Positions 1 through 58,840 of a stretch of 58,840 bases of DNA are shown in pieces. The stretch's first letter is position 1. Every line of letters starts with the position of its first letter. Made by a program: the position numbers and the translations under genes. The stretch comes from an uncultured Clostridia bacterium (lineage in GTDB: Bacteria > Bacillota > Clostridia > TANB77 > CAG-508): positions 1-58,840 of the forward strand of contig CANQZU010000002.1 of the NCBI GenBank assembly GCA_947628415.1, read 5' to 3'. The notes beneath the pieces were generated by a model. The model did not search any database. It was not told the origin of the DNA and worked only from the letters and a program-made list of their open reading frames with translations.

Positions 1-10440: not shown

Positions 10441-10784
10441 ATTCTACATCCTATCATATACGCGCATATTTGATATCTACCTATAAGAGTCAATAATATA
10501 TCAAAAATGTTTCATTATAATAAATAATTTAAATATGTTTTCGTAAATTGATTCATATATTAATTATATTATTTATTGTACAACTGTGAAAAGAATATAA
10601 TTAAATTTTTTATATTTGTAATCTTATACATATTTTTTTGGAAATTTGTACCCTTTTTTAAAAAAATGGTAGTATACTATTGTAGATATCTATGATGAGT
10701 AAAATAAATTGAATAAAAAAAATAGATAAATCTGTAACGAATTTGAATTTTATACGTCATATATGTAGAAGGAGGATAAAAGTT

Positions 10785-11264
10785 ATGCAGGATATTGAAA
10801 AAATATATGAAGAATATTTTGAAACTGTAAACAAATACTTATTCTGTTTAACTCATAATAATGATCTATCTGAAGAACTTACACAAGAAACTTTTTATAA
10901 GGCAACAAAAAAAATTGATACATACAAAGGCGAATGTAAAATGTCAGTATGGTTATGTCAAATTGCTAAAAATCTTTGGTATGATCAATGTAGAAAAAAA
11001 CAAAAGATTATAAACGTTGAAGAAAAAGACAAACTCTATATAAATTCATTAGATTCATTAGAGGAACAAGTTATTTTAAATGATGAAAAAGTTTCGTTAT
11101 ACAAAAGAATGCAAAATTTAGATGAAAAAACAAGGGAAGTAATTTATCTGCGTATAACAGGAGAGTTAAGTTTTAAAGAAATAGGAATTATTTTGAATAA
11201 AACAGAAACCTGGGCAAGAGTAACTTTTTATAGAGGAAAAAAACTATTAAAGGAAGGTGATTAG
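10785..11264 (+). CDS. ECF-type sigma-70 family sigma factor
   Basis: AGGAGG RBS and ATG 10785. Region 2 (ELTQETFYKATKKIDTY, WLCQIAKNLWYD) and region 4 (LSFKEIGIILNKTETWARVTFYRGKKLL). Confidence 0.8.
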   Translation: MQDIEKIYEEYFETVNKYLFCLTHNNDLSEELTQETFYKATKKIDTYKGECKMSVWLCQIAKNLWYDQCRKKQKIINVEEKDKLYINSLDSLEEQVILNDEKVSLYKRMQNLDEKTREVIYLRITGELSFKEIGIILNKTETWARVTFYRGKKLLKEGD

Positions 11265-12165
11265 TATGAAAGAGAAAAAAAATTGTAAAATTATTCAAGA
11301 TTTATTACCAAGTTATATTGAAAAATTAACAAAAGATGAAACAAATTTATTTATTGAAGAACATTTAAATGAATGTGAGGAATGTAATAGTATTTGTAAA
11401 AAATTACAAAAAAATATAGACATAAATATAAATAAAGATAATAAAAAACAAATTGATTATTTAAAAAAATACAATAAAAAGATGAGAATTTTAAAATCAA
11501 TAATATTCATTATCATATTAGTATTTATTATAATTATTGGAAGAAAAGCTTATATTTTAATTAATCTTTCAGAAAAAGCAGAAAAAAGCATAAATAGCAA
11601 TAATTATTATGCAAGAGTATCACAGTATGAAGGAACTGCAATTCTTATAACTGAAACTTATAAAAAAGATCAAAAACAAATAAATATTCAAAACTATTAT
11701 GATAATCAAAATAATGAGCATACAAAATTAATTGAATATTCTGAAAATGGTACAACTAGACTTTACACTGAATCAAAAGATAAAAAAGTAGCAATATTAA
11801 ATGGAAATTCAGCAATGTTACAACCAATGAAGATGAGTGAATCATACATTACTTATTCAAAAAATATGTCAAGACTTATAAATAATACAATATTTTCATC
11901 TATGAGTGAAGTAAGATGTAATGGAAGAGATTGCTATTATTTTTCTAAACTAGAAACTGATATGTTAGGAGTTAGTGAAGTAAGTTCTGGTATTTATATT
12001 GATAAAGAAACTGGTCTTCCTATTAGAACTTCAGCAGCAACAGCTAAGAGTGATAAAGGTACTTCTGATCCAATTATAGAATTTTATTATGAATTTGATA
12101 AAGTTAATGATGAAGATATGAAGGAACCAGACATATCACAATATATTATTGAAGATAAAGATTAA
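11257..12165 (+). CDS. Zinc-binding (ZAS-type) anti-sigma factor, single-pass membrane protein
   Basis: Overlaps the sigma gene stop. Contains H-x3-C-x2-C (EEHLNECEEC) and one TM helix (ILKSIIFIIILVFIIIIG). The start could instead be ATG 11266. Confidence 0.65.
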   Translation: MISMKEKKNCKIIQDLLPSYIEKLTKDETNLFIEEHLNECEECNSICKKLQKNIDININKDNKKQIDYLKKYNKKMRILKSIIFIIILVFIIIIGRKAYILINLSEKAEKSINSNNYYARVSQYEGTAILITETYKKDQKQINIQNYYDNQNNEHTKLIEYSENGTTRLYTESKDKKVAILNGNSAMLQPMKMSESYITYSKNMSRLINNTIFSSMSEVRCNGRDCYYFSKLETDMLGVSEVSSGIYIDKETGLPIRTSAATAKSDKGTSDPIIEFYYEFDKVNDEDMKEPDISQYIIEDKD

Positions 12166-12223
12166 TGGTAAAATTAAATTTATATAAAGGCTTAGAGAGA
12201 AGATTAGATATATTAAAAGGAAA

Positions 12224-12251
12224 GAAAAGGTCTGATAAATCAGACCTTTTC
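12224..12251. terminator. Bidirectional intrinsic terminator between convergent genes
   Basis: Stem GAAAAGGTCTGA, loop TAAA, stem TCAGACCTTTTC. Confidence 0.8.
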
Positions 12252-12254
12252 TAC

Positions 12255-12267
12255 ATAGGGCATTAAT
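12255..12267. repeat. Arm of a perfect 13-bp inverted repeat flanking G+C-rich cassette 2 (ATAGGGCATTAAT)
   Basis: Exact reverse complement of 12871-12883. It lies 3 nt from the terminator. Confidence 0.85.
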
Positions 12268-12311
12268 TGATTATTAGTTAATTGTTGGCTGCGAAAAATT
12301 ATTTGATGATA

Positions 12312-12851
12312 TTACTGGTACATCCAGCACATAACTCTCATACCTACAGTTGTGTAACCATCAAAGTGAACCGTATAGTTACCGACAGTTGCATTTAACA
12401 ACTGTAAATGCACATCTCCATCAGAAGGGTAAACCTTCTTTGTATTTAGCACTATCAATCCCAATGGATTGATCATATAGATCTGTGCGTAAGATTGATT
12501 GGATGAAGATTCAACCTTCCAAGTTACACCTGTTTTGCCTGTATAAGTGCAGGGAACTGTGAAAGTTTGACCAAAGCTGGTCTTATCCACCCATTTGTTG
12601 CCGTAGTTGCTTTCGTTTACGAGCGCCGGTGCCACTGGGGAACTATCGCCCTTAGATTGATAGAGAACAACATTTTCATCCTGATACAGGATTTTAATGT
12701 TATTATCTGTGCTTGAAACAGCTTCAGCTGATGCAGACGGATTTACGCTGTCATCTTCAACTGAAGCAGCCTGAGCCGATGCTGCCATAGAGGAACTCAT
12801 AAGCAAGCTCAAACTCAAGCATACTGCGAGTAACCGCTTAATGTTTTTCAT
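12312..12851 (-). CDS. Small secreted protein, G+C-rich relative to its surroundings, unknown function
   Basis: Start moved to MKNIKRLLAV (ATG 12851), after a GGAGG RBS. Signal peptide ends ..SSSMAASAQA. The mature part is beta-rich. Uses CGG as Arg at 12834-12836. Confidence 0.8.
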   Translation of the reverse strand: MKNIKRLLAVCLSLSLLMSSSMAASAQAASVEDDSVNPSASAEAVSSTDNNIKILYQDENVVLYQSKGDSSPVAPALVNESNYGNKWVDKTSFGQTFTVPCTYTGKTGVTWKVESSSNQSYAQIYMINPLGLIVLNTKKVYPSDGDVHLQLLNATVGNYTVHFDGYTTVGMRVMCWMYQ

Positions 12852-12870
12852 AATAAAAATACCTCCATTC

Positions 12871-12883
12871 ATTAATGCCCTAT
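12871..12883. repeat. Arm of the 13-bp inverted repeat flanking cassette 2 (ATTAATGCCCTAT)
   Basis: Exact reverse complement of 12255-12267. It lies 4 nt upstream of the RBS on the coding strand. Confidence 0.85.
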
Positions 12884-12982
12884 AATTGCAACATGTTGTA
12901 AAAACAACGTAATTATATTTTATCGAAAATATTCCCTAAAATCAATAAAAAAAGCCTAAAAAGTCCACAATTCATCGCAATT

Positions 12983-13029
12983 TTCGACAAAAATGACAAT
13001 GTATGACAAGTTACGACAATCCATGACAA
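12983..13029. promoter_or_regulatory. Five helically phased YGACAA repeats. The first is an exact Spo0A-box complement (TTCGACA).
   Basis: CGACAA at 12985, TGACAA at 12994, TGACAA at 13004, CGACAA at 13014 and TGACAA at 13024. Spacings are 9, 10, 10 and 10 bp. The array lies upstream of cassette 2. Confidence 0.55.
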
Positions 13030-13167
13030 ATTTAATCTAATTTTAATTCAATTATGAACATTTATTGTCATTAAAAAGTAGATTAATCTAATAATTAATA
13101 ACTTCCATTATACTTATAAATTTATAAAATAAAAAAGCCTATTCCCAAAAGAGAATAGACCTTTTAA

Positions 13168-14243
13168 TTAAGCTGCTTTATTTAATGTATAATTAACATT
13201 AAACTTTTCTTCAAAAATATCTTTATAATTATCAATATATTTAATATCAATATTATAATTAAGTGGTATCAAGTTTCTTAATATACGATTAATAATATAA
13301 TCCAAGTTTTCATTTGCTTGTGATAATCTTATAACGAATATAATATTTTTCACATTAGTTTTTTCAATAGCACGTAAGATAATATATGAATTTGATATAT
13401 TTTGAAATGCAATTAGAGGTGTATCGTAGTTTTCTCTAATTAAATTTCCTAAAATAAAATTATCAGTTATTATTACATCTCCTGAATTTTCTTCTAAATT
13501 ACTTGTCATAATCCAACTCTTGGCCTTTGTTCCATTTATTTTGTTATTACTAGAAAACCATATATCTTGATTATTATTAAATGGTTTATCTAAATGAATT
13601 GATAGTCCTTGTATAAGTCCGTTCTTATCAAATACTGGTACAAAAAAGCCTTCAAAATTATTAAAACACCAATTAAAATCTCCCTCCTGAAAGAAACCAG
13701 GAATTCCGTGCTAGATTAAATTTTTTTGACAAACAATTAGCAATTAACCTTCTTTTTATATAATTTCTTGGAACACTTCTATATAAATCAAGTTCGATAG
13801 AGGTATCCAAAAATCCCATATTTCTCAAAGATCGTTTATGGTTGCTTTCTAATTTTAACATTCCTAGCAATTCTCTATATACTGCATCTCTTAATTCGAT
13901 ATCTGCTAATAAGTTTATAGGACTAATTTCTATTTGTGATTTATTAAGAGAAAAGCATTCCCTATCTAATAATTCACGATATGCCTTTTTATTATCTATT
14001 CCTTTTACTTTAGCATAAAGTCCAATAGAATAACCACCAGCACCACATCTTGAGCAACAATATTTATTTGTTTGAGAATTTAAACTCATTGTAGGTATTT
14101 TGCTATTTTTGTTATAACCGACAAAACGGGCAAATTACTTTAGTTTCAAAACCTCTTTCTTCAATGATTTCTAAACATAGGTGATATGCTACATTTAATA
14201 TATTTATATGTTTTTTTACCTCTTGATAATCTAATAAATCCAT
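13168..14243 (-). CDS. Primase-like protein (zinc-binding N-terminus plus Toprim-like C-terminal half), ~357 aa. It needs two +1 shifts at CGG.
   Basis: ATG 14243 (MDLLDYQEVKKH..). Cys motifs ICPFC and CCSRCGAGG. The frames join by skipping the C at CGG 14118-14120 (PFC-G-YNKNSKIPTMS) and at CGG 13706-13708 (NLA-G-IPGFFQEGDF). The C-terminal half is paralogous to 9756..10205. Confidence 0.65.
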
Positions 14244-14260
14244 ATTATTCTCCTTTTTTA

Positions 14261-14422
14261 TTATTCTTTTACTTTTAAATTTTCTGAAATATCTTGTAAT
14301 TGTTCTAAATATTCTATAATAGCATCAACATCTTCAACTGCAATATAGCAATAATCTGCTAGGTAAGCTTTTTTATCTTCTACATCTGTACTTAATTTTT
14401 CTATTAACTCTTGTAAATTCAT
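14261..14422 (-). CDS. Small acidic hypothetical protein (53 aa)
   Basis: My own translation gives MNLQELIEKLSTDVEDKKAYLADYCYIAVEDVDAIIEYLEQLQDISENLKVKE. A GAAGG RBS lies upstream. Confidence 0.35.
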   Translation of the reverse strand: MNLQELIEKLSTDVEDKKAYLADYCYIAVEDVDAIIEYLEQLQDISENLKVKE

Positions 14423-14473
14423 TCTTATACCTTCTTTCTTTGATATTTTTATTATTCAAGTTATAGTTTTTAA

Positions 14474-15352
14474 TTATTTTATTTCTAAAACCCATTTACT
14501 ATTTACCTTTTTAAAATTAGAATTATAATTTAAAGTTTGCCTAATTTTTTCTCTTACATGATTATTATTTTCTGCCTTTTTAGATCTGACTAAAATATTG
14601 TATATCTCATCTATTGTTGCCTCGTTCTTTAAATATTGTAATGTTGCTTGTATTAAATCTCTCCATGTAATATTAGTAACTTGCATAATATTTATTTCAA
14701 TGGTGTTTGTATAAGTTCTATTAAATAACCATATTTTATTTTTTCTAAATACAAGTAAATGCTCGTGTTTTATAGGAATAAAATTATTATTATAATATAC
14801 TTTATTGTCAGATACACAATTATATTGTGCTTTTATAATATGGCTTTCTAAATCTCCAAACCAGGTCATATCTTTAATTATGCTATAATATTTACGTTGT
14901 TTTCTGACATCACCAATTAAGATTGCATGTCTACCACCATATAATAGTGAATGATATATTTTTTCATTTACGATATCTAATTTATGGATAAATTCCTCAT
15001 AAGGCATTTTATTTGATAAATCATTTTCAGAGTATGAATTTCTTTGAGATTCATAAGAGATAATATCCCAATAGGGAGGATGGGAGAATATAAAGTCGCT
15101 ACCACTAGGTATTTCACCTATTAAAGCATCCCATCCATTATTTAAGTCTAAATGCAGACTATTTGTTATATTAAGCTCTTTTGCGACATCTTTTCCAGTA
15201 CCACCTCCACTAAATATTTCTATAAATTTTTTAGGTTTAGAAGTAGGGTAGAAGTGTTGTATTAAGTCCTTAATAATATATCCTGTGCAATTACCTCTGT
15301 ATTTTGAATCTCCAAAATTTCCTCTATCCTTATAACTAACAATACTTTGCAT
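14474..15352 (-). CDS. Orphan DNA methyltransferase (amino-methyltransferase type)
   Basis: AdoMet motif EIFSGGGTG followed by catalytic SHPPYW. No adjacent restriction gene was recognised. Confidence 0.7.
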   Translation of the reverse strand: MQSIVSYKDRGNFGDSKYRGNCTGYIIKDLIQHFYPTSKPKKFIEIFSGGGTGKDVAKELNITNSLHLDLNNGWDALIGEIPSGSDFIFSHPPYWDIISYESQRNSYSENDLSNKMPYEEFIHKLDIVNEKIYHSLLYGGRHAILIGDVRKQRKYYSIIKDMTWFGDLESHIIKAQYNCVSDNKVYYNNNFIPIKHEHLLVFRKNKIWLFNRTYTNTIEINIMQVTNITWRDLIQATLQYLKNEATIDEIYNILVRSKKAENNNHVREKIRQTLNYNSNFKKVNSKWVLEIK

Positions 15353-15492
15353 TTTCTCCTCCTAGTCTCTGCCTTTTATGGCACAAATTACTTTTATTAC
15401 TATTGCTAGAGCAATAAGAAAAATTCCTATAAATTCTTCAATCAACTTAATTTTCGCATATAATATTAGCCATTCCATATTTTCCATCCTTT

Positions 15493-16369
15493 CTATGCAG
15501 CAAGCATTAATTCTTGCTCTTGCATTTCAAATTTTTCAAGTTTTTCTATGTACTGATTTGCACATTTTTGTATTTTAGTTCCTAAATCAATAACAGTTTT
15601 AGGTTCGCCTTTAGCCCATTTAAGAATATAATTAAAGCTACAAGGTGAAGTATCAAGTCCAAAATGGTCTGCTACAATATAAGCAACAGACTCAACAAAT
15701 ACTTCTGATAAATCTCTATCTTTAGAATAGTCAAAGTCATCATATAAACTATGTGCAATTTCATGTAACAAAACTGCAGCTTTATCGTTTTGTGATAGAT
15801 CCTTTTTAATTACAATTTTATTATCATTTTTACTAAAAAAGCCTTTTACACTTCCAGACAATTCTTCTTCAAAAACAGGTACATTACTAAAAGCCTTTAG
15901 TTTTTCATAAAAATAAGCCATATCATTGCAATTGATTTCTTTACATTGCAAAGGTATAGCTTCTCCAGTAGTTTGAGATATATCATAAACAAATACATAT
16001 CTATATGCGTTATATTTAATTGTTTCTGTTTTTTCGATTTCTTCATCATTTTCAATAACTTTAACCTTTTTTTTGTATTGTCTAGGTATAGGTGCTATAA
16101 TCCATATCTTTTTTGCATCTTCTGTAGGTTCTCTTTTTAGTTCTAGCCATCTAGTTTTACCGAGCAACTTTTGTAGCCTCTGGAAATTGAGAATAAATTA
16201 AAACGAGATTATTAAAACTATATTTTCTAAAATTTTTTTGAAATTTTAAGAATTTTTCATAATCTCCATTGTTTACAATAGTCTGTAGTTTTTTAACAAC
16301 TTTATCAAAGATTTCTTTAGTCTTATTTTGTTGGCTATTATTTTTATTATACTTTCTTTTTTGATTCAT
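15493..16369 (-). CDS. ardC: ArdC-like antirestriction protein (ssDNA-binding N-domain plus HExxH metalloprotease). It needs one +1 shift at CGG.
   Basis: YSFNNLVLIYSQFPEATKVA-G-KTRWLELK is restored by skipping the C of CGG 16160-16162; in the 0 frame that CGG is followed directly by TAA. C-terminal HExxH motif LLHEIAHSL. Confidence 0.7.
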
Positions 16370-16396
16370 GAATTTTCCTTCCTTTCTTATTTGAAA

Positions 16397-17866
16397 CTAT
16401 GCTACTTTTCTTAATACGTTTTGTTCCCATTTATTTAAAAATTCTAATTGTTTTTCACTAGGAGAGTTATTGCATTTAATCCTACTTTGAACAATTTTAT
16501 TGTTTTTTACTTCAACGGTAACAAGTGAATGTTTAGGCTTTTTTACATCTCTCATAAAATAGATATCACATTTGCCATTTGCATATTTTTCTGCATAAGT
16601 TCTAACACAATTTTTTTGTTGCTTGCTTTCATCTTGTAACGATTTCAATGTAGGAGCTGGTAATATAATAAATTTTTTGTCATGAAATTTATTAATTGAT
16701 AATTCTTTATTTCGCCTAATAATTGCTTTTTGAATAATTAATTCGTTTTGAATCTCAAATTGTTTTTCCAGTTTATCATGTTCTTCCTCTAAATTTTTTG
16801 GAAAAGCATATCTGTTATTTTTTAGATCAAAACCTAATAATTTAGCAAATCGTAAATAATCTTTATATAAATATGTCTTAACATTTCTATGGTGCATTTT
16901 AGAATATCGTATAAAGCGATTTAAACTAATATATTCTGCAATTTCTTCTAAATCATACGTACTACCAACATAGCTTACAAAATTTTCTAAATATCTAATT
17001 TTTTTCATATCTTTTTCTTTTAGTAATCTTAATATTTGTAATTGTGTATATGTAATATTGTTTCTTTTCATAAATGGGTAATAATCTTTTGAAACTCCAA
17101 AAATTTCTTGAAAAGTACCACTACAACTAAATTGATTTGCCTGTAATGCTAAATTATATAGTTTCATTTTTGCTAAACGCTCAATTCTATTTATAGCAGC
17201 ATAATCGCTATTATTTTTTAATAATTTTGGTAAATCAATATAGGTAGAATGTTTAGCTATATCCCATATACAAGAATATTTATATTCTGTATTTTTAAAC
17301 AATTTTTTTAAATTATTTGGAAATACTATGGAGTAATCGATTAAAGAGTAGCTCCTTGTATATTCTCTCCATTTTTTATCATTTATATAAAACCCATTAT
17401 TATGATATATATAAATATGACATAGACACTTTGAAACTCTTTCATTCACAAATATTTCTCGATACCAATTTTTCGTAAGTATTTCTCTTGCAAATTCCAC
17501 AGCTGAAGAATGAGATCTGTGTTCTGCATCTATAATAGTTTTTAATTCAAAATATCTAATAACAAAAGTATTGTTTACTATATTTAAAATGGATAAGTAA
17601 TCCTTAAAATCATAATAACGCAAATTGCTTCTCTTAATTAAATATTTATTATGGCAATTTGGACATTTAACTTCTTCATTTACTTTTTTGTTACTAATAA
17701 AATCATAACTACAATTAGTACAATGACATTTGTTTTTACTTGATTTTATAATTAAATTTTGATATTTTGCTTGTTTATTTACAAACTCATCCCAACCAGT
17801 TGGAAGATTACTATGATAATCTAATTGTCTAAAAATATCTCTATATGCAACTTTTACATAGCCCAT
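16397..17866 (-). CDS. PcfJ-like protein
   Basis: C-terminal signature QKNCVRTYAEKYANGKCDIYFMR..SLVTVEV, N-terminal Cys4 clusters, and a neighbouring PcfK-like gene. Confidence 0.55.
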   Translation of the reverse strand: MGYVKVAYRDIFRQLDYHSNLPTGWDEFVNKQAKYQNLIIKSSKNKCHCTNCSYDFISNKKVNEEVKCPNCHNKYLIKRSNLRYYDFKDYLSILNIVNNTFVIRYFELKTIIDAEHRSHSSAVEFAREILTKNWYREIFVNERVSKCLCHIYIYHNNGFYINDKKWREYTRSYSLIDYSIVFPNNLKKLFKNTEYKYSCIWDIAKHSTYIDLPKLLKNNSDYAAINRIERLAKMKLYNLALQANQFSCSGTFQEIFGVSKDYYPFMKRNNITYTQLQILRLLKEKDMKKIRYLENFVSYVGSTYDLEEIAEYISLNRFIRYSKMHHRNVKTYLYKDYLRFAKLLGFDLKNNRYAFPKNLEEEHDKLEKQFEIQNELIIQKAIIRRNKELSINKFHDKKFIILPAPTLKSLQDESKQQKNCVRTYAEKYANGKCDIYFMRDVKKPKHSLVTVEVKNNKIVQSRIKCNNSPSEKQLEFLNKWEQNVLRKVA

Positions 17867-17871
17867 TATTG

Positions 17872-18267
17872 TTACACCTCCCCAAACAGTGTGATTTGAT
17901 TATTTTTTTGCTTTTCTTCATCACTTTTTATTTTTTCTTTTTTAGCCTTTGCCTCATTTTTCTTTATTATTTCTGCAGGTGTAGGAGGCATTACTTTTTG
18001 TTCTTTTATTCCTAATTCTTCATTGCTTTTAATAAAATACATTACAGCCCACATATAAACAAGATTATCTGCTATCATGGCAACATTATGTATCATTTTC
18101 TTTTTTGCTTTATTGCATATAAAGTCCCACATTTGTTTTACTGATTTTTCCTCATTTTTAAATTTATCATACAAGTCATTTCTATTTTTCAAATATTCCC
18201 AAACTGCTGTAACATTAGGGTTATTCATTTCTATTACTTCTTTTTCTAATTTTTTTAATCCTTCCAT
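17872..18267 (-). CDS. PcfK-like / AcrIIA9-family-like protein
   Basis: The ~130 aa size, motif pattern (AVWEYL..., MWDFI.., VYMWAVMYF) and position next to the PcfJ-like gene fit this family. Assignment is by recall only. Confidence 0.45.
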   Translation of the reverse strand: MEGLKKLEKEVIEMNNPNVTAVWEYLKNRNDLYDKFKNEEKSVKQMWDFICNKAKKKMIHNVAMIADNLVYMWAVMYFIKSNEELGIKEQKVMPPTPAEIIKKNEAKAKKEKIKSDEEKQKNNQITLFGEV

Positions 18268-18492
18268 AATTTTCTCCTTTCACTTGTTTTTCGTTTTGCA
18301 CTGCTTTCAACACATTATCTAATTCATTAAAGTCATAAAAATAACAAATAAGGCCATCTTTGATGATGACCCTATCATTTTTATAATCTTTTATCACATT
18401 AAAGTAGAGTGTGAATTATAGCGATGCACAATAAATCCTATTTCTAGTAATTTATCAATTAAAATATTTGCTACATCCATTCCAGTCATAAC

Positions 18493-18768
18493 CTATGCAG
18501 CCTCTTTCATGATTTGATTATCGTTTATGTATTTTTGTTTATCTATTTTATCTGTAATCAATTTTAAATATGGTTTAATCATTTCTAATTTATATTCTGG
18601 AATATTGATTTCTGACACTCTTGCAATTTTATCACCGTAGCTTGTTGGTGCAATTACTAAATCGCCTACTTTTACATCTATTGCAGTGTAATAACTATAT
18701 GCCTTTCCTCCAAATGTTTTAGGCTCATAATTATCCTCATATTTTACACTTATAATATTTGTTTCCAT
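18493..18768 (-). CDS. Hypothetical protein
   Basis: ORF in the operon with tight spacing. Ends in ..KEAA. Confidence 0.5.
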   Translation of the reverse strand: METNIISVKYEDNYEPKTFGGKAYSYYTAIDVKVGDLVIAPTSYGDKIARVSEINIPEYKLEMIKPYLKLITDKIDKQKYINDNQIMKEAA

Positions 18769-18772
18769 AGTT

Positions 18773-19231
18773 TTATACTCCTTCCATTTTTATATTATAT
18801 ACATTTTGTGCGTATTCATATTTTCTGTAAAATTTGTCAAAGTTTTTTATTTGTCCATCAATAATTCCCATTTCTTTTTTATCTAAGTTAATAAATATTT
18901 CATTATCAAAGATTTTGACTTTTTTAGGTTTAGTATTAGTTGTTTGAAGTAATACTAATCTATCAATTATTTCTTCTCTCAAAAGGGGGTTAGCTTTATT
19001 TAAGAACCAACCAAAAGTAGTAATTACTGGATCTTCAATGCCTGGCATATAAACTTGCATTTTTGCTATATGTCCTGTTCGTAATGCTTCTAAAATAATG
19101 AAATCGGCAAGATCTCGTTTTTTAATAATATAGTGTTCTCCTAAATTAGTATCTACAAATAAAAAAGCATCATTTTTAATGATGTTCAACATTTGACTTT
19201 TAGTATACATTTTATACTTTAATTCTTCCAT
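18773..19231 (-). CDS. Hypothetical protein
   Basis: Start moved to MEELKYKMY (ATG 19231), after AAAGGA. The upstream part of the track ORF overlaps the previous gene. Confidence 0.5.
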   Translation of the reverse strand: MEELKYKMYTKSQMLNIIKNDAFLFVDTNLGEHYIIKKRDLADFIILEALRTGHIAKMQVYMPGIEDPVITTFGWFLNKANPLLREEIIDRLVLLQTTNTKPKKVKIFDNEIFINLDKKEMGIIDGQIKNFDKFYRKYEYAQNVYNIKMEGV

Positions 19232-19247
19232 ATAATCATCCTTTCTA

Positions 19248-19550
19248 TTATTCAATATAACTATCATAAATATCAACTTGATATACTTTTTCTTTTTCAT
19301 CAAGAGTATTAAAGATAAGTCCATGGATATCCTCAAAATCCCAACTTTGAATAATACCTCTAGCTTCTCTTATATCATTCTCAAATTTTGGTAAAATTTC
19401 TAAAGAATCAACTTCTATTATTGCTATATCAGTTTCAACTTCATCATCTCTTACTAATTCTATATTTCCATTTTTAGCATATTTTTCTATAACTTTTAGA
19501 TAATTTTCTGGTAGTTCATCATACTTAAAACTCCTTATATGCAATTTCAT
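19248..19550 (-). CDS. Hypothetical acidic protein
   Basis: ORF in the operon, directly downstream of ssb exon 2. Confidence 0.5.
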   Translation of the reverse strand: MKLHIRSFKYDELPENYLKVIEKYAKNGNIELVRDDEVETDIAIIEVDSLEILPKFENDIREARGIIQSWDFEDIHGLIFNTLDEKEKVYQVDIYDSYIE

Positions 19551-19570
19551 TTTTTATTTCCTCCAATCTT

Positions 19571-19695
19571 TTAAAATGGCAAATCGTCATCACTTGATAT
19601 GACATCATTATCCATATTTTCTTGTGCTTGAGAATTAACTGGTACACTACTATTTAAAATGCTTTCATCGGTTTTTTTAGGACTATCAGATAGCG
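19571..19695 (-). CDS. ssb: ssb exon 2: disordered linker and acidic tail ending DDDLPF
   Basis: Minus-strand translation gives ..LSLSDSPKKTDESILNSSVPVNSQAQENMDNDVISSDDDLPF*. The frame joins exon 1 (..EEINF + G|CG = Ala). Confidence 0.75.
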
Positions 19696-19909
19696 ATAGG
19701 TAAGACTTTTGATACAATCTCTATCTTTTCCCCCGCTCCACACCGTACATGAGACTTTCACCTCATACGGCGTTCCATCGATTGTTATGCTATTTTGTTA
19801 CATATATAATTTCCAACAATAGCAACAAAATTTTAAAAACAAGATATGGTAATTATATCTTGCTTTTAATTGTGTTTATTATTTTGTTCTGTAATATTAC
19901 GGTATTTTA

Positions 19910-20275
19910 TTATTTTCTTTCTTTTAGATATTTTGTTATATCAATATGTTTTGTTCCTTCCAGGATTATTTTTATTCCATCTTGTAATCCAAGTTTGTAC
20001 ATAAGCTTTTCGGTTAGGTATCCCATTTCACATGATGCATCTTCATATTTTTCAAATGCTTCTAATAGTTCTTTGCTATGTTTGGTGTCTTTTCGAATTT
20101 CACTATCTGTTTGTTCTATTTTTTCCCATAGCTTTTTATATTCTTTATTTTTTGTGATAGCTATATGTAAATCTTCTCCTCTTGTTTCGAATAGTTCCTC
20201 GATAATGCTATCTTTGTCTTCCATATTTAGTTCTTTTTCTAAACATTTTATTATTTTTGTATAGAAATTTTGCAT
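19910..20275 (-). CDS. Hypothetical helical protein, located inside the intron between the RT ORF and domain V
   Basis: AAAGGAGG RBS and ATG 20275 (MQNFYTKIIK..). An intrinsic terminator hairpin at ~19835-19868 follows it. Confidence 0.55.
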   Translation of the reverse strand: MQNFYTKIIKCLEKELNMEDKDSIIEELFETRGEDLHIAITKNKEYKKLWEKIEQTDSEIRKDTKHSKELLEAFEKYEDASCEMGYLTEKLMYKLGLQDGIKIILEGTKHIDITKYLKERK

Positions 20276-20399
20276 TTTATTACCTCCTTTTATTACCGAC
20301 ATGTCGTTATTATATACTGTTTTATTATATTTGTCAACAGTGTGTCGGTAACATTAGGTCGTTAATTCTGTTATATTAGTTGTAGGAGGGGATATTGAT

Positions 20400-20636
20400 A
20401 TGGATTTACAACAAGCATTAAAATGTAGAATATTAGATTTATGTAAGAAGCATAATGTAACAATTAATGGGTTAGCAATGTTATCAGGAATGCCACAATC
20501 GACTTTAAATAGTTTAATTGATGGTTCTAGTAAAAATCCCAAGTTGTTAACTATTTTAAGGTTATGTTTAGGATTAAATATGGAGCTAAAAGAGTTTTTT
20601 GATGATTCAATTTTTAAGAATTTAGATGATGAATAG
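20400..20636 (+). CDS. XRE-family HTH regulator, located inside the intron
   Basis: HTH region ILDLCKKHNVTINGLAMLSGMPQSTLNSLIDG. Divergent from 19910..20275. Its 3' end overlaps the RT stop by 23 nt. Confidence 0.65.
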   Translation: MDLQQALKCRILDLCKKHNVTINGLAMLSGMPQSTLNSLIDGSSKNPKLLTILRLCLGLNMELKEFFDDSIFKNLDDE

Positions 20637-22503
20637 CTGTTATTGTTGGTAGTTTTGCATACTCTCTTAACTTGTTTAACTTTTCAATTTGCTTGCTATT
20701 GAGTTTTAATTTTTTTAAGTATTTTGATATAACTTCATTGTTATTTGCATGTATAAGTCTATGTACATTTTCTGTTAGGAATGTTAGATTATTGTAATTA
20801 TCTGTTCCTCCATTTTTTATAGGCTTGATATGATGACAGTGCATTTTGCCAATTTTTAATGTTTCTCCTGTTATATAGCATTTTCCTTTTTGTGCTACGT
20901 ATACGGCTAGTCTATTGTCATTGTATTCAATGCTTTTGTTAGGAATATAGTTTTTCATTATATAAATTAGCATATATGGATTAATGTTCTCGAGTTCTTT
21001 GTATATTTCTTTTCTACCTTCCTTTGTGTATTTATTAACTTTTGATTTTTTGTACATAGGTCGTTTATGTTTAACATATCCAATAGGTAATATTACAGAG
21101 TTAAATATATATCTTATTTGTTCGCTTTTGTAATATTTAATAGGTAGGCATTTTGTTTTGTTATTATCTTTTGGTGTTTTCCTAATACCATCTATTTTTT
21201 TGAGTTCTTTGTTGACTATAAAGGCAATTTCTTTTATTTGTTTTGTTATGTGCGTTGCCATGTTGTAATAGTTGTGCACTCCCATAACATAAGCATTATA
21301 GTTATTGATTGTTTTATAGTTTTTTGTACTGTCAGTACATTTCTTGATTTCTTTGATATGTTCTTTTACTTTGGATTTAATTCTTTTGAATGCTTTATCG
21401 TTGATGTATGATTTTATAACGTAATTGTCCTTTCCGTTTTTCTTTTTGCCTTTTTTTCTTGCTGTTATTTTTATGCCTAGAAATTCTGAGTAATGTCGAT
21501 GGATATTGACAATTTTTGATTTTTCCTCGTTTATGTCTAAGCCTAATCTTTCTTTTAGCCACATTTTTGTTGCAATGAAAATTCGTTCTGCATCATTTTT
21601 GTTATTACAAAATATTTTGAAATCATCTGCATATCTAACAATAAAACATTCTTTAAGTTTTGTGGTGGTTCTTAGTGCTCTGTATGTTCCTCCTCGACCT
21701 GTTCGGTTACTTGTATTGTATTTGTGTCTGGTTGGAATATTTTCCCACTGGCTCGCGATCCACCAGTCTAATTCATTAAGTACAATGTTTGCAAATAATG
21801 GGGATATTATACCTCCTTGTGGTGTGCCTTTTTCTGGAAAACCAATTCCTGCTATTTCGGCTTTTAACATTGCTGATATAATGCTTATTAGCTTTTTGTC
21901 TCTGATGCCTAGCGACCACATTTGTTTTAGTAATTTTGCGTGTTGAACATTGTCAAAGAAACCTTTTATATCAATATCAATAACATATTGTAAGTTGTTT
22001 ATTTGTATATGTCTGTATGTTTGTGCAATAGCATGTTCCGCACTTCTGCATGGTCTAAATCCATTATTTCTTTCATGAAATTTTGCTTCGCATATTGGTT
22101 CTAATACTTGTAAAATACTTTGTTGTATTATTCTGTCAATAATTGTTGGTATTCCCAATGGTCTGGTTTTCCCATTTGGTTTTGGGATTTCAACTCTTCT
22201 AACTGCTTTTGGCTCATACCATTCAAGTTTTTTCCTAATATGTTTAATTATATTTTCTGTTTTCCACCTTGATATGTCATTAATGGTTAATTTATCCGTA
22301 CCTGCTGTTTTGCTACCTTTATTTTTTTTAATATTTCGATATGCAAGTAGTATATTTTCTTCAAGGGTGATTATGTCCATAAGTTTTGTAAAGACTTTAT
22401 TATTCTTGCTCTGTTGATATAGTTTGTCTTGAATTTCTTGAAAATTGTAATACTCTGCATTTCTTAATTTTTTTATTTTTGTTGCTTTTCTTTTTGTTGT
22501 CAA
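20614..22503 (-). CDS. Group II intron reverse transcriptase/maturase with an HNH endonuclease domain
   Basis: RT motifs RPLGIPTIIDRIIQ and FIVRYADDFKIF, a maturase X region, and HNH (HCHHIKPIKNGGTDNYNNL..H). Confidence 0.9.
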   Translation of the reverse strand: MTTKRKATKIKKLRNAEYYNFQEIQDKLYQQSKNNKVFTKLMDIITLEENILLAYRNIKKNKGSKTAGTDKLTINDISRWKTENIIKHIRKKLEWYEPKAVRRVEIPKPNGKTRPLGIPTIIDRIIQQSILQVLEPICEAKFHERNNGFRPCRSAEHAIAQTYRHIQINNLQYVIDIDIKGFFDNVQHAKLLKQMWSLGIRDKKLISIISAMLKAEIAGIGFPEKGTPQGGIISPLFANIVLNELDWWIASQWENIPTRHKYNTSNRTGRGGTYRALRTTTKLKECFIVRYADDFKIFCNNKNDAERIFIATKMWLKERLGLDINEEKSKIVNIHRHYSEFLGIKITARKKGKKKNGKDNYVIKSYINDKAFKRIKSKVKEHIKEIKKCTDSTKNYKTINNYNAYVMGVHNYYNMATHITKQIKEIAFIVNKELKKIDGIRKTPKDNNKTKCLPIKYYKSEQIRYIFNSVILPIGYVKHKRPMYKKSKVNKYTKEGRKEIYKELENINPYMLIYIMKNYIPNKSIEYNDNRLAVYVAQKGKCYITGETLKIGKMHCHHIKPIKNGGTDNYNNLTFLTENVHRLIHANNNEVISKYLKKLKLNSKQIEKLNKLREYAKLPTITAIHHLNS

Positions 22504-23219
22504 AGTCGGCTCCTCCTTTCGGAATTGCCTTTCTTAGTCATACTCGAACCTTTGATTATTATATATTAACTGTTTATCATTGTTCAATCGACTTGTGCCC
22601 TTTCCTCCACTACTTGTTATCATAGCTTCATAGGTACTATGACACTACTATCAGTTAGATAGAAGTAAGTTATATTATTTCTAAATTTCCTTACTACCGT
22701 TTCATAGCGTGTAGTCGCTCCACGTTCTAACCTTTCAGCGTTCCGATAATCTTATCTTTACATATATTTTTAGGCGTATCCTCTGGTCCTGTATGCTTGA
22801 TTATGCCTGTAACATAATAAGGTATTTCATAACTTCGATTTTTACTTTACCTCACATACGCCAATTTAATGGCTATATCATTTCTAATATATAATCATTT
22901 AGAACCGTACATTCGGATATTTGTCAGTAAATTCTTTACATTCTCACCATGAATATTTTATAGACCTCCGGCATATAGGATACATCTTGTACCTCTACAA
23001 GACTTTCCTTAATTGTCCTATGACTATTACTAGGGTATCTCTCTGCCGACTTCTACGAGCTCTAGAACAGTTTAATAACTACATATTATTCCGCCCTTCG
23101 TAGTCTTAAGGTAGGCGTTTTATGGCGTTACCCATTCATTCCACCTATCAGATTATCAGTTCTATAAATTATATAAATATAACTTATGTCTAATCTTTTC
23201 AATTAGAAACGCTTCGCAC

Positions 23220-23526
23220 CAAAATTAATTTCTTCAGCAATAATTTCCGTTATATAATGTTTTGTGCTATTATCATCAGTCCATACACGAGTTTGAATTC
23301 TACCACATACGCATATTTGTAATCCTTTATCTAAGTGTTTTTCTGTAAAATCAGCAAGTTTAGAATATGCGACTATATTTATAAAATCTGCTTGTCTTTC
23401 CTCTCCTGGTTTTACATATTGTCTATTTACAGCAAGTGTAAAATTTGCAACTTTAGTATTGTTCTTTTGTGAAACTTTAATTTCTGGTGCTTTTGTAAGC
23501 CTTCCTAATAATATTGATTTATTCAT
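23220..23526 (-). CDS. ssb: ssb exon 1: OB-fold of a single-stranded DNA-binding protein
   Basis: MNKSILLGRLTKAPEIK...ANFTLAVNR..ADFINIVAYSKLADF..KGLQICVCGRIQTRVW. The track ORF runs 17 nt into the intron before a stop. Confidence 0.85.
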
Positions 23527-23544
23527 AATTTTTTACCTTCCTTT

Positions 23545-23910
23545 CTAATTATTCCATTTATAATTAAATTTACTTGAATATTTTTTTAGTATTTTTACAT
23601 TGATATCACAATAGTCAATAGATTCTTTTTTTGAAGTTGCATAAATACTAAAATTTGATTTTGTTATTACCTGTTCGATAACTCCTAACTTTAACAAAAA
23701 TTTAGTCATACCAGCATTTTCCATATAATTTTTAATTGTTGCTGTATTTTCTTCATATAAATAGTCTCTTTTCATTACAGTGCAATCATAAATTCTATTA
23801 CCGTTTTCATCTAAAATTATAATAGCCATTGCATCTGGATTTTCTAAGTAATTTTCTACTTGAAAGCTGCAATGTTTATGCTTTTTATATGTAAATGTTT
23901 TATATTCCAT
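23545..23910 (-). CDS. Hypothetical protein, DUF4313-like, paralogue of 27936..28298
   Basis: Similar size and pattern to 27936..28298 (..LENPDAMAIIILDENGNRIYDCTV.. versus ..NGNLQLSLFGIDPETNETAHFADIT..). The family name is from recall. Confidence 0.4.
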   Translation of the reverse strand: MEYKTFTYKKHKHCSFQVENYLENPDAMAIIILDENGNRIYDCTVMKRDYLYEENTATIKNYMENAGMTKFLLKLGVIEQVITKSNFSIYATSKKESIDYCDINVKILKKYSSKFNYKWNN

Positions 23911-23927
23911 AATTAACCTTCCTTTCC

Positions 23928-24212
23928 TTAATCATCCTTTCTTACTACTATAAATTTTAAAATTTCATCTGTAATCCTATAAATTCTTTCTAATTCAACA
24001 ATGCTTTCAGGCTCTGCCATAAATTCTATGATATAGTAGTAGCCTTCTTTATTTTTCTTAATTTCATAAGCTAATTTCCTTTTGCCGATATCTTCAGTTT
24101 TCTCAATTTCTCCATTTTCTTGGATATAGTTTTTTACTTTTTCTATTGCATTATTTCTACTTTCTTCGGAAATAGTAGAATTTAAAATCATTACTGTTTC
24201 ATATTTGTTCAT
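23928..24212 (-). CDS. rpsF: Ribosomal protein S6 (bS6) paralogue
   Basis: MNKYETVMILNS..EE....G.I...EDIGKRKLAYEI...EGYYYII.F.....IVELERIYRITDEILKFIVVRKDD matches the S6 pattern known from Bacillus RpsF. Confidence 0.75.
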   Translation of the reverse strand: MNKYETVMILNSTISEESRNNAIEKVKNYIQENGEIEKTEDIGKRKLAYEIKKNKEGYYYIIEFMAEPESIVELERIYRITDEILKFIVVRKDD

Positions 24213-24232
24213 AATAAAATCCTTCCTTTCTT

Positions 24233-24649
24233 TTATGCAGCGATTTTAAACATTTCTTGTTTATTACGCTTTGCATTTTTTTGTTTCATTTTTCTTTGAT
24301 TTGAATAATATTCTTCAAGATATTCCTCTTTATATGTTTCAATCTTCTTTTGGTGTCTTCTAAGTTTAAACATATTAGTATATTTTCTAATGTCTTTCTT
24401 TTTCATAGAAATTCTACGCCTATTTTTTATAGAGACAACAAAAAATGTCCCCAATATAATATTTCCGCCAACAATTCTATTAAATTCATCGTGAGGGGCA
24501 TTTTTATTGGCAATGAGTGTAGTATTTTCATTTAGTTTAATTCTAAATAAATTCTCCCCAATAAATGCTTTGATATATTTTATACTTGCTGGTATTTTTA
24601 CAACTTGTGCCTCTTTTCCTGGCATAACTAATAAAACTTTGATTTTCAT
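24233..24649 (-). CDS. DUF3846-like protein
   Basis: MKIKVLLVMPGKEAQVVKIP....IKAFIG.......L.ENTTLIANKNA....FNRIVGGNIILGTFFVV fits the DUF3846 pattern, by recall. Confidence 0.5.
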   Translation of the reverse strand: MKIKVLLVMPGKEAQVVKIPASIKYIKAFIGENLFRIKLNENTTLIANKNAPHDEFNRIVGGNIILGTFFVVSIKNRRRISMKKKDIRKYTNMFKLRRHQKKIETYKEEYLEEYYSNQRKMKQKNAKRNKQEMFKIAA

Positions 24650-24710
24650 ATGTATTTCCTTCTTTCTTTTTTATTATTAAGAAAAAGACAGATTTCTCTG
24701 CCTCTTCTTG

Positions 24711-26411
24711 TTATGCAGCTTTTTTCTCTGCTACATTATTTTTGTTTATAAATATCGTTTTGTATCCTATTATAGTAGGTTTAATAATTTTGCAATTATC
24801 TTTATTAGTATAATCTGCAATTTTGAGGAAATTGCCCTTTTCTACCTTTGATACGATAACTTGTGCATTTTCTGCGTAATTTTTTATAAAGTCATAGTCG
24901 GCACAACTTTCATAATCATCAATAAAAATAGGAAAGTTAGCTTTTGAAATTTGATTAAACATATTAGCAAATTCTAAAGCAGTGGCAACTGTTTCTGATC
25001 TCGATAAATCAGATAAAGGAGTATTCTTATAAGTAATTATAAAATCCTCTTTTATTTCACCAGTAGTTTTTAGCACAGAATAGAATTTTATATCTACATC
25101 TTTTAAGTACTGTTTTGCTAATTTCATTTTTTCTTCAATATAAGAAATATACAATTTTTGAGCCACTTTTTTTGCTTTGTTTAAATCATCAATACATTTA
25201 GCATGTGTTTGTTTTTGTTTATTAAAATTTGAAATATCTGCTTTTGCATTTTTTATAGTATTCTCTTTTAGTGTAACTTCATTATTAAATTTTTCAATTT
25301 CTAACTTTTCATTTTCTAATTGTTTAATATTATCCTCTATAATAGTAATTCTTTTGCTCTTCTCAATAGTTGGATTTCCTTCTAATGCGTGGTATTTACA
25401 TTTTTCAGTCGTTAATTTTAATTTTAAATCCTTTACTTGTGTTTCTAATAGATTTCTTTTATCATATTTTGAGATTAAGTCATTGTACATATTTGTAATA
25501 GTTTGTTTTTTACTTTCATCTTGTATATGCTGACCACAAGTAGGGCAGAGAGAGGATACACCTGTTTTTATTTCAAGATACTTTTTCTTACCAATTTTCA
25601 TAGATGTTTCAAGTTCGCTAAATTCTGTTTCTTTTGATAAAATATCTCTTTCTAACTCATTTATTAATTTCTTTTGCTTTTCTTTATCAATAATATTTTG
25701 ATTCGTGTTTAGATAAGAAAGTTCTTGTCTAGCAAGGGATAATTCCTCATCTTTTTCAAAAGTTTTTAGACTTGGTACTTTGCCATCTGCAATATTTTGA
25801 GCATATTCAATTTTCCCATTTAAAGCCATGATAGTATTATCAGATTTTTTTATATTTTCATTTAATTCTGTAATATATGTTGGTATATCTTTGGGTATTC
25901 CTTCTAAAATTTCTTGTTCATCTTTACTTAAACTTTTATAAACGATTTCCATTAAATTATTAGGACATATATCTGATAAATATTTGTCAACAAGTTCTTT
26001 TTGTTCAGCTGGCTTTTTAGATAAAAAGTATAACGGATTCACTATTGATAAAAATAATTTTTTATCTTTATAAACACTAATTAAATCTCTTTGAGTAACA
26101 GTTTTTCCATCTAAAGTAACAAAATTTTTGCTATTATCATATCTGTGTTTTGCACGAATTAAGATATGATCTATTCCTGCATTGTCCGTAAAATGCAATT
26201 CTCCATAAGAAGCATCACAATTTTTATTGATAAGACAGGCTTTTTCATCTCCAGTTAAATTAGTACCTAAAATAATATTGATAATTGCAAATAAAACATT
26301 ACTTTTCCCAGAACGATTTTTCCCACTTATGCTTGTTATATCATAAAGTTCAGTTTCAAATGATTTTTTAAATTTTCTAAAACCAATGGTTTTTACATAA
26401 TTAACTTTCAT
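24711..26411 (-). CDS. SMC/SbcC/Rad50-like AAA ATPase with coiled coils and a CxxC hook
   Basis: Start moved to MKVNYVKTIGFRKF (ATG 26411). Walker A GKNRSGKSN, long heptad-rich middle, CPTCGQ, and a C-terminal FIDDYE. Confidence 0.7.
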   Translation of the reverse strand: MKVNYVKTIGFRKFKKSFETELYDITSISGKNRSGKSNVLFAIINIILGTNLTGDEKACLINKNCDASYGELHFTDNAGIDHILIRAKHRYDNSKNFVTLDGKTVTQRDLISVYKDKKLFLSIVNPLYFLSKKPAEQKELVDKYLSDICPNNLMEIVYKSLSKDEQEILEGIPKDIPTYITELNENIKKSDNTIMALNGKIEYAQNIADGKVPSLKTFEKDEELSLARQELSYLNTNQNIIDKEKQKKLINELERDILSKETEFSELETSMKIGKKKYLEIKTGVSSLCPTCGQHIQDESKKQTITNMYNDLISKYDKRNLLETQVKDLKLKLTTEKCKYHALEGNPTIEKSKRITIIEDNIKQLENEKLEIEKFNNEVTLKENTIKNAKADISNFNKQKQTHAKCIDDLNKAKKVAQKLYISYIEEKMKLAKQYLKDVDIKFYSVLKTTGEIKEDFIITYKNTPLSDLSRSETVATALEFANMFNQISKANFPIFIDDYESCADYDFIKNYAENAQVIVSKVEKGNFLKIADYTNKDNCKIIKPTIIGYKTIFINKNNVAEKKAA

Positions 26412-26415
26412 AGTT

Positions 26416-26625
26416 TTATCTCCTTTTTCCTTTCCTAGAGTAAGGTTTTCGTAAATCTTTTGGTAAAATCCAATCTTCTGTACCATCTTTGAATTGAACA
26501 TGATAGTCCAAATAATAAGGATCTCTCTCAATTATTTTTGCTGGTACATTTTTATAAATTTTTCCATCATTTTGCCCTGTTCCATTTACAATAACCTTAC
26601 TGCCGTTCTTAAATTCATTAAACAT
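26416..26625 (-). CDS. Small hypothetical protein
   Basis: ORF with a GGAG RBS. Its stop is immediately upstream of the ATPase start. Confidence 0.5.
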   Translation of the reverse strand: MFNEFKNGSKVIVNGTGQNDGKIYKNVPAKIIERDPYYLDYHVQFKDGTEDWILPKDLRKPYSRKGKRR

Positions 26626-26741
26626 GGCAAAATTCTCCTTTTTATTTTTGTTTTGAGTATTTACTTTTATCTTTTATTCATGTATAATAAAATAAAGTTA
26701 AGATATGTAACTTGTAGGAATAGTAGTATGAGAGCTCCTGC

Positions 26742-27914
26742 TTATGCTGCTATTTTTTTTAGAGCTTTTTGGATAAACTCTAATTTTACTGCAAATTTAG
26801 TACTTCCAACATCTTGAACATCTAGTCTTACAACTGTCCCTAAATCACATTGTGATAATTCTTCAACATATTCTGGTTTAATGGCAATTTCAGAAACAGT
26901 ATCTTTCATATCTGCAAACTCTCCCATAAAATATTCCTTTTGTTGTCCTTTATTTAATATATTTTTGCTAAAAGTTCGTAATAAAGTATAGCAATTATCA
27001 AGATTCATCTCTGTTGTATCGTTTGCTGTCTTTTCGCTTTTTTCCTGTTCTTTTGAATCTTCTTTTTTAGATTTACGTTTTGCTGTTTTTTTAGTTGATA
27101 CTTTTGTTTCTTCTACAACAGTCCTATTATCTTGTATTTTTTCAGATGTTAAATCTTGTTTTGGGCTTTGACTAATAGAAGGAACAACCGTATTATTTAC
27201 AGTATTTTGATCTAACTCTTGCTGTTCTACTTGATTATTCACATTTTGAGCATTAGTTGTGGATAATTTGTTTTGATTTTGAGTTGTTTGTGGAATTGGT
27301 TTACTTGAATTAAAATCTTCCTTTTTTAAAATATCTAAGACATAATTATTGAAAGTTTTTCCTAAGCTGTTTGCTTGTTCGATTTGTTTTAAAAATAGAG
27401 TATAATGACCTTTTATCGATTTTCCCTGTGCTTTTTGTAGTTTAATATAATCATCTAATTTACTTATTGATGTTTGGCCTGTAATTTTCATTAAAAAAAT
27501 GCGATCTGTACTAACGCTAGGTATTAAAAATTTTAACCAGCCTATACGATTGCACGCACATTTTCCCAATGTATCTTTTTGTCTGTATTCGCATTCAGCA
27601 CCTTTACATTCAATTTGTTGCCATCCGTTTTTTACTCTTTGTGTTGCTTGATTTGAGCCTTGCGGACATCGACATACTTCTCCACTTTGATTATATCTAA
27701 CATATTTTTTTGATAATGGATTTTCACTAAAAAACTCAATATCAATACTTTGTTTTCCTTTGAATAATTTATCAAACTTTTCTACATAGGATTGCATATA
27801 AGCATCTTGTGTTTTTGCTATAAAATAGCCGTATTCTTTTACTTTGTTATCAATTTTTTCTCCATGTTGTACTCTACCAATAATAGGCAAATTTACTAAT
27901 CTTGTTTGTTCCAT
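26742..27914 (-). CDS. Hypothetical protein with a Cys-rich N-terminal domain and a low-complexity linker
   Basis: ORF with RBS GAAAGGAAGG. Cys cluster CRCPQG..CKGAECEY..CACN. No family recognised. Confidence 0.55.
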   Translation of the reverse strand: MEQTRLVNLPIIGRVQHGEKIDNKVKEYGYFIAKTQDAYMQSYVEKFDKLFKGKQSIDIEFFSENPLSKKYVRYNQSGEVCRCPQGSNQATQRVKNGWQQIECKGAECEYRQKDTLGKCACNRIGWLKFLIPSVSTDRIFLMKITGQTSISKLDDYIKLQKAQGKSIKGHYTLFLKQIEQANSLGKTFNNYVLDILKKEDFNSSKPIPQTTQNQNKLSTTNAQNVNNQVEQQELDQNTVNNTVVPSISQSPKQDLTSEKIQDNRTVVEETKVSTKKTAKRKSKKEDSKEQEKSEKTANDTTEMNLDNCYTLLRTFSKNILNKGQQKEYFMGEFADMKDTVSEIAIKPEYVEELSQCDLGTVVRLDVQDVGSTKFAVKLEFIQKALKKIAA

Positions 27915-27935
27915 TTTTTTAACCTTCCTTTCTTC

Positions 27936-28298
27936 TTATGCAGCAACTAATTCTTGCATACAGTATTGCTTTTGATTAATATTTGTTAAATTTACCGTGT
28001 ATATAGGGTAAATTACACTGCTTATAACACAGATACCAACCTGCTCTTTCAAAATGCCTAAATCCATTAGTTGAGGAATTAACGTAGGTTTATATAAGCA
28101 ATCTACAACAATTTCGTTTTCTTTTAGTAACCTACGATTTTGGTCTAGTGTTATATCTGCAAAGTGTGCTGTTTCATTTGTTTCTGGATCAATTCCAAAT
28201 AGACTAAGTTGTAAATTTCCATTCTTGTATCTTGAACTATGAATAAAACAATCTTCAAATACCATTTTGTATAGTTCAAACCTAAAACCACTCTTCAT
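27936..28298 (-). CDS. Hypothetical protein, DUF4313-like; first gene of the long minus-strand operon
   Basis: ORF with a GGAG RBS. Paralogous in pattern to 23545..23910. Confidence 0.45.
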   Translation of the reverse strand: MKSGFRFELYKMVFEDCFIHSSRYKNGNLQLSLFGIDPETNETAHFADITLDQNRRLLKENEIVVDCLYKPTLIPQLMDLGILKEQVGICVISSVIYPIYTVNLTNINQKQYCMQELVAA

Positions 28299-28370
28299 AA
28301 TTTAAAATCTCCTTCCATTATTTTTGTGTAAAAGATTTTTTGATAATCCTCCTTTCTTTTAATTTTGGGT

Positions 28371-28440
28371 AAAAAAAGAGAAAGTAAGTATTCTTAGCGA
28401 TAGGGGGCTTTCGCTTTAAATTTCTTACTTTCTTTTTATT
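28371..28440. other. Nested hairpin with flanking A and T runs, in the leader of the minus-strand operon
   Basis: Outer stem AAAAAGAGAAAGTAAG (28373-28388) pairs with CTTACTTTCTTTTT (28424-28437), leaving a 2-nt bulge. Inner stem AGCGA (28396-28400) pairs with TCGCT (28411-28415). Confidence 0.6.
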
Positions 28441-28829
28441 TAAGGCACAACAAATAATCTATATATTTATATCTGCCTAAATCCCAATTTTATGCTACAT
28501 ATAAAATGTAGATGTACTGCTATTAACTAAATTTTAATAGCTATGCCACAAATATTTGTGGGTAGTTATAGAAAAATCTATAACATAATCTTTATACACA
28601 CTTCTATTTTATAGAGTTTTTTTTGAAAATTCAATAAACGCAAAAAAAAAATTTTTTTGCTTGATTTTTAGGACTTTTTTTAGATTTTTTATAGGGAATA
28701 AAAACTTTTTTTAAAAGAATTCTTGTTATCCTTACTGCAAGAATACTTTTAGCAAATATAAAAAATTTTGCTTCAACATTCCTATTTATCATCAAACTTT
28801 ATAAAATAAGAGCAGAGAGGAGGATTTAT

Positions 28830-29165
28830 ATGGATAAATATTATTTTACTTATTGGATAGCTAAATATGGTAGAAAGAAATTTGAAAATCTAGAAAAAAA
28901 GATTTGTAGGAAAATAACAGTACCTCTAAAAATAAAAAGAGGTTTAGAAACAGATGAGTACTTATTTCATTATTTCTTTATAACCTATTACACTATTGCA
29001 TTACATTACTTTGGTTTAGATACAAAACAAATTGCTATGATGATAGATATTGCATTTGTACCAGGAACATCAAAATTATTTCCACCAGAACATATATTAA
29101 AATTACAAGTAGATGTTATTCCAGAAATAGAGAAATATATTGAAAATGATTTTAAGTGTTATTAG
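28830..29165 (+). CDS. Hypothetical protein
   Basis: ORF with a GAGGAGG RBS. Confidence 0.5.
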   Translation: MDKYYFTYWIAKYGRKKFENLEKKICRKITVPLKIKRGLETDEYLFHYFFITYYTIALHYFGLDTKQIAMMIDIAFVPGTSKLFPPEHILKLQVDVIPEIEKYIENDFKCY

Positions 29166-29176
29166 TCTCATACGAG

Positions 29177-29203
29177 TTACTCTATATATGATATATAGAG
29201 TAA
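29177..29203. repeat. Perfect 13+1+13 palindrome TTACTCTATATAT G ATATATAGAGTAA
   Basis: Read directly from the sequence. Lies between 28830..29165 and the recombinase gene. Confidence 0.8.
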
Positions 29204-29215
29204 TATTATAACAAT

Positions 29216-29333
29216 AAAAAAATGTAACATAAGTACACTTATGATACATTCATAATCCATTTTCGACAAAATTCACTATAAAAATGTAACATAAATGAGT
29301 AAAATGATATTGAAAAAATGTAACATAAATGAA
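29216..29333. repeat. Three direct copies of AAAAATGTAACATAA(ATGA) upstream of the recombinase gene
   Basis: TGTAAC begins at 29223, 29285 and 29319. Copies 2 and 3 share 19 nt. An exact TTCGACA lies between copies at 29262-29268. Confidence 0.75.
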
Positions 29334-29347
29334 AGGGGAGAAAAGAG

Positions 29348-30220
29348 ATGATAGAAAAATTTGTTGAATATATGAAAAGAAAAAGTTTATCAGAAAATAC
29401 ATATAATAGTTACGCTAATGATGTGAAAATATTTAAACAATATTATGAAGATTCCTATGGTGAAGAATTAAATACTCTTGTTCATGCAGATATAAAAATG
29501 TATTGCAATTTCTTGTTAAAAGATAATATTTCAAGTACAAGCATAAATAGAAAACTTGCAGCATTGAAGCAGTATAATTTATTTTTAATAGAGGAAGGCA
29601 TACAGAAAGATATTGTTATATTAGACAAAGACTATATAAAGATTCAAAGATCAATGATAAATAAGATAATTCCATCAGTACAAGAAATAAACAAATTAAA
29701 ACATTTTGCTTGTAGAGATGAGAAAAATGCTAAAAGAGATTTTTGCTTTTTATCAATACTTATCTATGGTGGACTTAGAGAAAGTGAAATAGTTACAATA
29801 AGATTAACAGATATAAAATTAGAAGAAAAGTTTATTAACATTATAGGAAAGGGAAACAAGTTTAGACAGGTAGTAATAAATAATTTAATGTATGATGCTT
29901 TATCAGAATACATAGAAGAAAGAAAATCAATAGATACTATCAATCCTTATTTGTTTGTAGGACAAAAAAACAAAAATAGCAAGGAGCCACTTAATAGGAA
30001 TTTTTGTAATAGATTATTAGATAAATATAAAGATTTATGCAAAATTGAAAAATTGCATCCTCATATGTTAAGGTCATTCTTTTGTTCGAATGCTCTGCAT
30101 AATGCTGGATATAGCATAGACCAAGTTGCAAATCAAGCAGGGCATAGTAGTCTTAACACTACAAAAGGGTATCTTGTTACAAATCAAGAAGATCTAATTT
30201 CTTTAGCTAATAAATTGTAG
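29348..30220 (+). CDS. Tyrosine site-specific recombinase, XerC/D-like
   Basis: N-terminal SAM-like core-binding domain. Catalytic motifs GGLRESE, HPHMLRSFF and GHSSLNTTKGY. Confidence 0.85.
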   Translation: MIEKFVEYMKRKSLSENTYNSYANDVKIFKQYYEDSYGEELNTLVHADIKMYCNFLLKDNISSTSINRKLAALKQYNLFLIEEGIQKDIVILDKDYIKIQRSMINKIIPSVQEINKLKHFACRDEKNAKRDFCFLSILIYGGLRESEIVTIRLTDIKLEEKFINIIGKGNKFRQVVINNLMYDALSEYIEERKSIDTINPYLFVGQKNKNSKEPLNRNFCNRLLDKYKDLCKIEKLHPHMLRSFFCSNALHNAGYSIDQVANQAGHSSLNTTKGYLVTNQEDLISLANKL

Positions 30221-30299
30221 TTTTATATTGAAAAATAGTAGGCTTAAAACCTACTATTTTCTTGTTATTACTCATACATGTAATTTATCTTTGACTTTT

Positions 30300-30791
30300 T
30301 TAAGTACCTTCATCTATCTCTATATAAGCATTTTTTACTATCCCGTTTTCATCAAAATCTATTTTAAGTCGATAAAGTGTTGTACTATAACATTGCCCCC
30401 AAAACCATTCTTTACGTATGTACCCTGCATAATAACCATATGTATAAAAAGCATAATCTGTATGAAAAGCTTTTTTATCAGTAATTTTATATAATGGCTC
30501 TCCTAATAACTCAACAACAGCTTCTTCTGATAATCCTATAAGGCTTTTATTATCAATCATTTCTTTTATTTTTATATATGAATTATCAATTATTTCATTT
30601 TTGTAAGTATTTAACATAAAAAATGTGCAAGTTATAATAATTACAATTAATATTATTTTAAATATTATACTTATAGATTCTTTTTTCAATATCCATATAG
30701 TAATAAATAAAGCTAATACTAATACTACTTGTTCTATGTGCTTTATAAATATCATAAAAACTATCCCTAAAATACTAATAATAATTTCCAT
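30300..30791 (-). CDS. Membrane protein, hypothetical
   Basis: Two or three N-terminal TM helices followed by a soluble domain. Confidence 0.5.
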   Translation of the reverse strand: MEIIISILGIVFMIFIKHIEQVVLVLALFITIWILKKESISIIFKIILIVIIITCTFFMLNTYKNEIIDNSYIKIKEMIDNKSLIGLSEEAVVELLGEPLYKITDKKAFHTDYAFYTYGYYAGYIRKEWFWGQCYSTTLYRLKIDFDENGIVKNAYIEIDEGT

Positions 30792-30824
30792 CTTTAACTT
30801 CCTTACAACTTACTATTTGTCTAG

Positions 30825-31046
30825 TTAATTATTTTCATTTTTAGATAAATCATCTATTATATTATTATATCTAATTATTTCTTTTGATAAATCCCCATTT
30901 TTAGTACTTTGGTTCATAATATAAGAACAAACATTATTTAAAGCATTTCTTATTTCATCTGGCGAATAATTTTTATCTTCTATCATAACATTTGCCTGCT
31001 GTAATAAATTTTGTTTTTCTATTGAAAAGTCCTTTTTAAAGTTCAT
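30825..31046 (-). CDS. Small hypothetical protein
   Basis: Start moved to MNFKKDFSIEKQ (ATG 31046), after an AAAGGAG RBS. Confidence 0.45.
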   Translation of the reverse strand: MNFKKDFSIEKQNLLQQANVMIEDKNYSPDEIRNALNNVCSYIMNQSTKNGDLSKEIIRYNNIIDDLSKNENN

Positions 31047-31113
31047 TTTTTTGCTCCTTTTATAATTGATATTCTTTGTATAATATAACACAAAAGATAG
31101 CAATATTCAAATG

Positions 31114-31461
31114 CTATCTTTCTATTTTTTTATTCACATAGCTTCTTATTGTACATAAACACTTATAGTACATTTTTAATTCTTCTTTATCACTTCTATC
31201 GATAATATTGTGCATATTTTCTGTTATTTGTAATTTATTATTTTCACCTTTACCATATAGAATATAGTCTACATCAACACCAGTTGCTGAAGCAATCATA
31301 TCTAATGAAGATAAACTAATTAAAAAATCGCCACGTTCTACTTGTCCAATGTGCCTTTCCGTTAAATTACATCTACTACCAAATTTTTCTCTTGATTCTT
31401 CGAAAATTTCTTCCCTAACTTTTCGTATCCTAGCTCCAATCATTACTTTATCTAATGCCAT
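31114..31461 (-). CDS. XRE-family HTH regulator (position like Tn916 orf9)
   Basis: IGARIRKVREE...SREKFGSRCNLTERHIGQVERGDFLISLSSLDMIASATGVDVDYILYG. Confidence 0.75.
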   Translation of the reverse strand: MALDKVMIGARIRKVREEIFEESREKFGSRCNLTERHIGQVERGDFLISLSSLDMIASATGVDVDYILYGKGENNKLQITENMHNIIDRSDKEELKMYYKCLCTIRSYVNKKIER

Positions 31462-31553
31462 CTTATCCCCCCTTGAGTAATGTATTTATTTAAGTATATT
31501 TTACATTCTTTTTCAAAAACATTGTATACTTTATTACTGTATTTTTTTGTGCT

Positions 31554-31580
31554 TTGTCAAAGTATGTCAAATTTTGTCAA
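31554..31580. promoter_or_regulatory. Three TGTCAA repeats at exact 10-bp spacing in the divergent control region
   Basis: TTGTCAA at 31554-31560, ATGTCAA at 31564-31570 and TTGTCAA at 31574-31580. An exact TTCGACA lies at 31654-31660. Confidence 0.55.
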
Positions 31581-31902
31581 AACACACTATAAGTGCAAGA
31601 CAGGGATTTCGCCGTTTTTAAAGTTACAGGTTTCGATAAAAACACGGCTAAAATTCGACAATTTTTTTATTTGTTGTACTTTATACTTTTGACAGGGCTA
31701 ATGTACCTGTTTTAAGTAACATAATGCAGAAGATGTATTGTAGAGATACTTAAGATGATGCTTTATATGTTTACACAGGACATTATGCCCTTTTTTGTAA
31801 ATAAGAACTAAACTAAAATCAATTTTTTGAAAGGAGGTTTTTATTTTTGTGTTCCTTATAACAGGAATGTTAGTCCAAATTTGATATTTGGGAGGAACAC
31901 TT

Positions 31903-32313
31903 ATGTTAGAAAATCAAAAAAGTGTAAATGACAAAAGGTTTGATAGTTACCTAAATAAAATTATCATTTTCACATCTAAAAAGTATTTCAAAAGGCAAAT
32001 GAAAATTGCAAATAATGAAAAAATTATTGTAGATGATGAAGACTATGCCTCATTTCTACAGAATTTTCTTATGGTTAATTGTGCCTTTTCTACTGTTGAT
32101 GATTTTGAGGAGAATACAGAATTAAATAATGCCTTGCAATCGCTGTCTGCCATTGAGCAGTCGGTGATTTTTTTGCTTTTTAAGGAAGAATTAAATCAAG
32201 ATGAAGCAGCTAAAATTTTAGAAATATGCTCAAAATCAGTAAGTAGAATTAAATTAAGAGCCATAGAAAAATTAAGAAAATATTTGAAAGGAGATTTGAA
32301 AAATGAAAAATAA
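31903..32313 (+). CDS. Sigma-70 region-4-like HTH protein (Tn916 orf7-like position)
   Basis: GGGAGG RBS and ATG 31903. Region LSAIEQSVIFLLFKEELNQDEAAKILEICSKSVSRIKLRAIEKLRKYL. Confidence 0.6.
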   Translation: MLENQKSVNDKRFDSYLNKIIIFTSKKYFKRQMKIANNEKIIVDDEDYASFLQNFLMVNCAFSTVDDFEENTELNNALQSLSAIEQSVIFLLFKEELNQDEAAKILEICSKSVSRIKLRAIEKLRKYLKGDLKNEK

Positions 32314-32482
32314 AACACTATATGAATTAGGTAAATTAGCACAGAAAGGTAATGAAATGGCCATGATGGAAATTATCGAAAGAAAAAAGCAAATGCTAAA
32401 AAGATACAGTTTTGGAGATGAAGATACATATCAATTTATTATTTTAAAAATGATTGAAGGAATAAAAAATTATAAATTTTAA
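32303..32482 (+). CDS. Small protein (59 aa), Tn916 orf8-like position
   Basis: My own translation gives MKNKTLYELGKLAQKGNEMAMMEIIERKKQMLKRYSFGDEDTYQFIILKMIEGIKNYKF. It overlaps the previous stop. Confidence 0.45.
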   Translation: MKNKTLYELGKLAQKGNEMAMMEIIERKKQMLKRYSFGDEDTYQFIILKMIEGIKNYKF

Positions 32483-32631
32483 AAATTTTTTCATCTCGGT
32501 AGAATTTTAAAAATTAAAAGGATCTATATATAAGGAAGGGCAAATTTTAAAGGAAGCACTATATTAGAAAAAAGACAGGTAGGACATGCTCTTATCTGTC
32601 TTTCCTTAATTTTATGAAAGGAGAATATAAA

Positions 32632-32802
32632 ATGTTTTTAAGATTTGTATTATTAGGGATAGCTTTTATTGTAATCTTATTCATATTTGAATTTCTTATA
32701 CCAAAAATAAAATTAAAAATTAGATTACATAGAGAGTTAAAGATAAAGAAACAAAGAGAAGAAGCATTTAGGAAAAAGATGAAAGAATTAGAAATTAAAT
32801 AG
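32632..32802 (+). CDS. Small single-pass membrane protein
   Basis: AAAGGAG RBS and ATG 32632 (MFLRFVLLGIAFIVILFIFEFLI..). Confidence 0.4.
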   Translation: MFLRFVLLGIAFIVILFIFEFLIPKIKLKIRLHRELKIKKQREEAFRKKMKELEIK

Positions 32803-32865
32803 GATTTCTAATAGTTTTGTCATTTCTAAAAAGTGTCGACAAAAAATTAACCAAAGGTGGAATAC

Positions 32866-33288
32866 ATGGAAACATCAAAAGAAAATATTATAAATTTATT
32901 TTATGCTGAGCATTTAAAAGTAAATGAAATAGCACAGGAATTAAATGTTTCATCAGCATATATAACAAAGGTAATAAAACAGGATAATAGGTATTTACAA
33001 GAAAAGGAATATAGAAAATCCTTATCAAAAGCAAAACGAAAAATTTCTCAAAATAACTTTATTAAAGCTAAAAGAGAAAGAAAACGAATAGAAGATAATT
33101 ACATGATTTTACAAGAAAAACATAAACAAGCATCCAAGGAATTATCAAAATCAAGATATTTAACAAATGAGAATTTTAGAAAATGGAATACTAGTGCCTA
33201 TAAATATAACCCTTCAAAAAGGCGATATGAATTTGACAATAAACTTGGTCGATCTTATGCCATACCAAAATATATAAAGGAGAGGTAA
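32866..33288 (+). CDS. Putative HTH DNA-binding protein
   Basis: N-terminal LKVNEIAQELNVSSAYITKVIK, followed by a basic tail. Confidence 0.5.
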   Translation: METSKENIINLFYAEHLKVNEIAQELNVSSAYITKVIKQDNRYLQEKEYRKSLSKAKRKISQNNFIKAKRERKRIEDNYMILQEKHKQASKELSKSRYLTNENFRKWNTSAYKYNPSKRRYEFDNKLGRSYAIPKYIKER

Positions 33289-33295
33289 AAATAAT

Positions 33296-33541
33296 ATGGA
33301 AGAAAATTTGTTAAAAATATTTAAGTTGGCTGATACGTTAAACGAAAAACAAAATAAGGTATATGCAGAAATTAAATATACAGCTGATGATAGAAAAAGA
33401 CTAATAATATCCATTATATCAAAAAAGGATTTTTGTTATTTAGAAAGATGTGAAATTCAATTAGCTAGAAATCCTTTATTAAAATGGAATAATATCATTG
33501 ATTTATTTAAAAATTATGTGGGAGGGTGTAATAATGAATAA
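33296..33541 (+). CDS. Hypothetical protein
   Basis: ORF with a GGAGAGG RBS. Confidence 0.45.
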   Translation: MEENLLKIFKLADTLNEKQNKVYAEIKYTADDRKRLIISIISKKDFCYLERCEIQLARNPLLKWNNIIDLFKNYVGGCNNE

Positions 33542-33758
33542 AAAGGATTCTGTCGCTTATGCTCAAATTACATTAAATTATATGCAAAGTTCAAAGTATG
33601 ATGGAGAAATTAACCCAGAAACTTTTGGTGTTGAAATGAGACAAGCGTTTAAATTATATCCTCGTAGCCTTGTTTTAACCATTGCAGATGCACAAATCAA
33701 GGCAGCTAAAAAAATAAATGCTAAGAAAAATGGAAGTGGTAACATTGTGCGAAAATGA
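33534..33758 (+). CDS. Hypothetical protein
   Basis: GGAGGG RBS and ATG 33534 (MNKKDSVAYAQ..). Confidence 0.45.
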   Translation: MNKKDSVAYAQITLNYMQSSKYDGEINPETFGVEMRQAFKLYPRSLVLTIADAQIKAAKKINAKKNGSGNIVRK

Positions 33759-33963
33759 AAAAGATGAAATAAAGTACTATGAAATGTTATTAAAAGATTA
33801 TCCAGATATTATAAAAGTAAATACATTAAGAGAAATTTTACCAAAAACAGGTAAAAATAAAATATATAAGTTATTGCAAGATAAAAAGATACATTCAAGA
33901 AGAATTGGAAGAGACTATTACATCCCTAAGATCAGTGTTATCAAGTATTTTATGGAAAAATAA
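33718..33963 (+). CDS. xis: Excisionase-family HTH protein
   Basis: IIKVNTLREILPKTGKNKIYKLLQDKKIHSRRIGRDYYIPK, directly upstream of the integrase gene. Confidence 0.6.
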   Translation: MLRKMEVVTLCENEKDEIKYYEMLLKDYPDIIKVNTLREILPKTGKNKIYKLLQDKKIHSRRIGRDYYIPKISVIKYFMEK

Positions 33964-34060
33964 AAAAGAGTTCTTCAACATTGTTAGGCAAGTTAGGATT
34001 ATGTTATAATCATTTTATGTGATTAGATAAATTTAACTTGCTTTTTAAGAAAGGAGAAGT

Positions 34061-35491
34061 ATGTTAGAAGAAGCAAGATATCAAAAATTAATTAAAAGGA
34101 TAAAGGATTTAACAAGGAAATATGGAATATCAGAAGATATTTCTTATTCTTTACAGGAAAAAGATAATATATATCAATGTGTAATCAGATATCAGAAAAA
34201 TGAAAGATGGAATCAATTATGGTCATCTACTGGTTTAAAAGTAGAAAAGGGAAATTTAAGAAATGCAAAAAAAACAGCAGAAGAAATAGCTAATTTATTT
34301 AAACAAACGGTAAGAGAAAATAATATTGAAAGAAAAAAACAAAATATTGATATTATTGATTTTCAAAGTATAGTTGAATTAAACACAACGAATTATAATA
34401 CAAATAAAACAACAAAGGCAGATTGGGATTTTTACAAATACATGGAATTTTGGTTGTATAAAGTAATTAAAAAGTCAGTAGATTTAGATACATTTAATGG
34501 TTATGAAAGAAATGTCACTAGGAGAATGAAAGACTATTTCATAATGGATGAACACAAAAAAGCAGTAAAAGAGATAACCGCAGATGACTTAGAAGATTTT
34601 TATGATTATTTAAGAGACAATAATTTAAAAAATTCAACCATAGATCACTATAATGATAATATTAGTAGTGCTTTTAAATATTTATTAAGGAAAAAAGTAG
34701 TACGATACAATCCAACTGATTTAATTGAGCCAATTACTGTAGAAGTAGTAGAAGTAAATACTTATAATAAAAAAGAAATATCAGAATTATTTGAAATTTT
34801 AAAAGGAGATCCCATAGAACTGGCTACATATATTGATGCATATTACGGATTAAGAAGAAGTGAAATAATTGGATTAAGAGAGCAAGTATTTGATTTTGAA
34901 AATGATAACTTTATTATTAATCATGTAGCAATACAAAATGATGGAAAAAATAACAAAGAAAAAGTATATTTTAAAGATAAAACAAAATCAAAAAAAGGTT
35001 ATAGAAGTTTTCCGTTATTCCCAGGAATAAAAAGAATGATTTTAAAAAAACTAGAAAGAATTGAAGAATGTAAAAAAATTTTTGGTAATTCGTATAATCA
35101 TAAATATGATGGATATATTTTTGTCCATGATAATGGAGATATAATACAACCCAATTATTTTACAAAAAGATTTGATAAAATCATAAAAAGAAATGGCTTG
35201 AAAAAAATAACACCTCATGGATTAAGGCATAGTATAGCAACTTTATTACATTTAGAAGGAGTAGATATTAGAGATTTACAAGATTGGTTAGGGCATCAAA
35301 ATATTAGTTCTACTAATAGATATACTAGAAGTGATTACAAGAAACAAGTTGCGACTGCTAATGTTGTAGCAAAAATATTTGGAGATTTTAATATTGATAT
35401 GGAGAGTAAAAAAACAAAAAGATTTATTGTTAAAAAAAAGAATATTCATACCCCACATATGAATATTCCAAGTAATTTAGGTGGTTTATAG
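34061..35491 (+). CDS. int: Tyrosine integrase (Tn916 Int-like class)
   Basis: [19 protein letters not shown] and [13 protein letters not shown]. It has a long N-terminal arm-binding region and lies adjacent to the tRNA fragment. Confidence 0.85.
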
Positions 35492-35545
35492 TTATTAGAT
35501 TTTGTTAGAGATTTTGTTAGAGAAATTCTACCAAAACTCTGAAAA

Positions 35546-35590
35546 TGGTGAGCCAGGAGGGGTTCGAACCCCCGACCCCAGGCTTAGAAG
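35546..35590 (-). tRNA. 3' 45 nt of a tRNA-Arg(UCU) gene (anticodon loop to CCA); att-site remnant, not a functional tRNA
   Basis: Minus strand reads CTTCTAA GCCTG GGGTC GGGGG TTCGAAC CCCTC CTGGCTC A CCA. The T-arm folds. Upstream sequence cannot pair to form the anticodon or acceptor stems. Confidence 0.7.
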
Positions 35591-35720
35591 TCAATGACTT
35601 CAACTTTTACCTGTTCACCTTCTCTTTTAACTGTCATCTATTATACCCTATAAAATAAGGGCTGTCAAGAGATTTTTTTGAAAAAACATTGATATTTTGC
35701 GAAAGCAAAAAAATAAAAAA

Positions 35721-35813
35721 TCTAAAAAGTTTTTTAGATATATTTTAGATAAATCCACAAAAATCATGAAAAAAACATCAAATTTTGATAAATTTAATTA
35801 AAAATTTTAGATA
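35721..35813. repeat. Iteron-like TTTTAGATA repeats upstream of the DnaD-like initiator gene
   Basis: TTTTAGATA at 35732-35740, 35743-35751 and 35805-35813. An inverted copy ATCTAAAAA lies at ~35720-35728. Flanking palindromes are TTTTGCgaaaGCAAAA, and TAAAATGC paired with GCATTTTA. Confidence 0.5.
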
Positions 35814-35887
35814 TTTAAAATGCTGATTTGCTTACTGATTACTGCATTTTAAAGATTTTAAAAATATTTTTTGAAAGGAAGATTTCA

Positions 35888-36010
35888 ATGTTTTGGTTAG
35901 GATTAATAATTGGACTTGTATTAGGTGCTAATATAAGTCTTTTTTTGTATGCAATTATTTTAACTGGAAAAAGATCAGATGAGGCTTTGGAAAGGAGGAA
36001 TATAAAATGA
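35888..36010 (+). CDS. Small membrane protein (40 aa)
   Basis: GAAAGGAAG RBS and ATG 35888 (MFWLGLIIGLVLGANISLFLYAIIL..). Confidence 0.4.
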   Translation: MFWLGLIIGLVLGANISLFLYAIILTGKRSDEALERRNIK

Positions 36011-36834
36011 TTTTAGCGAGTTTATTATCAAGTAGTAGTTTTATAATGACAAATAAGATATTGATTAAAGCAGTTGGAACAGATGCAGCAATAATATTGG
36101 GAGAATTATGTTCTGAATATAATTATTGGGAACAAAGAGATGAATTATTAAATGGAAAATGGTTTTATTCTACAAGGGAGAATATTGAAGATAATACTGG
36201 ATTATCAGAATACAGACAAAGAGTAGCCATTAATAAACTGATAAAAATAGGATTAGTTGAAACTAAAAAAATGGGAATACCTTGTAAAATATATTATAAA
36301 TTAAATGAAATGAACATTTTAAATTGTTATAGAGATACACAAGAAAACTTGCTGAAAAGCCCTAAAAATTCAGTACCTAAAAATTTAGGTAACAAGAACT
36401 TAAAAAGTGATGTAACAAGAAATGAAGAAATTGAACAACAAGACATTGAAAATTTTGACATAAATAATAATAAAAATAAAAATAATGAAAATCACACACA
36501 CGAGCTTTCGCCAATCGAAGAAAAAAAAGAATATGCTACCCAAGTGAAAATGACAGAAAAAGAATATCAAGACCTAATTGATACTTATGGTGAGAATATG
36601 ACAAAACAATTAATTGAACAATTAAGTTTGTATAAACAAGCTAAAGGAAAAAGCTACGAAAGTGATTATGCAGCTATACTCTATTGGGTTACTGAAAGAG
36701 TAAGAGAATTAGAAAAAAAAGATGCAAATTATAAAGAATTCAAAAATAGAAAAAGTACAAATATTAATAAAAAAACAAATTTTGAACAGAGGGATTATCC
36801 CCCTGATTTTTTTGATTCTTTATATTGCAATTAA
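36007..36834 (+). CDS. DnaD-domain / replisome-organizer-like replication initiation protein
   Basis: N-terminal winged-helix-like region (..RQRVAINKLIKIGLVETKK). C-terminal DnaD-like motif (YESDYAAILYWVTERV). Confidence 0.6.
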   Translation: MILASLLSSSSFIMTNKILIKAVGTDAAIILGELCSEYNYWEQRDELLNGKWFYSTRENIEDNTGLSEYRQRVAINKLIKIGLVETKKMGIPCKIYYKLNEMNILNCYRDTQENLLKSPKNSVPKNLGNKNLKSDVTRNEEIEQQDIENFDINNNKNKNNENHTHELSPIEEKKEYATQVKMTEKEYQDLIDTYGENMTKQLIEQLSLYKQAKGKSYESDYAAILYWVTERVRELEKKDANYKEFKNRKSTNINKKTNFEQRDYPPDFFDSLYCN

Positions 36835-36855
36835 TAATTGGAGGTAAAAAAGTTT

Positions 36856-37401
36856 ATGAAAAATTTAATAAAAAAGTATTATGAAATGGATAATGAGGTC
36901 AGAGATGACCTAGAATTATTATATATTTATCAAACATTAATTTCTTTGTTTAGTGAGTATGAAAATGTTAAAATTAATACAATTGGAGATTTAGAAAAAT
37001 TAATGCACATTATACAAAAATGTATGATTATAACTGATTTTTCAGCAGATTGTATTGTTACAAATATGCTTGAAGTTTTAGAGGCACAAGATATTACAAT
37101 AAAAGACTTATATGACTTAGAAATAGATGATTTATTAGAGGTTTTATTTACAGATGTTGAAGATGATAATGATGAAGATTGTCAAAATGAAAACTTACAA
37201 AATAATGAGGATAATAAACAAGAAATTCTTTCAGAGTTTTCTTATGGAAATTATTATTGTATATTCTGTCAGAACCGAGATAAATATTTATTAATTATAA
37301 ATAAAGGCGAGAATTCTGATGTAATAGTTATAAATAGCATTAATGAAATATTTGATGGAACTTTTCAAAGAAAGTTAGCAGAGTTAAAATTAGATGAATG
37401 A
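36856..37401 (+). CDS. Acidic hypothetical protein
   Basis: ORF; the start is ambiguous (TTG 36838 or ATG 36856). Confidence 0.45.
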   Translation: MKNLIKKYYEMDNEVRDDLELLYIYQTLISLFSEYENVKINTIGDLEKLMHIIQKCMIITDFSADCIVTNMLEVLEAQDITIKDLYDLEIDDLLEVLFTDVEDDNDEDCQNENLQNNEDNKQEILSEFSYGNYYCIFCQNRDKYLLIINKGENSDVIVINSINEIFDGTFQRKLAELKLDE

Positions 37402-37834
37402 TTTAACAATATCTAGCACATATAAAAAAATTGAATATTATTTATATAATTATGATTTTATTGATGCTAAAATTAATATTCTAAAAACAGAAATGTCAGA
37501 TTCAGAATATAATCAAAATTACACCAGATGGATAAAAAATAAAAGTAGTAGCCTTGAAGATTTAGTAATAAGAAATATGGATATTGAGAGAAAAATTTTA
37601 AAACTTAGTAAGTGGAAAAAATTAATTGATACTACTTTAAAACGATATGAACAGACTAATCAATTATTTTATAATTTCATCCACTTAAAATATTTTCTTA
37701 AATTTGATTCTTCTGCAATTGAAGAAAAGTTAAAATTAAGTGAGAAAGAAAGAAAAGATATACAAGCAAAAATTTTGCAGTATATCTTTTCTCTTGCTAT
37801 AAAAAATAATATGCTAAAGGAGGTGAACACTTAG
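37394..37834 (+). CDS. Putative RinA/ArpU-like (sigma-related) transcriptional activator
   Basis: N-terminal KKIEYYLYNYDFIDAKINILKTEM pattern. Weak assignment, by recall. Confidence 0.35.
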   Translation: MNDLTISSTYKKIEYYLYNYDFIDAKINILKTEMSDSEYNQNYTRWIKNKSSSLEDLVIRNMDIERKILKLSKWKKLIDTTLKRYEQTNQLFYNFIHLKYFLKFDSSAIEEKLKLSEKERKDIQAKILQYIFSLAIKNNMLKEVNT

Positions 37835-37856
37835 AAATATAAAAAGGAAGGAGTTG

Positions 37857-38099
37857 ATGCCAATTTATAAAAAAATTAAAGAAAGGAAAAAATATATGGA
37901 AAAAACAATTAGTATAGATATTTCAGAAGAAAATGGAAATGTTTATATTTCAGAAGATGGTTCATCTGGGGCTGTTTATCCTATAGATTTTTCTAAGGGT
38001 AGCGAAAAAATTATTGAGGACATCCAAAAAGCCTTCAATACATATATAACTTCCTATTTGAATTATGAATCTGAAAAAGAAAATGACTATGAGATATAA
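37857..38099 (+). CDS. Small hypothetical protein ending SEKENDYEI
   Basis: ORF with an AAGGAG RBS. Its 3' ~24 nt are duplicated at the end of the next gene. Confidence 0.5.
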   Translation: MPIYKKIKERKKYMEKTISIDISEENGNVYISEDGSSGAVYPIDFSKGSEKIIEDIQKAFNTYITSYLNYESEKENDYEI

Positions 38100-38116
38100 A
38101 AGAAAGGAGAATTTCT

Positions 38117-38440
38117 ATGAAGTTTTATAGAGTTATTTATAAAAGTGTCTATCTTGAAGAAGGTGAAAGTATTGTAGAAGTACACACTTTCCAGAATAAG
38201 AATTTAGCTTTAAATTATCTAAAAAGAACAATTGAAGAAATCAAAAAGCAAGTAGAAGATTTAGAGAATTACTGTGTAGAAGAAGATGAAAAATCATATG
38301 AAAGATATTTAGAAGGTAGAAGTTCAGAAGATGATGTTGCTATATGGATAGAAGATGGTGAATTTTATGATGAAAAAGAACTTCAAGAAGAACAATTAAT
38401 TCAAAATAAAAGTGAAAAGGAAAATGACTATGAGATGTAA
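38117..38440 (+). CDS. Small acidic hypothetical protein ending SEKENDYEM
   Basis: ORF with an AAAGGAG RBS. Confidence 0.5.
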   Translation: MKFYRVIYKSVYLEEGESIVEVHTFQNKNLALNYLKRTIEEIKKQVEDLENYCVEEDEKSYERYLEGRSSEDDVAIWIEDGEFYDEKELQEEQLIQNKSEKENDYEM

Positions 38441-39167
38441 TAAGATTTTAGGAATACTATTAATTCTTATTTTTCTCATAGTCTTTTTTTCATGCTTTTA
38501 TTTTTTTCTAAAAGACTTTTTTGAATTAAAAGAAAGTGATGAAGATACACAAGAATTAATTGATGATGCAATTGAAATAATTGATGATTCAAAAGGTGAA
38601 GATGAAAAAAAATCAATTAATTGGGAATATTTAAAATCTATAAATAAAGATATTATAGGATGGATAGAGATTGAAAATACTAATATTAATTATCCAATAT
38701 TGAAAGATACTGACAATTTGTATTATTTAAAACATTCTTATAATAAAAAGTATAATAGTAATGGTTCTATATTTACATTAGATAATGAACCATTTAAGAT
38801 ACAAGAAACACTAATTTACGGACATAATATGAAAAATAAAGCAATGTTTTCTCAATTAAGCAATTATTTAGATAATGACTTTCTATATTCACATAGGAAT
38901 ATAAAAATCTATACACCAATTCAAAATTATATTGGTACAATTTTTAGTTGCTATTCTATAGGAATAGAAAATGAAGATAGTAATATAAAATCTTTAGATT
39001 TTAACGAAAAAATAAAATACTATAAAAGTAAGAGTAAAATCAAAATCGAATATACGGATGAAATAAACAAAATTATTAAATTATCCACTTGTTCATATAT
39101 AAATGCAAGAACACATCCTACAAATCAAAGATATTATATTATTGCAAATCTTATTCCTACGGAATAG
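38412..39167 (+). CDS. Class B-like sortase
   Basis: N-terminal TM helix, YGHNMKNKAMFSQL (His), KLSTCSY (Cys) and a downstream Arg. The start is ambiguous (38412, 38427 or 38433). Confidence 0.8.
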   Translation: MKRKMTMRCNKILGILLILIFLIVFFSCFYFFLKDFFELKESDEDTQELIDDAIEIIDDSKGEDEKKSINWEYLKSINKDIIGWIEIENTNINYPILKDTDNLYYLKHSYNKKYNSNGSIFTLDNEPFKIQETLIYGHNMKNKAMFSQLSNYLDNDFLYSHRNIKIYTPIQNYIGTIFSCYSIGIENEDSNIKSLDFNEKIKYYKSKSKIKIEYTDEINKIIKLSTCSYINARTHPTNQRYYIIANLIPTE

Positions 39168-39212
39168 AAAATTAAGTCTAACAAGTGTTAGGCTTTTTAT
39201 TATGGAGGTGCT

Positions 39213-39347
39213 ATGCAAAAAAAAGATTTATACGATATTGCTCTTGATGAGATACATTTACAAGATAAAAGGCGACAAGAAAAAAGAGATCAGGAGGCAA
39301 AACAAGAAAATGAAGGTGAAAAAGAATCACCTATTTATGAATACTAG
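39213..39347 (+). CDS. Small charged hypothetical protein (44 aa)
   Basis: My own translation gives MQKKDLYDIALDEIHLQDKRRQEKRDQEAKQENEGEKESPIYEY. GGAGG RBS. Confidence 0.35.
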   Translation: MQKKDLYDIALDEIHLQDKRRQEKRDQEAKQENEGEKESPIYEY

Positions 39348-39359
39348 GAAGGTGCTTAA

Positions 39360-39548
39360 ATGTTAAAAAAAATATTAAATAAAATTCAAAGATTAGAACA
39401 ACAAAAACAAATTAAAGTTGATAAACAATCTCAAATACAATCAGAGATTGATGAAATTGATGTAAAATTAAAAAAACTATATACTTTTAAAAGAGATTAT
39501 GAAAAACTAGAAAATAATTCTACAGAGTATTTAAACAATATAAAATAA
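39360..39548 (+). CDS. Small coiled-coil hypothetical protein
   Basis: ORF with an AGGAAGG RBS. Confidence 0.45.
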   Translation: MLKKILNKIQRLEQQKQIKVDKQSQIQSEIDEIDVKLKKLYTFKRDYEKLENNSTEYLNNIK

Positions 39549-39617
39549 AAAAATTGTAAAAAAGGGCTGACTTTTTCATAAAACCACGCTATTATTAAAT
39601 TAAAGGAGTGATGAATT

Positions 39618-40367
39618 ATGAGAAAGTTTTTAATTATAATATTTATGTCTTTAATTGCAAGTAGCAGTTATTATGGTTTAATACCTAAAAAAGAAGAACA
39701 GGAAAAAGATTTTCAAAATACAGTACAGGAAACAATACAAGAAAATTTAGTTCAAAATGAAACTATAGAAGATACGCCAAAGGATATAACTAATGAATCA
39801 GAAAATATAGTTGAACAAAAAGAAGGTTTAGAAACAAAAAAAGTAATACAAGAAAATACAAAGCAAAATGAAAAATCAAAAGATACAAATATTAATAATA
39901 AAAGTGAAATACAAGAAACAAAACAAAAAAATAACGAACCAAATAAAACTACAGCAACTAATACAAAACAAACAGAACCAAATAATCAAAATAATGCTCA
40001 AACAACATCACCTAAAGAAAATCAAAACACAAAAAAAGTTGATTTATCAAAATATATGTATTATGAAAAAGCATCTGATGGAAGTTACAAGGCTTTTATG
40101 GTAGATAAATCAGAATTAAACAATTTAAAAGCATTGATTGATAATGTAATTAATAAATTTGGATACAAAAATATTAAGGTAATTCCAGATAGTTCGTTAG
40201 TAAAAGATGGAACAAGATATTTCACAGCAAATACTACAAATGTAGAAAATGAAGTTTATGATAGTGAAGGATTTAATATATATTATTATGCAGTAAAAGA
40301 ATATTTGATTTCACCAAACGGAACTGAAAGATATTTTCAAACACGATCTTATATAAAAGTAAAATAA
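39618..40367 (+). CDS. Secreted/anchored low-complexity protein, hypothetical
   Basis: Signal-like N-terminus (MRKFLIIIFMSLIASSSYYG), an Asn/Gln/Lys/Glu/Thr-rich linker, then a C-terminal globular part. Confidence 0.55.
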   Translation: MRKFLIIIFMSLIASSSYYGLIPKKEEQEKDFQNTVQETIQENLVQNETIEDTPKDITNESENIVEQKEGLETKKVIQENTKQNEKSKDTNINNKSEIQETKQKNNEPNKTTATNTKQTEPNNQNNAQTTSPKENQNTKKVDLSKYMYYEKASDGSYKAFMVDKSELNNLKALIDNVINKFGYKNIKVIPDSSLVKDGTRYFTANTTNVENEVYDSEGFNIYYYAVKEYLISPNGTERYFQTRSYIKVK

Positions 40368-40429
40368 TTAATATGAATTAAAATATAAGGAATTGGTTTT
40401 AAACCAGTTCTTTTTTTATGGAGGTAAAA

Positions 40430-43400
40430 ATGATAAGAAATTTAAAAACTAAAATGATAGCAACATTGTTATTAACAATTATGCTTATTTCAAATATCAT
40501 ACAACTTGTTCCATTATTGGAAAGTAATGCAGCAAGTGTAGGAGATTCGATATTTATAGAAAGTATTGGTACAGTACAATATCATTTACAAAGTCATGCA
40601 ACAACAAGTGGTGGTTATGTAATTACACATCTTGCAGGATACCACGATAATGGAAAGTTTTATCCAGCATATTGTTTAGACCACGATTTACATGGAGTTG
40701 AAGATGGTAATGGATATAATGTAACACTAACACAATTATTAAAAGATACTGAAACTTACAATAAAGTATGGAGAACAACTGTAGCAGGATACCCATACCA
40801 TACTGCTGATGAATTAGGTGTAAGTGATTGGACCTATGCTTATCAAGCAACTAAAATGGCTATTTATTGCGTAATGGGTCAAGCGAATGTAAATGATTTT
40901 TATGCAACCGATACTATAGGACAACAAATAGTCGACTTGATAAAAAGATTAGTAAACGAAGGAAATAATGGTTCTGCAACATATAAAACACCAGTAGCAG
41001 AAATCACTAAAGTAGGAGATGTTACATTAGATGGTAATTATTATATACAAAAATATAATTTAACAACTAATTTAGATTTATCAGATTTTACTTTAGCAAT
41101 TTCAAATTTTCCAAACGGAACTATTCTTACAGATTTAAACGGAAATGCTAAAAATACTTTTAATGCAGGAGAACAATTCCAAGTAAAAATGCCAAAAGAT
41201 GAATTTGAAAAACAAGATATTAATGGAAGAATAAGAGCAACAGTCAAAACAAAAGAATATGCAATTTTTTATGGTTCAAGCTATAATGCTCAAACACAAG
41301 ATTATGCTCTAACGGCTGATCCAATTTCCTTAAATAGTTGTTCATCAGATTTATCAATAAAAAATAATAAATCTTCTATAAAAATTTATAAATATAATGA
41401 AGATAAAAGTGCGCCTATTAAAGATGTAACATTTGAATTATTAAAAGAAGATGGTACAGTTATTAAGACAGTAAAAACAGATGAAAATGGAATAGCAACT
41501 TTTGACAAATTATATAAAGGTAAATATTTTGCAAGAGAAAAAGATACTGTGAAAGGTTATTTGTTAAATGATGAAACAATAGAAATATCAGTTGACTATG
41601 CTAGTACCACAGAGGCTACTATGATGAATAAAGAACCAACTGGAGAAATAAAACTAATAAAAACTGATAGTGAAACAGGAAATCAAGATAGAGCAGATAA
41701 AACTAGCCATCATGGAGATGCAACTTTAGAGGGAACAGAATATACATTATATGCACAAGAAGATATTTACAATGTTGCTAAAACAATAAAATATTTTTCT
41801 AAAGATGATGTAATAGCAAAATATATTTTTAATAGTTATGGAAATGCTGTAGTAAAAATAACAAATACATCTACCACAGCTAAACTAGAAAGCAAAGAAA
41901 ATGTATTAAAAGGACTTCCTATGGGCTTATACTATGTAAAAGAAACTGTTGTACCACAAGGATATTTACAAGATGGTAACACACATTCAATTGAATTAAA
42001 ATACAAAGATAAAAATACACCAGTAATTAAAGTAGAAAAAACATTAACTAATGATGTAGAAAAAGGAAGATTTGAAGTAATTAAAATGTCATCAGACACC
42101 AATACCACAGCACCAATAGTTGAAGGAGCTGAATTTACAGCTATTCTTACAAAGTATGTTGATTATTACGGAAGTTTTAATGAGGCATTAAAACATTTAA
42201 ACGAATTTGCAGAGGATGAATATTCTATATTTAAAACAGAATCTAATGGACACTCAATAAGTGGTTTATTAGCATACGGAAAATATACTGTAAATGAAAC
42301 ATATTGTCCTTCAAATAGAATAAATCCTGTAAAAGAATTTAATGTTGTTATAGATAAAAATAGTAATGGTCCACAAAAAGAATTAATAGAAAATGATACT
42401 CCTTTTAAAAGTTATATAAAAATGATAAAGAAAGACAAAAAATCTGGAAAAGATGTAACATTTTCAAATACAACTTTTTCACTATATAAATTAAATGAAG
42501 AAACAAGAGAATGGGAAAGAGTATCTTGTAAACTAGGTAGAGAAAGTTTTGATACTTGGACTACTGATGAAAATGCAATTGCATATACTGAAACAAAACT
42601 TGATGCAGGAACTTATAAAATTGATGAAATAAAAGTTCCAGATGGATATTTGCAATTAGATGAAGAATGTACTTTTGAAGTAAATAGAGATAATCAAACA
42701 TTAGAATATGACAAAGATATGGATGCTTATATTACAGTAGAGGTTAAAAATGAGCAACCAACAGGAACACTAATCATAGACAAAAGTGTAGCAATTAGAC
42801 AAGATATTGATACTTCACTTGTTGATATTAGCGATTTATCAGGAATAGAATTCAAACTTACAGCAAAAGAAGATATAATTGATTATGCTGATGGAAGTAT
42901 AATATACAAAAAAGGTCAAGAAGTTAAAACATTTAATGTAGATAAAAATGGGAATTACACTATAGCAGAGTTACCTATGGGAATATATGAATTACAAGAA
43001 ATTAAAACATTAGATGGTTTAGTTTTGAATGATGAAAAATATGAGATTAAATTTGAACAGAAAGATTTAACAACTAAAGTATATGAAGATAGAAAAGATA
43101 TTGTAAATGATACTACTATATTTGAATTTTCTAAAAAATCAATAACAGGAGATGATGAACTAGAAGGAGCAAATTTACAAGTTATTGATAAAGATGGAAA
43201 AATTATAGATGAATGGACTTCTGGAAATAAAACGCACAAAATAGAAGGCTTAAAAGTTGGAGAAACATACACATTAAGAGAAACAATTACTCCTAATGGA
43301 TATGTAAAAGCTACAGATATAGAATTCACAGTTGATAATACACAAGATATTCAAAAAATAGAAATGATTGACAAAATAGTTGAAATGACTAAAGTTGATA

Positions 43401-44338
43401 TTGGTGGCGAAGAATTAGAAGGTGCAAAAATTCAAGTATTTGATAAGGATAATAAATTAGTAGATGAATGGGTATCTTCTAAAGAACCACATAGAATAAA
43501 TGGATTAGTAGAAAAAGAAACATATACACTTCATGAAGAGGTTGCAATTGAAGGGTATGTAAAAGCTACAGATATAGAATTCACAGTTACAGAGGATAAA
43601 GAAACTCAAAAAATAGAAATGATTGACAAAATAGTTCAAGTTACAAAAACAGATTTAACAACTGGTGAAGAATTAGAAGGTGCTGAATTAGTTGTAACAG
43701 ATGAAAATGGAAATGTAATTGATGAGTGGACTTCTACAAAAGAACCTCATAATATTACAGGTTTAGAGGAAGGAAAAACTTATACATTAACAGAAAAAAC
43801 TTGTCCTTATGGATACGAACAAGCAGAAAGCATAGAATTCACAGTTACAGAGGATAAAGAAACTCAAAAAATAGAAATGAAAGATATGCCTATATTAAAA
43901 AATATTAGAATTATAAAAGCAGATAGTTCTACTAAAGAAATAATAAAAGACAATTTCAAATTCGGAATCTATGAAGATGCAGAATGTAATAAACTTATAA
44001 AAGAGGTTGCATCAAATAAAGAAGATGGAACAGTTACATTTGAAGATTTACGCTATGGAACATACTATATTAAAGAATTAAAACAACCTCATGGATACCA
44101 ATTGTCAAATAAAGTTTTAAAATTAGATATAAATGATAAAGGTGTATTCATTGATGATGTTCAAATAGAAGAAAAAGATGATATATATAGCTTTACTTTC
44201 TACAATGATTTACTTCCAAAGGTTCAAACTGGTAATGAAATGAATTATATATTATTATCAACATTAATGGGATTATCATTAATTGGTATAACTACAGGAA
44301 TTGTAGTATTAAAGAGAAAAAATAGAAAAGATAAATAG
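40430..44338 (+). CDS. Sortase-anchored surface adhesin: N-terminal thioester-type domain plus multiple CnaB/SpaA-type repeats
   Basis: Signal peptide. YPAYCLDH and YQATKMAIY form a Cys/Gln thioester-domain-like pair. Many repeats contain ..GYxL/GYVKA. The C-terminus is PKVQTG followed by a TM helix and KRKNRKDK. Confidence 0.8.
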   Translation: MIRNLKTKMIATLLLTIMLISNIIQLVPLLESNAASVGDSIFIESIGTVQYHLQSHATTSGGYVITHLAGYHDNGKFYPAYCLDHDLHGVEDGNGYNVTLTQLLKDTETYNKVWRTTVAGYPYHTADELGVSDWTYAYQATKMAIYCVMGQANVNDFYATDTIGQQIVDLIKRLVNEGNNGSATYKTPVAEITKVGDVTLDGNYYIQKYNLTTNLDLSDFTLAISNFPNGTILTDLNGNAKNTFNAGEQFQVKMPKDEFEKQDINGRIRATVKTKEYAIFYGSSYNAQTQDYALTADPISLNSCSSDLSIKNNKSSIKIYKYNEDKSAPIKDVTFELLKEDGTVIKTVKTDENGIATFDKLYKGKYFAREKDTVKGYLLNDETIEISVDYASTTEATMMNKEPTGEIKLIKTDSETGNQDRADKTSHHGDATLEGTEYTLYAQEDIYNVAKTIKYFSKDDVIAKYIFNSYGNAVVKITNTSTTAKLESKENVLKGLPMGLYYVKETVVPQGYLQDGNTHSIELKYKDKNTPVIKVEKTLTNDVEKGRFEVIKMSSDTNTTAPIVEGAEFTAILTKYVDYYGSFNEALKHLNEFAEDEYSIFKTESNGHSISGLLAYGKYTVNETYCPSNRINPVKEFNVVIDKNSNGPQKELIENDTPFKSYIKMIKKDKKSGKDVTFSNTTFSLYKLNEETREWERVSCKLGRESFDTWTTDENAIAYTETKLDAGTYKIDEIKVPDGYLQLDEECTFEVNRDNQTLEYDKDMDAYITVEVKNEQPTGTLIIDKSVAIRQDIDTSLVDISDLSGIEFKLTAKEDIIDYADGSIIYKKGQEVKTFNVDKNGNYTIAELPMGIYELQEIKTLDGLVLNDEKYEIKFEQKDLTTKVYEDRKDIVNDTTIFEFSKKSITGDDELEGANLQVIDKDGKIIDEWTSGNKTHKIEGLKVGETYTLRETITPNGYVKATDIEFTVDNTQDIQKIEMIDKIVEMTKVDIGGEELEGAKIQVFDKDNKLVDEWVSSKEPHRINGLVEKETYTLHEEVAIEGYVKATDIEFTVTEDKETQKIEMIDKIVQVTKTDLTTGEELEGAELVVTDENGNVIDEWTSTKEPHNITGLEEGKTYTLTEKTCPYGYEQAESIEFTVTEDKETQKIEMKDMPILKNIRIIKADSSTKEIIKDNFKFGIYEDAECNKLIKEVASNKEDGTVTFEDLRYGTYYIKELKQPHGYQLSNKVLKLDINDKGVFIDDVQIEEKDDIYSFTFYNDLLPKVQTGNEMNYILLSTLMGLSLIGITTGIVVLKRKNRKDK

Positions 44339-44343
44339 TTTTT

Positions 44344-44370
44344 GAGTGGGTACACCCCACTCTCTTTTCT
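44344..44370 (+). terminator. Intrinsic terminator after the adhesin gene
   Basis: GAGTGGG tacac CCCACTC followed by TCTTTTCTTT. Confidence 0.7.
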
Positions 44371-44380
44371 TTAAAAAGAG

Positions 44381-44785
44381 GTGATTTTTATACGAACAAA
44401 GATTATTTTTAGCTTTGAAGATTTAAAAAATATTATATCTGAAAATACACAAATAGGAACTTCTTATTTACTATTGGATGAACCATATTTTGAAGATATA
44501 GAAAGACAAGTAAAAGCTGTTAGAGATATATTTATAGAAATAAGTAAAGTTATAGAACCTATGAATATTGTAAAACAAATTAGTTTTAAAACAAAAGATA
44601 AATATACTACAAAACAAATTTATGATTTTGTGCAAATTTTAAGACAAACCTCAAATATTTTAGTTACTTTATTTAATGCAAAAAATGGAGTATGCAATAT
44701 ATTGTTTATAAGTAATAAAGAAGATTATTTATTAAAACAACATATTAGAGAATTTTTAGATTTGGAGGTGGATATAAATGGCTAA
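44381..44785 (+). CDS. Hypothetical protein
   Basis: ORF with a GTG start after GAGG. Confidence 0.4.
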   Translation: MIFIRTKIIFSFEDLKNIISENTQIGTSYLLLDEPYFEDIERQVKAVRDIFIEISKVIEPMNIVKQISFKTKDKYTTKQIYDFVQILRQTSNILVTLFNAKNGVCNILFISNKEDYLLKQHIREFLDLEVDING

Positions 44786-45224
44786 ATCTAATGTTAGAAT
44801 TGTTACAAGTATTGAAGGTTATAAAAAGTTAAAAGAATATATAGATAATTATATAAAAGAACATTCAGGAAACAAGGACTTAATTAATCTTTTAGATAAG
44901 ATTGATCTGAAATACGAAAGTAATAGACAATGTTATTTAGGATGGAATGATTATAATTGGAATCAATATTCAAATGAAAATGTAGAATTAGTTATGAATG
45001 GTTTATTTGAATTAATAGATAATAACTATTCATATAGATTTTATAGGCTTGGTAGAGAAAATGATGATTACGAAGAATATCATTTTGATTCTACATTAGA
45101 AAGTGAAAAAAATTTAGAATATCCTAATATTACAAGAGAATTTGATGATAGATATATTTGTGATATTTTGCACAGAGAAAAGCAAAATGCTGATTTAAGT
45201 AAGGATGATTTCGATTATGAGTGA
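44778..45224 (+). CDS. Hypothetical protein ending DDFDYE
   Basis: ORF with a GGAGG RBS. It overlaps both neighbours. Confidence 0.5.
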   Translation: MAKSNVRIVTSIEGYKKLKEYIDNYIKEHSGNKDLINLLDKIDLKYESNRQCYLGWNDYNWNQYSNENVELVMNGLFELIDNNYSYRFYRLGRENDDYEEYHFDSTLESEKNLEYPNITREFDDRYICDILHREKQNADLSKDDFDYE

Positions 45225-47565
45225 TGTATATGAAGAAATATTAAGTCATTCTAATATTCAAACAATATTGGAACATTATGGATTAAATATATTTAAAAAC
45301 AAGTGCCTCTGCCCTTTTCATAATGACACTAATCCATCTATGAGTGTTCATACTGGCAAAGGAATTGCACATTGTTTCTCTTGTGGAGCTGGTGGAAATG
45401 CTATTTCATTCATACAAAAATATGAAAGTGAAATAAATAATAATCCTATATCTTTTAAAGATGCAATGCAAAAAGCAATTGATATACAAGGCTTAAATAT
45501 AACAATTCCATCTAGTAATTATATACCATTAACAGAAGAACAAAAACAATTTAAAAGGCAAACTGCTATATTAAGAGATGTATTGAATCTTAATGAAAGA
45601 AATCTAAAACTTAATAATTCTGAAAGCAAAAAAGCATTTGAATATTTAAAAAATAGACATATATCATTAAATACAATTAATTCTTTTTATATTGGATATG
45701 CTCCAAATAATAAAACATATATTACTGAAATATTAAATAAAAAATATGAAACGAAAGATTTAATAGATTTAGGTATTTCAAAAATAGATGAACAAGGTAA
45801 TATTGTAGATGTATTTAACGAAAGAATAACAATACCTATTTTTGATGAGAATGGAAATCCTGTCGGTTTTGGAGCAAGGACAATAAATAATACTATAAAA
45901 CCAAAATATTTGAATACAAAGGCAAATAAACTGTTCAATAAAAGTAATTTATTATTTAATTTTCATCAAGCAAAATCTTATGCTAGAAATGATGAAATAA
46001 TAATAGTTGAAGGCTATATGGATGTTATAAGTGCTAAAGAAATGAAAATGGATAATGTTGTCGGAATAATGGGAACTGCCTTAACTAAAGAACATATTAA
46101 TATGTTAAAGAAATTAAAGTGTGATATTATACTTTGCTTGGATAATGATGAGCCTGGCAAAGAGGCTATGGCAAGAGTTATTCCAGAATTACAAAAAGCT
46201 AATTTAAAAGTAGATGTTATAGATATTTCAAAACTTGGTAAATATAAAGACTTTGGTGATTTACAAATTGCAGGAATGTCAAGAAAAGAAATATATCAAG
46301 CGAAAATATCGGCATTTACTTTTTTAATGCAACAAAATTACATTAAGAATAATGAATTAACAGTAGAAAATATCCACAATATATATAATAAAATGTGGAG
46401 AGATGGTCTTATAAAAGACACAAAAGATATTTTAAATTTTAAGGAATATGTTATGAAAAATACAAATTTAAAGGATAATGAAATTGAGGATATAATAAAT
46501 CCTAAAAAAATTGATAAATCAAATGAAAATATTATTGATAAGTATAAAGACATATTATTTTATTCTTATATAAAAGGACTTATTAAAAATTATGCTATTA
46601 AAAATCAAGATACTATATTATTAAAATATATAGAATCGGATAAATTGCGATTAGATTTTTTAATGAATTCTTTAAATAATACGGAGTTTCTAAAAGATGA
46701 TGAAATTACTATTAATATAGGTGGTTATATAAGAGATTTTCTTTTTAAATCAGATGATTATATAAATTTCAAAAGTAATAAAATATTTATTTTAGATAAT
46801 TTACTAAATCATGTTAAGACTTTTGATAATAAAGGTAATGAAGTTGATCTAAAACTTACAATAGAACAAAAAGAAATGGTAATAAAACAGTATAAAGAAA
46901 GTTTTGATGTGTCTATTAGAGAATATATTGAAAACAATCCAGATGAATTTGAAGAAATATTTATTGCAACCAATAGTGAGCAATTTAAAAAGTTATTTCC
47001 TAAAACTTATGAAGAAAATATGAGAGATTCTGCTATAAATAATTTTAAAAATCATGGAGTTATGGAGGCAATTAAATATGCCGCAGCTTTTTCCAATGAT
47101 ATAAAAGACAAATTAGACAGAAAATATGTAAATAACAATAAATTTAAAACATTGTTAGTTTTTAATAATAATAAGAATATACTTGGATTAACGATTGATA
47201 ATATAAAAAAGGAAATTGAGCAGAATAAAGAAAAAACTTTAGAGAAAGAACAAACAAAAGAAGTACCACAAAAACCTATGTCTGTGTTTATAAATTTGTC
47301 TGGAAAAGAAAAAGAATCCTATCGAGGAATATATCTTCCAATAGATGAGCAAAATCAAGTATTTATACCAAAATCACTTTATAAAAAAGATGATAACAAA
47401 CTTGAAATATTAAATAAAGAATCTAATAATGCAAGGATGAGTGAATATAAAATTGATAATAAAGGACAGAAGATGAAATTCTTTTCAAAACTAAGTTTAG
47501 AGGACTTTTATCATAAATATCTCAATCTATATGAAATTCAAATGGAAAAAGAGGTGATGGCTTAA
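45205..47565 (+). CDS. DnaG-type DNA primase (CHC2 zinc finger plus Toprim) with a long C-terminal extension
   Basis: CLCPFHNDTNPSMSVH..HCFSCGAGGNAISF, then IIIVEGYMDVISA and LCLDNDEPGKEA. Confidence 0.85.
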   Translation: MISIMSDVYEEILSHSNIQTILEHYGLNIFKNKCLCPFHNDTNPSMSVHTGKGIAHCFSCGAGGNAISFIQKYESEINNNPISFKDAMQKAIDIQGLNITIPSSNYIPLTEEQKQFKRQTAILRDVLNLNERNLKLNNSESKKAFEYLKNRHISLNTINSFYIGYAPNNKTYITEILNKKYETKDLIDLGISKIDEQGNIVDVFNERITIPIFDENGNPVGFGARTINNTIKPKYLNTKANKLFNKSNLLFNFHQAKSYARNDEIIIVEGYMDVISAKEMKMDNVVGIMGTALTKEHINMLKKLKCDIILCLDNDEPGKEAMARVIPELQKANLKVDVIDISKLGKYKDFGDLQIAGMSRKEIYQAKISAFTFLMQQNYIKNNELTVENIHNIYNKMWRDGLIKDTKDILNFKEYVMKNTNLKDNEIEDIINPKKIDKSNENIIDKYKDILFYSYIKGLIKNYAIKNQDTILLKYIESDKLRLDFLMNSLNNTEFLKDDEITINIGGYIRDFLFKSDDYINFKSNKIFILDNLLNHVKTFDNKGNEVDLKLTIEQKEMVIKQYKESFDVSIREYIENNPDEFEEIFIATNSEQFKKLFPKTYEENMRDSAINNFKNHGVMEAIKYAAAFSNDIKDKLDRKYVNNNKFKTLLVFNNNKNILGLTIDNIKKEIEQNKEKTLEKEQTKEVPQKPMSVFINLSGKEKESYRGIYLPIDEQNQVFIPKSLYKKDDNKLEILNKESNNARMSEYKIDNKGQKMKFFSKLSLEDFYHKYLNLYEIQMEKEVMA

Positions 47566-48815
47566 TGCAGGCAAGTAATAAATCAGATGCAACACAAGTT
47601 TATGAGGGTGCTGTAAAATCGTCAAAATCTGGAACAAAAGGTATTTTTAAGTATTTATTAAAACCACTTACTATATTTGCTTATCATTATTTTGTAGAAG
47701 GTATCCGTGCTGTGCAAAAAGATGGGCCAACAAAAGAATTAGAAAAACTCACAAATTTATCTTATGATGAAACAATTAGAGTAATGGAAAAATGTCAAAG
47801 AGATGGTATAAGAGTAGTTGCAAGTGAAAGAAAATTGGATTCAGATAATAGTGAATTTGGCAAGAAAAAATCAATGTATCAACAAAAAAGAATTACAAAA
47901 TATGCTCGTAAAATAAAGCAAATGAGTGATTTTAAATCTAATCATCCTACAATTGCAAAATATATTGGATTAAATAAATTGATGAAAATAGCTGAACAAA
48001 AACAAAATGAACAAGTTAGAAAGCACAAGGAAAAGCATTTCAATATTTATTTTAATAAATCTAAAGCGAACTATATGGGTGATAGAATTGCTGATATTTT
48101 AGAATATAGAATGGGAATTTCAAAGGATTTATTTGATGAAGATTTAAAAGATGCAATTGAACAAATCAGAGAAAAAGGTATGAATTTAAACTCTCAACAA
48201 TTAAGGAATTTTTCAGAGAAATTTAAACTACATGAGATGGGTGAAGTAGAAATTGATGAATTTACAAACGATTATTGTATTCATGAGATACCATTTGCAT
48301 CATTTATGAATATAGAAGATGAATTAGAGAGTGCTAATATTCCTTATGGTGTAAAAATTATTACAAATGAAAATGATGAAAAAATAGCACATATATACTT
48401 TGAAAATAAACACTTAGAAAGATATAATGAATTAGGATTTAATACTGTAGGTCAAGTTCATGTGTATGGAAAAAATAACAAAAATCTTCAATGGAATATC
48501 AAATCAAAAGATGAAATAGTATCTTTCACTACTAAAACTGGAGAACAAGAAAAACAAACTTATGAAGTGTTGTCTGGAAAAGATTATATTATGAAAAGAC
48601 AAGAAAATGAGTGCCTTTGGACTGTTTTAAAAGCTGACTTAAAAGAACTTGCAGAAAAAGAAAAAAAAAGAGATGTAGTGGGTAAAGATTTAGAAAGATT
48701 GCATACTTTTGAAGAACTAGAAAAATCTGTAGATAGTTCCCCTACTATTTCGGAAAATGTGAACAATATTGAAGTTAATTTCGACAATGATATTGAAAAA
48801 GAAGTAGGTGATTAA
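47565..48815 (+). CDS. Hypothetical conjugation-associated protein (possibly PcfB/DUF3801-like N-terminus)
   Basis: ORF translationally coupled to the primase gene (TAATG). Weak resemblance only. Confidence 0.35.
   Translation: MQASNKSDATQVYEGAVKSSKSGTKGIFKYLLKPLTIFAYHYFVEGIRAVQKDGPTKELEKLTNLSYDETIRVMEKCQRDGIRVVASERKLDSDNSEFGKKKSMYQQKRITKYARKIKQMSDFKSNHPTIAKYIGLNKLMKIAEQKQNEQVRKHKEKHFNIYFNKSKANYMGDRIADILEYRMGISKDLFDEDLKDAIEQIREKGMNLNSQQLRNFSEKFKLHEMGEVEIDEFTNDYCIHEIPFASFMNIEDELESANIPYGVKIITNENDEKIAHIYFENKHLERYNELGFNTVGQVHVYGKNNKNLQWNIKSKDEIVSFTTKTGEQEKQTYEVLSGKDYIMKRQENECLWTVLKADLKELAEKEKKRDVVGKDLERLHTFEELEKSVDSSPTISENVNNIEVNFDNDIEKEVGD

Positions 48816-58840: not shown

Follow-up and report, generated by a model that had tools for sequence, protein, structure and literature searches.

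Few intramolecular interactions between the 5'UTR and the 3'UTR of bacterial mRNAs are known, namely those of hbs, icaR, and RNAIII/hld. The hbs mRNA of Bacillus subtilis contains a 14-nt long-range interaction between its 5'- and 3'-UTRs; the 5' segment lies just past a 5' hairpin and its partner just before the terminator, and compensatory mutagenesis revealed that the interaction limits cleavage by RNase Y (Braun, Durand & Condon 2017; PMC5737220). Intramolecular mRNA pairing across several hundred nucleotides occurs in B. subtilis in vivo (PMC12697547). The hbs 3'UTR is reported not to be conserved in close relatives, and a 2021 review asks whether the 5'/3'-UTR mechanism extends to other genes (PMC7821165). 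Moreover, the 3'UTR of the Staphylococcus aureus icaR mRNA carries a UCCCC anti-Shine-Dalgarno (anti-SD) motif whose pairing with the ribosome-binding site both prevents initiation and gives rise to a substrate of RNase III (Ruiz de los Mozos 2013, summarised in PMC7821165).

Two genes for small secreted proteins (gene 1 and gene 2) lie in the window, i.e., the whole 58,840-nucleotide stretch that was analysed (contig CANQZU010000002.1 of an uncultured Clostridia bacterium, assembly GCA_947628415.1), and the arms of a short inverted repeat bracket each of them. The predicted helices of these arms (helix 1 and helix 2) are new, covariation-supported cases of the known type of long-range mRNA interaction, for which we infer a stabilising function. 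Specifically, they resemble hbs in that a putative monocistronic mRNA of a Firmicute has perfect complementarity over 13-14 nt, the 5' segment is placed between a 5' hairpin and a strong Shine-Dalgarno (SD) sequence that stays free, the 3' segment is located directly upstream of an intrinsic terminator hairpin, and the pairing is backed by compensatory changes, which are natural covariation here and mutants in hbs. Conversely, hbs was tested by experiment (compensatory mutants, RNase Y and J1), whereas the present helices are known from computation; covariation maintains them in two protein families that are not related to each other, they are accompanied by an ATTAAYTART 3'UTR motif and a high GC3 limited to the ORF, and their genes code for secreted beta-sandwich proteins beside ECF sigma/anti-sigma pairs, several of them on conjugative elements. 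The likeness to icaR is the intramolecular pairing of 3'UTR and 5'UTR in a Firmicute mRNA, although the present arms lie upstream of the SD and do not include it, so that the pairing is not of the anti-SD type. A more distant parallel is the stalk of rRNA precursors, in which the 5' and 3' flanks of 16S and 23S rRNA pair and are cut by RNase III: the flanks of a long functional RNA segment pair into a loop and co-vary between species in both cases, but the stalks are longer, are themselves processing sites, and flank rRNA, whereas the segment enclosed here is a protein-coding ORF.

Layout of the two loci

The features of the gene-2 locus are as follows.

10785..11264, plus strand: ECF sigma factor (sigma-2), with Pfam Sigma70_r2 and Sigma70_r4_2
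11266..12165, plus strand: zf-HC2 anti-sigma factor (Pfam zf-HC2), with one transmembrane segment and an extracytoplasmic domain
12223..12252, no strand assigned: intrinsic terminator hairpin of gene 2, called by the scan on the minus strand and seen in the fold
12255..12267, minus strand: 3' arm of the gene-2 helix, ATAGGGCATTAAT on the forward strand and hence AUUAAUGCCCUAU on the mRNA, starting 44 nt past the stop codon
12273..12282, minus strand: 3'UTR motif ATTAACTAAT, common to the 3'UTRs of gene 2 and gene 1
12312..12851, minus strand: gene 2, secreted protein of 179 aa (signal peptide, disordered linker, and C-terminal beta-sandwich)
12862..12866, minus strand: SD sequence GGAGG of gene 2, read from the sequence, outside the helix
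12871..12883, minus strand: 5' arm of the gene-2 helix, AUAGGGCAUUAAU on the mRNA, the exact complement of ATAGGGCATTAAT, ending 4 nt before the SD
12895..12908, minus strand: 5' hairpin of the predicted gene-2 mRNA (GTTGT-TTTT-ACAAC), seen in both the MFE and the centroid fold, 11 nt upstream of the 5' arm
12917..12945, minus strand: predicted sigmaA-type promoter of gene 2 (TTGATT-17 nt-TAAAAT) from the promoter scan, with a predicted start near 12910

The gene-1 locus has its own set.

6660..6673, plus strand: 5' arm of the gene-1 helix, GGUUAGAAAUAGGA (inverted repeat GGTTAGAAATAGGA), with a mean pair probability of 0.99
6702..7184, plus strand: gene 1, secreted protein of 160 aa (jelly-roll/beta-sandwich), with a GC3 of 0.366
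7223..7236, plus strand: 3' arm of the gene-1 helix (inverted repeat GGTTAGAAATAGGA), with a terminator hairpin at 7238-7263 directly after it
7270..8418, minus strand: PepSY-domain anti-sigma factor (Pfam), convergent with gene 1
8393..8929, minus strand: ECF sigma factor (sigma-1; Pfam), convergent with gene 1

The first-pass annotation had described gene 2 as bracketed by an arm and its exact complement, one just upstream of the ribosome-binding site and the other next to a terminator that faces a convergent ECF sigma/anti-sigma operon, and this description holds in each of its parts: the 5' arm ends 4 nt before GGAGG, a gap of 2-4 nt separates the 3' arm from the terminator stem, and the Pfam domains identify the convergent operon. 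The further claim that the terminator is bidirectional stands for the minus strand, on which the scan calls it; on the plus strand it is not called, and only a shorter GGTCTGA/TCAGACC stem followed by TTTTCT is seen by eye, from which the hairpin probably also ends the sigma/anti-sigma operon. The sigma-2 and anti-sigma genes abut, with only position 11265 between them (stop codon TAG at 11262-11264), and form an ECF pair in which a sigma factor with regions 2 and 4 only is followed by a membrane anti-sigma factor with an N-terminal HC2 zinc-binding domain and a hydrophobic segment apparent from the translated ORF. The parallel layout around gene 1, with arms of a different sequence, was likewise described correctly.

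The TTGATT...TGATAAAAT promoter element is also kept in the homologous loci L001, L015, and L019, and hairpins of differing sequence are read by eye at the same place in L001, L015, L019, L022, and most loci of the gene-1 family (family 1; relatives of gene 2 form family 2). A search by eye for an ECF-type promoter before gene 2 yielded no convincing site and the conserved promoter is sigmaA-like, therefore ECF control of gene 2 is not supported. The ECF sigma/anti-sigma pair does not take part in the helix; its place beside the secreted-protein gene is conserved. As for the ATTAAYTART motif, the window has 4 matches versus 8.5 expected, 2 of the 4 falling in the 3'UTRs of the two genes; similar strings are found in homologous loci, and no consistent complementarity to the SD region was detected. 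An Rfam search of 5500-13500 returned no family at E<=1.

The N-terminus of the gene-2 protein (MKNIKRLLAVCLSLSLLMSSSMAASAQA) reads as a signal peptide, and its model has a helix at residues 4-16 followed by the disordered linker. Codon 6 is CGG and is read as Arg, as had been pointed out, which is merely the standard code; R6 is invariant in the family alignment. Pfam contains no family for either secreted protein, BLASTP and hhalign align the two in their signal peptides only, and both are predicted beta-sandwiches with generic beta-sandwich matches only in a Foldseek search against the PDB (TM 0.3-0.45; GOLD domain, collagen-binding domain, and TNF-like jelly roll). Beyond the signal peptides, no homology between the two proteins is detected.

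Covariation, strand specificity, and folding

Arms are found in relatives of both proteins, in the same place and with differing sequence, and linkage with ECF sigma/anti-sigma pairs is likewise retained among the homologous loci, including those of family 1. The lack of arms at such loci, which the first-pass annotation had named as a refutation of its view, is thus not what the relatives show. Sigma-2 homologues that adjoin a gene-2 homologue have 79% identity in L001 and L026 and 68% in L027. On the computational evidence, covariation maintains the helix, which is also strand-specific and thermodynamically dominant. In family 2, compensatory changes convert G-C through G·U to A-U, and AG/CT to GA/TC: one position of the window arms AUAGGGCAUUAAU / AUUAAUGCCCUAU is G·U in L001 and A-U in L015 and L019, while the arms of L027 (GCAUGAGACA / UGUCUCAUGC; 48% protein identity; start codon taken as 4935, which has an SD, and not the mechanical 4905) differ by a double compensatory change. 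An unsupervised MAFFT alignment of this family has 88.7% of cells paired, versus 33-44% with the partners slid, and 6 pairs changed on both sides; the covariation score is 0.282 versus 0.156 after shuffling, with 0/500 shuffles reaching 0.282, in a set of only 6 distinct sequences in which most helix positions are conserved and not co-varying.

Family 1 holds about 10 unrelated arm pairs of 10-18 bp, lying 22-39 nt before the ATG and 7-76 nt past the stop codon. Their register is fitted, since these helices were found by searching for complementarity, and the cross-locus null controls for this fit. The geometry recurs across homologues: the 5' arm is preceded by a TATAAT-like -10 element and a 5' hairpin and ends 4-25 nt upstream of GGAGG, and 1-21 nt (mostly 1-7 nt) separate the 3' arm from the terminator hairpin. 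Moreover, the arms remain with the gene where the sigma/anti-sigma pair is on the other side (L027) or absent (L022-L025). The helix is not indispensable, as L018, which codes for the same protein as L019 behind a different upstream region, is without the 5' arm, and in L045 and L034 the helix is missing or only weakly predicted.

Allowing G·T lengthens the helices in 14 loci and allowing A·C in 3, with 6 ties, and the helices average 13.2 in length when G·T is allowed, 10.9 when A·C is, and 10.2 when pairs are restricted to Watson-Crick. Positions that are not Watson-Crick pairs mostly read as G·U in the sense strand, and the 5' arm is purine-rich in 10/11 arm classes. For both genes the helix is present in the MFE and centroid folds of the full-length transcript; the gene-2 5' arm has a mean pair probability of 0.96 in the fold of the 709-nt transcript, and values of 0.87-1.00 are reached in 18/19 non-redundant loci over spans of 530-616 nt. 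The gene-2 MFE fold adds a few weak extra pairs at the SD, which lies outside the conserved helix. The predicted promoter (12945-12917) is upstream of the 5' arm and the terminator (12252-12223) downstream of the 3' arm, both transcript ends being predicted ones. Taken together, the G·U bias on the sense strand, the purine-rich 5' arm, and the high pair probabilities point to a helix of the sense mRNA.

DNA elements, chance, and other RNA roles

Very probably, the arms are a selected RNA helix of the sense strand rather than a DNA element. The term cassette, in the sense of a DNA unit delimited by its inverted repeat, is the part of the first-pass annotation that is not borne out: the homology to relatives runs beyond both arms, taking in the promoter and 0A-box region at one end and, at the other, the terminator together with the anti-sigma and sigma genes, and the arm sequence co-varies. 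A mobile gene cassette, in which the arms would be the terminal inverted repeats of a MITE-like non-autonomous transposon or insertion unit carrying a foreign GC-rich gene, would account for the short repeats near a composition boundary and for the anomalous ORF GC3 (0.37 and 0.42). Gene 2 is indeed G+C-rich, as had been noted (GC 0.419, GC3 0.417, in a window of GC 0.26 with GC3 of 0.09-0.19 in 21 other ORFs), but the UTR stretches inside the arms are AT-rich (GC 0.25-0.29) and the high-GC island is the ORF alone, not the whole segment between the arms. Furthermore, the flanks of the arms differ, in agreement with the earlier statement that there is no target-site duplication; the window holds no third copy of the gene-2 arm at <=1 mismatch and no further copy of the gene-1 arm; the homology to L001, L015, and L019 continues through both arms; the arms of close relatives differ yet stay complementary, unlike the shared termini of a transposase; and neither protein family was found in the viral and plasmid collections. 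This origin is highly improbable, and an invertible DNA switch is hardly less so. Switches of this kind (cwpV and flgB of Clostridioides difficile; fimS) have both orientations in populations, conserved repeats, and a dedicated recombinase, and usually carry a promoter or a regulatory leader. The likeness is that short inverted repeats flank a few hundred bp beside a gene, and a site-specific recombinase could flip the segment between the arms, whose perfect repeat encloses the ribosome-binding site and the ORF and leaves the promoter outside, giving on/off phase variation; two tyrosine recombinases are in the window (29348..30220 and 34061..35491), yet they are 17-22 kb away, and the chromosomal locus L001 has arms and no recombinase within 6 kb. 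None of the switch features listed is found at the present locus: 8/8 independent assemblies have the forward junction and 0 the inverted one, although assemblies can hide minority orientations; homologous loci all keep a single orientation relative to their neighbours; the arm sequences are wholly different among relatives, whereas a recombinase site would be conserved; and the preference for G·U over A·C depends on the strand, as does the purine bias. Hence neither a mobile nor an invertible cassette is supported, given the homology past the arms, the lack of target-site duplication and of extra copies, and the absence of an inverted variant. Chance complementarity in AT-rich DNA has in its favour that the window contains about a dozen perfect inverted repeats of at least 13 nt within 1.5 kb; the non-random feature is the tight bracketing of the ORF by the repeat, not the repeat itself. 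No pairs in the window bracket an ORF with a higher score than helices 1 and 2: among 63 scanned ORFs, helix 1 comes first with 33 (mean 17.4, sd 3.5), and helix 2 reaches 30-31, scored by hand since the mechanical ORF of gene 2 begins within the arm, at an upstream ATG. The comparison across loci used contiguous-helix scoring, RNAduplex on whole flanks being too permissive, with long interior loops and a null mean of -22 kcal/mol. When a conservative cross-locus null is applied, the empirical p is ~0.006 for each helix, and p<0.05 is obtained in 23/27 homologous loci, with compensatory changes. On these comparative sequence data, chance is already refuted and its probability is negligible, and the recurrence in homologous loci supports the view of the first-pass annotation that two units of the same architecture are more than coincidence.

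Alternatively, the same RNA helix may do another job, either as a processing or decay site (e.g., for RNase III, as in icaR) or as a translation-coupled switch, which we consider possible, if rather unlikely. A helix of 13-18 bp is in principle long enough for a double-strand-specific nuclease, the 3' arm starts 7-9 nt past the stop codon in five arm classes of family 1, where a terminating ribosome would open the helix, and icaR shows that 5'/3' pairing can inhibit (PMC7821165). On the other hand, the SD is outside the helix, unlike in icaR, with arms that end upstream of it, and 5' hairpin, arm, and terminator follow one another as they do in hbs, whose mRNA is protected by the interaction. 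The sequence data are equally compatible with a role in regulation or processing, and the stabilising role draws on one characterised analogue; by that analogy, mRNA stabilisation would be the most likely function.

The predicted mRNA-closing helix and its genetic setting

The best explanation of the arms is that they pair with each other as a long-range helix inside a single monocistronic mRNA and that this helix has a stabilising function, a reading to which we assign a probability of about 0.6. Transcription would start from the sigmaA-type promoter near 12910 and proceed through the 5' hairpin, the 5' arm, the SD, and the ORF, and then through an AT-rich 3'UTR of 44 nt, the 3' arm, and the intrinsic terminator hairpin directly after it. 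Once transcribed, the 3' arm would pair in vivo with the 5' arm through 13 Watson-Crick pairs and a flanking U·G, closing the ~600-nt coding region into a loop and stacking the helix beside the terminator. In this position the helix could shield the A/U-rich single strands, from the 5' hairpin to the ribosome-binding site and before the terminator, from endonucleases such as RNase Y, which in turn would block the entry of RNase J1 from the 5' end and of exonucleases from the 3' end. The outcome would be a long-lived and well-translated mRNA for a small secreted protein, and the same design is predicted for gene 1 and the relatives of both genes.

The compensatory upkeep of the arms in two unrelated gene families, in many uncultured gut Clostridia, offers comparative evidence of selection on mRNA-closing helices, and the homologous loci are a natural variant set for testing the role of the helix. 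With regard to annotation, short perfect inverted repeats around a single gene are not automatically mobile or invertible DNA. It is conceivable, albeit doubtful, that the helix is part of a dedicated "hyper-stable mRNA" design on which two families of small secreted beta-sandwich proteins, unrelated to each other, have converged; its components would be the 5' hairpin, the co-varying ORF-closing helix, the ATTAAYTART motif, the helix-stacked terminator, and the raised GC3 in an element of 26% GC. If such a design were real, the mRNA architecture would be tied to the biology of the module, not a one-off like hbs, for example if a secreted ligand or decoy of the anti-sigma sensor were made from a message with a long life.

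Lastly, the comparison defines a conserved uncharacterised module in which an ECF sigma factor and an anti-sigma factor are accompanied by a secreted beta-sandwich protein and in some cases by a Spo0A-like regulator. The secreted proteins are the conserved third partner of the ECF modules, in family 1 also together with the Spo0A-like regulator. A phage origin of the surrounding element was considered and rejected, as there is no megablast match in the phage collection and the Pfam content is that of a conjugative element: PcfJ, a VirB4/TraC-like protein, DnaG primase, NlpC/P60, a SpaA/TED adhesin, the two tyrosine recombinases, and a group II intron RT. More generally, the modules of ECF factors and secreted proteins sit on both conjugative elements and chromosomes of gut Clostridia.

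Layout of the two secreted-protein genes

Gene 2, which codes for a secreted protein, is enclosed by the exact inverted repeat reported in the first-pass annotation, ATAGGGCATTAAT at 12255-12267 and its reverse complement at 12871-12883; its halves, termed here 5' and 3' arms according to the mRNA strand, have no third copy in the window. The GGAGG of gene 2 begins 4 nt past the end of the 5' arm on the mRNA strand, and the convergent genes are, as annotated, an ECF sigma/anti-sigma pair, with Sigma70_r2 and r4_2 in the sigma factor and zf-HC2 in the anti-sigma factor. Codon 6 is indeed the CGG read earlier as Arg, a residue invariant across family 2 (the relatives of gene 2).

Features of genes 1 and 2
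12312..12851, minus strand: gene 2 ORF, 179 aa, typical signal peptide, within the arms
12252-12223, minus strand: intrinsic terminator hairpin of gene 2, 2-4 nt past the end of the 3' arm
TTGATT-17-TAAAAT, minus strand: promoter-like site of gene 2, sigmaA-like
12273-12282, minus strand: ATTAAYTART in the gene 2 3'UTR, sense
7200-7209, plus strand: ATTAAYTART in the gene 1 3'UTR, sense

The same layout had been claimed for gene 1 (6702..7184, plus strand) and is found there: GGTTAGAAATAGGA stands at 6660-6673 and 7223-7236, and the convergent genes code for a PepSY anti-sigma factor and an ECF sigma factor. The two secreted proteins have no detectable homology past the signal peptide. The AF2 model of the gene 1 product is a compact jelly-roll (pLDDT 87.5), that of the gene 2 product a disordered linker followed by a beta-sandwich (pLDDT >90 for residues 80-179), and Foldseek returns only generic beta-sandwich neighbours for both.

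Arms as borders of a DNA unit or as an RNA helix

The layout had been read as a recurring module, and the architecture is indeed real. The inverted repeat, however, is best taken as a feature of the RNA; mobile or invertible DNA with the arms as its edges is not supported. The homology of the window to three related loci (L001, L015 and L019) crosses both arms and goes on past them, through 12993-12892 beyond the 5' arm, including the promoter and repeats resembling 0A boxes, and through the terminator, anti-sigma and sigma genes to 10671 beyond the 3' arm. Target-site duplications are absent at the gene 2 arms, and the GC-rich island (gene 2 GC 0.419, window 26%) comprises the ORF only, since AT-rich UTR stretches make up the rest of the segment between the arms. 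As for inversion, the forward junction is present in all eight independent assemblies of the gene 2 locus and the inverted one in none, all homologous loci keep a single orientation, and L001 has no recombinase within 6 kb.

Perfect 13-nt inverted repeats within 1.5 kb are common as such, about a dozen occurring in the AT-rich window; what is exceptional is an ORF tightly bracketed by one. In a scan of 63 ORFs for such bracketing, the gene 1 helix has the top score (33 vs a mean of 17.4, sd 3.5) and the gene 2 helix scores 30-31; under a conservative cross-locus null, each has p ~0.006, and p<0.05 is reached in 23 of 27 loci of both families.

Wobble asymmetry, purine bias and folding point to a helix in the sense transcript. 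Neutral decay or constraint at the DNA level predicts wobble symmetry, and A·C oppositions, which are G·U on the antisense strand, serve as the comparison for G·T. The helices are lengthened by G·T in 14 loci and by A·C in 3, with 6 ties, and their mean length is 13.2 with G·T, 10.9 with A·C and 10.2 with Watson-Crick pairs only. Of 11 independent arm classes, 10 have a 5' arm rich in purines (mean 71%). When whole predicted transcripts (about 620-710 nt) are folded, both window helices appear in the MFE and centroid structures, and the helix has a mean pair probability of 0.87-1.00 in 18 of 19 non-redundant loci, at spans of 530-616 nt. The order is conserved as well: a TATAAT-like -10, a short 5' hairpin of variable sequence, 5-10 nt and the 5' arm, with the terminator stem beginning 1-21 nt past the 3' arm.

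The relatives of gene 2 form four other protein clusters (56-68% identity), plus a fifth relative in L027 (48%), and the only named genome records holding any are two MAGs, of an uncultured Clostridium sp. and of Candidatus Merdicola. L001, L002 and L026 lie on chromosomes (copper ATPase, ABC transporters); there the gene 2 homologue is again convergent with homologous sigma (79% identity) and anti-sigma (72%) genes. L027 has the pair upstream of the gene, in divergent orientation, and L022-L025 have none. In all these loci the arms are kept, the 5' arm always closely preceding the Shine-Dalgarno (SD) sequence and the 3' arm a terminator, and their sequences vary in compensatory fashion.

Arms of family 2 (5' / 3')
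Window: AUAGGGCAUUAAU / AUUAAUGCCCUAU, perfect
L001: CAUAGGGCAUUAAU / AUUAAUGUCCUAUG, G·U
L015: CAUGGGACAUUAAU / AUUAAUGUCCUAUG, A-U at the G·U position of L001 and a new G·U
L019: CAUAGGACAUUAA / UUAAUGUCCUAUG, A-U at the G·U position of L001
L027: GAGCAUGAGACA / UGUCUCAUGCUC, AG/CU to GA/UC

In an unsupervised MAFFT alignment of the family 2 UTRs, 88.7% of the cells pair, vs 33-44% with the partners slid, six helix pairs are altered on both sides, and the covariation score exceeds all 500 shuffles. For family 1, the relatives of gene 1 (38 protein clusters), 28 metagenome loci and another three contexts show a helix, 10-18 bp long, with its arms 22-39 nt before the ATG and 7-76 nt behind the stop, in about ten mutually unrelated sequences (GGUAGAGAGCUAGAA / UUCUAGCUUUCUACC, GAAAGUCAAGGAAU / AUUCCUUGACUUUC and AUGGAAAUUAGGAAAA / UUUUCCUGAUUUCCAU are examples). 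Exceptions are L045 and L034, with weak helices, and L018, without a 5' arm. On this computational evidence, we put the probability that the arms are a selected, strand-specific RNA helix at about 0.85.

L018 and L019 encode an identical protein behind two different upstream regions, L018 being a natural "arm deletion" variant in which the 3' arm is kept and the 5' arm is gone, along with the promoter region (~2900-3000). In L015, the insertion of an IS91-family element (Y2_Tnp and Zn_Tnp_IS91; 1568-2982) separates the anti-sigma gene from the terminator, and the arms and terminator are intact.

Possible role of the helix

In the hbs mRNA of B. subtilis, a 14-nt segment just past a 5' hairpin pairs with its full complement just before the terminator, and single and compensatory mutations demonstrated that this pairing restricts cleavage of the leader by RNase Y and makes decay slower (PMC5737220). 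The layout described here (5' hairpin, arm, 3' arm, terminator) is that of the hbs interaction, and intra-mRNA pairing across several hundred nucleotides has been shown in vivo in B. subtilis (PMC12697547); on these grounds a protective helix is proposed, in which pairing of the arms would close the mRNA, protect the message and sustain high expression of the secreted protein. Provided that the helix exists, stabilisation is its somewhat favoured effect, by analogy with hbs. Alternatively, the helix may be a site of processing or decay, or may couple to translation termination, in line with the 3' arm beginning only 7-9 nt after the stop in several family 1 loci. Unlike in icaR (PMC7821165), the arms do not sequester the SD. 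The predicted helix adds a new example, supported by natural covariation, to the hbs-type 5'/3'-UTR interactions, a known kind with few members.

ATTAAYTART occurs four times in the window (8.5 expected), and two copies lie in the 3'UTRs of genes 1 and 2, on the sense strand just upstream of the 3' arms; in the two unrelated families, the majority of the homologous 3'UTRs contain similar strings, TTAATTAAC or TTAACTAAT.

Regulatory neighbours and the host element

ECF sigma/anti-sigma pairs are conserved neighbours of both genes, and family 1 is usually also linked to a Spo0A_C-type regulator, in variable gene order. Nearly every gene 1 homologue (L028-L063) has homologues of sigma-1 (the ECF sigma facing gene 1), of the PepSY anti-sigma and of this regulator no more than 3 kb away; the neighbourhood is a conserved, uncharacterised four-gene module, often beside conjugation genes (PcfJ, T4SS coupling protein, RepA_N). 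In front of the secreted genes, the promoters resemble the sigmaA type and not the ECF type. By eye, TGTAAC-N16-CGTC upstream of sigma-2, the sigma gene facing gene 2 (about 10734-10760, plus strand), resembles an autoregulated ECF-type promoter (AAC ... CGT). Upstream of the gene 2 promoter, TTGTCAT/TGTCGAA repeats with 10-bp periodicity (12983-13029, minus-strand sense) resemble Spo0A 0A boxes, and L001 has TGTCGAA and an inverted TTCGACA at the corresponding position; possible regulators of gene 2 are Spo0A and the Spo0A-like protein of the element. Near 5955, a +1 frameshift interrupts the Spo0A-like response regulator upstream of gene 1 (5811-6543), as judged against the intact 243-aa homologue in L056; possible explanations are a pseudogene and an error of assembly. 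The downstream 184-aa ORF still has the Spo0A_C domain.

The window is not a phage; it is a conjugative element, and its organism is low in GC and resembles Clostridium (genes of the element: PcfJ, a VirB4/TraC-like protein, DnaG primase, NlpC/P60, a SpaA/thioester adhesin, two tyrosine recombinases and a group II intron RT). GC3 is 0.37 in gene 1 and 0.42 (0.417) in gene 2, vs 0.09-0.19 in 21 other ORFs of the element, and 0.20-0.42 in homologues (0.20 in the close relative L056); since homologues span this range and the UTRs inside the arms are AT-rich, the rise is lineage-specific and limited to the ORFs, and it could stem from recent exchange with a higher-GC relative or from selection on the mRNA. 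The intron-type reverse transcriptase (RVT_1 and HNH; 20614-22503, minus strand) is another moderately GC-richer island.

A diverged direct repeat (72%; 9671-10172 and 13074-13584), encoding paralogous proteins of 149 and 113 aa (58% identity), flanks the whole sigma-2/anti-sigma-2/gene 2 block; any past movement of a larger unit would have left its traces in these repeats and not in the arms. Separately, sigma-1 has a second copy of its 5' end and promoter (8723-9021 and 10234-10530), in the form of a 74-aa Sigma70_r2-only ORF (10216..10440), which, together with the diverged repeats, suggests that an old duplication or insertion made the second module.
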